Below, in pieces: positions 1 to 64,000 of a stretch of 64,000 nucleotides of DNA. Each line of letters begins with the position of its first letter. The stretch's first letter is position 1. A model generated the notes under the pieces. The model had not been told where the DNA came from and searched no databases. It saw only the letters and a program-made list of their open reading frames with translations. A program made the translations under genes and the position numbers. The stretch comes from Candidatus Woesebacteria bacterium RIFCSPHIGHO2_01_FULL_39_23 (lineage in GTDB: Bacteria; Patescibacteriota; Microgenomatia; UBA8517). The DNA is taken from the NCBI GenBank assembly GCA_001792305.1, contig MGGH01000036.1:18599-82598 (forward strand). The letters are read 5' to 3'.

Positions 1-545
1 CTACCCTTTCAAAAGGAGCAAGCCTTTCAGTAGATTTGGTTATAGAAAAAGGATATGGTTACTCACCCGCTGAGGAAAGAGAACATGGAGAGATTGGGTT
101 GATCCCGGTTGACGCAGCATTTTCTCCCGTTATCAAGGTGAATTATAGAGTTGAAGAAACTCGTGTAGGTAGGCTAACTAATTATGACAAGCTTACACTT
201 GAGGTTTGGACTGATGGGACGATTGCGCCTAAGGAAGCACTAATTCGGGCATCCAAAACTTTGGTATCTTACTTTGAACAAATAATCTCACCTAAAAAAA
301 TTGTCAAAGAAAAAGATGAAAGGGAGATAGATAAGTTAGGACCAGCAGGTAAACTTTCTGTGGAGGAAATAGGTTTGCCGACCAGAGTTGCAAATGCACT
401 TTCAAGAGCTGGATATGAGACAGTCGAAAAGCTGGTTAAGGCAAAGTCTCAGGATCTTATGAAAGTGAGAAATTTGGGGGAAAAGTCATTCAAAATAATT
501 AGAGCAGCTTTGATGGAGAAAGGGGTTGATTTTAGTGAGAAATAG
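1..545 (+). CDS. rpoA: DNA-directed RNA polymerase alpha subunit, 3' portion (5' end lies outside the window)
   Basis: Frame is open from the window edge. Translation has the rpoA central motif (PVIKVNYRVEETRVGRLTNYDKLTLEVWTDGTI) and an alpha-CTD (LSVEEIGLPTRVANALSRAGYETVEKL). Followed by rplQ, as in the canonical operon. Confidence 0.85.
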   Translation, partial: TLSKGASLSVDLVIEKGYGYSPAEEREHGEIGLIPVDAAFSPVIKVNYRVEETRVGRLTNYDKLTLEVWTDGTIAPKEALIRASKTLVSYFEQIISPKKIVKEKDEREIDKLGPAGKLSVEEIGLPTRVANALSRAGYETVEKLVKAKSQDLMKVRNLGEKSFKIIRAALMEKGVDFSEK

Positions 546-1002
546 AGTATTTGGAAGAAAGTTATCTCGGGATACAGATACAAGAAAAGCAATGTTCCGA
601 AGCCTTGTGGCTGCTATTGTCAAAAATGGAAGCATAATTACGACAAAAGCTAAGGCAAAGTCTATACAGGGATTTATAGATAAGTTAATAACTAAGGTGA
701 AAAAAAACACTTTGGCAAGTAGAAGAAAAGTGATTGCAATCCTGGGCAACGACAAGGAAACAACAGAAAAGCTTTTTGGAGTTTTAAATGAGACTTTTGC
801 AAAAAGAAAGAGCGGTTTTACTAGGATTATTAATTTGCCCAAAAGACGTGGAGATTTGTCGAAAATGGTTAGATTGGAATTTGTAGACAAGTATGAAATC
901 AAAGCTAAATCTATCGTTAAAAAAGAAGTTAGAGTCGGTTTAAGGAAACCTGCCCAAAGCGAGGGTAAAGAAAATGAAAACACATCAACCAAAAATAGCT
1001 GA
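526..1002 (+). CDS. rplQ: 50S ribosomal protein L17 (start is probably the GTG at 535)
   Basis: GRKLSRDTDTRKAMFRSLVAAI matches the L17 N-terminus. Sits after rpoA. Confidence 0.9.
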   Translation: MILVRNRVFGRKLSRDTDTRKAMFRSLVAAIVKNGSIITTKAKAKSIQGFIDKLITKVKKNTLASRRKVIAILGNDKETTEKLFGVLNETFAKRKSGFTRIINLPKRRGDLSKMVRLEFVDKYEIKAKSIVKKEVRVGLRKPAQSEGKENENTSTKNS

Positions 1003-1393
1003 AATTCAAAGAAATTGGCATCTGATGGATGCGTCAAAGGAGCCACTTGGTAGGTTGGCCAGCAGTGCAGCGTATTTATTGATTGGCAAACAAAGGATCG
1101 ACTATGCGCCGAATTATGATATGGGTGATTATGTTGTTGTCAACAACGCAGAAAAGGTTAATGTTACCGGTAAAAAATCTAGTCAGAAAGTTTACAGAAG
1201 CCACTCTGGATATCCTGGTGGCTTCAAAGAGGTAACTTTTAAAAGGCTTTTAGAGAAAAAACCTGAAGAAATAATAAGGAAAGCAGTTTTTGGTATGCTT
1301 CCAGACAACCGCCTTAAAAAGTTTAGAATGAAAAGATTAATGATTGTTCGGGATGGTAGTAATCCTTACGCCGACAAATTTAATAATAAATAG
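974..1393 (+). CDS. rplM: 50S ribosomal protein L13
   Basis: KTHQPKIAEIQRNWHLMDASKEPLGRLAS is a typical L13 N-terminus. Directly upstream of S9, matching the rplM-rpsI operon. Confidence 0.9.
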   Translation: MKTHQPKIAEIQRNWHLMDASKEPLGRLASSAAYLLIGKQRIDYAPNYDMGDYVVVNNAEKVNVTGKKSSQKVYRSHSGYPGGFKEVTFKRLLEKKPEEIIRKAVFGMLPDNRLKKFRMKRLMIVRDGSNPYADKFNNK

Positions 1394-1395
1394 TT

Positions 1396-1842
1396 ATGCC
1401 AAAGAAAAGCAAAAACTTAAAGAAAAATTTCGTTTATGCTCTGGGTAGAAGAAAGTCTGCTTCAGCAAGAGTGAAGCTGTATAAAAAGAGCTTTCGATCT
1501 GGCAATATAAAAGAAAATAGTGAAGATTTGGTAAATGGGCAAGTCATTGGTAGATATTTTCCAGGGGAAGCCATGCGAAAGATTTGGTTACGTCCTTTTG
1601 AGTTGACAGACACTTTGAATAAATACTTTGTCATGATTAAGGTTGTGGGAGGAGGCAAAATGGGTCAATTGGAAGCGGTTGTTCACGGTGTGTCAAAAGC
1701 CCTCTCAGTTGCAAATCCTGAAAAATTCAAAAGGGTTCTTAAAAAAGCTGGGCTTCTAACACGTGATCCCAGAATCCGCGAGCGCCGCAAAGTCGGCACT
1801 GGGGGCAAGGCCCGCCGCAAGAAACAATCTCCAAAGAGGTGA
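1396..1842 (+). CDS. rpsI: 30S ribosomal protein S9
   Basis: Basic C-terminal tail GTGGKARRKKQSPKR ends in the KR typical of S9. Follows rplM. Confidence 0.9.
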   Translation: MPKKSKNLKKNFVYALGRRKSASARVKLYKKSFRSGNIKENSEDLVNGQVIGRYFPGEAMRKIWLRPFELTDTLNKYFVMIKVVGGGKMGQLEAVVHGVSKALSVANPEKFKRVLKKAGLLTRDPRIRERRKVGTGGKARRKKQSPKR

Positions 1843-1880
1843 TATATCCTCAAGCGAAGTCGAGGGATTAGCACTTGGTA

Positions 1881-1931
1881 TTGACGAGGGAGACTTTCTT
1901 TGTTACAAATATTTTGTAAATATTTGTAACA
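1881..1931 (+). promoter_or_regulatory. Putative sigma70-like promoter (TTGACG, 17 nt, TACAAA) overlapped by a perfect 14-bp inverted repeat with a 3-nt spacer, upstream of hsp20
   Basis: TTGACG at 1881-1886. TGTTACAAATATTT (1901-1914), then TGT, then AAATATTTGTAACA (1918-1931), a perfect palindrome. RBS AGGAGGGGGG precedes the ATG at 1949. Confidence 0.45.
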
Positions 1932-1948
1932 GGAGGGGGGTGAGGTAA

Positions 1949-2380
1949 ATGGCAATTATTCGATGGGAACCACTTCGTGATATAGATAGATTTTTCGAAG
2001 ACGACGACTTTTGGAGCTTGCCGCGAACCATGAGTCGAGTTAATCAAAGCTGGGATCTGGCAGTTGATGTTTATGAAGACGCAAATGTTGTGGTTGCTGA
2101 AATGAATCTTCCGGGAATCGATCCCGACAAGCTGGATATTTCTGTAGAAGATGGATATTTACGAGTTTCCGGGTCTCGCGAAGAGGATAAAGAGATCAAA
2201 AAGAGAGGTTATTACAGCAAGCAGATAATGCGTGGAAGTTTTGAGAGAACAGTCCGCTTACCATACGAAGTTGATTCCAATAAAGCTAAAGCTGGTTACG
2301 ACAAAGGGGTCTTAAAAGTTGAAATTCCAAAGAAGAAAGAGTCAAAAGGTAGAAAGATCAAAGTTTCCGCTAAAAAGTAA
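1949..2380 (+). CDS. Hsp20 / alpha-crystallin family small heat shock protein
   Basis: Alpha-crystallin domain pattern: WDLAVDVYED...VVVAEMNLPGIDPDKLDISVEDGYLRVSG...GSFERTVRLP...GVLKVEIPKK. Confidence 0.85.
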   Translation: MAIIRWEPLRDIDRFFEDDDFWSLPRTMSRVNQSWDLAVDVYEDANVVVAEMNLPGIDPDKLDISVEDGYLRVSGSREEDKEIKKRGYYSKQIMRGSFERTVRLPYEVDSNKAKAGYDKGVLKVEIPKKKESKGRKIKVSAKK

Positions 2381-2390
2381 AGCGTCTAGT

Positions 2391-3559
2391 TTACATCTCT
2401 TCGCCAGTAACTCTTATTACTTCGCTTATTGTTGTACCTTGCGCCACCTTATCAAGGGCCGCCTCCTTAAGATTTTTTATACCCTTTTGTTTAACTAAAG
2501 GGAGAAGGTCAGATAGCTGAGGATTTTCCGTGATAATGGATCTGATTTCCTCGTCAAAAGGAACTACCTCGAAAATTCCAATGCGGCCTTTATAACCACT
2601 CGTTACGCATTCATTACACCCTCTACCTTTAAATAAAGTACTTCCAGAAATATTTTCTACAAACCTTAATTCATTTTGTTTTGGAGAATATTCTTCTTTG
2701 CAATTATTGCAAATTTTTCTTACCAATCTGGCTGATATTACTGCATTGACTGAATTGGCAGTAACAGACCTTGGTACTCCCATTTCAATGAGCCTTGCGG
2801 TTACGCCGAATACGTTTAGAGTGTGGAATGTAGAAAAAACTAGCCTACCGGTTAATGCTGCCTGAATCGAAATTTGAGCTGTCTCGTTGTCTCTTATTTC
2901 TCCGACCATAATTATGTCTGGATCTTGCCGTAGTACTGCTTTTAAAGCCTTGCAAAAGTAAACGCTGTTGCTTCGTTAACCTGGGTTTGTCTAATTTCTT
3001 CCATTTGGACTTCAACAGGGTCTTCAATTGTAATGATATTATTGGTTTCTTTTTTGACCGAATTTAGTATTGAGTAAAGGAGTGTAGTTTTTCCCGATCC
3101 AGATGGTCCGGTGATCAAGACCATTCCGTATGGGTCATTTATTAGTTTTAACATAGTTTTATGTTGGTTTTCGTCAAACCCAAGTTCTGAAATGTCTATT
3201 AAGATATCTTCCCTGTTTAGTATCCTCATTACGATTGACTCGCCATAAATAGTGGGGAATGCGGAAACACGTATGTTATAGATTCTGACGTCGTAATTAA
3301 ACTCGAAATGCCCATCTTGGGGAAGCCTATGCTCGGTAATATCTAGTCCGGCTAGAACCTTTATTCTAGAGGTGATAGATTCCACGCTGTCCAAATTTAC
3401 CCGTTCGACGTCGTAGAGCATGCCGTCGATTCGAAACCTTACCTTTATACCCTCTCTTTGAGGTTCCAGATGAATGTCACTTGCTCTTTTACCGATCGCG
3501 TCAGTAAGAAGCCTATTTAGCCAATCGTTTTCTCCGGCACGAAGAGTAAAGTCCACCAT
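2391..3559 (-). pseudogene. PilB/GspE-family secretion ATPase (type II secretion / type IV pilus) split into two ORFs by a 1-nt frameshift; lacks the N1 domain
   Basis: N-terminal fragment (3559..2942) carries Walker A LITGPSGSGKTTLLYS. C-terminal fragment (2909..2391) carries MVGEIRD, the His box LVFSTFHT and a tetracysteine motif. Read upstream past its ATG, the C-terminal frame continues KALKAVLRQDPDII, which joins the FTFA end of the N-terminal fragment with the expected motif order. The frames meet at about 2949-2957 inside a TTTT run on the minus strand. One extra T would restore a single ORF. Confidence 0.75.
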
Positions 3560-3649
3560 ATAGCCATTATGTTACTTTTCGATAAGTTCGGCAAACACTG
3601 ATTCCAAAAAAATGCTGAAGTGTAAACAGCCCGCTGGCAACACCAGTAC

Positions 3650-4099
3650 TTAGAGTTCCGTGCCTTCAATATATTTTGAAATAAAAAATCCTGCAATAAT
3701 TCCAATCAATAAGAAATAGAATATTATTAAAGTCCAAGCAAGAGTAATGGAGTTTTGGTTACCAATGATGTAAATGTTTGACTCTCTCATAAATTTCCAT
3801 AACCAAGTGCTGCTACCCCACGCGTGACCTGCAACAAGAGCAACTGCGAGCATCAAATTCAATGGTGATTTTAATTTAAGAAATAGTAGGTAAAGAATAA
3901 TAAACCAAATTACTCCTCCAATTACAAAAAGAGCGGGATGTTTTGCTAAAATGTAATACGCAGGGCTGGCTTCGTTGGCAAGTCTGTAGCTTATTTCCCA
4001 ATAACTTCTATCTTGTCCCAAAAGTGTGACAATTCCGTCCAATGTAGCGGGAAATAAAAATGAAAAAAAGAGGGGATTTTTCTTAAACATGCTTGTCAT
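3650..4099 (-). CDS. Hypothetical multi-pass membrane protein
   Basis: About four hydrophobic segments. No recognisable catalytic motif. Confidence 0.4.
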   Translation of the reverse strand: MTSMFKKNPLFFSFLFPATLDGIVTLLGQDRSYWEISYRLANEASPAYYILAKHPALFVIGGVIWFIILYLLFLKLKSPLNLMLAVALVAGHAWGSSTWLWKFMRESNIYIIGNQNSITLAWTLIIFYFLLIGIIAGFFISKYIEGTEL

Positions 4100-4177
4100 T
4101 TCTAATTTGAATTTTACACCTCTTAAACAGCTAAAGTCGATTTTACTGGATTCTATTGAGAAAGGAAAACTAGACTT

Positions 4178-4552
4178 TTAAACAGTGTTAGTTTCGGTCG
4201 CTTTTTCGAGGACTTTTGATTCCCGAAGCTCCACTTTGATTGGACGAAGTAGTTGTACTCCAAGATTTGCAACTTTAAAACCAGTTGACGCCACAAAACC
4301 CATGAAAAATAAGTGTGCTGCGATATTCAATGGTTTATTTAGTTTATCGGAACTAAGTAACTCTTGTTTAAGATCGGCATTTTCCGGAGCTTGTTCAGCA
4401 AGTTTTGATAAGTCCAGTGAAACCGATTCAAAAGAAAATAGATCGATTGGTTGAGCTTTCTTTGTAAATACCTGATAGACGTTAAATACCGAAAATAAAA
4501 TTGCAAAAACACCAAGACTTAAAAGTATATAACCGACTATTTTCTCACTCAT
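4178..4552 (-). CDS. Hypothetical protein with an N-terminal transmembrane helix
   Basis: N-terminus IVGYILLSLGVFAILFSVF is hydrophobic. The rest is hydrophilic. Confidence 0.4.
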   Translation of the reverse strand: MSEKIVGYILLSLGVFAILFSVFNVYQVFTKKAQPIDLFSFESVSLDLSKLAEQAPENADLKQELLSSDKLNKPLNIAAHLFFMGFVASTGFKVANLGVQLLRPIKVELRESKVLEKATETNTV

Positions 4553-4666
4553 ACGAAGTTATTGTACTATAAGTAAGCCTTAATTTCTAATTATGTGCAT
4601 CATTTGCAATTTTTTAATTTATTCCCTAATCTAAACATAGATAAACATTTATTTACTTAACGAATT

Positions 4667-5233
4667 ATGGCTATTGTAATGAGTAAGACAAGGGAACAAT
4701 TTCCCTTAAGTACAAAGAAGGTGTTAAAAAAGACGGTAGTAGGAACAATGATCTGGGTTATTTTACTTCTTATTATTTATGGTATTTCAGCGTTATCCAT
4801 TGTTTCACTATCAGAAACAATCGGTAATTATTTTGGAATAGTTACATTTGGTTTCTTGGGCTTTCTTTTCCTGATTGTAGTATTAACTTATCTTTATCAG
4901 TGGTGGTATTACAGTGTATATTTTTATGACTTAACAGACGATTATGTAATCATAAAAAAGGGTCCGATTACACCTCATGAAATTACTATTCCATATGAAC
5001 GCATTCAAGACGTCTATGTCGACCAAGATATTTTAGACAGGATATTTGGGTTATACGATGTCCACTTATCCAGTGCGACAGTTTCATCAGGTATGGCAGC
5101 ACATATTGATGGTGTAGAAAAGCCGGCCTCTGATGGGTTGCGTGCTGTTTTATTAGAAACTGTAAGCAGAAAGATTAGTAGGAATAGGGGTCAAAATACG
5201 CCACCAAGTAACCCTACACCTTCTGCACAATAA
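4667..5233 (+). CDS. Bacterial PH-domain (bPH_2, YdbS-like) membrane protein
   Basis: Two TM helices followed by IPYERIQDVYVDQDILDRIFGLYDVHLSSAT, the bPH_2 (PF03703) signature. Confidence 0.7.
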   Translation: MAIVMSKTREQFPLSTKKVLKKTVVGTMIWVILLLIIYGISALSIVSLSETIGNYFGIVTFGFLGFLFLIVVLTYLYQWWYYSVYFYDLTDDYVIIKKGPITPHEITIPYERIQDVYVDQDILDRIFGLYDVHLSSATVSSGMAAHIDGVEKPASDGLRAVLLETVSRKISRNRGQNTPPSNPTPSAQ

Positions 5234-5237
5234 GGTT

Positions 5238-5810
5238 ATGGATGGAGTTATCACAGAACAAAATTACCCAGTAGAAGGTGTTTGGGTTCTGAAATCTATT
5301 TTAGGTTCAATTGTTGCCCTACTAACTATTGGTTTGTTTTACCTGCTTAGCAAAGATAAAAGTGAAGTAGTCTTTTATTTACTGCTTATGGCTTTCCTAA
5401 TTCCCGTAAATTTAGTTTTTGCGGCCCTACGCAGAATTACGTTTCATTACGCTTTAGATTCCAAATTTTTAAACTTACAGCAAGGTATTTTGAATAAAAC
5501 ACAGAGACATATTCCGTATGGAGTAATACAAAATGTCTTTGTTAAGCAAGATTTGTTTGATAGATTATTTGGTCTTGCCTCACTTACTTTGGAAAACGCC
5601 TCAATGGGGGCAGGTAGTCAAGAAGGACTAACAAAAGTATTTGGCATAACTTTAAGCAATAAAAAGCAACAGAGGGTCGAAATGGTAGGCTTTAGCGGTA
5701 ACAAGGTGAGTATTCCAGGGCTTACAAAGCAAAATGCGGAGACGTTGAAGAGTATCGTTCTTCAAAAGATGAAAGAGAACCCCGTCGAAGACAGCCAGTC
5801 CGGTTTGTAG
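5238..5810 (+). CDS. Bacterial PH-domain (bPH_2, YdbT-like) membrane protein, tandem partner of the gene above
   Basis: TM helices plus IPYGVIQNVFVKQDLFDRLFGLASLTLENAS, the same motif architecture. Separated from the upstream paralog by 4 nt. Confidence 0.65.
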   Translation: MDGVITEQNYPVEGVWVLKSILGSIVALLTIGLFYLLSKDKSEVVFYLLLMAFLIPVNLVFAALRRITFHYALDSKFLNLQQGILNKTQRHIPYGVIQNVFVKQDLFDRLFGLASLTLENASMGAGSQEGLTKVFGITLSNKKQQRVEMVGFSGNKVSIPGLTKQNAETLKSIVLQKMKENPVEDSQSGL

Positions 5811-5907
5811 AAGCACTCCACTTTCCCAGAGTTGATAAGTAAATTTTTTGTAATGGATACTGTAATATCGGAGTTATTACAACAATCAGCTTATGTCTTT
5901 TACATAA

Positions 5908-6531
5908 TTATCTTTCAAGATTAAATAACTCTTGTAATTTCTTGACTATAGCTTCATCTGCTCTTTTATCTGCTAGCTCTCTTTCCTCTTGAGTAAGTTC
6001 GCTGTGTGGTTTACCAAAAGCGGAAGGACCCTGTAAGCTACTCATTGGCCAACCAGGTATCCTAACATTAGAAGGTGGCGAGAAAAACATAATTGGGTGG
6101 TCTAAAGAAACAGTGTGTATAGTTCCATCTGGATGTGCTATGCAGTAAGCAATATGCCATTTACCCGCCCGTTCTTCTTCAGGTACCGCAGACACGACTT
6201 GCTCCCAATACGAGAGTAGTGTTTCATCATCAACCTCATCTTTGCCGTTTATCCGTCTTACATGGACCCCAGGCTGCTGGTTCTCTGGCAAAAAATCAAC
6301 ATATAACGCTTCATCTTCAGAAAAGACTAACATACCAGTTCTTTGTGCATAATGTTTACCCTTTATCTCAGCGTTTTGTTCTGCTGTTTCCCCATTTTCT
6401 TCTGGCTTGTCAGTTATACCTAAATCACTCAGACCTACAACTTGTGAAGTATATTGAGATAATAACTTTCCGTATCTTTCGACTTTAGCGGGATTCTTAC
6501 TAGCAACAACGATACTTTCGATTTCTTTCAT
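5908..6531 (-). CDS. Ham1/RdgB-family non-canonical purine NTP pyrophosphatase-like protein
   Basis: IVVASKNPAKVERYGKLL aligns with the RdgB N-terminus (VVLATGNxGKxRE). The internal and C-terminal regions run collinear with ITPases. Confidence 0.65.
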   Translation of the reverse strand: MKEIESIVVASKNPAKVERYGKLLSQYTSQVVGLSDLGITDKPEENGETAEQNAEIKGKHYAQRTGMLVFSEDEALYVDFLPENQQPGVHVRRINGKDEVDDETLLSYWEQVVSAVPEEERAGKWHIAYCIAHPDGTIHTVSLDHPIMFFSPPSNVRIPGWPMSSLQGPSAFGKPHSELTQEERELADKRADEAIVKKLQELFNLER

Positions 6532-6595
6532 ATAACAATAATTCTATTATGTGTGAGGGCTACAAAAAAAGAGGTAGGTAACGACTTTTCTCTTT

Positions 6596-6669
6596 TGGTC
6601 GGGGAAAGGTGAATTGAACACCTACCACACCCACCCCATGGGCGTATTCTACCGTTAAACTATTCCCCG
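6596..6669 (-). tRNA. tRNA-Pro (anticodon GGG), CCA encoded
   Basis: Hand-folded 74-nt cloverleaf on the minus strand. Acceptor CGGGGAA/TTCCCCG. D-arm GTTT-AACGGTA-GAAT. Anticodon stem CGCCC/GGGTG around loop ATGGGGT (GGG anticodon, G37). T-arm AGGTG-TTCAATT-CACCT. Discriminator A, then CCA. Confidence 0.8.
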
Positions 6670-6765
6670 TCCTGTGAATTTTACCATATATCCACCTGAC
6701 TGACCCGGATTAGCTGTTGGCCAACTCTTGTTTTTACCAAGATTGTATGGTACAAGGAAAACAGA

Positions 6766-7845
6766 ATGGCTAGAGGGAAAAACGGGCCCGCTCTACAGAA
6801 TATTTCAAATAACGATTCAGGTTCACAAAAACTTCAGGCAATAAAACTTGCTATGGAGCAAATTGAAAAGCAGTATGGTAAGGGGTCTATCATGAAACTT
6901 GGAGACAGGCAGTCAATGAATGTTGATGTCATTTCAACCGGTTCAATTGCACTTGATTTGGCGCTCGGGGTTGGTGGGCTTCCAAGAGGAAGAATAGTCG
7001 AAATTTACGGACCAGAAGCCTCGGGAAAAACTACTCTTGCCCTTCATGTTATTGCTGAAGCACAAAAAAGGGGTGGACAAGCAGCTTTTATCGATGCAGA
7101 ACATGCATTAGACCCCACTCGTGCTGAGACAGTTGGAGTCAATTTGGATGATTTGCTTTTGAGTCAGCCCGATTCGGGAGAACAGGCACTTGAAATTACA
7201 GAAACTTTAGTGCGCTCCGGTGCATTGGATGTGATTGTGGTGGACTCTGTTGCTGCGTTGGTCCCAAGAGCTGAACTCGAAGGTGAAATGGGTGATGCAG
7301 TTATGGGTATGCAAGCCAGACTTATGAGCCAAGCCTTGAGGAAACTTACGGGTGCGATTTCGAAGTCTAAAACCATTTTGATTTTTACTAACCAGCTTAG
7401 GCAAAAAATCGGGGTGATGTTTGGGAATCCCGAAACTACTCCGGGGGGCTTGGCCTTAAAATTCTATTCCTCTGTAAGGCTGGATATAAGAAGGGTGGAC
7501 ACGATAAAAGAAGGAGACAATGTTATTGGAGTGAGAGCCAGAGTTAGAGTGGTTAAAAACAAAGTTGCTCCTCCTCTTCGTGTTGCTGAATTTGACATTA
7601 TGAATGATGAGGGTATATCAAAAGTTGGAAGTCTTCTTGATGTTGCGGTGGAACTTGGAATTCTAACTAAAAGCGGATCATTTTATAATTACCTAGGTAA
7701 GACACTTGCCCAGGGTAGGGAAGGTGCCAAACAGCACTTTAAAGATAATCCGAAATTTGCTGAAGAAATTGAAAAGAAAATTCGTGAAACAGTGGCTTCA
7801 GGCAAAAAAATACCAAAAGAGATAGGTGATGAACAAGCAGACTGA
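6766..7845 (+). CDS. recA: Recombinase RecA
   Basis: [41 protein letters not shown] (Walker A and the L1/L2 region). Full-length collinear RecA. Confidence 0.95.
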
Positions 7846-8305
7846 ATACCAAAATATATTCGATAAAGTAATAAAGTTTGCGACGCTTCGCCCCCGTTCA
7901 ATAAAAGAAATAGAACGTTACTTCAATAGAAAAAAGACTGTTAAAGGCGTACAAAAACAGCTGTTTAATAAACTAAAGAGTTTGGGATTAGTTGATGACA
8001 AAGAGTTTGCTCGCTGGTGGGTTGATCAAAGATTGACATTTAGACCGAAAGGAGAAAGATTACTTAGAAATGAATTAAGAATAAAAGGTATCTCTGAAGA
8101 CATTATAAGTACCGTTTTTGAGGAGAAAAATGTTATAAATGAACAAAAAAAGATAGCTACAAATATAATGAGTAAAAAAGTAAATCAATATAATAATTTA
8201 CCAATGAATAAAGCCAGAAAGAGAGCGTACAGCTTACTCTTAAGGAGGGGTTTTGACTGGGACATTGCAAGGGAAGTGATTGACGAATTTCTTGATAAAA
8301 AGTAA
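7826..8305 (+). CDS. recX: RecA regulator RecX
   Basis: Overlaps the 3' end of recA. Helical repeat protein with [14 protein letters not shown]...[29 protein letters not shown], typical of RecX. Confidence 0.8.
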
Positions 8306-8372
8306 AATCAAAAGGAAGCAATATGCTTGAGGAGTTAAGAAAATTAAATCTTCTCAACAATTACTCTTAAGA

Positions 8373-9641
8373 GTGAATTTTTTGCTTCAAGTTTATATGT
8401 CAAAAGACGATATTAAGATACTGCTTGACGAGATAAGGCACGATAGGGAACTCTTGGGAAAAAAAGAAGTGTCTTTAAAGGCAAGAGAAAGTGACCTTAT
8501 TGATAAATTGGAGAGAGTTTCTGGAATGACCAGAATTGAGGCCAGAAAAATACTTCTTGATGAGTTTCAAAGAAGTCTAACTTCGGAAGTGGCTAAAAAG
8601 ATAAGGCAAGCGGAAGAAAAGATAAAACTCGAAGCCAAAGAAAAGGCCAAAGAGATACTTGCTGACGCCATGAAGCATGGAGCGACAACTTACGTTGCGG
8701 AGTACACGGTTTCTACGGTTACAGTCGAATCCGAGGAAACAAAAGGCCGGATTATCGGTCGTGAAGGAAGAAACATTAGAAGTTTTGAAAAAGAAACCGG
8801 AGTAGAGATTGAGCTTGACGAGGGTAATGTAATCAGACTTTCATCTTTTGACTCAATTAGAAGAGAAATAGCAAGGAGAGCACTTGAGATGCTACTCAAG
8901 GATACCAGAATACAACCTTCAAGAATTGAAGAAGTAGTAAGGCTTGTTAAGTCACAGATGGAAGATATTCTTCTTGAAGAAGGAAAGAAAATTGCTCAGG
9001 AATGCGGTGTTTTTAATCTTCCAACAGAAGTAGTAAAGCTTATTGGCAGATTTAAATTTAGAACTTCTTACGGTCAAAATTTAGCTCTTCACACAATTGA
9101 AGAAACCAAAATAGGTGTGTCGGTTGCCTCAGAAATAGGTGCTGATACTGAAATAGTGAGGCTTGGTTGCATTTTGCATGATATTGGTAAAGTTGTGACA
9201 GATGTTGAAGGAAATCATGTAGATGCAGGAGTAGCGACAGTCAAACGTTTCGGATTTCCAAAAGAAGTGATAGCAGCTGTTGCAGAGCATCATGAAGATA
9301 AGCCGTTTTCGTCTACCGAGTCTGTCATAGTTTGGATTGCCGATGCTGTTTCAGGTTCAAGACCTGGGGCACGCTACGAACCTTTTGAAGACTATGTAAA
9401 AAGAATGACTAAAATTGAGGAGATTTCAGGGAGTTTTCCAGGTGTAGATCAAGCAATAGCTTTCCAAGCGGGTCGCGATGTGAGAGTGATAGTTAAGCCA
9501 GAAGAAGTTGATGAAGATAAGTTAACAGTTCTCGCCAACGATATAGTAAGTAGGCTCGAAAAAGAAGCCGAATATGCGGGACAAGTAAAAGTTACAGTAA
9601 TTCGAGAAACCCGTGCTCAAGCCACAACTACGGCAAAATAA
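8373..9641 (+). CDS. rny: Ribonuclease Y (KH + HD domains; lacks the usual N-terminal TM anchor; ATG at 8397 is a likely start)
   Basis: KH motif GRIIGREGRNIRSFEKETGVEI. HD domain LHDIGK...HH. Coiled-coil N-terminal region. Confidence 0.85.
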   Translation: MNFLLQVYMSKDDIKILLDEIRHDRELLGKKEVSLKARESDLIDKLERVSGMTRIEARKILLDEFQRSLTSEVAKKIRQAEEKIKLEAKEKAKEILADAMKHGATTYVAEYTVSTVTVESEETKGRIIGREGRNIRSFEKETGVEIELDEGNVIRLSSFDSIRREIARRALEMLLKDTRIQPSRIEEVVRLVKSQMEDILLEEGKKIAQECGVFNLPTEVVKLIGRFKFRTSYGQNLALHTIEETKIGVSVASEIGADTEIVRLGCILHDIGKVVTDVEGNHVDAGVATVKRFGFPKEVIAAVAEHHEDKPFSSTESVIVWIADAVSGSRPGARYEPFEDYVKRMTKIEEISGSFPGVDQAIAFQAGRDVRVIVKPEEVDEDKLTVLANDIVSRLEKEAEYAGQVKVTVIRETRAQATTTAK

Positions 9642-9695
9642 CAAGAATACTTGACAAAGGAAATTCTTTAAATTATGCTTGTGGCGTAATAGTTT

Positions 9696-9974
9696 ATGAC
9701 AAAAAGGGAAATTATTGAACTTGTAGCTCGCAAGTCTCATCTAACCAAGAGAGCTACGGAAGAGTGTATTGATGTTTTTCTTTCTGAAATCGGCAGGGTT
9801 TTGGCTAAAGGAGAAAAAAGAGTAGTATTATCTGGTTTTGGTACTTTCAGGGTGATTCCGGTAAAGTCAAAAACAGTAAAGATTCCTAATACTGAGAAGT
9901 TTGTAACTATCAAATCCCACAGATCCCCCAAATTTACTCCGGGCAAAAAATTCAAAAGAGCAGTTTCTCGGTGA
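9696..9974 (+). CDS. hup: HU-family DNA-binding protein
   Basis: 92 aa. MTKREIIELVA...GFGTFRVIPVKSKTVKIPNTEKFVTIKSHRSPKFTPGKKFK matches the HU/IHF fold with its beta-arm. Confidence 0.85.
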   Translation: MTKREIIELVARKSHLTKRATEECIDVFLSEIGRVLAKGEKRVVLSGFGTFRVIPVKSKTVKIPNTEKFVTIKSHRSPKFTPGKKFKRAVSR

Positions 9975-9987
9975 TATACTTTAAGTA

Positions 9988-10995
9988 ATGGACCTTTCGG
10001 TTAAAGTTCACCGATTGACTAAAAATTTTGAAGTGACAGTAAAAAAACCTGGGCTGAAAGAGGCGATTAAAGCTTTATTTAATCCAGAGAAAAAGACTGT
10101 ACATGCTTTAAAACAAATTTCCTTCACGATTGAAGAAGGCGAGCTTGTTGGATTCATTGGTCCTAATGGTGCAGGAAAAACTACAACACTTAAAACTCTT
10201 TCAGGCCTGCTTTACCCAACTAGTGGACATGTATTGGTAGAAGGCTTTGATCCATGGGATCGAAAGAGTGAATTCTTAAAAAAAATCGCTCTGGTCATGG
10301 GACAAAAAAACCAGCTTTGGTGGGATTTACCTGCAATTGAAACTTTTGAACTGAATCGCGCGATTTACGAAATACCCCGTAAAAAGTATGAGGAAAGCTT
10401 GAATGAGTTAGTAAGTCTTCTTGATGTCAAAAAATTGTTGAGTATTCCTGTCAGGCGCCTTTCATTGGGTCAGAGAATGAGACTTGAACTTGTGGCGGCG
10501 CTTATTCATGGGCCCAAAGTTCTATTTTTGGACGAGCCAACAATTGGTTTGGACGTTGTGGCTTCTCAGAAAATGAGAGATTTTATCCTGAGTTACAATA
10601 AAAGGTTTAAGGCGACGGTAATATTGACCTCGCATAATATGGGAGATGTGGCAAGTCTTGCCAAGCGAGTGATAGTAATAGATAAGGGGAAGATAATATT
10701 TGATGGGAATTTAAGTGAGCTGGTATCTTTGTATGCTAAGGAGAAGATAATTAAAGTAGTACTGTCAGGCGATGGAGATTATAAAAGTTTGGAAAAAATT
10801 GGTAAAGTTATCAGCATTTCGATTCCTAAAGTTGAGATTTTAGTTTCTCGATCAATGGCTACATTGGCCGCATCCGAAATACTCCAGAATTTTTCCGTTG
10901 AAGACTTGAACATTGAGGAAGAGCCAGTTGAAAACGTCGTTCGAAGAATTTTTAGTGGTGAAACTAAAAACCTAAAGAGAAAGAAGAATGGATAA
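9988..10995 (+). CDS. ABC transporter ATP-binding protein
   Basis: Walker A GPNGAGKTTTLKTL. ABC signature LSLGQRMR. Walker B LFLDEPT. Confidence 0.85.
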   Translation: MDLSVKVHRLTKNFEVTVKKPGLKEAIKALFNPEKKTVHALKQISFTIEEGELVGFIGPNGAGKTTTLKTLSGLLYPTSGHVLVEGFDPWDRKSEFLKKIALVMGQKNQLWWDLPAIETFELNRAIYEIPRKKYEESLNELVSLLDVKKLLSIPVRRLSLGQRMRLELVAALIHGPKVLFLDEPTIGLDVVASQKMRDFILSYNKRFKATVILTSHNMGDVASLAKRVIVIDKGKIIFDGNLSELVSLYAKEKIIKVVLSGDGDYKSLEKIGKVISISIPKVEILVSRSMATLAASEILQNFSVEDLNIEEEPVENVVRRIFSGETKNLKRKKNG

Positions 10996-11788
10996 GTATT
11001 TAGCGATTTTTAAAATTTCCTTTGCCCAAGAATTTGCCTATAGGCTAAATTTTGTTATGTGGAGAGTCAGGAATATAATGCAGTTTTTTTTGATCTTTTT
11101 CCTTTGGGATACGGTCTTTTCTAGTCCAAGTACGCAAATATTTGGTTATGACAGGCCGAAGATTTTAACTTATGTTTTTGGCCTTATTATAGTAAGGTCA
11201 ATTGTTCTTTCTGCAAGGTCGGTTGATATCGCGGGTGAGGTATCAAGAGGGGATTTGTCTAATTATTTAGTTAAACCAATAAACTATATTAAGTATTGGT
11301 TAACCCGTGATCTTTCGAGCAAGCTTCTTAATTTGTCATTTGCTATGTTTGAGGCGGTATTACTGTTTATTGTTTTAAAGCCGCCGTTTTTTTTGCAGAC
11401 TGAAGCTTTACAGTTGACGTTTTTTGTATTTTCAATTTTTACCGCGATTCTTTTATTTTTTCTGCTTATGTTTTTGTTTAGCATGTTTGCCTTGTGGTAC
11501 CCAGATCAAGCTTGGGGTGCTTCCTTTCTTTTGTTTATATTTGTTGATTTTTTGGGCGGTGGCGTTTTTCCTCTTGACGTACTACCTGTAAATTTCCAAA
11601 ATATTCTGTACCTTACTCCTTTTCCGTATTTGTTGTTTTCGCCCCTGCAAATTTATTTAGGAAAATTTGATACATTACTGACTGTTAGAAATGTATTAAT
11701 CGGCGCTATCTGGGTAGCTATCCTATCTGTAATGGTCAATAAAATTTGGAGATTAGGGTTAAAGGTTTATCGCTCTGAAGGAAGATGA
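10988..11788 (+). CDS. ABC-2 family transporter permease
   Basis: Six predicted TM segments. Start overlaps the ATPase gene by 8 nt. Confidence 0.6.
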   Translation: MDKYLAIFKISFAQEFAYRLNFVMWRVRNIMQFFLIFFLWDTVFSSPSTQIFGYDRPKILTYVFGLIIVRSIVLSARSVDIAGEVSRGDLSNYLVKPINYIKYWLTRDLSSKLLNLSFAMFEAVLLFIVLKPPFFLQTEALQLTFFVFSIFTAILLFFLLMFLFSMFALWYPDQAWGASFLLFIFVDFLGGGVFPLDVLPVNFQNILYLTPFPYLLFSPLQIYLGKFDTLLTVRNVLIGAIWVAILSVMVNKIWRLGLKVYRSEGR

Positions 11789-12573
11789 AGAAAATTTCAT
11801 ATTATCTACGGATTTGGTGGATGATGAGTAGGAATTCTTTTCTTGCTGTTTTTTATGTAAAAATTGCGCTGTTCATTTTTCTAACAGGTAAAGTGCTTCG
11901 ATTTGTTTTTTTTACTCTTTTTATATTCTTTTTAGTTAAAGGTTCTCAGGGTCTTGCGGGATACACGCTTCATCAGTCAATATTTTTCTTTTTAACTTTC
12001 AACCTCGTTGATATTACTTCGCAATTTCTATTTCGTGAAGTCTATAGATTTAGACCACAGCTGATTTCAGGAGATTTTGATCTTGCCTTGGTTAAGCCGT
12101 TTAGCCCACTTTTTAGGAGTCTAATGGGTGGGGCAGACATAATTGATTTAATTACAATTCCGCCTTTAATTTTTACAATATTTTACATTGGCTCGCAATT
12201 GACTCCGTCGATACTGCATATTGCATTCTATGTGTTACTTATTGTGAACGGCTTGCTTATTGCCACTGCCTTTCACATTTTCGTTTTGGGTTTCGGGATA
12301 ATAACTTTAGAGGTGGATCACTTGGTTTTTATATATCGCGATATTATTAACCTTGGAAAACTACCAGTAGACATTTACCGTGAGCCTATAAGATCTATTA
12401 TTACTTATCTCATTCCTGTTGGAGTGATGATTACTTTACCTGCCAAGGCCCTGATGGGACTGGTGAGTCCGATCGGTATTATCGCGACACTTGGCATAGG
12501 TGCTGTGGCGCTTGTTGCGTCTTACAGATTTTGGAATTTTGCTCTAACCCGCTATACAAGCGCATCTAGTTAA
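11785..12573 (+). CDS. ABC-2 family transporter permease (second subunit)
   Basis: Multi-pass membrane protein. Start overlaps the upstream permease by 4 nt. Confidence 0.6.
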   Translation: MKKISYYLRIWWMMSRNSFLAVFYVKIALFIFLTGKVLRFVFFTLFIFFLVKGSQGLAGYTLHQSIFFFLTFNLVDITSQFLFREVYRFRPQLISGDFDLALVKPFSPLFRSLMGGADIIDLITIPPLIFTIFYIGSQLTPSILHIAFYVLLIVNGLLIATAFHIFVLGFGIITLEVDHLVFIYRDIINLGKLPVDIYREPIRSIITYLIPVGVMITLPAKALMGLVSPIGIIATLGIGAVALVASYRFWNFALTRYTSASS

Positions 12574-12575
12574 AT

Positions 12576-13541
12576 ATGCAAAAAGTACTTGTGGTATGCG
12601 GACCAACAGCTACGGGGAAGACAAAGTTGGCCTTAAGGCTTGCCAAGAAAATTAATGGTGAACTGATATCTGCCGATTCCAGACAAGTGTACAGAGGGAT
12701 GGATATAGGTACAGGTAAAGAATTACCCGTAAATCTCAAACCCCAAATCTCAAATCTCAAATACAGAGGTGAACCAATTGTGTTTTACAGCATCCTGAGA
12801 GTAAAAGTATGGGGTTATGATTTAGTCTCCCCTACTCGACAGTTTAACGTCGCACAATACAAGAGGTTTGCAGATAAAATATTAAAAAGCATTGTTGACA
12901 GAGGAAAACTGCCAATCATAGTTGGAGGGACTGGGTTATATATTAAAGCCGTAGTTGATGATATTTCCACAATCAATGTGCCGGCAAATAGGAGTCTTCG
13001 GCGTAGTTTAGCAAACAAAAGCGTAGACGAATTATATAATTTACTGAGCCGATTTGATCCCATAAAATCGGCGTCTTTAAATACTTCAGATAGGAAAAAT
13101 CCACGTAGGCTAATTCGTGCAATCGAAGTTGTGAGTTACGGCGAGAAAGGTCGAAGGAGCCTTAAGAAAGATAGCAAATTTGACACTCTCTTTATCGGAC
13201 TCACACTACCCAAGCATATTCGTAACGATAACATAAATAAAAGAGTTCACAAAAGGCTTCATCAGGGAATAATTGCAGAGATAAAAAAGCTTCTTAACTC
13301 AGGAGTTAAATGGAGTGATCAATCAATGTGTAGCATTGGATATAAAGAGTTGAGAGGATATTTTGAAAGTAAATTGACTTTAGAAGAGGTAGTAAAAAAA
13401 TGGAAAGATGCAGAGCATAATTATGCCAAGAGGCAAATTACTTGGTTTAAGCGGGATCAGAGAATAAACTGGTTTGATGTAAGTAAAAAAGATTATCTAC
13501 GAAATATGGAAAACATGGTCGAAAAGTGGTATAAATCTTAG
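12576..13541 (+). CDS. miaA: tRNA dimethylallyltransferase MiaA
   Basis: VVCGPTATGKTKLALRLA...ISADSRQVYRGMDIGTGK is the MiaA P-loop and motif. Confidence 0.9.
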   Translation: MQKVLVVCGPTATGKTKLALRLAKKINGELISADSRQVYRGMDIGTGKELPVNLKPQISNLKYRGEPIVFYSILRVKVWGYDLVSPTRQFNVAQYKRFADKILKSIVDRGKLPIIVGGTGLYIKAVVDDISTINVPANRSLRRSLANKSVDELYNLLSRFDPIKSASLNTSDRKNPRRLIRAIEVVSYGEKGRRSLKKDSKFDTLFIGLTLPKHIRNDNINKRVHKRLHQGIIAEIKKLLNSGVKWSDQSMCSIGYKELRGYFESKLTLEEVVKKWKDAEHNYAKRQITWFKRDQRINWFDVSKKDYLRNMENMVEKWYKS

Positions 13542-13577
13542 TAGGCTTTCCTTAAGACAAGTAAAAAGAGTCAAAGT

Positions 13578-14570
13578 ATGACGCAAAAAATTGAAGTTTC
13601 TCACAGAACAATAATTTTTACAATTTTTTTCCTGATACTTTTATGGTTCGTATATCTTATTCGTGACATAATTTTTTTGGTTTTTGTCGCAATATTGCTT
13701 TCCGCGATACTAAATCCCACTGTCAAAAAATTGCATAAACACCGGATTCCAAGAGCGCTTGCTGCAATTGTTGTTTATCTGTTGGGTGCGGCTTTTTTAA
13801 CTTTTGCTTTTGGGACTGTACTGACTCCACTTGTGGAACAATCTGGGAACTTCGCAAAAAACTTTCCTTTATACCTTGAAAGATTACAAATTCCGGATAG
13901 TGTTGTACAGCAAGTGACTGATGAGATTACATCTCAATTTGGTACGATTTCTTCACAACTCTTGAGGCTTGGCGTTTCAGTTTTTTCGAACATCTTGACA
14001 GTGTTTGCGGTACTTATTATCGCACTTTATTTTCTGGTCGCCCGCGAGAAATTGGATAAACAATTGTATTCAATACTACCAGAGTCTCAGGCTAAAAAGA
14101 TTGAAAAGGTTTTGGGTAGAATGGAAAAGGATTTGGGAGGTTGGACCAGGGGAGAGCTTTTACTTATGTTTTCGGTTGGTTTTACGACTTATATTGGCTT
14201 AGTTGTGTTAGGTATCCCCTATGCTGTGCCTTTAGGAGTCCTCGCGGGTTTGCTTGAAGTTGTCCCAAACATTGGTCCTGTTGTTGCTAGTGTGCCTGCT
14301 GTTATTGTAGGTTTTGGGATTTCACCCATAAGTGGCTTTGCTGTAATTGCGCTTTCATTTCTGATTCAACAAGTTGAAAATTATGTTCTCGTCCCTAAAA
14401 TTATGGAGAAATCAGCTGGTATTAATCCGGTGGTAACTTTATTGTCCTTATTGGTTGGCTTCAGACTGGCAGGAATTGCAGGAGCCATTTTGGCTGTACC
14501 AGTAATAATAACCTTAAGGGTGATTATAAATGAGTATTACACTTCTCCTCGGCTTGAAAAAAGTCGATAA
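13578..14570 (+). CDS. AI-2E family (PerM/UPF0118) transporter
   Basis: About eight TM segments in the AI-2E family (PF01594) layout. Confidence 0.8.
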   Translation: MTQKIEVSHRTIIFTIFFLILLWFVYLIRDIIFLVFVAILLSAILNPTVKKLHKHRIPRALAAIVVYLLGAAFLTFAFGTVLTPLVEQSGNFAKNFPLYLERLQIPDSVVQQVTDEITSQFGTISSQLLRLGVSVFSNILTVFAVLIIALYFLVAREKLDKQLYSILPESQAKKIEKVLGRMEKDLGGWTRGELLLMFSVGFTTYIGLVVLGIPYAVPLGVLAGLLEVVPNIGPVVASVPAVIVGFGISPISGFAVIALSFLIQQVENYVLVPKIMEKSAGINPVVTLLSLLVGFRLAGIAGAILAVPVIITLRVIINEYYTSPRLEKSR

Positions 14571-14598
14571 TTATTGTGCTTTTTGGTATAATATTAAC

Positions 14599-14890
14599 GC
14601 TCTGGAGGAAGGGCAATCGGGCCGCGGAGCCTCGGCGAAGTGGTCAGGAAAGTCCAGGCAGCTCAAGGCAGGAGACGAGGTGTAAACCTTGACGGGTAAC
14701 CGCTGGTTAGAGCAACAGAGACTACAACTCACCCCTAACCTAAAAGGTTTGGGGAAGAGGGTGAAAAGGGCAATCCCCTCCGCTGCAACCTCCGAATGGG
14801 GCGCTGAAGGTAAGCCTTGCCGAGCCCCGAAGTTTGAGGGCATAGATTGATGGTTGCCGAAAAACAGAACCTGGCTTACTCGCCTCCGGA
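14599..14890 (+). ncRNA. rnpB: RNase P RNA (reduced bacterial type)
   Basis: Universal P4 strands GGAAAGTCCAGGC (14647-14659) and ACAGAACCTGGCTTA (14854-14868), with an A:T covariation at the usual G:C position. AGGGTGAAAAGGGC matches the P10-12 module. P1 pairs GCTCTGGAGG with CCTCCGGAGC. Extended -10 TGgTATAAT at 14584-14592 upstream, and a T-run after the 3' end. GC-rich island in an AT-rich genome. Confidence 0.8.
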
Positions 14891-14898
14891 GCACCAAA

Positions 14899-15591
14899 TT
14901 AATACTTTTTTGCAACAGCAAAAAGGCCTGTTCCCTGAGGTAAGTTTATATGTCCTAATAATTTGTTCTCGACTGCGAGAATATATTTGAAGATAAAGTT
15001 CACAAAAGGGTTTACTTTCTTAAGTGACAAGTTTTTAAATAGGATAGCAGCTGGTAGTAAAGAAAAGTTCATGAATGAGAGTTTTGCAACTCTAAACCCT
15101 GCCCCTTCTAATTTTTCCCCGATCTCAGTTTTTGAATATCTGTGGCGAGTGTGGACTTTTTGGTCGTGTTCGCTAGAAAGCCAGTTGTTGGCTGCAACTC
15201 TTAAGATCAAAAACCCCTTGGGTTTTATAACTCTGTAAAACTCCTTTATAGCCAGTTTATCGTTGACGCCTTTATGGTACAAAACATCAATTGAGGTGAC
15301 TATGTCAAATGAGTTGTCCTCAAAAGGTAGTTCATTAATGGATGCTTTTATTACTTTTACACCCCGTTTTTTACAAAATCTTATTGCCTCGGGGTTAATA
15401 TCTACCGCAGTAACACTTCCAAACCTTTCAAGCTTTTTAGTTAGTAGCCCCGTGCCACAACCCGCATCAAGGATTTTGCCGTACATTGGAAGTAATTTCT
15501 CGATTTCGTCTATAATTAAATTATGAAGAGAGACGTAAAAAAAGTGGGTAGTTTCATTATCAAACAGCTTTTGGTATTCTGATATTTTCAC
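14899..15591 (-). CDS. Class I SAM-dependent methyltransferase
   Basis: Motif I ILDAGCGTGLLTKKL. Motif post-I VTAVDIN. Confidence 0.75.
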   Translation of the reverse strand: MKISEYQKLFDNETTHFFYVSLHNLIIDEIEKLLPMYGKILDAGCGTGLLTKKLERFGSVTAVDINPEAIRFCKKRGVKVIKASINELPFEDNSFDIVTSIDVLYHKGVNDKLAIKEFYRVIKPKGFLILRVAANNWLSSEHDQKVHTRHRYSKTEIGEKLEGAGFRVAKLSFMNFSLLPAAILFKNLSLKKVNPFVNFIFKYILAVENKLLGHINLPQGTGLFAVAKKY

Positions 15592-16289
15592 TTTTTAAGT
15601 AAAACCAACTCAAACCACAAAGCTAAAAGTTCCTTGAAGGTTGAAAGGATACGGCTAATTCTAAAAAATTGTGAATTACCGTAACGTCTTTGGTAATGGT
15701 GGACAGAAACTTGACGAAACCTTGCCCCAATAAGATGACATTTTTTAACTAGTTCTACACAGATTGCTCCTGAATTTGAAGTTAAATGTATTTTGTCGAT
15801 TATTTTTTTTCTAATGAGTCTGAAATCACAGTCAACGTCGTAGGTGGGAAGCCAAAAAAGCCAGCGGGCAATAAAACTGTATAGATTGCCAAAAAATATG
15901 CGGTATGTAGGGTCCCTCCTTACCATCTTTATCCCATTTACAAAGTCGGTGTCGTAGGTCATTAGGTTTAAAAGGATAGGTAGTTCATTTACGTTATACT
16001 GCCCATCCCCGTCGGTGTAAAAGATAAGTTCCTTTCTAGATTTTTCAAATCCACTTCTTAAGGTACCACCGTATCCTTGATTGATTTTATGAAAAACGAG
16101 TTTTAATTTTGGGTATTTTTTTTGAAGTTTTTTAAGAATGTCTACACTTTTATCTTTTGAAGCATCGTCTATGACAATTACCTCATAATCTTTGGATAGA
16201 CTTGGAAGGATCAGGAAGACATTTTTGACCAACTTGGCAATAGTTTTTTCATCGTTGTAGCAGGGAAAAAAGACCGAAATGCTTGCCAT
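15588..16289 (-). CDS. Glycosyltransferase family 2 (Dpm1/polyprenol-phosphate glycosyltransferase-like)
   Basis: ISVFFPCYNDEKTI...YEVIVIDDASKD...DGDGQY carries the GT2 DxD and DGD motifs. Confidence 0.8.
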   Translation of the reverse strand: MASISVFFPCYNDEKTIAKLVKNVFLILPSLSKDYEVIVIDDASKDKSVDILKKLQKKYPKLKLVFHKINQGYGGTLRSGFEKSRKELIFYTDGDGQYNVNELPILLNLMTYDTDFVNGIKMVRRDPTYRIFFGNLYSFIARWLFWLPTYDVDCDFRLIRKKIIDKIHLTSNSGAICVELVKKCHLIGARFRQVSVHHYQRRYGNSQFFRISRILSTFKELLALWFELVLLKK

Positions 16290-16297
16290 AAATATTA

Positions 16298-17644
16298 CTA
16301 TAGTTTTAGCAACTTATAGCCGTAAGGGGCCGTTGTGATTGTTTGCATATCTTTATTGAATTTCTGCGGGTCTTTTGTAATTATAATATAATCTTTAAAT
16401 TCCGAGATATCATCATGGCTTACTATCCACCATTCGTTTGCCTTGCCGCCATTTTGAATTGTGACAGTAACTTCATCTAAGCCCGAATAGTAAATGAAAG
16501 ATGGAAAATCGGGACTATCAAGTACAAGTTTGGTTTCGGGATTAAAATTCATTTTAGTAAACATTCCCAATTTCGCGCCAATCAGAGACCTGTCTGGGAG
16601 TTCAAGTTCTATTCTTTTGACATGATTGAACTGCAAGATAATTAGCAAGAGTAATAGAAAAATATATTTTTTGCCAAAATTGAGGATGGAGTATCCTATA
16701 ACTAAAGATACAAAAGGGTAGACGGGTAGCAAAAACCAGCCCAGTTTGTCGGCTAATAAATTTAGGGGAAAGGATAGGACTAGAACCGATAACATCAAAA
16801 ACCAGAGTAGTTTATTTTTGAAATTCTTAAAAAGACACAAAGCTACTGGAGCCAGCCAAAATCCGACATCTCTTATTAAAACCTTGAATAAAGTAAAATC
16901 AACCTTTGGGTTTTTCCACGACAAATTTCCCGCGAATGGGTCAAGAATAAATGAAGATATAAATTCTTTTCCGAATTTTAGTATCCCATAGATATACCAC
17001 CACAAAGATACTGTTAAAGACACTAAAACAACCAGCACAACACTTTTTACCCTTCTTTTACCCAGTAGATATTCATAAATTAGAATCCAGATCAGAGGAT
17101 AAAACCCAAAGACTATTCCTTTGGTCAACACTGTACTACCAAGAAATATACCCGACAGTACTCGAGATTTGTTACTTTTACTTGCTATGTAGAAGTAAAA
17201 CGACAGGATAGAAAATAGTGTAACTAGCGCGTCAAGATTTCCGTGTGAGAACCTTTCTACAACCTGCCCAAGTGTGAGGAAAATAACTGCTGCAACCAAT
17301 CCTATTTTATAATTGAATAGTTTTTTACCAATAATAAAAATCATTAGCACAGTTAAGACCGCGGCTGTTGCGCTAACGGCTCTTGCTTGCCATTCTCCTG
17401 GACCAAAAATTTTAAATATTGGGTAGGAAAGCCAGAAGTACATAGGGGGCTTGTCAAAGTAGTATTTTCCATTCCAAAAGGGCATTAAGAGACCCGTATT
17501 ATTAGTTGCCATATTTTTGCTTATTTCGGCATACCATGCCTCATCCCAGTTTCTTAATGGAAATTCGTTTATCGAGCGAAAAAATGCAAATGTGGAAAGT
17601 AAAGTTAAGGCAATTAAAGGCCATCTGTCGTTTTGAGGTTTCAC
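16298..17644 (-). CDS. GT-C membrane glycosyltransferase (ArnT/PMT GT83/GT39-like)
   Basis: First periplasmic loop DEAWYAEISKNM (the DE motif of the PMT/ArnT family). About 11 TM helices. 4-nt overlap with the GT2 gene suggests an operon. Confidence 0.75.
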   Translation of the reverse strand: MKPQNDRWPLIALTLLSTFAFFRSINEFPLRNWDEAWYAEISKNMATNNTGLLMPFWNGKYYFDKPPMYFWLSYPIFKIFGPGEWQARAVSATAAVLTVLMIFIIGKKLFNYKIGLVAAVIFLTLGQVVERFSHGNLDALVTLFSILSFYFYIASKSNKSRVLSGIFLGSTVLTKGIVFGFYPLIWILIYEYLLGKRRVKSVVLVVLVSLTVSLWWYIYGILKFGKEFISSFILDPFAGNLSWKNPKVDFTLFKVLIRDVGFWLAPVALCLFKNFKNKLLWFLMLSVLVLSFPLNLLADKLGWFLLPVYPFVSLVIGYSILNFGKKYIFLLLLLIILQFNHVKRIELELPDRSLIGAKLGMFTKMNFNPETKLVLDSPDFPSFIYYSGLDEVTVTIQNGGKANEWWIVSHDDISEFKDYIIITKDPQKFNKDMQTITTAPYGYKLLKL

Positions 17645-17710
17645 GCAAATATCATACCCAGCAATTTCCTACACTGCAACCTCCGATTCGGGCGCTTTAG
17701 GTAAGTCTTC

Positions 17711-18244
17711 GTGTATAATAAGAACAAATTGATGGTAATTGACGATATTGATTTATCAGCAGATCATGAAGCTTCGTCTTTAGTAGGCATTAAAGAACAA
17801 GAAGAAATTCGAGGAATGAGAAACTCTCTTGGTAAACTTGTAGATTCTTTAAAGTATCCCGCACTTGATAGAGACCTGGTGGCGCATTATGCTTTAGAAG
17901 TAGTCGAACAGGTTCGTAGAATTGGTGGAGGAAAAGGTGTTAGTCTTGAGCCAAAAAGGGCTAAGGTATTAACGGATCACGTCGCCTCTCAGGGGATAGA
18001 TTCAGGAGGACCCGTTGAGGGTTTAAGGGATTTGAAGCAATTTGTAGATGAACTGTCTTATGAAGTTAGAAGGGAGTCTTCGGAAGCAACTTTAAGATTA
18101 CCTTTTACAGACGGCAATATGAGGATATTTATTGATGGTGACGGGATTGGGAATCGCTACTTTTTTGCCACCGATAATCACCAAGAGAATATTAGAAGAG
18201 CAGTCGAGGTTTTTAATGAAGTAGCTCGAGACGAAAAATTTTGA
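17711..18244 (+). CDS. Hypothetical protein (likely start ATG 17732)
   Basis: Acidic soluble protein with no recognisable motif. Confidence 0.4.
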   Translation: MYNKNKLMVIDDIDLSADHEASSLVGIKEQEEIRGMRNSLGKLVDSLKYPALDRDLVAHYALEVVEQVRRIGGGKGVSLEPKRAKVLTDHVASQGIDSGGPVEGLRDLKQFVDELSYEVRRESSEATLRLPFTDGNMRIFIDGDGIGNRYFFATDNHQENIRRAVEVFNEVARDEKF

Positions 18245-18307
18245 GTAACCTCAGTTACTGTTTTAGTCAATAGTCCAATTGTGAATCTTTTTTGCTACAA
18301 TAGCTCC

Positions 18308-18751
18308 ATGCGGTTGGTAATTCAAAGAGTAAAAAGTGCTTCTGTTGAGGTTGTTGGAACCAAAAAAGTTGTCGGGAAAATTGGCAAGGGTTTTTTTGTT
18401 TTAGTTGGAGTCGGAAAAAACGACACAGAGAAAAAAGCTCACCAATTGGCTGGAAAACTAGCAAAGTTAAGGGTGATGAGCGACGAGTTTGGGAAAATGA
18501 ATCTATCCGTAAGGGATGTTGGTGCGGAGGTTTTGGTTGTCTCTCAATTTACGCTTTATGCGTATGCAAAAGACGGAAATAGACCTTCGTTTATAGAAGC
18601 AGCTGATCCGAAAAAGGCAAGAGAAATCTATGAACACTTTATAGATAAACTTAAGAATTTGGGTGTAAAAGTTGAAACAGGAAGCTTTGGAGAATATATG
18701 AAGATAAATACGGAACTTGACGGACCTGTTACGATAATTTTAGAAAGTTAA
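18308..18751 (+). CDS. dtd: D-aminoacyl-tRNA deacylase
   Basis: MRLVIQRV N-terminus and the SQFTLYA motif. 147 aa. Confidence 0.85.
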   Translation: MRLVIQRVKSASVEVVGTKKVVGKIGKGFFVLVGVGKNDTEKKAHQLAGKLAKLRVMSDEFGKMNLSVRDVGAEVLVVSQFTLYAYAKDGNRPSFIEAADPKKAREIYEHFIDKLKNLGVKVETGSFGEYMKINTELDGPVTIILES

Positions 18752-18766
18752 AACTTAAAAATTTGA

Positions 18767-19405
18767 ATGCAAAACTACAGGTTAAAACTCAAAATTATTT
18801 TTGTTAAGTTTTTAAATATTGTTTTGTTTGTTGTTTTAGTAAGTAGTTTTGGATTTGGAGCTTTTTTAATCGGATTTAGATTAGGAGAACAGAAGGGGCA
18901 AACAGACAAGTTTGATAAATTTTCTTATGGGCTGGTGTTTAGGGATATTGCTACCCCGTCTCCGTCTCCAACTTTATCTCCGACTGTGGTACCAAGTACC
19001 ACTCCCAAAATTGAGACTGGTAAATCTAATACCCAATCGTGGAGTGGTCCTGAGCTCTGGAATTTAGTTAATAAAAGAAGAAATGAATTTGGTGTAAATG
19101 AACTTTCTAACAAATCCGAATTGTGCACAATAGCTTCAATTCGTTTAAATGAACTACTGGAATTAGGCAAACTCGATGGTCATGAGGGATTTTCAAATAT
19201 GCCGGAAAAAAGACCTGATTTAAAGTGGATTTATGATAAATATACTTTGTCCGAGTTTTTAGTTTCTGGGGCACAAAGTGCCCAAGAAGCTGTTTCACTG
19301 TGGGAAAATACCTTAGGACATAAAAAGTTATTAACTGGTGGAGAATTTGTCTGGGGCTGCATCTACGCCCAAGGTGGCTTTGGGGTGGCAATAACAGCTT
19401 ATTAA
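18767..19405 (+). CDS. Membrane-anchored CAP/SCP (YkwD-like) domain protein
   Basis: N-terminal TM segment. CAP domain WSGPELWNLVNKRRNEFG...VSLWENTLGHKKLLTGGEFVWGCIYAQ. Confidence 0.7.
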   Translation: MQNYRLKLKIIFVKFLNIVLFVVLVSSFGFGAFLIGFRLGEQKGQTDKFDKFSYGLVFRDIATPSPSPTLSPTVVPSTTPKIETGKSNTQSWSGPELWNLVNKRRNEFGVNELSNKSELCTIASIRLNELLELGKLDGHEGFSNMPEKRPDLKWIYDKYTLSEFLVSGAQSAQEAVSLWENTLGHKKLLTGGEFVWGCIYAQGGFGVAITAY

Positions 19406-20028
19406 ATCAATTTATTTTTTATTAAAAACTCTTCAAGTTTTCTCTTCGAAGCATATTGGCGGCCGATTGAAACGAAAAGCCGGTTAATATCTTTCCAGTA
19501 TCTTTTAGGTAAGATTTTTGTTAATTTAGTTTCGGTTTGCTCAGGTGTGGCGGTTTTTACCCAGCCCAGAAGGTTAGTAATCCTGTGAACGTGGGTGTCC
19601 ACAGCAATTGCGGGCTTTCCGAAAGCTCTGCTTAGTACCAAGTTTGCAGTTTTTATACCCACTCCTGGAAGTGTCATTAACTTTTTCCTTGTGTTTGGAA
19701 CTTTACCGTTAAATTTCTTTAAGATAATATTTGATAGGAGTTTTAGCTGTCTGGCTTTGGTTTTATAAAATCCGACCGGGTATATTAATTTTTTTAGTTC
19801 TTTCGTTTTCAAGTTTTTTAGTTTATTGATATCTGGTGCTTTTTTAAATAGTCGCTTTGAGGACTCAAGAGTTACCTCGTCTTTTGTTCGAGACGAAAGC
19901 ATTGTGGATAAAAGAGTTTTATATGGGTCTTTACCGAAAACTTCAAGCGGTACTGGCAAATGATTGTTCCGAAAAATTTTGAAGACAGTTTTGAAATAAT
20001 GATTTTTCACGAAGAAATTATACAACAA
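19402..20028 (-). CDS. nth: HhH-GPD base-excision DNA glycosylase (endonuclease III-like)
   Basis: HhH-GPD motif LMTLPGVGIKTANLVLSRAFGKPAIAVDTHVHRI. Confidence 0.8.
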   Translation of the reverse strand: MLYNFFVKNHYFKTVFKIFRNNHLPVPLEVFGKDPYKTLLSTMLSSRTKDEVTLESSKRLFKKAPDINKLKNLKTKELKKLIYPVGFYKTKARQLKLLSNIILKKFNGKVPNTRKKLMTLPGVGIKTANLVLSRAFGKPAIAVDTHVHRITNLLGWVKTATPEQTETKLTKILPKRYWKDINRLFVSIGRQYASKRKLEEFLIKNKLI

Positions 20029-20082
20029 AAGGCCCGCAATGAGCGGAAACCTTTTGTTTATAAGTATTTAAAACAGAGGAAT

Positions 20083-20220
20083 TTATCCTCCAATCTTAAA
20101 CATTGTAGTGCCACAAACTTCACATTTACCTTTCTTTGCTTTCTTTCCATTCTTCATGGTGACATCTACCAAATCCTTACCTTCTCTTTTAGCGCGACAT
20201 TTTACACAGTACATTGACAT
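20083..20220 (-). CDS. 45-aa zinc-ribbon protein (CxxC...CxxC). Too short to appear in the ORF track
   Basis: Translation MSMYCVKCRAKREGKDLVDVTMKNGKKAKKGKCEVCGTTMFKIGG with two CxxC pairs. RBS GGGGAGG is 6 nt upstream. Confidence 0.5.
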   Translation of the reverse strand: MSMYCVKCRAKREGKDLVDVTMKNGKKAKKGKCEVCGTTMFKIGG

Positions 20221-20226
20221 TAATTA

Positions 20227-20517
20227 TCACCTCCCCCCGCTTGACTTTAATAAGTATATCACTATCTCTACGCACAAAATAAGGCTAGAGAATATAAGTG
20301 ATTTTACTAAATCTTTATTGTTCCATAAGCTCATGCGTGGATTTGCCGAAGACCTGGCTTTTTTGTCTTTATAGATCTTGTCAGTTTCGTTGAAGCTAGT
20401 GTTTACTAATTCCCCCTTGACAATTTTGCTTTGTGGTAATTTTGGCAAGCTTGGTTCCCATTTGATTAAGAAATCATAATTGGGATTTTCCTTATCTTTT
20501 CTTGTTCTTTTGGACAT
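20227..20517 (-). CDS. Hypothetical small protein
   Basis: 96-aa ORF, upstream of and codirectional with the zinc-ribbon gene. No recognisable motif. Confidence 0.3.
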   Translation of the reverse strand: MSKRTRKDKENPNYDFLIKWEPSLPKLPQSKIVKGELVNTSFNETDKIYKDKKARSSANPRMSLWNNKDLVKSLIFSSLILCVEIVIYLLKSSGGR

Positions 20518-20673
20518 TTATATTAAAATACATTCTTGACACACCTTTATCAAGATTGTGTATACCCAAAATACTTTGGTTTGCACTCATAAATAGTATT
20601 TTGGGGGATCAAAATCACTTGCGAGAGTTGCAAACTCGAGTAAGTGGAGTTTATACTCCTTTAGCTAAACAAG

Positions 20674-21135
20674 ATGTCGGGACAGGCGATTTTACTAGTA
20701 ATAATAGTATTATGGTTGATTGGTTTAAGTCTAATCTTTTATTGGATTTTGAGACATTATTTGAGGTTGGTAAAAGGGGTCAAAGAAGGCAATTTAAAGA
20801 AAATATTAGATAACATAGTTGACTTAAGCGGCAAAAACAGGAAAGATATAATAAGGCTTGAAAAAGAGCTTGTTTCTTTTAAGGAAGTAAGTAAGCTTTT
20901 TGTCCAAAAAGTAGGCTTGGTTAGATTTAATCCCTTGGGGGACTTTGGCGGAGAGCACAGTTTCTCTCTAGCTATTTTGGATGGGGAGAATCACGGTTTT
21001 GTTATAACAAGCATCCACGCCAGAGAGAGGACAAGAGTTTATATAAAGCCAGTCAAAGACGGAAAAAGTAGATACAAATTGTCGAATGAGGAAGAAAAAG
21101 CTCTAAGAGAGGCGCAGGAGATTATAAAAACATGA
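20674..21135 (+). CDS. DUF4446-family membrane-anchored protein
   Basis: N-terminal TM helix, then VRFNPLGDFGGEHSFSLAILDGENHGFVITSIHARE, a pattern recalled from DUF4446 proteins. Confidence 0.55.
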   Translation: MSGQAILLVIIVLWLIGLSLIFYWILRHYLRLVKGVKEGNLKKILDNIVDLSGKNRKDIIRLEKELVSFKEVSKLFVQKVGLVRFNPLGDFGGEHSFSLAILDGENHGFVITSIHARERTRVYIKPVKDGKSRYKLSNEEEKALREAQEIIKT

Positions 21136-22358
21136 AAGTTAAGGAATTAATAGCTTCACAAAAGGCAACTTTTTTATTAGGCCTTTTGGGGCTGTATTTA
21201 GTTTCAGCTGGTACATCTTGGGCAGTGTTTAGTTTATTGAAAGGGGGCTCTGGAGAGAGCTCCCCCATTATGGATACAAGCGAGTTGGAGTCTGCGCGAT
21301 CAAAGATTACAGAGCTTCCAAAAACAGAAAAGTGTCCCATAAATGGAAAGCTTTTTACTAAGCCGGAGAAAACTATTTGGGAAGGAAGGCGCCCAATAAC
21401 GGTCATGATTGAAAATCATGTGGACTCGAGACCTCCAGAAGGCTTGTCGAAGGCAGATGTTGTTTATGAGGCAGTGGCTGAAGGCGGTATAACAAGATTT
21501 TTGGGAGTTTTCTATTGCGGTGTGGCAGGAACCGAAGTAGAAGTGGCGCCTGTTAGATCAGTTAGAGTTTATTTTATAGATTGGGCATCTGAATATGGTG
21601 AATACCCAATTTTTATGCATGTGGGTGGAGCAAATGACTTTGGTGGTTTTGGAGATACGGTGAAGGAAGCCCGTGCCCTTGAACTTTTGGCGACAATTGG
21701 CTGGAGAGTACCGAAAGGCAACGATTTTGATACGATATATGATTCGGGTGTTCCTGTGTTTAGACGCAACCCAGGTAGATTAAAGAGCGTAGGTAAAGAA
21801 GATATAGCTGTTGAGCACACAATGGTTGCAAACCTTGACAGGGCTTATGAGGAGGCCGAGAAACGTGGGTATGGAGCAAAAGGTTCCGAGGGAGATAGTT
21901 GGGATAAGTCATTTATTTCTTGGACTTTTAGTAATGAAAAACCACTATCGAGTCCAAAAGTTAGCGAAATTTCATTCGAGTTTTGGTCTAACAAGCCAGA
22001 ATACGAAGTAAAATGGACATATAATAAAGATAATAACAGTTACTTACGGTTTAATGGGGAGGTTAAGCACACCGATTTAGCTTTTGAAAATACGCAAATA
22101 ACAAGCAAAAACGTAGTTATTGTGTTTTTAACAGAGCGCGGCCCTGTTGACAGAAATAAGCATATGTTATATACCACAACGGGAGAAGGTAAAGCTTTGA
22201 TTTATCAAAATGGCGACGAGGTAGAAGCCACATGGAAGAAGAAATCAAGAACGGATAGAACCAGGTTTTATGACGCCAAAGGAAAAGAAATTAACTTTGT
22301 GGAAGGTGAGATTTGGATAGAAGCTGTGCCTAAAGGTAACAAAGTGAATGTTAAGTAA
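21132..22358 (+). CDS. DUF3048 domain lipoprotein-like protein (YerB-like)
   Basis: Signal/TM N-terminus. PITVMIENHVDSRPPEGLSKADVVYEAVAEGGITRFLGVF is characteristic of DUF3048. Confidence 0.65.
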   Translation: MKVKELIASQKATFLLGLLGLYLVSAGTSWAVFSLLKGGSGESSPIMDTSELESARSKITELPKTEKCPINGKLFTKPEKTIWEGRRPITVMIENHVDSRPPEGLSKADVVYEAVAEGGITRFLGVFYCGVAGTEVEVAPVRSVRVYFIDWASEYGEYPIFMHVGGANDFGGFGDTVKEARALELLATIGWRVPKGNDFDTIYDSGVPVFRRNPGRLKSVGKEDIAVEHTMVANLDRAYEEAEKRGYGAKGSEGDSWDKSFISWTFSNEKPLSSPKVSEISFEFWSNKPEYEVKWTYNKDNNSYLRFNGEVKHTDLAFENTQITSKNVVIVFLTERGPVDRNKHMLYTTTGEGKALIYQNGDEVEATWKKKSRTDRTRFYDAKGKEINFVEGEIWIEAVPKGNKVNVK

Positions 22359-22373
22359 GGTATAATTAATATA

Positions 22374-22979
22374 TTGCTGCCCCATGGGAAGAAAATGGCC
22401 GAGCTTTCAGACATAATAACTTCAAAAGTGAGAATAAAGATTTTGCGGCTGTTCTTTTCTAATCCATCGGAGATGTACCATGTACGGGGGATAGTCCGTG
22501 AAGTGAACGAGGAAATTAATGCAGTAAGAAGAGAACTCGAGAGATTGGAAAAGGCTGGGATTTTGAAAAAAGAAGCAAGGGGAAACAGAATTTACTATTG
22601 GGTCAGAGATGATTACCCAATGTTTGGAGATCTTATATCAATGGTTGCAAAGTCAACAGGGCTTGGTTTGCAAATTCTCTCTAATAAGTCAAAGCTTGGC
22701 AAAATTTCTTTTGTAATGTTTTCGGGAAGGTTTGTCCGTTACAAAAAAAGGAAAAAAGAAGATGATGTGGATATTCTACTTACGGGAGAAGTGACTTTAC
22801 CAGAATTGGCTGCTTTGATTCGAGCAGAGGAAACCAGAAGAAATATGGAGATTAATTATGCTGTAATGAGTAAAGAGGAATTCGATTTTAGAAAGAAAAG
22901 AAGGGATCCGTTTGTCCAAAACATTCTTCTGGGTAGCCGTGTAATGATAATTGGGGACGAGGAGGATTTGGTTTCCTAA
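22374..22979 (+). CDS. Winged-helix (ArsR-like) regulator fused to a minimal nucleotidyltransferase-like domain (likely start ATG 22395)
   Basis: wHTH VRIKILRLFFSNPSEMYHVRGIVREV...LERLEKAGILKK. C-terminal GRFVRY...EDDVDILL resembles an NTase GS/DxD core. Confidence 0.5.
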   Translation: MLPHGKKMAELSDIITSKVRIKILRLFFSNPSEMYHVRGIVREVNEEINAVRRELERLEKAGILKKEARGNRIYYWVRDDYPMFGDLISMVAKSTGLGLQILSNKSKLGKISFVMFSGRFVRYKKRKKEDDVDILLTGEVTLPELAALIRAEETRRNMEINYAVMSKEEFDFRKKRRDPFVQNILLGSRVMIIGDEEDLVS

Positions 22980-24308
22980 ATGTCTGCTTCAAAAAATTTA
23001 AAAAAGATACTTTTAATTTTAGCTTTAACAATGCTAGCGTTGCTTATTGACTTACCAAAAGAGTTAAACGTTAATTTTGACCTCGGTCCAGTTAAAATCG
23101 ATCAAAAAGTAAAAAGGCTAGATTTGGGCATAAATTTAGGAAGATTTTCTTTTAGAAGAAGTTTAGATTTAGTTCTGGGATTGGATTTGGCCGGAGGGAG
23201 TCATTTGGTCTTCGAGGCAGACAGTAGCGGACTGGACCAGGAAAAAAGAAAATTGGCACTGGACGGGCTTAAAAGTGTAGTCGAGCGTAGAGTTAATCTT
23301 TTTGGTGTGTCGGAGCCAAATGTGTTGGTCTCTTCATTTGAAGGTAAAGACAGATTGATCATAGAGTTACCAGGTGTTAAAAATACCAAAGAGGCAATAG
23401 ATATTATTGGGAAAACAGCGAAGCTTGTATTTTCAACCATTAGTGGGGAAGGAGAGAATATAAATTTTATCCCGACAAATCTTTCCGGTTCAGATCTAGC
23501 TGACGCAAGGGTGTCATATGAATCGACTACGGGGCGCCCTGTTGTATCAATTAAGTTTACAAATGAAGGTGCAGAAAAATTTGCTAAAATTACTGAAGAA
23601 AACGTAGGTAAACCTTTAAGTATTTTACTTGATAGTGAGTTAATTTCTTCTCCAATTGTCCAGGAAAAAATAACAGGGGGTGCGGCACAAATTTCGGGAG
23701 ACTTTACATTGGACGAGGCAAGAAATTTTGCAATTCAGCTAACCGCTGGTGCACTTCCTGTTTCAATTAAAGTAGTTGAGGAACGAACTGTTGGCCCAAC
23801 TTTAGGTGAGGAGTCTGTCAAAAAGAGTATTGAAGCTGGACTTCTGGGTCTTGGTATGGTTTTGATTTTTATGATGGTAGTTTACGGCAGACTTGGGGTT
23901 GTAGCAAGCATTGGACTTGTCATTTTTGGAATACTGTCTTTGGCCCTTTATAAATTAATTCCAGTTGTTATTACGCTACCGGGAATTGCGGGTTTTCTTT
24001 TGTCTGTCGGAATGGCAGTCGACGCTAATATTCTAATTTTTGAGAGATTTAAGGAGGAGAAGGGGAGAAGAAATACAGCTGATGCATTGGAAGAGTCATT
24101 TGGGCGAGCGTGGGATTCAATTAGAGATGCTAATATTGCCACTTTAATTACGGCGTTTATACTTGCCAACCCGTTCGATTGGAGCTTTTTGCATACGTCA
24201 GGGCCTGTTCGCGGGTTTGCAATTACACTTGCTCTTGGAATAGCGATTGGCTTATTTACTGGAATTTTTGTTTCAAGAAATTTGTTGCGGTTATTTATTA
24301 AAAGGTAG
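22980..24308 (+). CDS. secD: Protein translocase subunit SecD
   Basis: SecD periplasmic domain followed by six C-terminal TM helices. Directly followed by secF. Confidence 0.9.
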   Translation: MSASKNLKKILLILALTMLALLIDLPKELNVNFDLGPVKIDQKVKRLDLGINLGRFSFRRSLDLVLGLDLAGGSHLVFEADSSGLDQEKRKLALDGLKSVVERRVNLFGVSEPNVLVSSFEGKDRLIIELPGVKNTKEAIDIIGKTAKLVFSTISGEGENINFIPTNLSGSDLADARVSYESTTGRPVVSIKFTNEGAEKFAKITEENVGKPLSILLDSELISSPIVQEKITGGAAQISGDFTLDEARNFAIQLTAGALPVSIKVVEERTVGPTLGEESVKKSIEAGLLGLGMVLIFMMVVYGRLGVVASIGLVIFGILSLALYKLIPVVITLPGIAGFLLSVGMAVDANILIFERFKEEKGRRNTADALEESFGRAWDSIRDANIATLITAFILANPFDWSFLHTSGPVRGFAITLALGIAIGLFTGIFVSRNLLRLFIKR

Positions 24309-24313
24309 CTTTT

Positions 24314-25210
24314 ATGAGTTGGATGAAGTTCAAAATGATTTATTTTGCGATTTCGCTATTGTTTATTGGTATTGGTATTTATTCTCTGACTAGTTGGGGT
24401 CTAAGGGTTGGAATTGATTTTACAGGCGGAGCGCTTGTTGAATATAAATTTGGTCGCGAAATCTCAACGGAAAGTGCGCTTAAAAAAACTCAAGATCTAG
24501 GCATTAAAGTATCTTCTATTCAGGAAACAGGGGATAAGACTTATCTTTTTAAGCTTGGCAGTTTAGAGAGCGTTGATAGGGAGAAAATAAAAAATGCTCT
24601 TAAAGAGGATTCTGAAGGGAATATAGAGGAAATTAAATTCGAAAACGTTGGTCCCTCAGTCGGTAAAGATTTGATTAAAAAGACGACTTATGCGATAGGA
24701 GTAGCATCAGTTGGAATATTGCTTTGGATCGCTTATCAATTCAAAAGTATTAAGTACGGTGCATGTGCCATTTTGGCTATGTTTCATGACAGTCTTGTCT
24801 TGATCGGTTTATTTTCACTTTTAGGAAAAGTTTTCGGTGCGGAAGTAGATTTCCTTTTTGTGACGGCATTACTTACTACATTATCCTTTTCAGTACATGA
24901 TACTATTGTTGTTTATGACAGAATAAGGGAGGCACAAAAGAAGTACAGTGATGATTTGGTTAGTCTTGCTAATAAGGCATTGTCCGAGACAATGGTACGC
25001 TCGTTAAATAATTCTTTCACGATAATTTTTATGCTTGTTGCCTTGATATTATTTGGAGGTGTTACGATCCGCTGGTTTGCAGTTGCACTTCTGATTGGCA
25101 CAATTTCCGGTACTTACTCTTCCCCTTTCGTTGCTGTACCATTATTGATTACTTGGGATAGCCTATTTAATAAATTTAAAAACAAGTTTAGAAAACACAG
25201 ACTTTACTAA
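24314..25210 (+). CDS. secF: Protein translocase subunit SecF
   Basis: SecF topology and family conservation. Adjacent to secD. Confidence 0.9.
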   Translation: MSWMKFKMIYFAISLLFIGIGIYSLTSWGLRVGIDFTGGALVEYKFGREISTESALKKTQDLGIKVSSIQETGDKTYLFKLGSLESVDREKIKNALKEDSEGNIEEIKFENVGPSVGKDLIKKTTYAIGVASVGILLWIAYQFKSIKYGACAILAMFHDSLVLIGLFSLLGKVFGAEVDFLFVTALLTTLSFSVHDTIVVYDRIREAQKKYSDDLVSLANKALSETMVRSLNNSFTIIFMLVALILFGGVTIRWFAVALLIGTISGTYSSPFVAVPLLITWDSLFNKFKNKFRKHRLY

Positions 25211-25243
25211 TCGCCACGCTGAGATGCAATTAGTGTTTGATGC

Positions 25244-25549
25244 TTATAGATTACTGTTGTTTAGTGATAAGCGAGGATCTATTACTTTCTGCACGAGTTC
25301 CTCTGCCTCTTCCCTACTTATCTGATACGTATCCATTATTGCCTGTATACCCGCATTAGTCTGAAGAATAATATCTCTGAATATACCATCCTGACGCATG
25401 GCTTGTATTTCAGCTGTAGGATTTAATCCACTTGTTAATGCGCTGGCACCTGCATCACTATATTCTCCACCTCCCATTTGAGCAGCTTTTTTAACGAAGG
25501 CAAGCCGATCTTTTAATTTAATTCTCCTATCCGTATCTACCTCTCCCAT
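25244..25549 (-). CDS. Hypothetical 101-aa protein
   Basis: ORF with GGEYSDAGASALTSG and no recognisable family. Confidence 0.35.
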   Translation of the reverse strand: MGEVDTDRRIKLKDRLAFVKKAAQMGGGEYSDAGASALTSGLNPTAEIQAMRQDGIFRDIILQTNAGIQAIMDTYQISREEAEELVQKVIDPRLSLNNSNL

Positions 25550-25580
25550 AAATGGTAAATTACTAAAACAGGGCCAATTA

Positions 25581-26939
25581 TCAAGAAAAAGTGGATTTTA
25601 GTTCTTTAATTCTTTTTAGCAAAGTATCTCTGCTATTTTCGATTTTTTTCTCTACCACTTTCTCAAAAAGATTATTTAATATTTCCCCGACCTTTGGTCC
25701 TGGGCGAAGTCGGAGGGTTTTCATTACATCGTTTCCGTCAATTTTAAGATCCCGAACAGTAAAAGGCTGTTTTTGAACCTCAATTAATCTTCTTTTGAAT
25801 TCTTCCAGTCTCCAAGAAGTTTCTCTTGCTCCCCCTCCAAGTCTATCTGCCACCCGAAGCATTAAAATATCGGGAATATTTTCCTTGCCAACGTTTCGGA
25901 TGAAACGTCTAAGCGCTGAATCTGTCTGGTTTTCATTAACCGAAAACATATGCCAGCGCACAAGTTTTAAGAGTTTATTTTTGTCTTTGTTTGAAAGTTT
26001 AAGTCTGTCGGCGATTTTAGCAGCTATTTTGGTGCTTACGACTTCATGGTTATAAAAAGTTATCGTTCCGTCTTCGATTTTTTTAAAAGTCCTCGCTTTT
26101 CCAATATCATGGATCAAAGTGGCTAGTCTTGTTATTGGATCATCCGAATTGCAGTATTTTAGGGCCATTACCAGATGGGTACCAACATCGAAGGTATGGT
26201 GTCTTCCTGGTGACTTTTGTTCTACTCCAAAGTTTTCTTCGAGTTCTGGTAGTATTTCGTGCATCAGGCTTGAGCTTTTAAAGATAACAATTCCTTCAAA
26301 AGAGAAACTGGATGAAATGGTTTTTAATAATTCATCGCGAACTCGCTCAGCAGCAATTTCATTAATTAAATTAGAGTGCATCTTGATCGCTTCGAAAGTT
26401 TTTTCTTCGATTGTAAAACCTAACTGGGATGCGATTCGGATAGCTCTCATCATTCGTAGAGCGTCCTCGTTAAATCGCTCATTAGCGTTTCCTACTGCTT
26501 TCACCACTTTGTTTTTAAGGTCATTTTGTCCTTCAAATAAATCTATTATTTTAATACCCATTCCATCGAGTTTTATTGCAAGAGCATTTATAGTAAAATC
26601 TCTCCTTTTAAGGTCTTCTTCCAGAGACTTTCCCCAGAGCACTTTATCGGGACGTCTGTGGTCGCTGTATCCATGCTCGGTTCTGTATGTCGTTACTTCG
26701 TGTGGCTTAAATCCTGACTCGCTATTTATTCCAACTGTCCCGTAATTATTATCATAAAAAGAGTCTTTAAAAATTTTTAGTATATCTTCAGGTGTAGCAT
26801 TGGTTGTAAAATCCCAGTCGATGACCGGACGTCCCGTAAGCAAATCCCGTACTGCTCCACCTACAATGTAGACTTCGTAGCCATTATTCTCAATTTTTTT
26901 GTAAATTTTGATTACCTCTTCTGGTAACTTAGTTTCCAT
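25581..26939 (-). CDS. cca: CCA-adding enzyme / tRNA nucleotidyltransferase with HD domain
   Basis: PolyA-polymerase head domain VYIVGGAVRDLLTGRPVIDWDFTTNATPE. HD domain IHDIGK. Confidence 0.85.
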   Translation of the reverse strand: METKLPEEVIKIYKKIENNGYEVYIVGGAVRDLLTGRPVIDWDFTTNATPEDILKIFKDSFYDNNYGTVGINSESGFKPHEVTTYRTEHGYSDHRRPDKVLWGKSLEEDLKRRDFTINALAIKLDGMGIKIIDLFEGQNDLKNKVVKAVGNANERFNEDALRMMRAIRIASQLGFTIEEKTFEAIKMHSNLINEIAAERVRDELLKTISSSFSFEGIVIFKSSSLMHEILPELEENFGVEQKSPGRHHTFDVGTHLVMALKYCNSDDPITRLATLIHDIGKARTFKKIEDGTITFYNHEVVSTKIAAKIADRLKLSNKDKNKLLKLVRWHMFSVNENQTDSALRRFIRNVGKENIPDILMLRVADRLGGGARETSWRLEEFKRRLIEVQKQPFTVRDLKIDGNDVMKTLRLRPGPKVGEILNNLFEKVVEKKIENSRDTLLKRIKELKSTFS

Positions 26940-26957
26940 TAAGATAAATTATACGAT

Positions 26958-28595
26958 ATGGAGAGTGTTAAGTGGGAGATTTTAAATAAAAATAAAAACG
27001 TGGATATTGTGAAGACTCTTCTGACTAATCGTGGAATTAAAACAAAAAAACAGCAAGTAGAATTTTTGGATCCAAAGCATCCTAATGACTTTAGATTAAA
27101 AGAATTAAAAATAGATAAGACCCAGGTTGGAAAGACAATCCGGAGAATTAACACGGCAATTGCAAAGAAAGAAAAAATTGTTGTTTACGGGGACTACGAT
27201 GCCGACGGAGTTTGTGCAACAGCGATAGTGTGGGAAGCTTTATGGGACTTAAAGGCTGATGTTATGCCTTATATTCCTGAAAGATTTTCCGAGGGGTACG
27301 GTTTAAATGCAAAAAGTGTCGAAAAGCTTAAAATTAAGTATCCAAATCTTAAGTTAATAATTACTGTTGATAATGGAATTGTTGCCGCAAACGCAGTATC
27401 AACTGCTACTAAACTTGGCGTAGATGTAATAATTACAGACCATCATGAAAAAGGCGAAACTTACCCAAAGGATGCATATTCGATTATTCATACCAAAGAA
27501 ATTGGCGGTGCGGGTATAGCTTGGGTAGTTTCGCGAGAGATTAATGGGGTATTTGCGATCGACCAACTGGATATAACCGCTATCGGGACAATTGCCGACC
27601 AGCTTCCTTTAGTTGGACCAAATAGAAGTTTTGCTAAATACGGCATCCTCACTTTGCGAGAAACAAAAAGACCGGGGTTAAGAGAAATTTGTAATCTTGC
27701 TACAATTGATCCTAAAACCATTGATACATATCATGTGAACTTTATGATTGCTCCGCGAATTAACGCTATGGGCAGACTTGCACATGCCATTGAATCACTC
27801 AGATTGCTGTGTACAAAAAGTCCAGCAAAGGCTCTTGAACTATCTACTTTGCTCGAGAAAACCAACAGAGATAGGCAAAACTTAGTTGAGGAAATGGTAA
27901 TTGACGCAAAAGAGAAAGCATTAAAGACCAATGAAAAAATAATAATTTTACATAGTGATAATTACCACGAAGGAGTAATTGGACTAGCGGCAAGCCGACT
28001 AGTAGAAGAATTTTACCGGCCGTCCATTGTTTTATCAATTAGAGGCGATATTGCAAAAGCCTCGGCCAGATCTGTTAGTGGTTTTAACATCATTAAGGCA
28101 ATTAGGTTAGTAAATGAATACTTGATCGAAGGTGGGGGGCACGAAATGGCCGCCGGGTTTTCAATAGAGACCAAAAATATTGAAATTTTTACACAACAAC
28201 TTATTCGCAAAACTAGAGAATTTTTGACAGAAGATTTGCTCCAAAAGAAGCTCAAAATAGATTTGGAGTTAGATCTGCCGGATTTAAATTTTGATTTAGT
28301 TGATAGAATTAGACAGCTCGAGCCATTCGGAATCGGCAACCCAAGCCCCACTTTTTTAACAAAAAAAGTCCAAGTTGTCGATTTCAGAACAGTTGGAGGT
28401 GAAGGCAAACATTTGAAACTCACCCTTTCTAAAGATGGTATTAAAGTCAATGCAATAGCTTTTGGAAGGGGTAATTTGGCCGTAGCAATTATTCCTGGTC
28501 AGACAGTAGATGTTGTTTATACACCAGAGGAAAATGTTTGGATCGGAAAGCGAGAGATTCAAGTAAAAATCAAGGACATAAGGACAAACTCGTAA
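26958..28595 (+). CDS. recJ: Single-stranded-DNA-specific exonuclease RecJ
   Basis: DHH motifs VVYGDYDADGVCATAI, TVDNGI and ITDHHE, plus a DHHA1 domain. Confidence 0.9.
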   Translation: MESVKWEILNKNKNVDIVKTLLTNRGIKTKKQQVEFLDPKHPNDFRLKELKIDKTQVGKTIRRINTAIAKKEKIVVYGDYDADGVCATAIVWEALWDLKADVMPYIPERFSEGYGLNAKSVEKLKIKYPNLKLIITVDNGIVAANAVSTATKLGVDVIITDHHEKGETYPKDAYSIIHTKEIGGAGIAWVVSREINGVFAIDQLDITAIGTIADQLPLVGPNRSFAKYGILTLRETKRPGLREICNLATIDPKTIDTYHVNFMIAPRINAMGRLAHAIESLRLLCTKSPAKALELSTLLEKTNRDRQNLVEEMVIDAKEKALKTNEKIIILHSDNYHEGVIGLAASRLVEEFYRPSIVLSIRGDIAKASARSVSGFNIIKAIRLVNEYLIEGGGHEMAAGFSIETKNIEIFTQQLIRKTREFLTEDLLQKKLKIDLELDLPDLNFDLVDRIRQLEPFGIGNPSPTFLTKKVQVVDFRTVGGEGKHLKLTLSKDGIKVNAIAFGRGNLAVAIIPGQTVDVVYTPEENVWIGKREIQVKIKDIRTNS

Positions 28596-28596
28596 C

Positions 28597-29100
28597 TTAA
28601 TGTCCGTATTTTTTCAAAAAATTGACGACCTCTTTTACTTTCATGTATTTAATCAACATTTTTTGGTTCTCATTACATAATTTGTTTAGAGCGTTGTAAA
28701 ATAATTTTCCGTTTTTGGCGTCCCTTACAATTATTAAATCCTTTTTAACCTTTAAACAAATCGCGGCTTCATTAAGAGTTCCTAATGACCCCGCTATGGA
28801 TATAACTAAGTCTGCTGTTACTGATACCAGAGTATCCCTAGTTATTCTTAACCCAGTTGTAAGTGCAATGTCGATGAACTTATTGGCATCAGTTTTTTGA
28901 GTTTCAGGAAGAATGCCTATTGTTAAAACTCCACTTTTCTTTGCACCCCTTGCTGCAGCTTCCATTATTCCAGTCATACCGCCACAAATAAGCACATGGT
29001 TTGATGGATTTAGCGCAGATCCTACCTGTAACGCTATTTGATAATCTTTACTTTTTCTTGGCACTCCTGCTCCGCCGATAATTGTAATATTTCTGTACAT
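28597..29100 (-). CDS. TIGR00725/LOG-like Rossmann-fold nucleotide-binding protein
   Basis: ITIIGGAG...ICGGMTGIMEAAARGAK is a LOG/SLOG-family pattern. Confidence 0.55.
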   Translation of the reverse strand: MYRNITIIGGAGVPRKSKDYQIALQVGSALNPSNHVLICGGMTGIMEAAARGAKKSGVLTIGILPETQKTDANKFIDIALTTGLRITRDTLVSVTADLVISIAGSLGTLNEAAICLKVKKDLIIVRDAKNGKLFYNALNKLCNENQKMLIKYMKVKEVVNFLKKYGH

Positions 29101-29106
29101 ACGTAT

Positions 29107-29670
29107 TTAAGATAGTTCCAAGTACTCTTCGCGATCTCTAAAAGGAAAGTTGCTTAGTTTTAATCTTTTAAATTGTGTTGGATAATATTTTTTAAAGTCG
29201 GACCATTTTTTATCAGAATCTATTTTAATAATTCTTTTATTGTAGGGAGTTGGGAGGCGTCTTGTTATTGAATACATTATCTTGTGTTTAGAAGGCATAA
29301 ATATGCATAATCCTGCGGTAATAAAATGATCTGGGTGGCTACCCCACATGTCTGGAATAAACAAGGTATCAGATTTGTTTACATTCTTTTTTAACTTTAA
29401 ATAAATCGACAATTTATCTGTATTCGAAAGTCCACCGTCTGGAAAGTTTAAATATACAATGTTTGAGTCTTTAATATTATTGTCTAAACAGAATTTTTTC
29501 GTTTCTAGTTTTCTGGCATTTTTATATTCGTCTGGTTCCATATCGATATATGCGAACTGTTTACCTCCATCCGTGACAACAATCACTTTGTCGATTTTGC
29601 CGCTAATTATTTGACTGTAACAGCCGATAAACTCGTCATCATAGTGGGGTGATACTATAACGTTAGCCAT
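29107..29670 (-). CDS. PIG-L/LmbE-family N-acetylglucosaminyl deacetylase
   Basis: SPHYDDEFIGC and GSHPDH zinc-binding motifs of the LmbE family. Confidence 0.7.
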   Translation of the reverse strand: MANVIVSPHYDDEFIGCYSQIISGKIDKVIVVTDGGKQFAYIDMEPDEYKNARKLETKKFCLDNNIKDSNIVYLNFPDGGLSNTDKLSIYLKLKKNVNKSDTLFIPDMWGSHPDHFITAGLCIFMPSKHKIMYSITRRLPTPYNKRIIKIDSDKKWSDFKKYYPTQFKRLKLSNFPFRDREEYLELS

Positions 29671-30556
29671 TATACTTTTCCTCCAAAATATTTGAGATAT
29701 GCTCGATATGTCTTAAGCAAATAATGATCATTTTTCTGGTTTTATCTTCATCTAAAGATATAATTTCGGTCTGTTTTCGAAAACCCCATCTTTCGTACTC
29801 TTTCGATATGTGGTTAACCCACCAATTATATATTTCATATAGATGTTTAATAGATGAATCGTTCTGTTTATATTCTTCTAGATACTTCTTAAAAATTCTA
29901 TTTTTACCAGAAACAAGAATACCGTCATAAGCAAGGCGTGCTTTTTGTGAAAAAATCAGAGATACACACGCCCAACGTAAATGGTCATCTAAACCTTTTG
30001 CAATATCAGTTGTAACCTGAACAGTATTGCCAGCTCTATCTCCAATCATTCTCTTGATTACGCCAGGTTTTGACATATATTTTGAGTCGTATATCATTTG
30101 TCGTACCCCTCTTTTAAGCTCATTAACTAGTTGCAGCGACACAGTCTTTATGTGTGGATGTATTAATTCTTTAAGGATGTTTTTGCCATAAATGACTCGA
30201 GCATGTTTAAAGTAGTCGTATATAAAAAGACTTCTCAATAGAGAATACCCAAAGTTTTTTTTCCTTGGTAGCTCATCATAGCCATACGTATAAATATCGA
30301 TCGGTACTTTAAACTCTTCAACGTATTTTTCGTGTATTTTATATATAAGTTTTAATTTGTTTAAATCAATTTGATGTCGAGGTGTTTTTACGACGATCAT
30401 TAGGTCTATGTTACTATTTTCAGAAATATAAGTGTTGTTGGTAGTACTACCATATAAGACAATGGAAACTATCCAATCATTCGTGACTCTATTTAGTAAT
30501 CTGGAGGTTAACTCTTTTACTACCTTTGACTGATTAATTTTTTTGGTTTTTGGCAT
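29663..30556 (-). CDS. Minimal nucleotidyltransferase-fold protein (ANT/LinB-like)
   Basis: IVLYGSTTNNTYISENSNIDLMIVV is the GS...D.D NTase core. Helical C-terminal domain. Confidence 0.55.
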   Translation of the reverse strand: MPKTKKINQSKVVKELTSRLLNRVTNDWIVSIVLYGSTTNNTYISENSNIDLMIVVKTPRHQIDLNKLKLIYKIHEKYVEEFKVPIDIYTYGYDELPRKKNFGYSLLRSLFIYDYFKHARVIYGKNILKELIHPHIKTVSLQLVNELKRGVRQMIYDSKYMSKPGVIKRMIGDRAGNTVQVTTDIAKGLDDHLRWACVSLIFSQKARLAYDGILVSGKNRIFKKYLEEYKQNDSSIKHLYEIYNWWVNHISKEYERWGFRKQTEIISLDEDKTRKMIIICLRHIEHISNILEEKYNG

Positions 30557-31344
30557 ACGGTAATTACGTTCATACCTATTTTATTTAATGGGAAAATGTT
30601 TCTAGCCCTTTCCACTATATGCCTAAGTTTTCTTATCGGCCAGAATCTATAAAATGTCCAATTAACAGAAATAAAAGGTATTAAACCATGTAGTAAATTA
30701 TAAGTAAATTGATCGAACACAACGAAACCAGATCTAATGAGTTTTTGCTTGAGGTTTAAAATAGTTACAAAGTTTTCATTAGATTGTTTTTTCCAGTTAC
30801 TAAAGGGTGCGAAGGTATTTTTAGGGTAAAATTTGAACTTTTCTAATAGTAACTTTAGTATACCCGCTGTATTAAAGTAGTTTGGGTTTGATAAGATCAG
30901 AATTCCTCCTTTTTTAATAACCCTATACATTTCGTTGAAGGCTTTTTGGATATTCAAGAAGTGTTCTGCGGTTTCGATGCATATAATGTAATCAAAAAAA
31001 TTGTCGTTGAAAGGAAGTTTTCCACCTTCCCCAGTAATGAGTTTGGATTTTGGTGAATTATGCCTCGCGACTTTCAAAGCAACATCAGATATATCAACAC
31101 CATGGGTTTTCGCGCCTCTGTCGCTAAGATATTTAAGTAAGTGACCGTGTCCACAACCTATATCCAAAATCTTTTTATTATTAAATTCATTTATGTATTT
31201 ATCTAAAACTTCTTTTCCAAAATCTGATATTACCCCAAAAGGATTGAATGGAGAGATCACAAAATCTTGGCTTTTGTTATAAAAGTTTTTGATTTTGATG
31301 CTGTATTTCAGTGATTCCGAATTAGTATTTTTTTTGAGAAACAT
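30520..31344 (-). CDS. Class I SAM-dependent methyltransferase
   Basis: Motif I ILDIGCGHGHLLKYL. Motif II ICIETAEH. Confidence 0.75.
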   Translation of the reverse strand: MFLKKNTNSESLKYSIKIKNFYNKSQDFVISPFNPFGVISDFGKEVLDKYINEFNNKKILDIGCGHGHLLKYLSDRGAKTHGVDISDVALKVARHNSPKSKLITGEGGKLPFNDNFFDYIICIETAEHFLNIQKAFNEMYRVIKKGGILILSNPNYFNTAGILKLLLEKFKFYPKNTFAPFSNWKKQSNENFVTILNLKQKLIRSGFVVFDQFTYNLLHGLIPFISVNWTFYRFWPIRKLRHIVERARNIFPLNKIGMNVITVCQKPKKLISQR

Positions 31345-32368
31345 AGTTTTTACTATCAGTATTGATTGAGAAAGCCATAGCTTCTCTCATTGTCAAAGCT
31401 CTTTTAGGTAATTCCCCGGAATTTACAAGTTTTGCATGCAAAGCCCTGTTTTTTGTTTTGTAATAATAAAACCAAACAGTATAGTAGGTGATCACAAACA
31501 TTGTGTAGAAAATGTAAATATAATCTAGCCGTAGGGCAGCGTACCATATTCTTTTAATGTTAGTTTTTATCCATTTTAACAAAGGCCTATCAAAAAACTC
31601 TGGGTAAATATATGAAAGTTTTGCGTTGCCCTTGGCGTGCCACCTTTTTCTTTTTAAGATATTTTTTAGTGACGACGGATAACTATGGTAAACTTTGATA
31701 TCCTCTGCAATAATAATTTTATACCCCCTATTTATTAATTTAGCTGCGAACTCTCTGTCTTCTGAGGCTCCAATCCTTTCATTAAAACCGCCTAGTTTTT
31801 TAAACACACCTTTTCTTACGAGACAAAAACCGCCACTTAATGTTTTGATATATTCACCATCTTTATAGGATTGATAAGACCTTAAATCTTCCAAAAATTC
31901 ACACCTTTGTAATTGTGACTCGAACTCTTTGGGTTTCAAGAAGTTGGGGTAAATAGAAGCCACAGGATTTTTTGATTCAAGTAGATAAATGTATTTCTTA
32001 AGTTTATAAAACGTTTTATGATTGAATTCCATGTCGGAATCCACAAATAAAATAGTTTTGCCTTTTGCACGCCTAGCGCCAATATTGCGGGCGGCGGCAG
32101 GGCTCAAACCATTATTGCTATAAGTTAAGTGTAATTTTTTTCTAAAGCTTAGTGAAATTTTTTGTTTTTTTAAGGATGTATGTTTTAACGGGCTAACAAC
32201 AGCCACTATTTCCCATTTATATTTAACACTTTGTAATGATTCATAGAGATTGTTAATTAAAACAAGTAACTTTGGAAGGTGCCTGGTATGAACAGGAATA
32301 ACAATCGAAAGATCGTTTGACCCTGGACTATTTATTGTTTGTGTTGTCTTATGATTATTCATCGTCAA
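31322..32368 (-). CDS. Glycosyltransferase family 2
   Basis: LSIVIPVHTRH...FVDSDMEF. Overlaps the downstream methyltransferase gene, so likely the first gene of a five-gene minus-strand operon (32368..28597). Confidence 0.75.
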   Translation of the reverse strand: MTMNNHKTTQTINSPGSNDLSIVIPVHTRHLPKLLVLINNLYESLQSVKYKWEIVAVVSPLKHTSLKKQKISLSFRKKLHLTYSNNGLSPAAARNIGARRAKGKTILFVDSDMEFNHKTFYKLKKYIYLLESKNPVASIYPNFLKPKEFESQLQRCEFLEDLRSYQSYKDGEYIKTLSGGFCLVRKGVFKKLGGFNERIGASEDREFAAKLINRGYKIIIAEDIKVYHSYPSSLKNILKRKRWHAKGNAKLSYIYPEFFDRPLLKWIKTNIKRIWYAALRLDYIYIFYTMFVITYYTVWFYYYKTKNRALHAKLVNSGELPKRALTMREAMAFSINTDSKNYVSQKKY

Positions 32369-32419
32369 AAAAACCTCCTGTTTTTAAGGAGGTTTGATAA
32401 AACTTAAATCTTAGTTCGC

Positions 32420-32742
32420 ATCAAACCTCCGCCTTGACCCAGTTGGTAAGGCGGAAGTAAATTCTGTGAATTTGAACTTTCTTTGGCATGCGAATGAAAT
32501 TATACCAAAGATACAGTTGATTTTGTCAAGTAGAGGAAGTAATATACTTCCAAACCGTTTAAGCTTGACTAACATCGAGCAAGGTGAAGGAAGAAAGCCT
32601 TTTGGCAAATAGACCCTTCCGGAGGCGCCCGTAAAAGCGCATTTAATGAAGTTAAATTAAGGGTGGCACCGTCTTGAGCAAAGTCGAGAGACCCCTGTAA
32701 GTTAATGAAAAGTAGTTCGTTAATTTACAGGGTCTTTTTTGG
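32420..32742 (+). promoter_or_regulatory. T-box riboswitch leader (tRNA-sensing antitermination) upstream of the aspartate operon
   Basis: T-box consensus AATTAAGGGTGGCACCGTC at 32654-32672 (consensus AGGGUGGNACCGCG). Antiterminator A1 AGGG pairs with CCCT. The bulge TGGC would pair with a tRNA GCCA end (G73 discriminator). The 3' strand AGACCCCTGTAA doubles as the 5' arm of an intrinsic terminator (AGACCCCTGTAA...TTACAGGGTCT, then TTTTTT at 32735-32740), immediately before the ATG at 32751. Confidence 0.7.
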
Positions 32743-32750
32743 AAATAAAT

Positions 32751-33929
32751 ATGACACACTCAAGGGTATCCAAAAGAATTTTAAATTTAAAACCTTCAGC
32801 CACTCTTGCGGTCGACTCTTTAATTAAAGACCTTCAAGAAAAGGGTGAAAAAATAATCAATTTAGGCCTCGGAGAACCTGATTTTGATACGCCTCAGAGC
32901 ATTAAAAATGCAGCTATAAAAGCGATAAAAGATGGTTTTACTCATTATACAAAAGTAGAAGGAATAAAATCTTTAAGAGAAGCCATTGCTAAAAAATTAT
33001 TGGAAGAAAATAAAGTTAAATATATTCCGGAAGAAATAGTTGTAGGGGTTGGCAGCAAGCAGGTACTGTATAACGCTTTCCAAGTAATTTGTAATCCTGG
33101 CGATGAAGTTGTACTAATCTCTCCACTTTGGAATACTTATATCGAACAAATAAAATTAGCAGGTGCAAAACCAGTAGTTTCAAAACTTTCATTTCCATTC
33201 AAGCTAGTACCCCAAGACATTGAAAAAAAGATAACAAGGAAGACAAAAGCAATACTTTTAAATTATCCAAATAATCCGACTGGAATGACAATAGAAAGAA
33301 ATGTGCTAAAGGAAATAGCTAAACTTGCAGTTAATAGAAAAATATTTGTTATAAGCGATGAAATTTACGAGTCGCTTTTATATAGTAAAGTGCACACTTC
33401 TATAGCTTCATGGGGTAAAGAAATTAGAAATTTAACAATAACTATTGGCGGATTTTCTAAGACATATGCAATGACGGGTTGGAGAATTGGTTTTGGGGCA
33501 GGACCCAGAGATTTGATTTCTCCCATAATTTCTTTGCAAGGTCAAACAACTTTTAACACTTCTTCAATTTCTCAAATGGCGGCGCTAGCTGCAATTAAAT
33601 CTGGTCAGAACGACGTTCAAGCTATGCTTAAAGAGTATGAGAAAAGAAGAAATTTTATTTATAAAAGATTATCTAAAATTGAGGGTTTAGATTTGTATCT
33701 TCCTGATGGAGCCTTTTATTTTTTCATTGGTATTAAAAAATATTTGAATAAAAATATTTCTTCATCTAATCAATGGGCGCAAAAACTATTACAAGAAGAA
33801 AAGGTTGCAGTTATACCTGGAGAATCTTTTCTTTACCCTGACTTTTTCCGGATTAGTTTCACAACTTCACTTGAAAATGTTAAAGAAGGGTTAAAAAGAA
33901 TAGAAAGATTTGTTAAAAAATATGCGTAA
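32751..33929 (+). CDS. PLP-dependent aminotransferase, aspartate aminotransferase family (ORF track starts at TTG 32739)
   Basis: Fold-type I aminotransferase with the PLP-lysine motif GGFSKTYAMTGWRIGF and NPTG. Confidence 0.85.
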   Translation: MTHSRVSKRILNLKPSATLAVDSLIKDLQEKGEKIINLGLGEPDFDTPQSIKNAAIKAIKDGFTHYTKVEGIKSLREAIAKKLLEENKVKYIPEEIVVGVGSKQVLYNAFQVICNPGDEVVLISPLWNTYIEQIKLAGAKPVVSKLSFPFKLVPQDIEKKITRKTKAILLNYPNNPTGMTIERNVLKEIAKLAVNRKIFVISDEIYESLLYSKVHTSIASWGKEIRNLTITIGGFSKTYAMTGWRIGFGAGPRDLISPIISLQGQTTFNTSSISQMAALAAIKSGQNDVQAMLKEYEKRRNFIYKRLSKIEGLDLYLPDGAFYFFIGIKKYLNKNISSSNQWAQKLLQEEKVAVIPGESFLYPDFFRISFTTSLENVKEGLKRIERFVKKYA

Positions 33930-35427
33930 AATACCGACCACGATGGTTTCGCAACATCCAGATCATGCTAATAAACCATATTGGCATGATAATGAATTTA
34001 TTTCTACTAACAACGAGTCAGTAGAGTGTTTCTTATCTTATTCAGACTTGGGAGTTTCTGAGTATAAATGGGACTGGGAAGGCAAATTGGTTGACGAGTC
34101 AGTTCTGGAAAGGCTTTTAAGTGAGCATTTTGATTATTTTAAAAAGAATCAAATTGGACGGGATATATTTTTAACTTTCCGTCTTCCTAACCCAAAAGTT
34201 GAGACAGAATTTAGACTGGGCAGGGCTTTTATGGGAATCCTTTCTGCTGCACAACTTGCTAAACAAGTTGGGTTACACTTTCCTCCTCTTTTTGAAGTAA
34301 TCCTTCCTATGACGGGGAGTGCGGAGGAGATGATAGAAATTCAAGAGGCTTTTGCTGAAATAGCACAGCTTAAACACAAGCTTTACAATTTTAAAAATGG
34401 GTCATTAAAACACATAGAAGTTATTCCACTCTTTGAGCAAGTTGAAAAAGTCATTGATTCTGACAAAATCTTAAACAACTATGTTAGACTTCATGAGAAA
34501 AAATTTGGATTCACACCCTCTTATATAAGACCTTATGTAGCACGTAGCGATCCTGCCCTTAATTCAGGTATTGTTCCAACGATTCTGGCGATAAAGATTG
34601 CTCTTTCTCGTTATCTTGAATTTTCTCGGAAAACTGGCATTGAATTATATCCAATAATAGGAACAGGGTCACTTCCTTTCCGCGGTGGACTGAATCCAAA
34701 GACAGTTAACGACTTCTTAGAGGAATACAAGGGTATAAGAACTGCGCTTCTGCAGAGTGCATTTCGATACGATTATGGTATGGATGAGGTGAAGAGGGCC
34801 ATAGCCAAACTGGAGAATAAGCTTCCTGAAGCAGAAGCTCTCTCTATTACAAAGACAAAAGAAAAAAACTTAAGGAATGTGATTGCCGCTTTTGAGACTT
34901 TTTATAGAAAAACTATTGAGGGTGTTGCCCCTTTGGTGAATGAGGTAGCGACTCTTCTGCCCAAAAGAAGAGAAAGAGTTCAGCATATTGGACTTTTTGG
35001 ATATTCTCGGGGAGTGGGAAAGGTTAGGTTACCGCGAGCAATTGGTTTCACAGGTGCTTTGTATTCTTTGGGAATTCCGCCAGAGCTGATCGGGACAGGG
35101 AGGGGTTTACGAGAGGCAAGGAAAGTTGGGGTTCTTTCTGAAGTAGAAAAATACTATCAAGGGTTAAGAGGAGATATGATTCGTGCGGGTGCATTTTTAA
35201 ATAAAAGTGTTTTAATGAAACTTGCGAAACAAAATTCTTCCTGGGGAGAAATTTTGGAGGACGTAAGGCACGTTGAAAATTTTCTGGGGAAAGATTTATT
35301 ACCTCGTAATATAGATGAAATGGCACATGGCAAGTTGAGTGAAACCATTTTTGAGAAAGTTAAAAGCGGTGAGTCTAGTATCAGCGAGATTGCTGAGGCT
35401 GCAGCTTTGCGAAAAAGTTTAGGCTAA
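33922..35427 (+). CDS. ppcA: Archaeal-type phosphoenolpyruvate carboxylase (PepcA family)
   Basis: N-terminus MRKIPTTMVSQHPD, then RLPNP, IPLFE, GSLPFRGG, SAFRYDYG and LPRAIGF, collinear with about 500-aa archaeal PEPCs. Confidence 0.75.
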   Translation: MRKIPTTMVSQHPDHANKPYWHDNEFISTNNESVECFLSYSDLGVSEYKWDWEGKLVDESVLERLLSEHFDYFKKNQIGRDIFLTFRLPNPKVETEFRLGRAFMGILSAAQLAKQVGLHFPPLFEVILPMTGSAEEMIEIQEAFAEIAQLKHKLYNFKNGSLKHIEVIPLFEQVEKVIDSDKILNNYVRLHEKKFGFTPSYIRPYVARSDPALNSGIVPTILAIKIALSRYLEFSRKTGIELYPIIGTGSLPFRGGLNPKTVNDFLEEYKGIRTALLQSAFRYDYGMDEVKRAIAKLENKLPEAEALSITKTKEKNLRNVIAAFETFYRKTIEGVAPLVNEVATLLPKRRERVQHIGLFGYSRGVGKVRLPRAIGFTGALYSLGIPPELIGTGRGLREARKVGVLSEVEKYYQGLRGDMIRAGAFLNKSVLMKLAKQNSSWGEILEDVRHVENFLGKDLLPRNIDEMAHGKLSETIFEKVKSGESSISEIAEAAALRKSLG

Positions 35428-35463
35428 CTTGTATATTTAGGTTTAAGAAAATACAATACGAGT

Positions 35464-37269
35464 ATGGAAAGAACATTAATGACAGAAACTATAGAAAAGA
35501 TCAGCGAGAAGGTCTTGCTTAAAGGTTGGGTAGATACAGTTCGTGACCATGGAAAAATAACCTTTATCGATTTAAGAGACAGAAGTGGAATTGTTCAATG
35601 CGTCGGTCAAAATGTGCCGAAGGTAAGTGTAGAAAGCGTGGTTGAAGTTAAAGGTACTGTTGCCAAACGACCAGAAAAATTAGTTAATAAAAATCTTGAA
35701 ACAGGTGAAGTGGAAGTACAAATTGAAAAACTGGAGGTTATTTCTAAATCTTCCGAATTGCCTATAGACTTGGGTAAAAGTGAACTCGATTTAGAACTAC
35801 CGACTCTTTTAGATTATCGTTCACTGACACTCCGTCATCCAAAAATAAAGGCAATATTTAAGGTTCAAGAGGTTATTATTGATAGTTTCAGACGAGCTTT
35901 AAAGGCAAAAGAATTTGTCGAATTTCAAGCTCCGTCTATTATTTCATCGGCTCCTGAAGGAGGTGCAGAAATTTTCGAAGTTAAGTATTTTGGACACAAA
36001 GCTTATTTGGCGCAAAGTCCGCAGCTTTACAAATCTCTTTTGGTCAGCGTATTTGAGCGAGTTTTTAGTGTTAATAAGGTATTTCGGGCTGAGCCGAGTG
36101 TAACAACGCGGCATTTAACTGAAGTAGTAAGTTTAGACGCAGAATTTGGGTTTATTGACTCGTGGATTGAAATTAAAGATATGGCAGAGTATGTAGTTAA
36201 GTTTATTTTGAAAGAAGTTGAGAAAAATTGCTCTCATGAGCTTGAGATTTTCGGTGCTACGGTGCCTGCCGTATCGGATAAAATTCCATATCTTAAGTTA
36301 AGAGAAGCACAGCAAATTATTTATGAAAGAACGGGTCGTGACGTTCGTCAAGAAAAAGACCCTTCACCAGAAGACGAGCGGGAAATTTGTCGCTGGTCAA
36401 AAGAAGTGCACGGATCCGATCTTGTTTTTATTACTCATTATCCGACCAAATATAGGCCATTTTATACCTATCCCGACCCTGAAGATCCAGAGTATAACCA
36501 GGGGTTTGATCTAATAGGTAGGGGGACTGAATGGATGACAGGAGGAAGAAGGATCCATGATTACAAAACTCTGGTCGAACACGCAAGAAAATGGGGAATA
36601 AACCCCAAAAATATAGGACTTTATCTTCAAGCTTATGAATACGGGATGCCACCGCTTGGGGGATTTGCATTTGGCGCAGAGCGAATTACTATGCATGTTT
36701 TAGGTCTTAAAAATATCCGAGAAGCTTCGCTTTTTCCTCGTGACATGGAACGTGTCGATTCCCTATTTTCGACAATGAAGAACACAAACGTTGATAAGCA
36801 GAAAACTGGTAAATCGGTTTACGAGGCAATACTTGATTTATTAAAAGCAAAGAAAATTGAATATAAGCACTACGAACATAAGCCAGTTTTTACAAGCGAG
36901 GAATCAGCTAAAGTTAGAGGTACAAATATTCACCAGGGGGCAAAAGCATTAGTTTTACAAGCTGGTAAAGAATTTATTTTGTATGTTTTACCAGCAGATT
37001 TTAAAGCCGAATTGGAGGCAATTAGAGAAAAACTTGGAATTGAAAGGCTTGTAATGGCATCAAAAGAAAGTGTTAAAGCAAAGATAGGTCTGGAGATAGG
37101 TTCCGTTCCTCCTTTAGGTTCGGTTATAAATTTGAAGACTCATGTCGACTCTCGACTTTCGGAAAACGAAGAAATTGCTTTTAATGCCGGAAGGCACGAC
37201 AGATCCATCAAGATGAAATACTCTGACTTTATTAAATTAGAGGAGCCAGAGGTAGTGCATCTGACTTAA
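35464..37269 (+). CDS. aspS: Aspartyl-tRNA synthetase (archaeal/eukaryal type) fused to a C-terminal YbaK/ProX-like aminoacyl-tRNA deacylase domain
   Basis: Residues 1-~435: OB fold plus class II core (FRAE, GGFAFGAERITM). Residues ~440-601 align with E. coli YbaK (LLKAKKIEYKHYEHKP; KALVLQAGKEFILYVLPADFKAELEAIREKLG...GSVPPLG; IAFNAGRHDRSIKM). Confidence 0.9.
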   Translation: MERTLMTETIEKISEKVLLKGWVDTVRDHGKITFIDLRDRSGIVQCVGQNVPKVSVESVVEVKGTVAKRPEKLVNKNLETGEVEVQIEKLEVISKSSELPIDLGKSELDLELPTLLDYRSLTLRHPKIKAIFKVQEVIIDSFRRALKAKEFVEFQAPSIISSAPEGGAEIFEVKYFGHKAYLAQSPQLYKSLLVSVFERVFSVNKVFRAEPSVTTRHLTEVVSLDAEFGFIDSWIEIKDMAEYVVKFILKEVEKNCSHELEIFGATVPAVSDKIPYLKLREAQQIIYERTGRDVRQEKDPSPEDEREICRWSKEVHGSDLVFITHYPTKYRPFYTYPDPEDPEYNQGFDLIGRGTEWMTGGRRIHDYKTLVEHARKWGINPKNIGLYLQAYEYGMPPLGGFAFGAERITMHVLGLKNIREASLFPRDMERVDSLFSTMKNTNVDKQKTGKSVYEAILDLLKAKKIEYKHYEHKPVFTSEESAKVRGTNIHQGAKALVLQAGKEFILYVLPADFKAELEAIREKLGIERLVMASKESVKAKIGLEIGSVPPLGSVINLKTHVDSRLSENEEIAFNAGRHDRSIKMKYSDFIKLEEPEVVHLT

Positions 37270-37367
37270 ATAATGTATATCATTTAAGTCACGGATATTA
37301 AGATTTTTAGAACCGGAGTTTCTACTTGTTATTTTAAATCTCCGAATTTAAACTTTGAGATACGATT

Positions 37368-38273
37368 ATGAAACTTATGATCCTATCTGCTTGTGTATTT
37401 TTAATTGTCAGTTTGTTTAGTTTGACATTGTCATTTGAGAAAGCCAAAAGACAGACCTTCCACGAGCCGCAAAAAGTATTGGCTTATAATACTTCATCTA
37501 AAATTATTCCTCTTTTGAAAAATGACGCAGTTCCTCCTGTTGTATCAGCCCAAGGAGCACTTGCTGTTGACCTTGATACAGGAGTTTCTTTATACCAAAA
37601 AGACGCAGACAAAAAACTATTTCCAGCTTCAACTACAAAAATAATGACGGCATTAATTGCTTTGGAAAATTATTCTTTAGATGAAGCCTTGGAAGTAAAA
37701 AGATCCGGTGTAGAAGGTCAAAAAATGAGACTTATTTTAGGCGAGCGAATGAAAGTGGAAAATTTACTTAATGGTTTGCTTATTTTTAGTGCTAATGACG
37801 CAGCAGAGGTGTTTGCAGACAATTTCCCTGAAGGAAGAGAAAGTTATGTCGATCAAATGAATAAATTAGCTAGGAAACTAAACCTGGCTGATACCAGGTT
37901 TGAAAACCCGACGGGACTTGACGGGAATAGTCAGGTTACAAGTGCAAGAGATATGATAAGACTTACCTCGTATGCTATGAAAAACCCGATTTTCAGGAGA
38001 ATTGTATCTACCAAAGAGTTAACTGTATATAACATTGAGGGTACAATACCCCATAAACTTAAAAATCTTAACGAACTTTTAGGAGAAGTTGAGGGTGTGG
38101 TGGGTGTAAAAACCGGATGGACTGAAAATGCCCGCGAGAACCTTGTAACTTATGTTGAAAGGGACGATAGGCGAATTGCCATGGTACTTTTGGGTAGTCA
38201 AGACAGGTTTGGTGAAACAAAAGAACTGATTGAATGGATATTCAGTGAATATGATTGGGTTTACTCCCCGTAA
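37368..38273 (+). CDS. D-alanyl-D-alanine carboxypeptidase (S11 peptidase, PBP5/6-like)
   Basis: Signal peptide. SxxK motif ASTTKIMTALIALE. SAN-like motif FSANDAA. Confidence 0.85.
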   Translation: MKLMILSACVFLIVSLFSLTLSFEKAKRQTFHEPQKVLAYNTSSKIIPLLKNDAVPPVVSAQGALAVDLDTGVSLYQKDADKKLFPASTTKIMTALIALENYSLDEALEVKRSGVEGQKMRLILGERMKVENLLNGLLIFSANDAAEVFADNFPEGRESYVDQMNKLARKLNLADTRFENPTGLDGNSQVTSARDMIRLTSYAMKNPIFRRIVSTKELTVYNIEGTIPHKLKNLNELLGEVEGVVGVKTGWTENARENLVTYVERDDRRIAMVLLGSQDRFGETKELIEWIFSEYDWVYSP

Positions 38274-39307
38274 TATTCACTCGTTATTGCCGGTACATAT
38301 GCCATGAAGTTTTTATCACCCTCAAAAACGACTATTGGCTGGTAGAAGTCTGTCGGGAAACCGGCGTCGTAATATGCCATATAGACCTTTCGTATCGATA
38401 CCGTACCTTCAAAATTTTGGCCAATTGAAGCGATATATCCTTGAGAGTTTTTTAGTTCCTCGAACGACTGTGTGGAAGACTTTAGTGGATATGTAGTAAA
38501 TTTTTCTTTGTCTACAGGAAAATACAAGTTTTCGCCAGCAAGCACCTGATCGCGACCGCCAGAACCTGACAGAATCAGCCAGACATTAGCTTGGTTTGGG
38601 AAAGGGGTAAGGCTGGGTAGTTTATCATATGGTTCTCTAAAAAGATTAACTTTAATGAGGTTTGCTTCGGATAAAGACACAACAGAAACAAGATCTTTTT
38701 TCTCAACTCGCAGTAATTCGTGTGTGGAATCACCTCTTCCTATATCATCGGAAAGCACATTTGCAGCCGCAAGTATTGCTTTTGCGCGAGGAATGGCAAC
38801 TTCAGGCGCAGGAGGTCTGTTTTCAAGCGGATTTAAAAATCCTTCCAGATCATAACTAATTGAAAATATTTTTGTAGCGATATTTATCTCGAGTTGGGAG
38901 GGAAGTGAAGGGTGAGAAAATCTGTATACAGTTTGCGATACACGGAACGGGTCAGTGTTAAACCCCAAAAGGTTAGCTGTAATTCGTGATCTTTCCAATG
39001 AGTAAAGCGTTATAGTACTTTTGGGCATAAAAAATACTTTACCTTGGTCAGGGAACTTTGGCAGCTCTCCATCTATGGTTTCAAGTTTGTATTCAAACTT
39101 TGGTAGTCCTTCAACATTCGGGAAAGGAAGTGCCGGAAGTTTACCAAAAGCAACGGCTGGTTTTGGAGTTGGTTCCGGAACTAAAGATCTATAAATTCTT
39201 CCAGCTATTCCTAAAAATGTTCTTCCAAATATGATAAGAAGGATTAAGATTACAGAAAGTTTGATCGTTGTTCGTGTAGCTATAGCAATACGGGTTAACT
39301 TTGTCAT
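38261..39307 (-). CDS. Hypothetical membrane-anchored protein (start chosen at ATG 39307 with RBS AAGGAAAG, not the track start at 39400)
   Basis: N-terminal TM segment LSVILILLIIFG. Long extracytoplasmic region with no recognised domain. Confidence 0.4.
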   Translation of the reverse strand: MTKLTRIAIATRTTIKLSVILILLIIFGRTFLGIAGRIYRSLVPEPTPKPAVAFGKLPALPFPNVEGLPKFEYKLETIDGELPKFPDQGKVFFMPKSTITLYSLERSRITANLLGFNTDPFRVSQTVYRFSHPSLPSQLEINIATKIFSISYDLEGFLNPLENRPPAPEVAIPRAKAILAAANVLSDDIGRGDSTHELLRVEKKDLVSVVSLSEANLIKVNLFREPYDKLPSLTPFPNQANVWLILSGSGGRDQVLAGENLYFPVDKEKFTTYPLKSSTQSFEELKNSQGYIASIGQNFEGTVSIRKVYMAYYDAGFPTDFYQPIVVFEGDKNFMAYVPAITSEYYGE

Positions 39308-39349
39308 GCTTTGAGTATAGCTTTCCTTGGTGTTAGAATTCAATTGTAA

Positions 39350-40690
39350 ATGGTCCAGATTAGAACTCGTTTTGCTCCTAGTCCGACAGGATTTTTGCAT
39401 ATTGGCGGACTTAGGACCGCTCTGTACTCATATGCCATAGCAAAGCACAGCAATGGCGATTTTATACTAAGAGTCGAAGATACTGACCAGAAAAGGATCG
39501 TTGAGGGAGCGACCTTAGCTTTACAGAATATTTTGAAAAGATTTGGATTAGTTTGGGATGAATTTTATATTCAGTCAGAAAGGCAGAAAAAAGGGTTTTA
39601 TAAAAGAGCCGCTGATAAATTAGTCCAGCAAGGGCATGCTTTTTACTGTCAATGTAAACCGAAGAACGCAAAAGAAGAGGGGTTTTCGAAACAACTTCGC
39701 GACAGCTGTCGAAATAAGAAGTTTACTTCAGGAGCAGTCAAGATCAAGGTTCCCGATAACGTGGCTGTCTCCTATTTCGACTTTGTTCACCAGAAAGAAA
39801 TTTTATGGAATACAAACGATGTCTATGATGCCACATTACTTAAATCAGACGGTTTTCCCACATATCACCTTGCCGTTGTCGTTGATGATCTTGATATGAA
39901 GATAACTCATATATTGCGGGGACATGATTGGTTACCTTCGACACCAATTCATTTGCTTATCTTTAGTTATCTTAGTAACCGTAGACCAGAAATTGGGCAC
40001 GCAACGGATATTCTCTCAGGCGAGACTGGAAAAAAACTTTCAAAAAGGCGAGATTCTGTCTTTGTTGAAGAGTTTCTAAAAGAAGGGTATTTGCCGGAAG
40101 CTCTTCTTAATTTTGTGATGTTGTTGGGTTGGGCGCCTAAGGATAATAGAGAAATTTTCAGTCTCGAAGAATTTGTAGAAGCTTTTGACATAAAAGGGTT
40201 TCAGGATGCAAACCCGAAGTTTTTTATTGAAAAACTCGATTGGATGAATGGAGAGTATATTAGAAAATCTAAAGTATCAAATCTCAAATCTCAAATCTTC
40301 GATTTTTTCGAAGGCGGGTATGATAAAGATTTGATCGGTAAAACATTGCCTCTGGTAAAAGAGCGGATCAAAAAACTTTCGGAGTTTGAAAGTTTAGCGG
40401 GATTTTTCTTTGAAAGACCAAAAGTTGATTTAAAACTTTTCAGTGGTGATTATAAAAAACATTTAAAAGTAGCGCTTGGTGTTCTGCAAGGTTTAAACAG
40501 TTTTGATTTGGAGTCTCTTAATCGAAAATTAATGGATTCAATAAAAGGAAATAAATTTAAGACGGGAGATTTCTTTATGGCTCTGCGGATTGCAATCACC
40601 GGAAGTCGTTTTACTCCGCCGATAAATGAATCGATTTTGGTTTTAGGCAGAGACGAAGTAGTAAAAAGAATTAAAAAAGTCTTGAAATAA
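39350..40690 (+). CDS. gltX: Glutamyl-tRNA synthetase
   Basis: HIGH motif APSPTGFLHIGG. KMSKS-like KLSKR. 446 aa. Confidence 0.9.
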   Translation: MVQIRTRFAPSPTGFLHIGGLRTALYSYAIAKHSNGDFILRVEDTDQKRIVEGATLALQNILKRFGLVWDEFYIQSERQKKGFYKRAADKLVQQGHAFYCQCKPKNAKEEGFSKQLRDSCRNKKFTSGAVKIKVPDNVAVSYFDFVHQKEILWNTNDVYDATLLKSDGFPTYHLAVVVDDLDMKITHILRGHDWLPSTPIHLLIFSYLSNRRPEIGHATDILSGETGKKLSKRRDSVFVEEFLKEGYLPEALLNFVMLLGWAPKDNREIFSLEEFVEAFDIKGFQDANPKFFIEKLDWMNGEYIRKSKVSNLKSQIFDFFEGGYDKDLIGKTLPLVKERIKKLSEFESLAGFFFERPKVDLKLFSGDYKKHLKVALGVLQGLNSFDLESLNRKLMDSIKGNKFKTGDFFMALRIAITGSRFTPPINESILVLGRDEVVKRIKKVLK

Positions 40691-40695
40691 TTTAT

Positions 40696-41646
40696 ATGAA
40701 AAAACCTGCCCAAAAATTAAATTTCGATGACGTAAGGAATCGTCTAAAGCTAAAGAATTTTTCCGAACAGGAAAAATTTGGAGGCAATTTCCCCCACGCA
40801 GTTAATTTTCTTAAAGAAAAGAATATCGAGCTTGGGAGGATTCGTGATCACTCAATAAAACTTATTGCAAGCGGATTGGTTACGGGATCGCTTTTGCTTA
40901 ATCCACCTCAGGGTTTGGATAAGTTATTACCACCACCCCAATCAGTAATAGAAGAGTTAAATCAAGCTAAGTTTTTAGGAAATAAATCAAGACAAAAAAG
41001 TTTGCTAGATTCTTTAAGCAGGATATTGCCATCGACGGTTGGGCCGCTAAATCGCGATCAAGAAAAGGTGCTTGAGAGGGTATTTATAGAAATAATAGGT
41101 GTCCCGGCCAGAGCAACACTTGAAGGTGAACATTTAAATACTACGTACGGATTTATCGGAGCGGAACAGCATTTAAAAAGATATCCCGGCGATACGTTAC
41201 CGGATCATTCACAAGATGTTGATGTACTTCGATCAGGAATTGCTCCAAGTCTTGGCGCATGGGGATACTTTGCAAGGTCTAAAACGCAATTGTCAGAGGA
41301 CTTGAAAGATACAGAAAAGTGGTATGCAGTGGTACAAACGCTTTACCTTCCAGAATGGAATAGAAGGGTAAGCTATCTTCGTGATTGGTACAAGTACAGA
41401 AAATTACTTATTGTAAACACTAAAAATGGGAATGCGGTAGTAGCGTCTGTTGCTGATTCAGGTCCAGCAGCCTGGACCGGCAAGCATTTTGGGGGAAGCC
41501 CAGAGGTTATGGAGTATTTAGGGGGCCCAAGGTATAAAAAGGGGCCGGTGGTTGTTTTTTTTGTAGACGATCCAGAGAACAAAGTTCCTTTGGGACCTGT
41601 CGAGTATAATCAGTATAGTACACTTATACAGTCGTACACTAGTTGA
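40696..41646 (+). CDS. Hypothetical protein with a possible RlpA-like double-psi beta-barrel C-terminal region
   Basis: LLIVNTKNGNAVVASVADSGP...GKHFGGSPEVMEYLG resembles RlpA/DPBB domains (VRVTNxxNGRSVVVRVNDRGP). Weak. Confidence 0.4.
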   Translation: MKKPAQKLNFDDVRNRLKLKNFSEQEKFGGNFPHAVNFLKEKNIELGRIRDHSIKLIASGLVTGSLLLNPPQGLDKLLPPPQSVIEELNQAKFLGNKSRQKSLLDSLSRILPSTVGPLNRDQEKVLERVFIEIIGVPARATLEGEHLNTTYGFIGAEQHLKRYPGDTLPDHSQDVDVLRSGIAPSLGAWGYFARSKTQLSEDLKDTEKWYAVVQTLYLPEWNRRVSYLRDWYKYRKLLIVNTKNGNAVVASVADSGPAAWTGKHFGGSPEVMEYLGGPRYKKGPVVVFFVDDPENKVPLGPVEYNQYSTLIQSYTS

Positions 41647-41708
41647 GGGGTATATGAGCAAAATTTTTTACAATCGCGTAGCTGAGTGCTACAAAATTTT
41701 GTGAAGTT

Positions 41709-42065
41709 ATGAGCAAAATTTTTTACGATGACCTAGTTGACTTGTCCAAGGTCGAAAAAAAAATTAACAAAGTAGCTCGAAGCGAGGAAGAAAAGCACGA
41801 GCTGTGGAAAACAGTTGACGAAATCGTTCACCACAGAGTTATGGGTTGTATTTTAAGTCGGCTTCCAAGAGAGCATCATGAAGATTTTTTAGACAAATTT
41901 CGTAGACGTCCGCACGACGAAGGTTTATTTGAATACCTCAAAGAAAAAATAAAAGATGATATAAAATTCTTTATCAAAGAAGAGGCTTTGAAACTTGGCT
42001 ATGAGCTTCTGGGCGAATTGAGTGTTGGTTTAATGAGAGAAGAACTGGACAAAAAGAAAGAATAG
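41709..42065 (+). CDS. Hypothetical 118-aa charged helical protein
   Basis: No family recognised. Preceded by a 16-codon uORF that duplicates its first six codons. Confidence 0.4.
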   Translation: MSKIFYDDLVDLSKVEKKINKVARSEEEKHELWKTVDEIVHHRVMGCILSRLPREHHEDFLDKFRRRPHDEGLFEYLKEKIKDDIKFFIKEEALKLGYELLGELSVGLMREELDKKKE

Positions 42066-42068
42066 TAT

Positions 42069-42100
42069 AACCTTAACTTCTTAAGGTTATTTTAAGCTTT
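42069..42100 (+). terminator. Putative intrinsic terminator after the 41709..42065 gene, followed by an extended -10 (TGcGTATAAT) for the two-component operon
   Basis: AACCTTAA-CTTC-TTAAGGTT hairpin, then a T-rich tract. GTATAAT at 42106-42112. Confidence 0.45.
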
Positions 42101-42119
42101 TTGCGTATAATATTTTGTA

Positions 42120-42791
42120 GTGCGAATACTTGTTATCGAAGATGAACATAAAATTGCGAACTCAATAAAAAGGGGGCTAGAATTAGAGTCGTTTGCAGTG
42201 GATGTCGCCTACAGTGGCATCGAAGGATATGACCTCGCCGCATCCGAAAGTTACGATGTAATAATTATTGACATAATGCTTCCTGGAATGGATGGTCGTG
42301 AAATTTGTAATAAGTTACGGCAAGAAAATAACCATGCTCCTATACTGATGCTTACCGCTCTTGGGTCTCTATCTGATAAGGTTAGTGGTCTAAATACTGG
42401 AGCAGATGATTACTTAGTTAAGCCTTTTGCCTTTGAAGAACTTTTAGCGCGAATCAAAGCTCTTTCTAGAAGACCAAGAAACGGTGGGCAAACAAAGTTG
42501 AAAATTAGAGATTTGGAATTAGATTCGGTGACTTATGAAGTTAAAAGAGGAAATAAAAACATTAATCTTACAAAAAAAGAATTCGTTTTGCTTGAGTATT
42601 TAATGAGAAATTCGGGGAAAACAGTTAATAAAGACAATATTATTGAACATGTGTGGAATTACGACGCGGACATTCTTCCAAACACAGTTGAAGTTTACAT
42701 ACGTTACCTAAGACAAAAAATTGACAAAGGTTATGTAGGCAGAGACAAACTGATTCACACTGTTCGTGGATTCGGCTACAAATTGGAATAG
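42120..42791 (+). CDS. OmpR-family response regulator (GTG start)
   Basis: Receiver domain (ILVIEDE, D54 region IIDIMLPGMDG, K at LVKPF). Winged-helix C-terminus RGFGYKL. Confidence 0.9.
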   Translation: MRILVIEDEHKIANSIKRGLELESFAVDVAYSGIEGYDLAASESYDVIIIDIMLPGMDGREICNKLRQENNHAPILMLTALGSLSDKVSGLNTGADDYLVKPFAFEELLARIKALSRRPRNGGQTKLKIRDLELDSVTYEVKRGNKNINLTKKEFVLLEYLMRNSGKTVNKDNIIEHVWNYDADILPNTVEVYIRYLRQKIDKGYVGRDKLIHTVRGFGYKLE

Positions 42792-42797
42792 CTATTT

Positions 42798-43820
42798 ATG
42801 CATATTTTTGACTCTACAAGGTTGAAATTAACCGCGTGGTATTTGCTAATTATTGCACTAATTAGTATTGGCTTTAGTGCAATAATTTACCAGGTTGTAA
42901 CAAATGAACTCGAAAGAGGATTTATGGTAGCTGAGTATAGAATTCGAGGAATGCCAATACCAAGGCAGCGAGTGCGGTTGCTTCTTGAGGATGAGCTAGT
43001 CTCCGCAAAACATTTAGTAGCCGCAAGGCTTGCCGTGGTCAATGGTTTTATATTAGTAGTGTCTGGGTTAGCAAGCTACTTTTTAGCAGGAAAGTCACTT
43101 CAGCCAATTAAAGTGGCGATGGATGAGCAGAAGCGTTTTGTAGCAGATGCTAGTCATGAGCTTAAAACCCCATTAACTTCGATGATGACGGAGATTGAGG
43201 TGGCGCTTCGAGATAAAAAGTTAAACTTGAGCGAGTCGAAAAAACTTCTGAAAAGTAATTTGCAGGAAGTAGAAAAGATGAAAGGGTTGGCTAACTATCT
43301 GCTTTCTCTCTCAAGATACAGAGCAAACGGAAAAGATGTAATTAAGGAAAGGGTTGATATGAAAGGGGTAGTGTCTGAAGCATTAGAAAAAAATATGGCT
43401 TTAGCTACCAAAAATGAAATTAAAATAACTAACGAGTTAGAAAGCGTAAATGTTTATGGAAACAAGCAAAGCTTGGTTGAACTTGTTTCGGTTTTAGTTA
43501 ACAACGCAATAAAGTATACTCCAAGGGATAAAAGCCTGCCTGTCAGCAGGGCAGGCATAAATATAAGTTTGAGAAAGGCAGGAAAGAATGCCGTGCTTGA
43601 TGTGAAAGATGAGGGAATAGGAATAGACGAAAAAGATATTCCCCACATTTTTGACAGGTTTTATCGAGCAGACTTATCCCGTCGTAAAGACGTTGTCGAC
43701 GGATATGGTTTGGGACTTTCTATCGCAAAGTCAATTGCAGAACTTCATCGGGGTACAATAAATGTTGTTAGTGCCCCCGGAAAAGGTAGTGTGTTTACAG
43801 TGATCATTCCGGCGTCTTAA
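42798..43820 (+). CDS. Sensor histidine kinase
   Basis: Two TM helices. H-box ADASHELKTPLTSM. N/G1/G2 boxes (NAIKYT, DEGIGI, GLGLSIAK). Confidence 0.85.
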   Translation: MHIFDSTRLKLTAWYLLIIALISIGFSAIIYQVVTNELERGFMVAEYRIRGMPIPRQRVRLLLEDELVSAKHLVAARLAVVNGFILVVSGLASYFLAGKSLQPIKVAMDEQKRFVADASHELKTPLTSMMTEIEVALRDKKLNLSESKKLLKSNLQEVEKMKGLANYLLSLSRYRANGKDVIKERVDMKGVVSEALEKNMALATKNEIKITNELESVNVYGNKQSLVELVSVLVNNAIKYTPRDKSLPVSRAGINISLRKAGKNAVLDVKDEGIGIDEKDIPHIFDRFYRADLSRRKDVVDGYGLGLSIAKSIAELHRGTINVVSAPGKGSVFTVIIPAS

Positions 43821-43897
43821 GCCTTTTCTCAGACTACTTCTATATATTTTATACAAAGGTTTGGGGGGCTTGCCCCTCGAAGCCTTGGCGAAGGGGG

Positions 43898-44374
43898 GTG
43901 AGAGGTGTGAGTAAAAAAATGCAGAAGATGATAGTACCAACAGTAGTTATGATGGCTCTTTTAGCCGTTGGAATTTATGGGGTAAGCCAGGTTTCAGCTG
44001 ATGACTTGTCGAGTTATCCTCCAATAGTGGAGCGATTGGCAGACAAATTCGGTTTGAATGTGGCGGACGTTGAGGAAGTCTTCATTCAAGAGCGTAGTGA
44101 ACATCATGAAATGATGAGACAAACTATTGAAGAGAGATTAAACCAAGCTGTAGCAGACGGTAAAATTACCGAAGAACAAAAGAACGCACTCTTGGCTAAA
44201 AGAGACGAAATGCAGGCAGAGCGGGAAGCGGAGAGAGAGGAACATCGCGCGAAGATGCAAAGGTGGTTTGAAGATCAGGGTATTGACCCAGAGGTTCTTG
44301 CACAATACGGGGGATTTGCCGGAGGTTTCAAGCGAGGTGTGCATATGGGATATATGACGGGTTCAAGTAATTAA
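43898..44374 (+). CDS. Hypothetical secreted protein (signal peptide, Glu/Arg-rich helical)
   Basis: N-terminal hydrophobic signal-like segment. Likely start at ATG 43919 after RBS GAGAGG. Confidence 0.4.
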   Translation: MRGVSKKMQKMIVPTVVMMALLAVGIYGVSQVSADDLSSYPPIVERLADKFGLNVADVEEVFIQERSEHHEMMRQTIEERLNQAVADGKITEEQKNALLAKRDEMQAEREAEREEHRAKMQRWFEDQGIDPEVLAQYGGFAGGFKRGVHMGYMTGSSN

Positions 44375-44432
44375 ACGTGATCCTGTCAAAGAGAGAAGCG
44401 CCTTTTTAAAAGTGTTTCTTTTTTGGCTTGAT

Positions 44433-45122
44433 TTAGGCTATTTTTGGTTTACGGCTTAAGACGATAAAATTCCAAATATCACTAGATATTTCTTTTCGAG
44501 ACCACTGCTGAAGTATTTTGTTAATCTGTTCTTCACCAAATGTTTCTTTTAGCACGTCAAGAGAAGTTTTACTTATTACAATTTGTCCACCTTCTTTCAA
44601 GACTCTATCGTATTCCGTAATAATGGACTCCAATTTGTCAGGATCTGCGTAAAAAATGGCTCCAAGGTTTTCAAAGACGATGTCAGCAGTCTTGTCACGA
44701 ACCGGTAATTTTAACGCGCTTGCTGTGATAAATTTAAATTCTACGTTAGGAAACGATCCCGGAAAAGACATTTTTGGTGGAATTATACGATTGTTTATTT
44801 CTTCATGGGCATAATCGCTGGCAATTATTAAAGGTTTATTCCCTTTCCTACTATTTCCGGATAGTTGATCATTTAAGTTTCTTGCAATAACCTCTTCGTA
44901 TTGCCCGATAGCAGAGCAGGTTCCTATTAAAGTAAAAGTTCTGTCGTTTAACGTAGCTACTTGGGGGATAACACCTTCGTCTTGAAGCAAATTGAAAAAA
45001 CTTTTATCAGGCATCATTTCAGCACGTTCCTCAGGTTTTTTGTCATACCCCCCTGCCCATTTCTTAGGTCCCGCGATTCGACCGCCCGAGCCCCCCTCAA
45101 TTAATCCGTTATCTGTGTTCAT
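44433..45122 (-). CDS. Hypothetical protein, possible SAM-methyltransferase-like fold
   Basis: ADIVFENLGAIFYADPDKLESIITEYDRVLKEGGQIVIS resembles methyltransferase motifs II/III. Motif I is degenerate. Confidence 0.35.
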   Translation of the reverse strand: MNTDNGLIEGGSGGRIAGPKKWAGGYDKKPEERAEMMPDKSFFNLLQDEGVIPQVATLNDRTFTLIGTCSAIGQYEEVIARNLNDQLSGNSRKGNKPLIIASDYAHEEINNRIIPPKMSFPGSFPNVEFKFITASALKLPVRDKTADIVFENLGAIFYADPDKLESIITEYDRVLKEGGQIVISKTSLDVLKETFGEEQINKILQQWSRKEISSDIWNFIVLSRKPKIA

Positions 45123-45232
45123 GTCCCTATTGTATATTATTATCAGACAGAAGGATTATAACTACAAACTTTTTAAGCTTTTTCTCAGCGTGGGTGTTTA
45201 GGATGTAATTTGTTTTAATAACAGTACTTAAG

Positions 45233-46291
45233 ATGTTTAGTAAAAGACGAGTAGCCATCGCCGCTTTTTTTGTTTTAACGGTAGGATTCGTGTACCTAAA
45301 TCTAAGTGGCAAAGCGCCTGGGATTCAGAATTTTGTTGAGCTTGGTGATCAGGAAAACTTAGGAGGACCTGGGAACGAGCCTCATCCGTTGTCAATTGAG
45401 GCACTTCGTGAGGGTGAATACCCCGGTAGCGATATCGCCATTGAACAGACACTCTCACCTGGGAGCAATTATCAAAGGTATATTGCTTCTTATAAATCAG
45501 AAGGTCTGAAAATTTACGGACTACTGACCGTGCCAAACGGCAGTCCTACGGCAGAATCGGGTTGGCCTGCAATTGTTTTTAATCACGGATATATTTCACC
45601 AAGCGTCTACAAAACGACCGAAAAGTACGTTATCTATCAGGATGCTTTTGCACGAGCAGGTTATGTGACATTTAAATCCGATTTTCGAGGCCATGGAAAC
45701 TCGGAAGGTACCGCCACTGGTGGCTACGGGACAAATGACTATACAATAGACGTTTTAAATGCGGTCTCGACAATTAAAAAATATTCCCAAGTTGATCCAA
45801 ACCGAATTGGAATGTGGGGACATTCGATGGGGGGGCACATAACGCTTGAGGCAATGGTGGTTGGTCGCGACATTAAAGCGGGTGTAATTTGGGCAGGGGT
45901 AACCGGTTCCTACAGTGACTTATTTGAACGGTGGAGAAGAAGTCCAATCCCCGGAAACACAAGCTTGACTCGCCAACGAGGTAGGTGGAGGCAAGAATTA
46001 TCAAGTAAGTATGGCACACCTGAGCAAAACCCAGATTTTTGGGAAGCCCTTTCTGCAACAAGTTATTTATCCGATATTTCAGGGCCATTACAGCTTCACC
46101 ATGGCGCAGCCGACTCCTCTGTGCCTATAGAGTTTTCCCAAAATCTAGAGTCACAATTAAAAGAAGCCGGGAAAGATGTGGAACTTTTTGTTTATAACGG
46201 TGATGATCATAACCTTTCAAAAAATTTATCCTTAGCGCTGACGAGATCAGTTGATTTTTTTGACAAACATCTTAAAGAAGGAGGTGAGTAA
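45233..46291 (+). CDS. Alpha/beta hydrolase (S9 prolyl oligopeptidase / dienelactone hydrolase-like), secreted or anchored
   Basis: Nucleophile elbow GMWGHSMGG. Downstream Asp and His (GDDHN). Confidence 0.75.
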   Translation: MFSKRRVAIAAFFVLTVGFVYLNLSGKAPGIQNFVELGDQENLGGPGNEPHPLSIEALREGEYPGSDIAIEQTLSPGSNYQRYIASYKSEGLKIYGLLTVPNGSPTAESGWPAIVFNHGYISPSVYKTTEKYVIYQDAFARAGYVTFKSDFRGHGNSEGTATGGYGTNDYTIDVLNAVSTIKKYSQVDPNRIGMWGHSMGGHITLEAMVVGRDIKAGVIWAGVTGSYSDLFERWRRSPIPGNTSLTRQRGRWRQELSSKYGTPEQNPDFWEALSATSYLSDISGPLQLHHGAADSSVPIEFSQNLESQLKEAGKDVELFVYNGDDHNLSKNLSLALTRSVDFFDKHLKEGGE

Positions 46292-46292
46292 G

Positions 46293-46880
46293 ATGGAAGA
46301 ATCTAACGAAGTTAGTGAGAAGGAAATTAAGAAAAGCATCAATCCAATATTTATTATTGGAGCAGTCTTAACCACGTTAGTGGCGTTGTTGGTTGTAGCA
46401 AATATAAGTTTACAGAAGACTGATGTTGCTTCCGTGGCAGGAGTAAAAGATGAAGCAAACGGGTTAAGTCAAGATTTGTCTGATAATGATTTAACTGTGA
46501 AAGTTGTGAATGTCGATGCGGGTAGTTTTTATTATAGCAGAACCCAAGAAAACCGTGAGCTCTCAGCTCACGAATGAATTGAATTCTGATATGTCATCCT
46601 CCTTTAGAGGAAACCCCGCTTTTCAAAGCGGGGAGGATGTCATAAACCAAATGAAATCAGGGTCAAAAAAGGCGAAAAAGTTAAAGTTGTTATGAAATCG
46701 GTTGATATGATGCATGATTTTGTAATCGATGAACTTGGTGTCCGCACAAGAATTGCACAAGCAGGAGAGATGGCAGAGGTAGAATTTGGTGTAAATAAAA
46801 CTGGAGAGCTCGAATTTTACTGTAGTATAGGCAACCATCGGGATATGGGTATGGTTGGCACGCTTATTATTGAAGAGTAG
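46293..46880 (+). pseudogene. Cupredoxin-like (pfam13473-type) membrane-anchored copper protein, interrupted
   Basis: TM N-terminus, then a beta-strand ...TVKVVNVDAGSFYYS, and after the insertion in the same frame KPNEIRVKKGEKVKVVMKSVDMMHDFVIDELG...EFYCSIGNHRDMGMVGTLIIEE (Cys/His/Met copper site). The reading frame is broken by stop codons at 46575, 46587 and 46608. Confidence 0.6.
46539..46643 (+). other. 105-nt in-frame insertion with nested hairpins inside the cupredoxin gene (MITE-like or RNA-structured element)
   Basis: Hairpin CGTGAGCT-CTC-AGCTCACG (46554-46572). Outer inverted repeat TATGTCATCCTCC (46590-46602) with GGAGGATGTCATA (46632-46644), enclosing CCCCGC-TTTTCAAA-GCGGGG. Flanked by imperfect direct repeats AACCCAAGAAAAC and AACCAAATGAAATC. 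Confidence 0.5.
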
Positions 46881-46894
46881 TTGTGTTGAATTTA

Positions 46895-47080
46895 TTGACA
46901 GGTTTTAACACCTTTTATATAATTGTCCCAATGTTTTGGCATTTTGGAATTACTAAAAACCAGTACAACCTCGCCGTCTGCGGGGCAATCTTTGCTGGTT
47001 TGAAGCAATTCGAAATCATAATCTAGCTAGAACAAACGATACTTTTTGCAAAACCAGCTAAAGAACGGCTGGTTTTTTTT
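46895..47080 (+). promoter_or_regulatory. Sigma70 consensus promoter, about 150-nt structured leader and intrinsic terminator upstream of the MFS transporter (candidate riboswitch/attenuator)
   Basis: TTGACA (46895-46900), 17 nt, TATAAT (46918-46923). Terminator AACCAGC-TAAAGAACG-GCTGGTT plus T8 (47052-47080), with RBS GGAG and the ATG 8-16 nt later. Terminator arms are duplicated upstream (AAAACCAG 46956-46963; GCTGGTTT 46994-47001), which allows mutually exclusive folds. Confidence 0.5.
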
Positions 47081-47095
47081 GTAGGAGTCAAAATT

Positions 47096-48298
47096 ATGGA
47101 TAGATTTATGAGTAAACTAAAAATGAACGTGAATAGCACGATTTCGCGCTACTACGCTTTTGTCTTTTTTAAAGACTTGGCGTTTTTCTCTGCCGTCTTA
47201 GTACCCTTTTTTACCGATTGGGGAGGAATTAATCTAACCCAAGTACAAATCTTACAATCATGGTTTATGTTTTGGATGTTTATCCTGGAAATTCCAACCG
47301 GAGCAGTGGCAGACTTCGTAGGAAGAAAACACTCGCTGGCACTTGGTGCTTTGGTCGTGGCAGTTGCAGCTTTGGTTTACGGAAGCCTGCCGAACTTTGG
47401 AGTTTTTTTATTGGGAGAATTTTTATTCGCCACTGCAATGGCTATGATGTCCGGGGCAGACGAGGCTCTTTTGTACGATTCTTTGAAGGAAGTGGGCAGG
47501 GAAGACGAGAGTAGAAAATTTTTTGGGAGAGCGAATTCTATACGTCTTACAGGCATGCTTTTGGCTGCACCTATCGGTTCGTTCATTGCTTCCAGAATAG
47601 GTTTGAATATGCCGATGGTTTTGTCAGCTATTCCATATTTATTAGCTAGCGTTATAGCCTGGAGCATTAGAGAACCCGGGATACGTGTCAAAAATTCTGA
47701 ATCCATAAGATATCTGATAATTGTGAGGGAAGGGATCAAGAGTCTTAAAGAGAACAAGAAACTGAAATTGTTAGCTATAGACGCAATAGTTGTTTCGTCT
47801 GCTGCAAATTTCATTATTTGGCTATACCAGCCTTTCTTAAAACTCGTCGGCATACCTATTTTATACTTCGGTGTTGTTCACGCCATGTTGGTTTTGTCTG
47901 AAATTATTGTTTCGAGTAACTTTGAAAGGTTAACTAAGATATTAAAAGGGGATAAGCAATACTTGAGATTTTCGGCAGCTGTTGTTGCTTTTTCATTTTT
48001 TTTAGTTGCCCTGTTTCCCAACGCCTTATCGGTTTTTGCTTTTGTGATAATTGGCGGAGGTGTTGGTTTAACAAGGCTTAATTTTATGTCGGCCATTATG
48101 AATAAATATATAGACTCGAAAAACCGGGCGACTATTCTATCTTCCATATCTATGTTCAGGAGATTTGCTCTGGTATTTTTAAACCCGATTATGGGTTTTA
48201 TTGCTGACAGATCTTTAGTGGTTGCATCATTTTCAGTGGGATTACTGGCACTCGGTATTTTTTTATTTTCCCCGCTTAGAAAAGAGGCTCTGGATTAA
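47096..48298 (+). CDS. MFS transporter
   Basis: 12 TM helices. MFS motif A-like GRKHSL in the loop between TM2 and TM3. Confidence 0.8.
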   Translation: MDRFMSKLKMNVNSTISRYYAFVFFKDLAFFSAVLVPFFTDWGGINLTQVQILQSWFMFWMFILEIPTGAVADFVGRKHSLALGALVVAVAALVYGSLPNFGVFLLGEFLFATAMAMMSGADEALLYDSLKEVGREDESRKFFGRANSIRLTGMLLAAPIGSFIASRIGLNMPMVLSAIPYLLASVIAWSIREPGIRVKNSESIRYLIIVREGIKSLKENKKLKLLAIDAIVVSSAANFIIWLYQPFLKLVGIPILYFGVVHAMLVLSEIIVSSNFERLTKILKGDKQYLRFSAAVVAFSFFLVALFPNALSVFAFVIIGGGVGLTRLNFMSAIMNKYIDSKNRATILSSISMFRRFALVFLNPIMGFIADRSLVVASFSVGLLALGIFLFSPLRKEALD

Positions 48299-48327
48299 GT
48301 ATACTTAGAGTATGGGAGTGACCATAT

Positions 48328-48870
48328 ATGGATAAATTTGAAGGTAAATCAAAATTGGTTTTTTTGCTTCTACCCGCTTTTTTGGTCACTTTTGTGGTGG
48401 TATTTATACTTCTGAAGTCCAAGGGGAAAATTTTGCCTGGGGAGGAAGTTCACTACCACGCAGGGTTTCAGGTTTACAAAGATGATAAGTTGGTTGATTT
48501 TTCTGATTTTAGGTATATGCATATTGAACCGTGTTCGACCGGGGATCATGAGGAGCAGCCAACTCAGGAAGAGGAACAAATTGAAAAAGCCCATCTTCAT
48601 GACTATATTGGAGATGTTGTCCATGTTCACAGAGAAGGAGTTGTTTGGAGGAATTTATTTACTAATATTAATTATGAAATTTCGGTTGATATAGCTGGTT
48701 ACATTAATGGCGAAAAGGTCGATGACGCGTTAAACTATCCGATTAACTCTTATGATAGTGTCGTTTTTTTTGAGGGGGAAAACAGAGATATAGATAAAAA
48801 ACTCCAAGCAGCCGTCACAAAAGATCGTATTGTTGAAGCCGAGAGTAGAAGCGAGAATTGTGGAGGCTAA
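48328..48870 (+). CDS. Hypothetical membrane-anchored His-rich protein (possible metal binding)
   Basis: N-terminal TM helix. His-rich segments HYHAGF, HIEPCSTGDHEE, HLHD and VVHVHREG. Confidence 0.4.
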   Translation: MDKFEGKSKLVFLLLPAFLVTFVVVFILLKSKGKILPGEEVHYHAGFQVYKDDKLVDFSDFRYMHIEPCSTGDHEEQPTQEEEQIEKAHLHDYIGDVVHVHREGVVWRNLFTNINYEISVDIAGYINGEKVDDALNYPINSYDSVVFFEGENRDIDKKLQAAVTKDRIVEAESRSENCGG

Positions 48871-49415
48871 AAGTATTCAGGTAAGAGCTTTTGTCAAAGC
48901 CTCACGAATGTTTTTCCCGCCAAACCAGCCCTTAAGGTAGACTATCGCATGTTTACTCTTGTTCCAGTCTTTAAGATAATATTTATCAATACGCCCACCC
49001 TTTTCTAAAAAGATTTCGACTAACTCATTGAATGAAGATTTTGTATTAATAATTCATTATATCATGTATCGCTAAAAAATGTTGATGTCTTTGAGTTAAT
49101 TTTGTCACCTTATCCCTAAGTTTAAAAAAATATGCCCATTTTAAGGTATTTCCCCTCACAGCGAGGGTGTGGTACGAATGTTTGGAGCCTAGTTTATCGC
49201 TTTAGAGGAAATATTGGGATATTCTGGAGAGCTCGGTTATTGGGGCGTACCGATTGGCTGACCATCTGGGACTACGTTCGGACTTGTTTTCAACCCAATT
49301 ATACTTTTGCTGTAAATATATAACAATATTAGCTAGCCAATCAAAAAAACTTTATACCAATTATGGGATTTTAGGGGGTGATTGTTGTGGCTTCTCCTTA
49401 TATCCGTTGCCCAGT

Positions 49416-49679
49416 TTAATATAGTTTTTTTAAGTCGCCTTCGATCAAAGCTTCTTTCTTCGCTTTAGTCCACTTCTTAATCTGGTATTCCCTATCCATT
49501 GCACTTTTTATATCTGCATAAGTTTCTGAATAAACCACGATTACCGGCTTCTTTGCTCTTAGGTATTTAGCTCCTCGAGTTTTGCTCGAATTGTGCTCCT
49601 TCAATCTATTTTCCAGATTAGAAGTCATTCCGCAATAAAGAGAACTATCAGAACAACGGAGAATATAGAAGTAATACAT
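49416..49679 (-). CDS. GIY-YIG nuclease-family mini-protein (UPF0213/YhbQ-like)
   Basis: MYYFYILRCSDSSLYCGMTSNLENRLKEHN is the GIY-YIG core. 87 aa. Confidence 0.75.
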   Translation of the reverse strand: MYYFYILRCSDSSLYCGMTSNLENRLKEHNSSKTRGAKYLRAKKPVIVVYSETYADIKSAMDREYQIKKWTKAKKEALIEGDLKKLY

Positions 49680-49895
49680 GAATTTTCCTTCGACTCTGGT
49701 TCGATTTCACTCACCATCGCCCAGGACCTTCTCCTCCTGGGCTATAGCCCTGAGCGAAGTCGAAAGGCTGAGCGGGTCGGTCTAGGCCCTTTCAGTCCTT
49801 ATAACTCAACTAATCCATTGTCTCACATTAAGGCTAAACGAGACAAATGAGACAGTACAAAAAAGAGGGCTCCGTTCAACACAAAAATGTCGGTT

Positions 49896-50909
49896 TTAGC
49901 TCTCGAAGGAAAAGCGAGCTAAAAGGTAAGAAATAGAAGATTCAGCACCTTGATTTAAGTTAATAGATTTTTCTCCGACCCCGTCATAGCATCCTCCAGT
50001 AGTTCGATCATAAACAACCTGCCCAAGAACATTATCCCCCAAAAACCAGTAAAATGTTTTGTGTGTCAACTCTTTGTAATGCTCCTTTTTTGTTACTTGG
50101 AACATTGTGTTGAGAGCCTCTACTGTGGCAGCGGCGTCCTTGGGCTGTTGGTCAAAATAGTGTCTTGTCCCTCCCTTGACAAACCAGCCACTTTGGCCGA
50201 TAGGAATATATACATTGTCCTTAAAGGTATGTTTAATTAAGAAGTTGAAGGTTTTTTCAGACACTTCGAGATATTTTCTCTCGCCGGTTATTTTGTATCC
50301 GAGGAGGAGTGCTTCTGGTAGGATGGCATTTGAATATGTTAAATAAGGCTCGAACCACTCCCATTCTAGAGAGTGACTCTTGTTATATAAAGTCACGAGT
50401 TGTTCACAATGGTGCCTTAGTGCAGCAAGGGTTTTGGGTTCTTTCCATTTCGAAAGTAAACAACTAAAAGCTTTAATGTAAAAGGCAATAGCGCGAGGTG
50501 AGGAGAAAACAACGTTTTTCCGGAAACTCTGTTCAAAGGTGGAATGAGTTTGATGCCTTAATCGTTTGGGAATTTGCTTAGTAGTTGAAACCAGAGCAAG
50601 AGCATATAAGGCTCTGGCGCTGGCGTCCTCCAAGTTTTCCTGGCGATTTCTCTCTTCGTCAACAACATGGTTGGGATTGACATAATTATTAAAATAACCA
50701 TCAGGTTTGGTTACTCGGCAAAGAAAGTTGAGATATATGGAGGCAAGTTTTAGCGAAAATGGAGTTCTGAATTTTTTGTAATGGAGAGTGGCAACAACTA
50801 ACGCTCTGGCATTATCATCCACACAATATCCTTCTCTTGAATCAAGTGTGGCTATTAACGAATGTTCCAAAATTCCAACACAATCAGTCATTCTATATAA
50901 ATGACCCAA
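49896..50909 (-). CDS. Putative (alpha/alpha)6-barrel glycoside hydrolase (GH63 / glycogen-debranching-like)
   Basis: Sequence features of six-hairpin glycosidases (YCVDDNARALVV near the N-terminus, aromatic-rich C-terminal WFLGDN and GG.YDGVG). The N-terminus may be longer than the ATG-defined ORF. Confidence 0.4.
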   Translation of the reverse strand: MGHLYRMTDCVGILEHSLIATLDSREGYCVDDNARALVVATLHYKKFRTPFSLKLASIYLNFLCRVTKPDGYFNNYVNPNHVVDEERNRQENLEDASARALYALALVSTTKQIPKRLRHQTHSTFEQSFRKNVVFSSPRAIAFYIKAFSCLLSKWKEPKTLAALRHHCEQLVTLYNKSHSLEWEWFEPYLTYSNAILPEALLLGYKITGERKYLEVSEKTFNFLIKHTFKDNVYIPIGQSGWFVKGGTRHYFDQQPKDAAATVEALNTMFQVTKKEHYKELTHKTFYWFLGDNVLGQVVYDRTTGGCYDGVGEKSINLNQGAESSISYLLARFSFES

Positions 50910-50911
50910 AT

Positions 50912-51385
50912 TTATTCCGTATCAATTAAAACCAACTCGCCGCATTTGGGATAATTTGAAAGGTCAAATTTTAGAATATTCCTCTTTTTGAGAATAGCAA
51001 TTATTACGGCCAAGGGCCATCCATGAGAACAAACACCGACTTTTTCCGACTCGACGGTTTTAATCTCATCCAAAAAGGCTTTTATTCGTTGGGTTAGGTC
51101 TTTTAAGTTTTCTAAGCCTCTGGAAACTTTTTCCTCTTCCAGTCTTTGAGAGAAAACAACTTCTATTGCCGGAACTTCTTTTTTTATGATCTCTACCGTC
51201 TGGACACATCTTTTAATGGGGGAGGAATAAATTACCCCTACTTCTTCTTTGTCCAATTTAGCGGCAATTTCTTTGGCCTGAGAAACCCCGTCATGAATAA
51301 TTTCAGCCGACTCAATTTGTTTTCCATACGGATAACCATATTTTGAGCAGTAAGTATCTCCGTGACGAAATAAGTAGAAGATCAT
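50912..51385 (-). CDS. Histidine phosphatase superfamily protein (PGAM/SixA-like)
   Basis: Catalytic RHG motif LFRHGDT. Downstream H in the GWPLA region. 157 aa. Confidence 0.7.
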   Translation of the reverse strand: MIFYLFRHGDTYCSKYGYPYGKQIESAEIIHDGVSQAKEIAAKLDKEEVGVIYSSPIKRCVQTVEIIKKEVPAIEVVFSQRLEEEKVSRGLENLKDLTQRIKAFLDEIKTVESEKVGVCSHGWPLAVIIAILKKRNILKFDLSNYPKCGELVLIDTE

Positions 51386-52560
51386 TTGATTACAGTCGCT
51401 CTAGCGGACTTGTTTAAAATCTTTTCGTAAACAAGGAGGGTCTTTTTTGCTGTAGCTGTCCACGAGAACTGTCTCGCCCGGATAAGGCCTTGAGCCACAA
51501 GCTTATTTCTCAAATCTTTATTTTTTATTTTTTTGAAAGCCTCCGAAAGCTCCTTGAGGTTGTCAGGCGAAGCAAACAAGGCAAATTCTTTAGCTACCTC
51601 TAACATACCGGAGACAGGCGAAGTAATCACTGGTACTCCGATACTGGCTGCTTCAAGTGGCGGGAAACCAAAACCTTCATAAACTGACGGATAGACCAAG
51701 GCGATTGATTTTTTCATTAATGAGGCTTTTTCTTCTTCGGAGACTTCTCCGGTAAAAATAACTTTGTTTTTAACCATTGCGCCCTCGGCGGTTTTAAAAT
51801 ATTCTTGTATTTCTTGGCAACAGATAATTGCTTCGATGTATTTTTCTGTTTCGCCGCTAATGACTAAAACTTCGTTAGCATTAACTTCTTGGAGATACCT
51901 ATTAAATGCCTTTACCAAAAAAAGAAGATTTTTTCTGGGCTCGATTCCTCCAACAAAAAGAAAGTAATCTGATTTAATAGGAAATCTCTTCAGATTTTCT
52001 TCAATTTTTTGTTCGGAGAACAATTTGGGGGGATTAAAGCCATTATAAACGACATTTATTCTTGCTGGGTTGATTTTAAAATGCCTGACTAAGTCATTCT
52101 TAGTTGTTTTAGAAACAGCGATAATTTCCGCCTTGGAGAATTTGTTTATTAAAAGATGGGTTTTGTAGATAATTTTCCTTGATAAGGGCCAAAAATTATA
52201 CGAAAATTGGGGGAAAAGTAGAGGTGAAATATCATGAATGGTGATGACGGAGGGAACTGGACAAAAAAGAGGCAAACCATTGTCGGCAGTGTTGTGATAC
52301 AAGTCAATTGGTAGTTGTTTTATTTTTCTTGGAAGGGCAATTTGGCTCCAGAGCAAGGCCTTTATTTTTTTAGGAGCGGAAACTGGAACTTCAATAATTT
52401 TTGCCCTTTGGGGCGGAGTGATAAAGAAATTGGTTTTCTCAACAACCAAGAAGATTTCCACTCCAAGTTTAATCAGTTCATTGGCAAGATTAAATTGATA
52501 TCGTCCGATTCCTCTGGTAGTAGCCCAAGTTAAAGCTCGGGCGTCAAGCGCAACCTTCAT
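51382..52560 (-). CDS. Glycosyltransferase family 4
   Basis: GT-B fold. C-terminal EGFGFPPLEAASIGVPVI (the EX7E region). Confidence 0.8.
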   Translation of the reverse strand: MKVALDARALTWATTRGIGRYQFNLANELIKLGVEIFLVVEKTNFFITPPQRAKIIEVPVSAPKKIKALLWSQIALPRKIKQLPIDLYHNTADNGLPLFCPVPSVITIHDISPLLFPQFSYNFWPLSRKIIYKTHLLINKFSKAEIIAVSKTTKNDLVRHFKINPARINVVYNGFNPPKLFSEQKIEENLKRFPIKSDYFLFVGGIEPRKNLLFLVKAFNRYLQEVNANEVLVISGETEKYIEAIICCQEIQEYFKTAEGAMVKNKVIFTGEVSEEEKASLMKKSIALVYPSVYEGFGFPPLEAASIGVPVITSPVSGMLEVAKEFALFASPDNLKELSEAFKKIKNKDLRNKLVAQGLIRARQFSWTATAKKTLLVYEKILNKSARATVIK

Positions 52561-53724
52561 TTAAAGCTCGTTAAATAATTTTATATAATCCTTAGCAATA
52601 TTTTTCCAAGTCAGCTTTCTAGCATAGTTTTGAGCATTCCGACCAAATTTCTCGATTTCTTGAGGATGATTCAAAAGATAAATGGCGGCTTCGGACAGCG
52701 TTGTCCTGTCAGAAAAAGGAACCAGTATCCCTCGGTTGTTTTTAAGGATGTCTTGGGCGTGAAAAAACGGCGTAGAGATGATTGCTTTCCCTGTAGCCAT
52801 GGCAAAAAGCAGACTGCCACTTGAACCGTGGTCAAGGATACTATAAGGGGTTACAAAGACGTCGATTTTAGCCAAAAGGGCCTTTATCTCTTCAGGGGAA
52901 AGATACTGGTTTTTGATAAGAACATATTTTCCTGTCTTAAGCCTTTTAACTAAGTCTTTCAGGTGGCGGAAGTAAGACCGAATGACTGGCCTTGAGGAAA
53001 CCCTGCCCATAATAATTATTCTTGCCTGGGGAACAACTCTTCTGATTTTTGGTAGAGCGCTTATTAAGTATTCATAGCCTTTTCTGTCGGTAAGAATACC
53101 CCATGCGCCGATTATTTTTTTATTGTTGAACCTTGATGGAAGCTTAATTTTTCCCCTTGTCTTCTTTTCAAGTAAATATTCTGGTATCCCATGGTTAATT
53201 ACCACTACCTTTGATTGGGGAAAAGTACCCGCCCTTACCAGTAATTTCTTGGCTGTTTCAGAAATAAGGATGATCTTATCCGACCTTTCCCCAATTTCCT
53301 CAATTAGTTTTTGCCTGGGCGAGATAAAAACTTTTGATGGTGAATAAACGATTTGGTGAATAACGCAAATTTTTGGTTTTTTGATTTTTTCCAGAAAAGG
53401 AAGGATGTGGTTTCCCGAATTTCCGCCGTAAATATCAAATTGGTGTTGAAGACAAACCACTGTATTTTTAGGAAGGGAGTTTATGTATTTGGCTGCCTTG
53501 AAATAAGCATTTAGACTTTCTTTTTCAATGCTTAAACTGACCCGAGAATCATATGAGTAATTTTTATTTTTTGGGGTTAGGGCTAAAACTTCATAAGGAA
53601 AGTTGGCGTTATTTTTTTTGATTCCCTCGGCTAAATCGTGGCAGAAATTAGCGATTCCACACTGGGCTGGTGGCCATGTGGAGACAAAAATTACGTGTTT
53701 ATTGCTAGTCAAGGAGTTTTTCAT
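52561..53724 (-). CDS. Glycosyltransferase family 4
   Basis: GT-B fold with a GT4-like C-terminal domain. Adjacent to and co-oriented with the other GT4 genes. Confidence 0.75.
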   Translation of the reverse strand: MKNSLTSNKHVIFVSTWPPAQCGIANFCHDLAEGIKKNNANFPYEVLALTPKNKNYSYDSRVSLSIEKESLNAYFKAAKYINSLPKNTVVCLQHQFDIYGGNSGNHILPFLEKIKKPKICVIHQIVYSPSKVFISPRQKLIEEIGERSDKIILISETAKKLLVRAGTFPQSKVVVINHGIPEYLLEKKTRGKIKLPSRFNNKKIIGAWGILTDRKGYEYLISALPKIRRVVPQARIIIMGRVSSRPVIRSYFRHLKDLVKRLKTGKYVLIKNQYLSPEEIKALLAKIDVFVTPYSILDHGSSGSLLFAMATGKAIISTPFFHAQDILKNNRGILVPFSDRTTLSEAAIYLLNHPQEIEKFGRNAQNYARKLTWKNIAKDYIKLFNEL

Positions 53725-54895
53725 AGAGCTTTTCTGTTTTTCTCACCGCCTTTTCCCAACCGAAATTTCGGCAAATTTTTTTATGACCAAGCTCTCCCAT
53801 TTTTAATGCTTTTTCCTTGTTTTGAAGTAAGAAGATTACCCTCTGGGTAAAATCATTTATGTTGTCATTCCCGTTTACTAGAAAACCGTCTTTCTTATCG
53901 TTAATGATCGTTTGTGTACCTCCAATTTTTGTTGTTACCACCGGGACCTTATTATAGAGAGCCTCGGCCAAAGCAATCCCAAAAGATTCATAGGTTGTAG
54001 GCGATAAAAATACTTCAGCCATTTTAAAGAGTCCAGCTTTTTCTGAAATGGTGACTGGGCCGAGAATTGACATATTGGAGTTCATTCCAAGACGCTTAAT
54101 AAGGGGTAAAACTTGCTTTGTCTTGTAAGAAAAATTATATTCCGGCCATGACCCGCAGGCTAACAAATATAGCGAAGGAATAACTTTTCTAACCTCATTA
54201 ACAATTTTTATTGCTTCATAAAGTCCTTTTCTGGGATTCTTCAAGTCTGCAAGAATAAGGATAAACCTCCGATTCTTGGGTAAATTAAACTTTTTAATTA
54301 AAGAATCTTCGAGGGTAAAATTCTCAAACTGGCTAAAATCCACCCCTGGCTCTATCACCGCGAGTTTTCCGTTCAGAAGCGCATTGAAAGTCTTTTGAAT
54401 ATCAGATTTTTCTTCTTTTGAAGCGCAGATAATTCTTTTTGATTCAATGCAGGCTGTTTTTCCGAAAACTTCATGGGTTGCTTTCCATATTAAATAATCT
54501 TGTTTTTCCCTATAAGCCCAACACGGATGAAAATATGTACTGACTACTAATGGTACATTTTTTACGCGGGCTGACAAGATGGCCATTTGAGTCGTCAAAT
54601 CGCTTATACCGTGGGCGTGAATAATATCAACCTTAAGCTTCAGAAGAGTCTTGGCTAAATCTGGGATGAAGAATCTTCTTGAAGGCACGGAAGTTGGGAC
54701 GGCAGGAAGACCAATAAATTTTACGTTTTTTAGATTTTTAAGCCTATTTTTGTTAAGTGGAATTCCTGTAAGCTCGTCAGAAGAAACAATATAGACGAAA
54801 TGGCCTTTTTGTGAGAGGCCTTTTGCTAGTTGGAAGATGTATTCACTTCTTCCCCCTTCGTCAAGAAATTTGAAATTAACATGAACAATTTTCAT
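53705..54895 (-). CDS. Glycosyltransferase family 4
   Basis: ESFGIALAEALYNKVPVVTTKIGG is the GT4 EX7E motif. Confidence 0.8.
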   Translation of the reverse strand: MKIVHVNFKFLDEGGRSEYIFQLAKGLSQKGHFVYIVSSDELTGIPLNKNRLKNLKNVKFIGLPAVPTSVPSRRFFIPDLAKTLLKLKVDIIHAHGISDLTTQMAILSARVKNVPLVVSTYFHPCWAYREKQDYLIWKATHEVFGKTACIESKRIICASKEEKSDIQKTFNALLNGKLAVIEPGVDFSQFENFTLEDSLIKKFNLPKNRRFILILADLKNPRKGLYEAIKIVNEVRKVIPSLYLLACGSWPEYNFSYKTKQVLPLIKRLGMNSNMSILGPVTISEKAGLFKMAEVFLSPTTYESFGIALAEALYNKVPVVTTKIGGTQTIINDKKDGFLVNGNDNINDFTQRVIFLLQNKEKALKMGELGHKKICRNFGWEKAVRKTEKLYEKLLD

Positions 54896-55038
54896 AACCG
54901 TAAGATCCTACTTATATTTACTGAAGGCAGGTCATTTGCAATTAAAATCTCTTTGTGGAGGGATTTCCCAAATTATATACGAGTTCGTTCCCTAAATCAA
55001 AAAGTCGAATTGATTGGGATCTAGTAGTCAAAATTTGT

Positions 55039-56097
55039 TCATGGCTTTAGCGGATTTTTCTTGAGTTTAGTCAATAGCTCTGTGAGGTTAATAGATTTCG
55101 CGGCAATTACCGTGTCAGCGGCTCCATAAAAAATATAAAGTCTTCCATTTCTTACTACCGCTCCAGTAGGAAAGACGATATTATTCGTAATGCCACTTTT
55201 TTCCCAGGGAGCCTTTGGGGAAAACAGAGGTTCAGTTAATCGTCCTAAAACTCTCAGGGGATTTTTACGATCAAGAAGTGCAGCAGTAGCATGGTAGATT
55301 TTTCCTAAAGGCGTATCCTCCACTGCGTGGTAAATAATGAGCCACCCGTCTTTTGTCTCAATGGGAGGACAACCACCGCCAATTTTGTAGTTTTCAAACC
55401 AATAAAAAGGATCAAACACAACAAAATCACCCAAATTCTTAAAATAATCGCGCCAACGATCTTCAGTAAGTTCAGAGAAATCGTTAAATTTAATAATTTG
55501 AATCCCGGGTAAAACTCGGTGGAGAAGAACAAACTTGCCACCGAATTTTCTGGGGAAAAGTGAGGCATCCTTTTCAAATAGCAAGATGTCCTTTCCAACC
55601 ACTTCTTTGTAGAACATTTCAAACATCCTGTACCTCTCTCTAACTTTTGACTCGCGAAAAATATCCTCAGCTTTATCGTAGGATATTTTCGGTGAGATAA
55701 TTCCATGTTTAGTGAAATGAATAAGATCCTTACTGGTGGCGTAGGCAATGAGAGCGTTATTGCCGTCATAGGCAGTGTAGAAAAGGTAGTATGTTCCTTC
55801 TAAAAGAGTAATTCTTGGATCTTCTACACCCTTTTCCTCATAATCATATTCCGGAAAAAGAACTGGTTCCTTAAGTCTTTTTACAACTTTATTATCGACA
55901 AGCTGGCAATAACCTATGGAAGAAATATCATTATGGTTAATTGCCCGATAGAACATGTGGGTCATGTCATCCACCTGGATACAGGCCGGGTTCAAAACAG
56001 CCTTATTTTCAAATTCCAGATTTGTTTTCTCTAAAATTATTCCCTCGTCTTTGATTTTTAACATTATTAAAACTCCTTTAAGCTTACTCTGTTTCAA
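55039..56097 (-). CDS. GH130-family (DUF377) glycoside phosphorylase/hydrolase-like protein
   Basis: VLNPACIQVDD...GVEDPRITLLEGTYYLFYTAYDG follows the GH130 beta-propeller motif pattern. Confidence 0.6.
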   Translation of the reverse strand: MKQSKLKGVLIMLKIKDEGIILEKTNLEFENKAVLNPACIQVDDMTHMFYRAINHNDISSIGYCQLVDNKVVKRLKEPVLFPEYDYEEKGVEDPRITLLEGTYYLFYTAYDGNNALIAYATSKDLIHFTKHGIISPKISYDKAEDIFRESKVRERYRMFEMFYKEVVGKDILLFEKDASLFPRKFGGKFVLLHRVLPGIQIIKFNDFSELTEDRWRDYFKNLGDFVVFDPFYWFENYKIGGGCPPIETKDGWLIIYHAVEDTPLGKIYHATAALLDRKNPLRVLGRLTEPLFSPKAPWEKSGITNNIVFPTGAVVRNGRLYIFYGAADTVIAAKSINLTELLTKLKKNPLKP

Positions 56098-56254
56098 AAA
56101 GAGTATGAAGACGAAGCCATTATATCAAAAAGACCACTTCATTATTATAGATAAAAGGTATATTTGGATTTTTGAAGCATCTCAATCACTAGAGTACCCT
56201 GTTTGGCTGACGGATTACGAAAAAAGGTCAAATCCAACGGATGTAAAAAATGTT

Positions 56255-57445
56255 TTAATCAACAAAGGTTAGTGCAATACCTTTTTTGTCTGCCCTTCCT
56301 GTTCTACCAATTCTGTGGATATACGCTTCATAAGACTCAGGTAAGTCATAGTTGATAACATGACTGACATTAGGAATATCCAGTCCTCTTGAAGCAACAT
56401 CGGTTGCTATAAGAATCCTAATTTCGTTTCTTTTAAATTTCTCCAATATCCTGATTCTTTGGCTTTGCCTCTTATTGCCGTGGATAGCATCCGCCTTAAA
56501 GCCTCTTTTAACAAGTTCATTTGAAAGTCTTTGTACACCGTGTTTTGTTCTTCCAAAGACGAGAGTTTTTTCAAACTCTTTTTGAATAAGGAGTTCGTGA
56601 AGTTTGTCCACTTTCATACCAGAATCAAAAACTTTAATTGTACTTTGGATAATGTTTTCCGGTGCTTCTTTTGTTTTAACCGATACAGTAACAGGATTTT
56701 GTACGAATCTTTCTAAAATTTTTCTTACCCCGCCATTAATTGTTGCCGAGAAAAAAAGCGATTGCCGGACTTTGGGAAGCAGGGAAATAATGTTGTTAAC
56801 GTCTTTAATAAATCCGATATCAACCATACGGTCTACCTCATCAAGAACAACTGAACCAAAATTTGAAAGAATTAAACTTCTTGATCTTATATGATCTTCG
56901 ATTCTTCCAGGTGTCCCAATTACAAAATTTGGATTTCTTCTTAGATCATCTTTCTGTCTTTTAATATTTGTTCCACCAATACAAAGAGCAGAGTGAATAT
57001 TAAGACCTTTTGAAAAATCAAGAAACTCTTTTCTTATTTGGAATGCCAATTCACGAGTTGGTGTAATAATAATTACTTTTTGGTTTCTATCTTTTAAAAC
57101 CTTATCTACTAATGGAATTAAAAATGCTGCAGTTTTCCCGGTTCCCGTATTGGCAATTCCAATTAAATCTCGTCCTTCAAGAATAAATGGAATTGACTGG
57201 TCTTGAATTGGTGTTGGGGTTTTATATCCTTTTTGTAGTATATTTTCCTTCAACTTATCGGAGACTTGAAAGTCGGAAAAGGTATACGATATGGCATATT
57301 TCTCGGTATCCTTTCTATCTTGGGGCGTATTAATTAGGTTTGTGGGGTCAAAAGATCTAACCCTTGTTCTGGCACGAAGGCAAATACTGCCGAAACGGTT
57401 AAAATTGTTTCCGTCTCTCTTTTTTTGATTAAATTGCCTCTGCAT
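56255..57445 (-). CDS. DEAD-box ATP-dependent RNA helicase
   Basis: Q motif. Walker A ANTGTGKTAAF. DEVD, SAT and HRIGRTGR motifs. Confidence 0.9.
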   Translation of the reverse strand: MQRQFNQKKRDGNNFNRFGSICLRARTRVRSFDPTNLINTPQDRKDTEKYAISYTFSDFQVSDKLKENILQKGYKTPTPIQDQSIPFILEGRDLIGIANTGTGKTAAFLIPLVDKVLKDRNQKVIIITPTRELAFQIRKEFLDFSKGLNIHSALCIGGTNIKRQKDDLRRNPNFVIGTPGRIEDHIRSRSLILSNFGSVVLDEVDRMVDIGFIKDVNNIISLLPKVRQSLFFSATINGGVRKILERFVQNPVTVSVKTKEAPENIIQSTIKVFDSGMKVDKLHELLIQKEFEKTLVFGRTKHGVQRLSNELVKRGFKADAIHGNKRQSQRIRILEKFKRNEIRILIATDVASRGLDIPNVSHVINYDLPESYEAYIHRIGRTGRADKKGIALTFVD

Positions 57446-57700
57446 AAGTTTAAAGATTAAACAAATCGAAGGGACAAAACTGCCTAAATAAGGAAGATGT
57501 ACTTATGAATAACGGAGAAAAGATACGAATTAAACAGTTAATAAACTAAGGGCATCTTTATCTTGTGAAACTCAAAGCACGCTCAAATTTAAGCAGATTT
57601 ATCACTTCAATCTGCTAATACAAAACTATTGTACTACGAATAAGCCAACAATGCAAGCAACTATAGGGTATAGAATAACTTTGTTAAGCTAAGTATCTTA

Positions 57701-57970
57701 CTAGAACTTTTTTAGTAAATCTAAGTTTCCCAAAATCAAAGTTTCCTTCTTGGCTCGTGGCCACTTTTTAAGTTGAACCTCTCTTTGCATGGCCCCTTTC
57801 CGGGTTTTGTACTCCTCGTTATAAACCAGATTTAAAGAAGAAAAATACCGGGTATATTTTGCAGATTTACTGGTTTTATTTTTGTGCTCTTGTATCCTTT
57901 TTTCAAGATTGTTTGTTTGACCTCCGTATAAAGTGTTAGAAGAAGTCCGGATAATATAGACAAAATACAT
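57701..57970 (-). CDS. GIY-YIG nuclease-family mini-protein (paralog of 49416..49679)
   Basis: MYFVYIIRTSSNTLYGGQTNNLEKRIQEHK. 89 aa. Confidence 0.75.
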   Translation of the reverse strand: MYFVYIIRTSSNTLYGGQTNNLEKRIQEHKNKTSKSAKYTRYFSSLNLVYNEEYKTRKGAMQREVQLKKWPRAKKETLILGNLDLLKKF

Positions 57971-58127
57971 GGTTCGACTTTACTCACCACCCGACATTCT
58001 TATAGGTCTATAGCCCTGAGCGACTGTGGGGAGTCGAATGGCTGCGAACCGTGGACGCTATTCGAACATATTTTACAACAACATCCGAATCAATAACCAT
58101 TCCTAATTTTAACTTAGTTCAGATTTC

Positions 58128-58511
58128 TTAGAGATTATTATCAATGAAAATTTTCAGAGAGTCTAAATCCTTTTTGTCAGGGTCGTAATAATATGATGTT
58201 ATACCTACAGATTGGGCACTTTTTACTGCCTCTGGATTATGCTCGAAATAAACCACTTCACCAGCTCTCAGATTGAACTTTTTAAGCAAAGTTTTGAAAT
58301 ATCTTGGGTCGGTTTTTTCAGGATTGTGTTTGAGTGTAAAAACTTCATAGGGCATTTTATCCAAACCAAATAATTTGAACTGCTCATCATTTGCCCCTGT
58401 CAAAATAATTTTCCTGTTTGGGTAGGTTTCAAGCAAATCTTGCATTTCTTTGAAAGTACCTTCACCTTCAATAACAAACGCGTCCACTGCATCAACCAAA
58501 ATTGTTTTCAT
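58128..58511 (-). CDS. Small HAD-like hydrolase
   Basis: MKTILVDAVDAF begins with a DxVD motif. C-terminal VVYFEHNPEAVKSAQSVG is HAD motif III/IV-like. Confidence 0.55.
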   Translation of the reverse strand: MKTILVDAVDAFVIEGEGTFKEMQDLLETYPNRKIILTGANDEQFKLFGLDKMPYEVFTLKHNPEKTDPRYFKTLLKKFNLRAGEVVYFEHNPEAVKSAQSVGITSYYYDPDKKDLDSLKIFIDNNL

Positions 58512-58549
58512 TTCACCTTTATATTATAACCTAAGTTTAATGGAGTAAA

Positions 58550-58981
58550 TTATTCGATATTCTCATATCTTCCGCCTTCATAAGGCGGAAAACAAATTTC
58601 ATAAGCCCTTAGATTGCTTTCGGGGTCTGCTTCCCATTGCATATGCTCATCAATGGCTACTGTAACTACAACAGGTTCTTTCAAATCCTCTGTAACCTCA
58701 TAAATTTGTTTGCTGCCGTCAGCTTTAGTAACAGTAAGTTTTCCCTCTCCAGAAATATAACCCTCAACAGTTCTGTCTCCCTTGAGAACTTTCTGTAGTG
58801 GGGTTTTACTGCCAGGTTTAATTCTAATTATTCCTAAATCTTTGGTCTTATCACCATCAAAGGTATAAGCATCACACTCAACTCCCTCTGCTACCTGCAT
58901 TGTTTCCACGAAAGAAACTGGGTATTCTTTACCTTCAAAACTAAAACTTTTCATAGGTATCATTTCCAGTTCTGTATTCAT
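58550..58981 (-). CDS. Hypothetical protein (possible small beta-barrel/cupin-like)
   Basis: No recognisable motif. Translationally coupled to the upstream HAD gene (4-nt overlap). Confidence 0.35.
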   Translation of the reverse strand: MNTELEMIPMKSFSFEGKEYPVSFVETMQVAEGVECDAYTFDGDKTKDLGIIRIKPGSKTPLQKVLKGDRTVEGYISGEGKLTVTKADGSKQIYEVTEDLKEPVVVTVAIDEHMQWEADPESNLRAYEICFPPYEGGRYENIE

Positions 58982-59589
58982 ACATCAATTCCTACACTTT
59001 TAAGTTGTTCAAGATATTTATCAAATCCTTCATAAAGGAAAGTTGTTATTCCAACTTCTTTAGCTCCAATCAGATTATCGGGATTGTCGTCAGCGAACAC
59101 AATTGAAGATGGTTCTACTTGAGATTTCTTAGCAAGAGTTTCAAATATTTTTCTGTCGGGTTTATTTACTCCAACTTCATACGAAAAAACGGCTATATCA
59201 AAATTATTCAGGAAACCGAATTTTTCTTGTAAACCATTGACTCTTGCTGGAAAATTATTAGAGCAAATGGCTGTTTTGTAACCTTTCTCTCTTAAACTTT
59301 TTACAGTAGCAACTACGCTTTCGTTTACATCATAGCCATCAATCATCAGTTTTACTATCTCCTGCCAAGGTTTATCTAGCCTCCATTCTTTAACAGCCCA
59401 AGACCAATACTTCTCATCAGTCATTTTTCCGTTTTTATATTGTTGGTTCATCTGGGGAGATTTAAGAAATACTCTTTTGACTTCATCTTCACTGATACCA
59501 AGTTTTCCTAAGGCAGAAATAAAATTAGCCTTTCCGTTTGGGAAATAAACTCCGTCCAAATCAAATGTAATAACTTTAATCATAGGCAT
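58978..59589 (-). CDS. HAD-IA family hydrolase
   Basis: Motif I VITFDLDGVYF. Motif IV FADDNPDN. Confidence 0.75.
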   Translation of the reverse strand: MPMIKVITFDLDGVYFPNGKANFISALGKLGISEDEVKRVFLKSPQMNQQYKNGKMTDEKYWSWAVKEWRLDKPWQEIVKLMIDGYDVNESVVATVKSLREKGYKTAICSNNFPARVNGLQEKFGFLNNFDIAVFSYEVGVNKPDRKIFETLAKKSQVEPSSIVFADDNPDNLIGAKEVGITTFLYEGFDKYLEQLKSVGIDV

Positions 59590-59783
59590 ATTTTATCAAA
59601 ATTTGTTTATTCATAAAACCAATCCCATCCGTGGTTTTCTTTTAATATTTTAACAAGGTTCGAACTGTCCGAGTTTGGTGGCAAATTTCAAGGCTATTAT
59701 TGATTTGCTGGCCGTTTATCAAAAATGTCGAACTTCAATGTGTTAGCTCGGCCTTCGGCCTCGCTTGCTCCGGCGCGGCGCCC

Positions 59784-59809
59784 CCACCCGCCGCGCCTCC
59801 GCTATTTTT
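59784..59809. repeat. GC-rich palindromic element GGCGCGGCG-CCCCCACC-CGCCGCGCC followed by a T-run. Related in core sequence to the hairpin at 62185-62216
   Basis: 9-bp perfect stem in a 359-nt AT-rich intergenic region. T7 run at 59816-59822. Confidence 0.4.
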
Positions 59810-59948
59810 TGCACGTCCGATTTTGCGATTACTCCGCAATCGCTTATTGATGGAGATGTTAAATCCAAAGAATCTTAAATATGTACTAAACGTACAACAT
59901 TTTTAAGAATTACAAATATATATTTTATTGAAGATTCTTTACTTTTGT

Positions 59949-61082
59949 TTATTGCTGTGAGTTATGGGCTTTGGCAAAAGATATATTTTGATTAGACTCA
60001 TAAAGGTTTGCTACCCATGAAACTGCAATATCGCCACCGGCTATGACTGGTTTACTTGGGTAATAATCCTGTAAATTGGAAGTGGAGATTGTAATATATT
60101 CACCAATTATATTACCTATTCGACCATAATTTGCAACTAAAATATCATTATCTCCCGTAATGGATACTCCTATGGTACTAAGAATATAATGATCTTTATC
60201 CCAAGCTAAACCCATATTATTATTAAAAGGAGGATTACCCGTGAGAGGTGAAAATTGTAATAAAGTTCCGTCTTTATGCACTCTAGTTAAAGAAATGCCG
60301 GCATTACCATAAGTTATTATTGCAAATTCATTTCCATTCCAAACCATTGCATTAAGGTGTTCCGCTCCCGTAGAAGTTAAAACCTCATCGGTACCTACTT
60401 TTTCTCCGTTTTCGTTCACATAAGCAAACACTACTTCACGGCATGCACCACTGCAGGTTCTCATGTCTGACCAAGAAACTCCATATCCATAACCGTCGGT
60501 GTCAATTCTTGGCCGATAATATCCACCTCCATTTACAGAATTTAAAGGTATTAATTGACTAAGTTTATTACCTTCACGATCTAACCTTACAAATCTTGCT
60601 CCTCCTGGCGTAGGATCCGTGTCTTCATCTCCCCACCATGCGAGGCCATATTCTTCTGCCTTTTGATTCCAAACTACCGAGGGATGAACCCCGCCCTCGA
60701 TAATTAAAGTTTTGTCTAAAATGATATTTCCGCCTGTCGAAATTCTCGCATAGTAAAGTTTCCAGGAATCACGCCAAAAAATACCAAAATCCGTGCCGTT
60801 CCAAACAACATTAGGGTCCATAGAATCACTTGGATCGTTCGTGATTCTAATATCATTTCCAATTTTCTCTCCGTTTTTCTTGATAAAATTAAAATAGATT
60901 TCAGTATTGCCGTTACGGCTATCGTGATAAAGCACTCCAAATTTACCTCCGCCAAAGGCGAGATCAGGCACAAAAGCCGTGTTTGCCTCTGTAACAACAA
61001 CATTTTCCCAGTTGTATTGTTTTGCTTGTACAGAAAACGGTGTAAACATTATTAGAAACATTAAGATTATTATTTTTTTCAT
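59949..61082 (-). CDS. Secreted repeat protein (probable beta-propeller), function unknown
   Basis: Signal peptide MKKIIILMFLIMFTPFSVQA. Recurrent VVWNG, GIFW and AWWG beta-strand repeats. Confidence 0.4.
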   Translation of the reverse strand: MKKIIILMFLIMFTPFSVQAKQYNWENVVVTEANTAFVPDLAFGGGKFGVLYHDSRNGNTEIYFNFIKKNGEKIGNDIRITNDPSDSMDPNVVWNGTDFGIFWRDSWKLYYARISTGGNIILDKTLIIEGGVHPSVVWNQKAEEYGLAWWGDEDTDPTPGGARFVRLDREGNKLSQLIPLNSVNGGGYYRPRIDTDGYGYGVSWSDMRTCSGACREVVFAYVNENGEKVGTDEVLTSTGAEHLNAMVWNGNEFAIITYGNAGISLTRVHKDGTLLQFSPLTGNPPFNNNMGLAWDKDHYILSTIGVSITGDNDILVANYGRIGNIIGEYITISTSNLQDYYPSKPVIAGGDIAVSWVANLYESNQNISFAKAHNSQQ

Positions 61083-61216
61083 TTTAACCTCCGGATCCTA
61101 ATTTTATTAGATTAAATACATTTTAACACAGAAAAAGTTTTTTCATAGCTTACATAAGCCCTTGACGTTGAAACATAATCCATTTTATAATCACTATAAA
61201 TTTCTATCTCTACGAC

Positions 61217-62101
61217 TTGAAAATGGCCATGACAAAAGACGAAGCTTTAAACAGGCTTAAAGAATTAGCTATTAAGTTAAGAACTCCTCGACTAACACAA
61301 AAGGAGATTCGGTCTATTAAAGGACTAGAGTATCACTTAAGAGTACACTTCTCTGGGTTAGCAAGTGCGTTAAAAGAGGCAGGACTTCAACCAACCCCAC
61401 TGGCAGAAAAGATGAGTACATCAGACAAAGAATTATTAAGTTACATCCTAAATTTTAGTAAAAAAATTGGGAAAAGACCAACAGTTTTTGATATTAGACG
61501 TGATGGAAAATATTCAGAAGTAATTTTTAATAAAAGATTTGGTAGGAACGGTATCCAGAAAGCCTACGAATTGGCAAAAAACGAAACAAAAATGCAACCC
61601 ATTAAAGAGGATAAAGAAATATTAATAAAAGATTTTTTAAATAAACCGCTATTTTGGGGAAGAGCTGGAGAAACATACATCGTGGCTGAATTGATGTATA
61701 GGGGCTATAATGCAAGTTTATTACCTGTCGACTTGGGCGTGGACGTAATTGCAATTAAGGAAAGTAAGACGTTCTATTTTCAAGTTAAAAATGTATCTTT
61801 TGATAAAGTATCAAGCAGAACCATCCCTATAACAACCAGTTCTTTTTCGAAAAATCAGAGCAGTAATATGTTTTATGTTTTCGTACTTCAACATGGACAA
61901 AGGAAAAATATACTCTTCCTTCCTTATCAAAAAATGCATGAGCTTATTAATAAAAAACTAATCGTATTTGATAAGGATAGTAAAGATTTTTCAATATGCA
62001 TTTCCTTAAATGAAAAAATTGTAAATATTTGTCTGCCCACAGATAGGACTAAAGCAGAAGATGTCTCTAGTTACCTTGATGATTGGGATGTGATTGTATA
62101 A
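61217..62101 (+). CDS. Hypothetical protein with two N-terminal helical repeats and a C-terminal Hjc-like PD-(D/E)xK nuclease fold
   Basis: GRAGETYIVAELMYRGYNASLLPVDLGVDVIAIKESKTFYFQVK matches the Hjc/archaeal resolvase core pattern G.aGE...v..L...G......D.ia.k....f.EVK. Confidence 0.45.
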   Translation: MKMAMTKDEALNRLKELAIKLRTPRLTQKEIRSIKGLEYHLRVHFSGLASALKEAGLQPTPLAEKMSTSDKELLSYILNFSKKIGKRPTVFDIRRDGKYSEVIFNKRFGRNGIQKAYELAKNETKMQPIKEDKEILIKDFLNKPLFWGRAGETYIVAELMYRGYNASLLPVDLGVDVIAIKESKTFYFQVKNVSFDKVSSRTIPITTSSFSKNQSSNMFYVFVLQHGQRKNILFLPYQKMHELINKKLIVFDKDSKDFSICISLNEKIVNICLPTDRTKAEDVSSYLDDWDVIV

Positions 62102-62184
62102 AAAGTTCTTTAAAATTTCTGCGTTTTTTTCTTTCTTCTTTTTCCGGCGGCTGTCCGCAAGTTTCAAAAAAGGCGGATTTGACG

Positions 62185-62216
62185 CGCTTTCCGCGGAGGC
62201 GGGCGCGGAAAGCGCT
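62185..62216. repeat. GC-rich 12-bp-stem palindrome GCGCTTTCCGCG-GAGGCGGG-CGCGGAAAGCGC adjacent to tRNA-Gln (bidirectional terminator-like)
   Basis: Perfect 12-bp inverted repeat. T-rich tracts on both flanks. Confidence 0.45.
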
Positions 62217-62243
62217 ACCTCCAAACGGCTTTCTTCTTCTTAC

Positions 62244-62317
62244 TGGCTGCCCAGCCACGATTCGAACGTGGATTAGATGGTTCAGAGCCATCTGGCCTAC
62301 CGTTAGCCGACCGGGCA
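62244..62317 (-). tRNA. tRNA-Gln (anticodon CTG), CCA encoded
   Basis: Hand-folded 74-nt cloverleaf. Acceptor TGCCCGG/CTGGGCA (U1-A72). D-arm GGCT-AACGGTA-GGCC. Anticodon stem GATGG/CCATC around loop CTCTGAA. T-arm CCACG-TTCGAAT-CGTGG. G73, then CCA. Confidence 0.8.
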
Positions 62318-62345
62318 ATGCTACAAACCTAATTATACTAAATTT

Positions 62346-62954
62346 TTAGCCTGAAATTAATTCGCTTGTCAAAGTTGGTGTTGGAGAAGGGGTGAAGGTC
62401 GGTATTGGTTGGGTAGACGCGGGAAGTATTACCAGTCCTGTTATATCGGATATAATTAAAATATCAGTTGTTATATTATATTTTCCGACAGCGAAAATTT
62501 TTTTGCCCACAAGTCGCGCTGCATCAACAGTTGGGGGAACTTCCAGAGTAATTGCTTCAGCGGAAGTGGTTGTAAGATAGTATTTACCCGTAACAGATGA
62601 ATACCTTAAGATTCCGGAAAATGCAGTTTCCTTCCAGGGATTTGTGGTTGGTTGCGGTGTTTGTAAAGGAATGGGGGTGGGAAGGACGTCTTTAATCATG
62701 GGAACTTTGGCCAAAAATGCAGTAATTACGCCAAGACCGTACGTCCCTGTAAGAACTAAGGCTACGATAAGAAGTGTAGTAATGGGCCTGACCTTTATTT
62801 TTATTTCTACGCCCTCGTTTCCGATTATTTTTTTCCACCAATTCTTGATATAGGTAATAGGATTTCTAACTTTGAAATCAACTATTGGCGGCTCGTGAGA
62901 GATTTTCGGAGCCTTATTTTTGACCCTAATGTAATCTTTGGTCCATTTAGTCAC
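62346..62954 (-). CDS. Hypothetical membrane-anchored Pro/Thr-rich protein
   Basis: TM segment ITTLLIVALVLTGTYGLGVI. PT-rich linkers. Confidence 0.35.
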   Translation of the reverse strand: MTKWTKDYIRVKNKAPKISHEPPIVDFKVRNPITYIKNWWKKIIGNEGVEIKIKVRPITTLLIVALVLTGTYGLGVITAFLAKVPMIKDVLPTPIPLQTPQPTTNPWKETAFSGILRYSSVTGKYYLTTTSAEAITLEVPPTVDAARLVGKKIFAVGKYNITTDILIISDITGLVILPASTQPIPTFTPSPTPTLTSELISG

Positions 62955-62999
62955 AATTTCAGTTTAGTACCAATGATTAACAACTTTCAACAGAGAAGA

Positions 63000-63383
63000 C
63001 TATCCTGTTACCGCCAACTCTTCTTGCAAAGCTTCCGGGAGTCTTCCTATTTTAGCTAAATATTCGATTGTGAGTTTGCGATCATTTTCACAGACCTTAA
63101 GGAAACTTTTTGCCGCGTTTCCTGCTGTACTACCTTCGCTTTCTACTATTGGTCTATATTTGTCAATTCTTGCCTGGTTATCCTTTAACCATTTTTCAAT
63201 TTCTGGATCTGTCATCAATTCTGCTCTTGTTTTTCCGGGGTTTCGGACCACGGGATCATCGGGTTCCAAAGTGCTTCCAATGGCTTCAAGATATGCCGCC
63301 GTTTCTGCTAATGGGCTTACCTTTTGAACTGTCGTGACATTTTCTTCTACATCCATGCCTATCGTTAATTTTACCACTTCCAA
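63000..63383 (-). CDS. Hypothetical 127-aa protein
   Basis: ORF with no recognisable motif. Confidence 0.35.
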   Translation of the reverse strand: MEVVKLTIGMDVEENVTTVQKVSPLAETAAYLEAIGSTLEPDDPVVRNPGKTRAELMTDPEIEKWLKDNQARIDKYRPIVESEGSTAGNAAKSFLKVCENDRKLTIEYLAKIGRLPEALQEELAVTG

Positions 63384-63491
63384 GTCCTCTTTGTCTTTAA
63401 AGTAAGTGTCTTATCATTCGTATTCTTTCAGTCATGGGTAAATTATATTAGACTTTAGACTGTGGTAAAGAGATTCACTGGACCGGCATTG

Positions 63492-64000
63492 ATGGTTGGA
63501 GTCTATTTTATTTTTGTCCTCGGGGGGTATTTACTTTACAGCTCCGGGGCGCTCAATGGCTTTATTATTTGGGCCAAGCAAAATTTGGCTGTCTATTTCA
63601 TCTTTATTGTCGCTGCGAAGATAATGGGTTTGATTTTTCCGCCGATTCCAGGAGGCCTTATTACTTGGGGATCTATAGTAGTAATCGGCTGGCAGGCGGC
63701 ATTTGCGGCTGACTTCATCGGAGCCATGATTGGCGCCACAGCAAACTACTACATGGGTAGAAAATGGGGAATAACTATTGTTAAGAAAATTTTCGGAGAC
63801 ACAATATCAAATAAAATATCAAAGTTGAAAGTTAGAAAGGGAAGGGAGATTGAGTCTGTGGCCGTTTTTAAGATTGCCGGCGGTGGAACTATTGTGGAGG
63901 CGATATCATTTTTCGCAGGAATTATTAACCTTAACCTAAAACAGTTTCTGGCTGGAAGCGCAATTGCGAGCCTGGTAATAGGGTTGCCGACTTATATCCT
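63492..64000 (+). CDS. DedA/VTT-domain (SNARE-associated) membrane protein, 3' end runs off the window
   Basis: Hand translation gives MVGVYFIFVLGGYLLYSSGALNGFIIWAKQNLAVYFIFIVAAKIMGLIFPPIPGGLITWGS..., the DedA-like pattern. Open to the window end. Confidence 0.6.
   Translation, partial: MVGVYFIFVLGGYLLYSSGALNGFIIWAKQNLAVYFIFIVAAKIMGLIFPPIPGGLITWGSIVVIGWQAAFAADFIGAMIGATANYYMGRKWGITIVKKIFGDTISNKISKLKVRKGREIESVAVFKIAGGGTIVEAISFFAGIINLNLKQFLAGSAIASLVIGLPTYI

Follow-up and report, generated by a model that had tools for sequence, protein, structure and literature searches.

A putative ribosome-dependent transcription attenuator with a predicted leaderless upstream ORF precedes an MFS transporter gene in Patescibacteria

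What is the function of the leader that lies between a consensus promoter and an MFS transporter gene in this Woesebacteria contig? The original prediction described it as a candidate riboswitch or attenuator, running from a textbook TTGACA-17-TATAAT promoter to a strong intrinsic terminator whose T-run adjoins the ribosome-binding site (RBS) of the MFS gene. We analysed it within the window, i.e. the whole 64-kb stretch of DNA, and both the promoter and the terminator with its adjoining RBS were borne out:

46895..46923, + strand: sigma-70-type promoter, with a -35 box TTGACA (46895-46900), a 17-nt spacer and a -10 box TATAAT (46918-46923), a 12/12 match
47050..47080, + strand: intrinsic terminator, with stem 47050-47058 / 47068-47076 and a T8 run (47073-47080) that overlaps the 3' end of the stem
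47084..48298, + strand: MFS transporter ORF of 400 aa (47096-48298) with its GGAG RBS (47084-47087)

The promoter is the only perfect one between 46000 and 48000, a region that shows no general enrichment of promoter-like sites (3 observed vs 4.6 expected). The terminator stem (47050-47076) has 10 pairs and a loop of 7. We rejected the view of the terminator as a generic repeat, given that CCAGC-N-GCTGG occurs once only in the 64-kb window.

Both arms of the terminator are duplicated upstream, as had been claimed: AAAACCAG is found at 46956 and 47050, and GCTGGTTT at 46994 and 47068. The leader has a predicted folding energy of -48.8 kcal/mol, compared to -33.6 ± 3.5 kcal/mol for shuffled sequences (z = -4.35; 0/200 shuffles as good). 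The following elements take part in its alternative folds:

46932..46954, + strand: 5' side of outer helix P0 in minimum-free-energy folds of the window (partner 47004-47034)
46957..46965, + strand: segment 1, the 5' strand of helix P1, AAACCAGUA, which pairs with segment 2 into an anti-antiterminator
46969..46985, + strand: apical hairpin P2, CCUCGC-CGUCU-GCGGGG, previously proposed as an aptamer
46993..47008, + strand: segment 2, made up of the P1 3' strand, UGCUGGUUU, and a short extension, GCAA (47005-47008); its partner is segment 1 or segment 3
47046..47058, + strand: segment 3, UUGC plus AAAACCAGC, which serves both as terminator 5' arm and as antiterminator 3' strand

In the minimum-free-energy folds, P0 brings the base of the long hairpin close to the 5' AUG of the ORF described below. 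Putative P0-like outer pairings can also be seen by eye in homologues, including L001, L002 and L082. When segment 1 is masked, the predicted fold shows the antiterminator pairing of segment 2 with segment 3.

Conservation of the leader upstream of orthologous transporters had been named as a check for this prediction. We built a covariance model (R1), specifying P1 by hand, and searched the 64-kb window and approximately 170 loci with it. In 29 distinct loci the element was found once, directly 5' of the MFS gene. Among the 12 closest orthologues (60% identity or more, and enough upstream sequence) it is present in 11, the exception being L165. Many orthologues do not carry it. Marginal matches (L013/L096/L099, L134 and L115, at 23-25 bits) were left out of these counts; the first three have no 5' ATG at the start of the model. 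Neither the window nor the flanks of the ~170 loci yielded further copies, and we hence rejected the idea of additional copies controlling other genes. The structured leader is a real element, conserved in CPR bacteria (Microgenomates-type Patescibacteria).

The pairings of the leader proved to covary across the family. P1 (A3 alignment columns 35-41 and 73-79) is paired in 69% of cases, with changes on both sides in six of seven pairs; P2 is paired in 93% of cells and shows compensatory changes in every pair; and the terminator helix is 95% paired among 30 distinct leaders. Taken together, these three helices show double changes in 16 of 21 pairs. For the antiterminator (segment 2 with segment 3), pairing stands at 79.7%, compared to 24-47% in controls with slid registers, and 39 cells carry double changes. 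The values for P1, P2 and the terminator were reached by none of 500 shuffles, and neither were those for the antiterminator on four of five measures, although these statistics overstate independence because the leaders are related to each other. The extension of segment 3 covaries as well, as seen in L008 (GGTTATCTTGGC / GCCAAGATAACC) and L095 (GGTCGTCTG / CAGACGACC). RNAalifold on the raw MAFFT alignment recovered P2 and the terminator and missed P1, which is misaligned by 1 nt in some rows; it is for this reason that P1 was set by hand in the model. Terminator, antiterminator and anti-antiterminator are thus all conserved, covarying and mutually exclusive. This agrees with the original proposal that GCTGGTTT at 46994 can pair either with AAAACCAG at 46956 or with the 5' arm of the terminator, both pairings being conserved and covarying in about 29 leaders.

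Mutually exclusive covarying helices, a strong fold and a transporter as the regulated gene are also what one would find in a novel transcriptional OFF riboswitch, in which a ligand would steady the P1/P2 hairpin and release the 5' arm of the terminator, the ORF being incidental. The 3' internal loop, which ends in a loosely conserved UUGU/UUAU 5' of GCUGG, could likewise be cited in its favor. Against it, Rfam 15 models gave nothing at gathering threshold in the whole window and nothing meaningful in the leader at E ≤ 10, in keeping with the earlier remark that the segment between the repeats does not match the fluoride, preQ1 or guanidine motifs, and in 20 whole homologous loci they scored tRNAs but no leader at gathering score. 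Moreover, the segment of about 30 nt that had been suggested as a small aptamer is the P2 hairpin, with a freely covarying stem, and its loop and stem differ in sequence among homologues; the flanking linkers vary in sequence too, and loop and linkers also vary in length. There are no invariant unpaired nucleotides of the kind an aptamer would need: the only invariant columns are the ATG, one G of segment 2 and the terminator, and conservation of the leader is highest at the start ATG, in the helix arms and in the terminator. The expression platform is therefore more conserved than the "aptamer", which is the reverse of the riboswitch pattern. A riboswitch would also leave unexplained the ORF that we describe next, and we consider it unlikely. 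Of the two halves of the original reading, the attenuator is upheld by the covarying exclusive helices, while the riboswitch is disfavored by the lack of an Rfam match, the variability of the "aptamer" and the conserved ORF.

The leader had been described as containing no ORF, which is incorrect:

46931..47026, + strand: putative leaderless upstream ORF, 31 codons plus TAG, MFWHFGITKNQYNLAVCGAIFAGLKQFEIII, with its ATG 7 nt past the -10 box

In every one of the 29 leaders, an ORF of 23 to 33 codons opens at the corresponding ATG. Over the span of the ORF, frames 0, 1 and 2 contain 0, 38 and 53 stop triplets, respectively, and shuffled sequences would stay open with a mean probability of 0.196. 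The distance from the ATG to segment 1 (24-36 nt) is divisible by three in 26/26 leaders. In 25 of 26 the end of the stop codon lies 20 to 31 nt 5' of the terminator stem, which the other frames achieve in three and two of the 26, and the distance from segment 2 to the stop correlates with that from segment 2 to the terminator (r = 0.84; 0.93 without L001). The frame changes before segment 2 in 7/26 leaders. Since the ORF covers P0, P1, P2 and segment 2, RNA helices and peptide constrain the same bases, so that part of the frame conservation may reflect RNA constraints and stop-rich loops. Still, the counts suggest that the ORF has been selected to stay open and that its stop position is specific to its frame.

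How would this ORF be translated? In the window, the ATG at 46931 sits at the predicted transcription start, and the leader contains no Shine-Dalgarno sequence for the ORF. A -10 box (at least 5/6 matches) is found 6-8 nt 5' of the ATG in 24 of 29 homologous leaders, which would imply a leaderless mRNA; several of them also have TTGACA or TTGACT as a -35 box. Leaderless translation seems feasible in this lineage: the MFS start codon itself falls 5-8 nt past a TATAAT-like box in 32/60 orthologous loci devoid of the attenuator, and some 13 long ORFs of the 64-kb window have their start codon likewise just past such a box.

Could the peptide be the functional product? In this scenario the ORF would encode a micropeptide, for instance a partner of the MFS protein, and the hairpins and terminator would do no more than keep the proportion of short and long transcripts constant, without any switching. 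The ORF is indeed conserved and open in every leader, and peptides are similar in the closest clade (MF[RG]NC.IM..PA.LVKNEVNCAGFV). Yet their sequence is variable across the family, with the frame changes mentioned above, and their composition is like that of random sequence. The share of synonymous codon differences is 23% in frame vs 15-17% in shifted frames, a weak excess, as is that at third positions, and thus weak evidence of selection on the peptide sequence itself. Likenesses among peptides (P-A, L-V and A-G-F) track the RNA motifs CCAGC, CUCGU and GCUGGUUU. A micropeptide would also leave the covarying antiterminator unexplained, and we judge it the least probable of the alternatives considered.

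We then asked what the peptide might sense. Cysteine, the one residue that looked enriched, makes up 4.8% of leader-peptide residues, compared to 0.5% in the proteome, but TGY codons number 34, 30 and 29 in the three frames, with about 25 expected from base composition. The tenfold excess is thus compositional, and a cysteine-sensing attenuator was rejected. No codons for a sensed amino acid showed frame-specific enrichment in the leader peptides, which fits a translation-stress subtype of attenuator rather than an amino-acid-specific one. By inspection, we saw no arrest motif (such as R/K-x-R/K) common to the 26 dereplicated peptides. A NusG-type TTNTTT pause site 5' of segment 2 was also rejected, being present in only 4 of 26 leaders.

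The CCAGC/GCUGG arms are more conserved in sequence than an attenuator needs. We assume that this stems from the four-way coupling of the segments, but it would also fit a sequence-specific site: a trans-acting protein (or RNA) could bind the CCAGC...GCUGG hairpins and pick the fold, as PyrR, TRAP or LicT do, and the sequence of the arms AACCAGC/GCUGGUUU has been kept to an unusual degree between lineages whose MFS proteins share only ~50% identity. Nevertheless, the arms are altered with compensation in L008, L022/23, L005/87 and L095, the genes neighboring the locus differ between loci, and no candidate regulator is conserved beside it. Such a factor would not account for the conserved ORF and stop position either, and we find it quite improbable.

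The regulated gene itself gives some clue to the signal. The MFS ORF matches PF07690 (MFS_1, E = 1.5e-21), and the nearest NCBIfam models are efflux pumps (the HP1165 family, Tet(40), TetA(P) and the TIGR00900 H+ antiporter), all of them far below cut-offs. Solved structures gave a single match as to substrate, FucP, which is not significant (E = 0.008). From these weak family matches the transporter would most resemble drug:H+ antiporters; the TIGR00900 (2A0121) model belongs to the DHA3 drug:H+ antiporter family, in which mefA is classed too.

We therefore have alternative helices that are conserved, an ORF that is conserved and a stop position that is fixed. The explanation we favor, to which we give a probability of roughly 65% from the sequence comparisons, is transcription attenuation that depends on a ribosome, with translation of the leader ORF from a leaderless mRNA. 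The start, the direction of the switch and its signal we infer to be as follows. Transcription would begin at the ATG (46931) or 1 nt before. The long hairpin formed by P0, P1 and P2 (segments 1:2) would free the terminator (3:4) to form, while pairing of segment 2 with the 5' arm of the terminator (2:3) would block it. The choice between both folds would be made by the 70S ribosome on the 31-codon ORF. In the absence of a ribosome, the 1:2 hairpin would allow the terminator to form and the MFS gene would be off. A ribosome moving through segment 2 to the stop, some 24 nt 5' of the terminator stem, would withhold segment 2, and the terminator would form again, keeping the gene off. If the ribosome instead stalls or slows down within the first ~12 codons, it would cover P0 and segment 1, allowing for the 2:3 pairing, read-through and expression. 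The signal may be general translation stress (ribosome-targeting compounds or starvation), like that of whiB7 or mefA: it is favored by the lack of frame-specific codon bias together with the likeness of the transporter to drug:H+ antiporters, and it is the weakest step of the model.

The best reading is that of an attenuator of the trp or whiB7 type. The leader represents a new RNA family, whose kind of mechanism would be an already known one. Like E. coli trpL and its relatives, it has four segments that can pair alternatively as 1:2, 2:3 or 3:4, with a short ORF over segment 1 and an intrinsic terminator directly 5' of the gene. The trpL leader ORF stops between segments 1 and 2, whereas the present one spans segment 2, with a stop fixed ~24 nt 5' of the terminator; it also lacks a Shine-Dalgarno sequence and a run of regulatory codons, begins where the transcript is predicted to start, and its target is a transporter rather than a biosynthetic operon. 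A 5'-terminal AUG right after the -10 box, opening a short ORF proposed or shown to attenuate, is known from the leaderless leader peptides of Deinococcus deserti (PMC4007540) and from the leaderless polycysteine short ORFs of mycobacteria (10.1101/834739). Those peptides are enriched in their cognate amino acid and precede tRNA-synthetase or amino-acid genes, unlike the present ones, which show no frame-specific enrichment, belong to a CPR host and share no sequence homology with them.

The mycobacterial whiB7 upstream ORF, described as rich in alanine and as embedded in a long leader with a distal transcription start (PMC10274678), is also variable in sequence. Its logic is the one we propose here: efficient translation leads to a rho-independent terminator and stalled translation to an antiterminator. 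It senses general translation stress to control drug-resistance functions, to which we liken the present element; whiB7 does so through a transcription factor, whereas this leaderless element would control a transporter directly. Ribosome-mediated transcription attenuation 5' of an MFS efflux gene is likewise found in mefA/msrD (MefAL, MsrDL) (PMC10314930). MefAL, MsrDL and Erm-type peptides have 6-14 residues and drug-arrest motifs such as +x+ or MYLIFM (PMC10314930), in contrast to the 23-33 codons of the leaderless ORF, in which no such motif is conserved by inspection. In a fuller proposal, the RNA family would be specific to CPR bacteria, and its leaderless upstream ORF would sense translation stress, or compounds that target the ribosome, and thereby turn on a drug-type MFS exporter. 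This view is tentative, and we hold it somewhat below even odds.

An element of this kind had not been described in Patescibacteria as far as our literature search showed, and among the papers listed on Patescibacteria and riboswitches no native cis-regulatory RNA was apparent from titles and abstracts. According to a 2024 perspective, the regulation of the cell cycle in this phylum is "virtually unknown" (PMC11665869). The element offers a conserved regulatory unit with mutable parts: the start codon, the stop position and three covarying helices. For annotation, one should look for a 5'-terminal AUG and a frame free of stops in the "riboswitch-like" leaders of such genomes before calling aptamers. 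If our reading is true, the fixed spacing of ~24 nt between stop and terminator would report the footprint of the ribosome, and the family would be an indirect hint, from sequence, of wide leaderless translation and of transcription-translation coupling in Microgenomates. These ultrasmall bacteria would then be sensing ribosome state in order to control a transporter.

The promoter, the intrinsic terminator, the duplicated arms and the adjoining MFS transporter gene all lie where the original prediction had placed them, but its statement that the leader between promoter and MFS gene (~46931-47098) is free of ORFs was wrong: an ATG opens a 31-codon frame there. The transcript from 46930 to 47098 has a folding energy of −48.8 kcal/mol, versus −33.6 ± 3.5 for shuffles (z = −4.35).

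Features of the window leader
46895, −10 box at 46918-46923, + strand: promoter TTGACA - 17 nt - TATAAT, 12/12 match
46931-47026, + strand: upstream ORF, ATG at 46931 (7 nt past the −10 box), 31 codons, TAG at 47024-47026
46956 and 47050, + strand: arm repeat AAAACCAG
46994 and 47068, + strand: arm repeat GCTGGTTT
46994-47001 with 47051-47058, plus GCAA/UUGC: antiterminator pairs, in the minimum-free-energy fold with the 5' strand of helix P1 masked
47050-47076, + strand: intrinsic terminator stem, then eight T
47084, + strand: GGAG, directly after the terminator
47096, + strand: start of the MFS gene (400 aa), directly after GGAG

Homologues of the MFS protein are found in Patescibacteria (CPR) assemblies, chiefly of Microgenomates type (Roizman-, Woese- and Shapirobacteria); 161 loci were collected through genome and metagenome scans, plus 9 through exact-protein look-up. 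An nhmmer search with the window leader recovered a homologous leader at a Roizmanbacteria locus (L030, E = 8e-5) whose MFS is just 50% identical, and reading of upstream regions gave the same architecture in many other loci. R1, a covariance model based on 24 leaders, found 29 distinct instances, one per locus and each directly 5' of the MFS gene, confirming that the leader is conserved ahead of orthologous transporters. The window holds exactly one match (46931-47079, 83.5 bits), with no further copies elsewhere in it or in the collected loci. The element is present in 11 of the 12 orthologues of at least 60% identity with enough upstream sequence, and absent from many of the more distant ones; L165, also at least 60% identical, lacks it, and there the upstream gene abuts the MFS gene directly. 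Rfam contains no matching family, either for the window leader (E ≤ 10) or for 20 homologous loci (gathering threshold), and the element is outside every described RNA family.

Some loci are unusual. At L091 the attenuator (1233-1357) lies far from the called MFS start (1501), its terminator ~145 nt upstream where 15-25 nt is usual; this may reflect a miscalled gene start or additional leader sequence. A number of assemblies that contain CPR-type MFS orthologues (L001, L002, L003, L008, L010, L018 and others) bear the labels Gammaproteobacteria, Pseudomonadales, Clostridia or Bathyarchaeia, and L001, L002, L008, L010 and L018 also have the element. Mislabelling or misbinning of these MAGs is probable, and the taxon names of these loci are therefore unreliable.

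Just upstream of the leader, a cupredoxin-like gene (46251-46880) is split by an insert at ~46542-46646. Its N-terminal part (...AGSFYYS) shares a reading frame with its C-terminal part (PNEIRVKKGEKVKVV...HDFVIDELG...), which matches the Copper-bind domain of Pfam. The 105-nt insert is strongly structured (−44.6 kcal/mol), has three in-frame stops and two hairpins resembling terminators on the minus strand, and is identical in a 99% relative, L081; no further copies occur in the rest of the window or in the loci. The insert may represent a small mobile or intervening element or the scar of a pseudogene. The window also has a bacterial RNase P RNA (class A) match at 14601-14894 (+ strand; 110 bits, cut-off 100) that spans the full 367-position model within just 294 nt, and is thus a shortened form.

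Base pairs were counted on a model-based alignment from R1 (A3, 30 distinct sequences), fitted to the apical hairpin P2, the terminator and P1, a helix whose 5' and 3' strands we call segments 1 and 2; the terminator arms are segments 3 and 4. The antiterminator extension and the reading frame were outside the fit.

Pairing of the fitted helices in A3
P2: 93% of cells paired, every pair with compensatory changes
Terminator helix: 95% of cells paired
P1: 69% of cells paired, some rows 1 nt out of register

Overall, 16 of 21 pairs showed both-side changes, and none of 500 shuffles reached the observed values, a count that overstates independence since the sequences are kin. The alternative pairing, to which the model was not fitted, of segment 2 (the P1 3' strand plus 6 nt) with the terminator 5' arm and its upstream extension, was formed in 79.7% of cells, versus 24-47% with the partner slid by 1-3 columns. 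Both-side changes occurred in 39 cells, and on four of five measures 0/500 shuffles of these related sequences matched the observed value. The extension covaries clearly (UUUCG/CGAAA, UUUUG/CAAAA; GGUCGUCUG/CAGACGACC at L095; GGUUAUCUUGGC/GCCAAGAUAACC at L008), even with a terminator stem of different sequence (L005, L095, L068). This covariation supports the mutually exclusive terminator/antiterminator logic first proposed from the duplicated arms. With segment 1 masked and segment 4 not yet transcribed, the minimum-free-energy fold of the window leader is the antiterminator. P2 may serve as a spacing or pause hairpin; a NusG-type TTNTTT pause motif was found in just 4 of 26 leaders.

An ATG stands at the head of every one of the 29 leaders, and its frame is open over 23-33 codons in all of them. 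In 24, a −10 box (at least 5/6 matches) ends 6-8 nt before the ATG, leaving no space for a 5' UTR or Shine-Dalgarno; the arrangement is hence that of a putative leaderless mRNA. Among 26 dereplicated leaders, the ORF span holds no stop triplet in the ATG frame versus 38 and 53 in the other two, in which just 5 and 2 sequences lack stops; the mean probability of a frame remaining open after shuffling is 0.196. The spacing from ATG to segment 1 (24, 27, 30, 33 or 36 nt) is a multiple of three in 26/26. The end of the first in-frame stop past segment 2 lies 20-31 nt ahead of the terminator stem in 25/26 (mean 25, SD 4), versus 3/26 and 2/26 in the other frames. The stop tracks the terminator (r = 0.84; 0.93 without L001) while the distance from segment 2 to the terminator ranges over 28-52 nt. 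In seven leaders the frame shifts on the way from segment 1 to segment 2; these have a stop right after segment 2 (...CUG GUU UCG UAA) and, L001 and L008 excepted, shorter spacers. A non-coding RNA would have no reason for such frame-specific properties. All the evidence for the attenuator is comparative. We give the riboswitch reading perhaps one chance in eight.

Leaderless-looking starts occur elsewhere in the lineage. Of 60 orthologous loci without the attenuator, 32 have the MFS start codon itself 5-8 nt past a TATAAT-like box, most with a perfect TATAAT and 6-nt spacing to the ATG. Leaderless-looking MFS genes include those of L007, L012, L016, L019, L021, L024, L027, L077, L107, L112, L116-L119, L131-L133, L135, L138, L139, L145 and others; this arrangement and the attenuator may be evolutionary alternatives on the same promoter. 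In the window, ~13 long ORFs, each with hardly any open frame ahead of it, start 6-8 nt past a TATAAT-like −10 box, versus just 4 internal in-frame start codons with this pattern.

Example ORF starts past a −10 box
9988, 22374, 35464, 42120: + strand
59583, 45122, 26939, 20010, 17644, 16289: − strand

Leaderless mRNAs thus appear to be frequent in this genome. The two independent observations suggest that these organisms can translate them, and support the interpretation of TATAAT-N6-8-ATG in the lineage as a genuine, if still predicted, leaderless start.

The leader peptides show no conservation across the family; recurrent P-A, L-V and A-G-F residues can be traced to the RNA motifs CCAGC, CUCGU and GCUGGUUU. 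Cysteine is apparently tenfold up versus the window's proteome; TGY is just as frequent in each of the three frames, near the count expected from base composition, and a cysteine sensor was therefore rejected, the enrichment being compositional. The peptides have no amino-acid-specific codon bias, and the closest clade shows a weak synonymous excess. What is selected seems to be the act of translation and its end point, not the product.

The most economical model would be a trp-like three-state attenuator with a ribosome initiating on the 5'-terminal AUG. Without a ribosome, a long 5' hairpin (the outer helix P0, P1 and P2) would form, then the terminator, and the gene would be off. A ribosome that reads on through segment 2 as far as the stop would mask that segment or keep it from segment 3 as RNA polymerase transcribes the terminator, and the gene would again be off. 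A ribosome stalled within the first ~12 codons would cover P0 and segment 1, so that segment 2 would pair with segment 3, giving read-through and turning the gene on. An ORF reaching past segment 2 with a fixed end argues for a role of the run-through state; judging from ribosome footprints, a ribosome at a stop 20-31 nt ahead of the stem would be about as near as it can come without covering the terminator 5' arm. We infer the direction of the switch by analogy; in a kinetic variant, ordinary translation may turn the gene on and absent translation off.

Our favoured signal, with low confidence and by analogy, is translation stress. This choice follows from the lack of codon bias, the weak matches of the MFS to efflux pumps (HP1165 family, Tet(40), TetA(P) and the TIGR00900 H+ antiporter subfamily, each scoring well under its cut-off) and the well-documented ribosome-mediated attenuators before resistance functions, such as MsrDL and, ahead of the MFS pump gene mefA, MefAL (PMC10314930). 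Another of these is the whiB7 upstream ORF, which varies in sequence between species and reports general translation stress (PMC10274678).

The element has the structural hallmarks of leader-peptide attenuators and, to judge from its sequence, works like one; no regulatory codons were found in it and, on inspection of the peptides, no drug-arrest motif. Leaderless leader peptides are known from Deinococcus (PMC4007540) and mycobacteria (10.1101/834739), and this kind of mechanism is therefore not novel. The novelty lies in the RNA family itself, its CPR host, its transporter target and how tightly the stop codon is coupled to the terminator.
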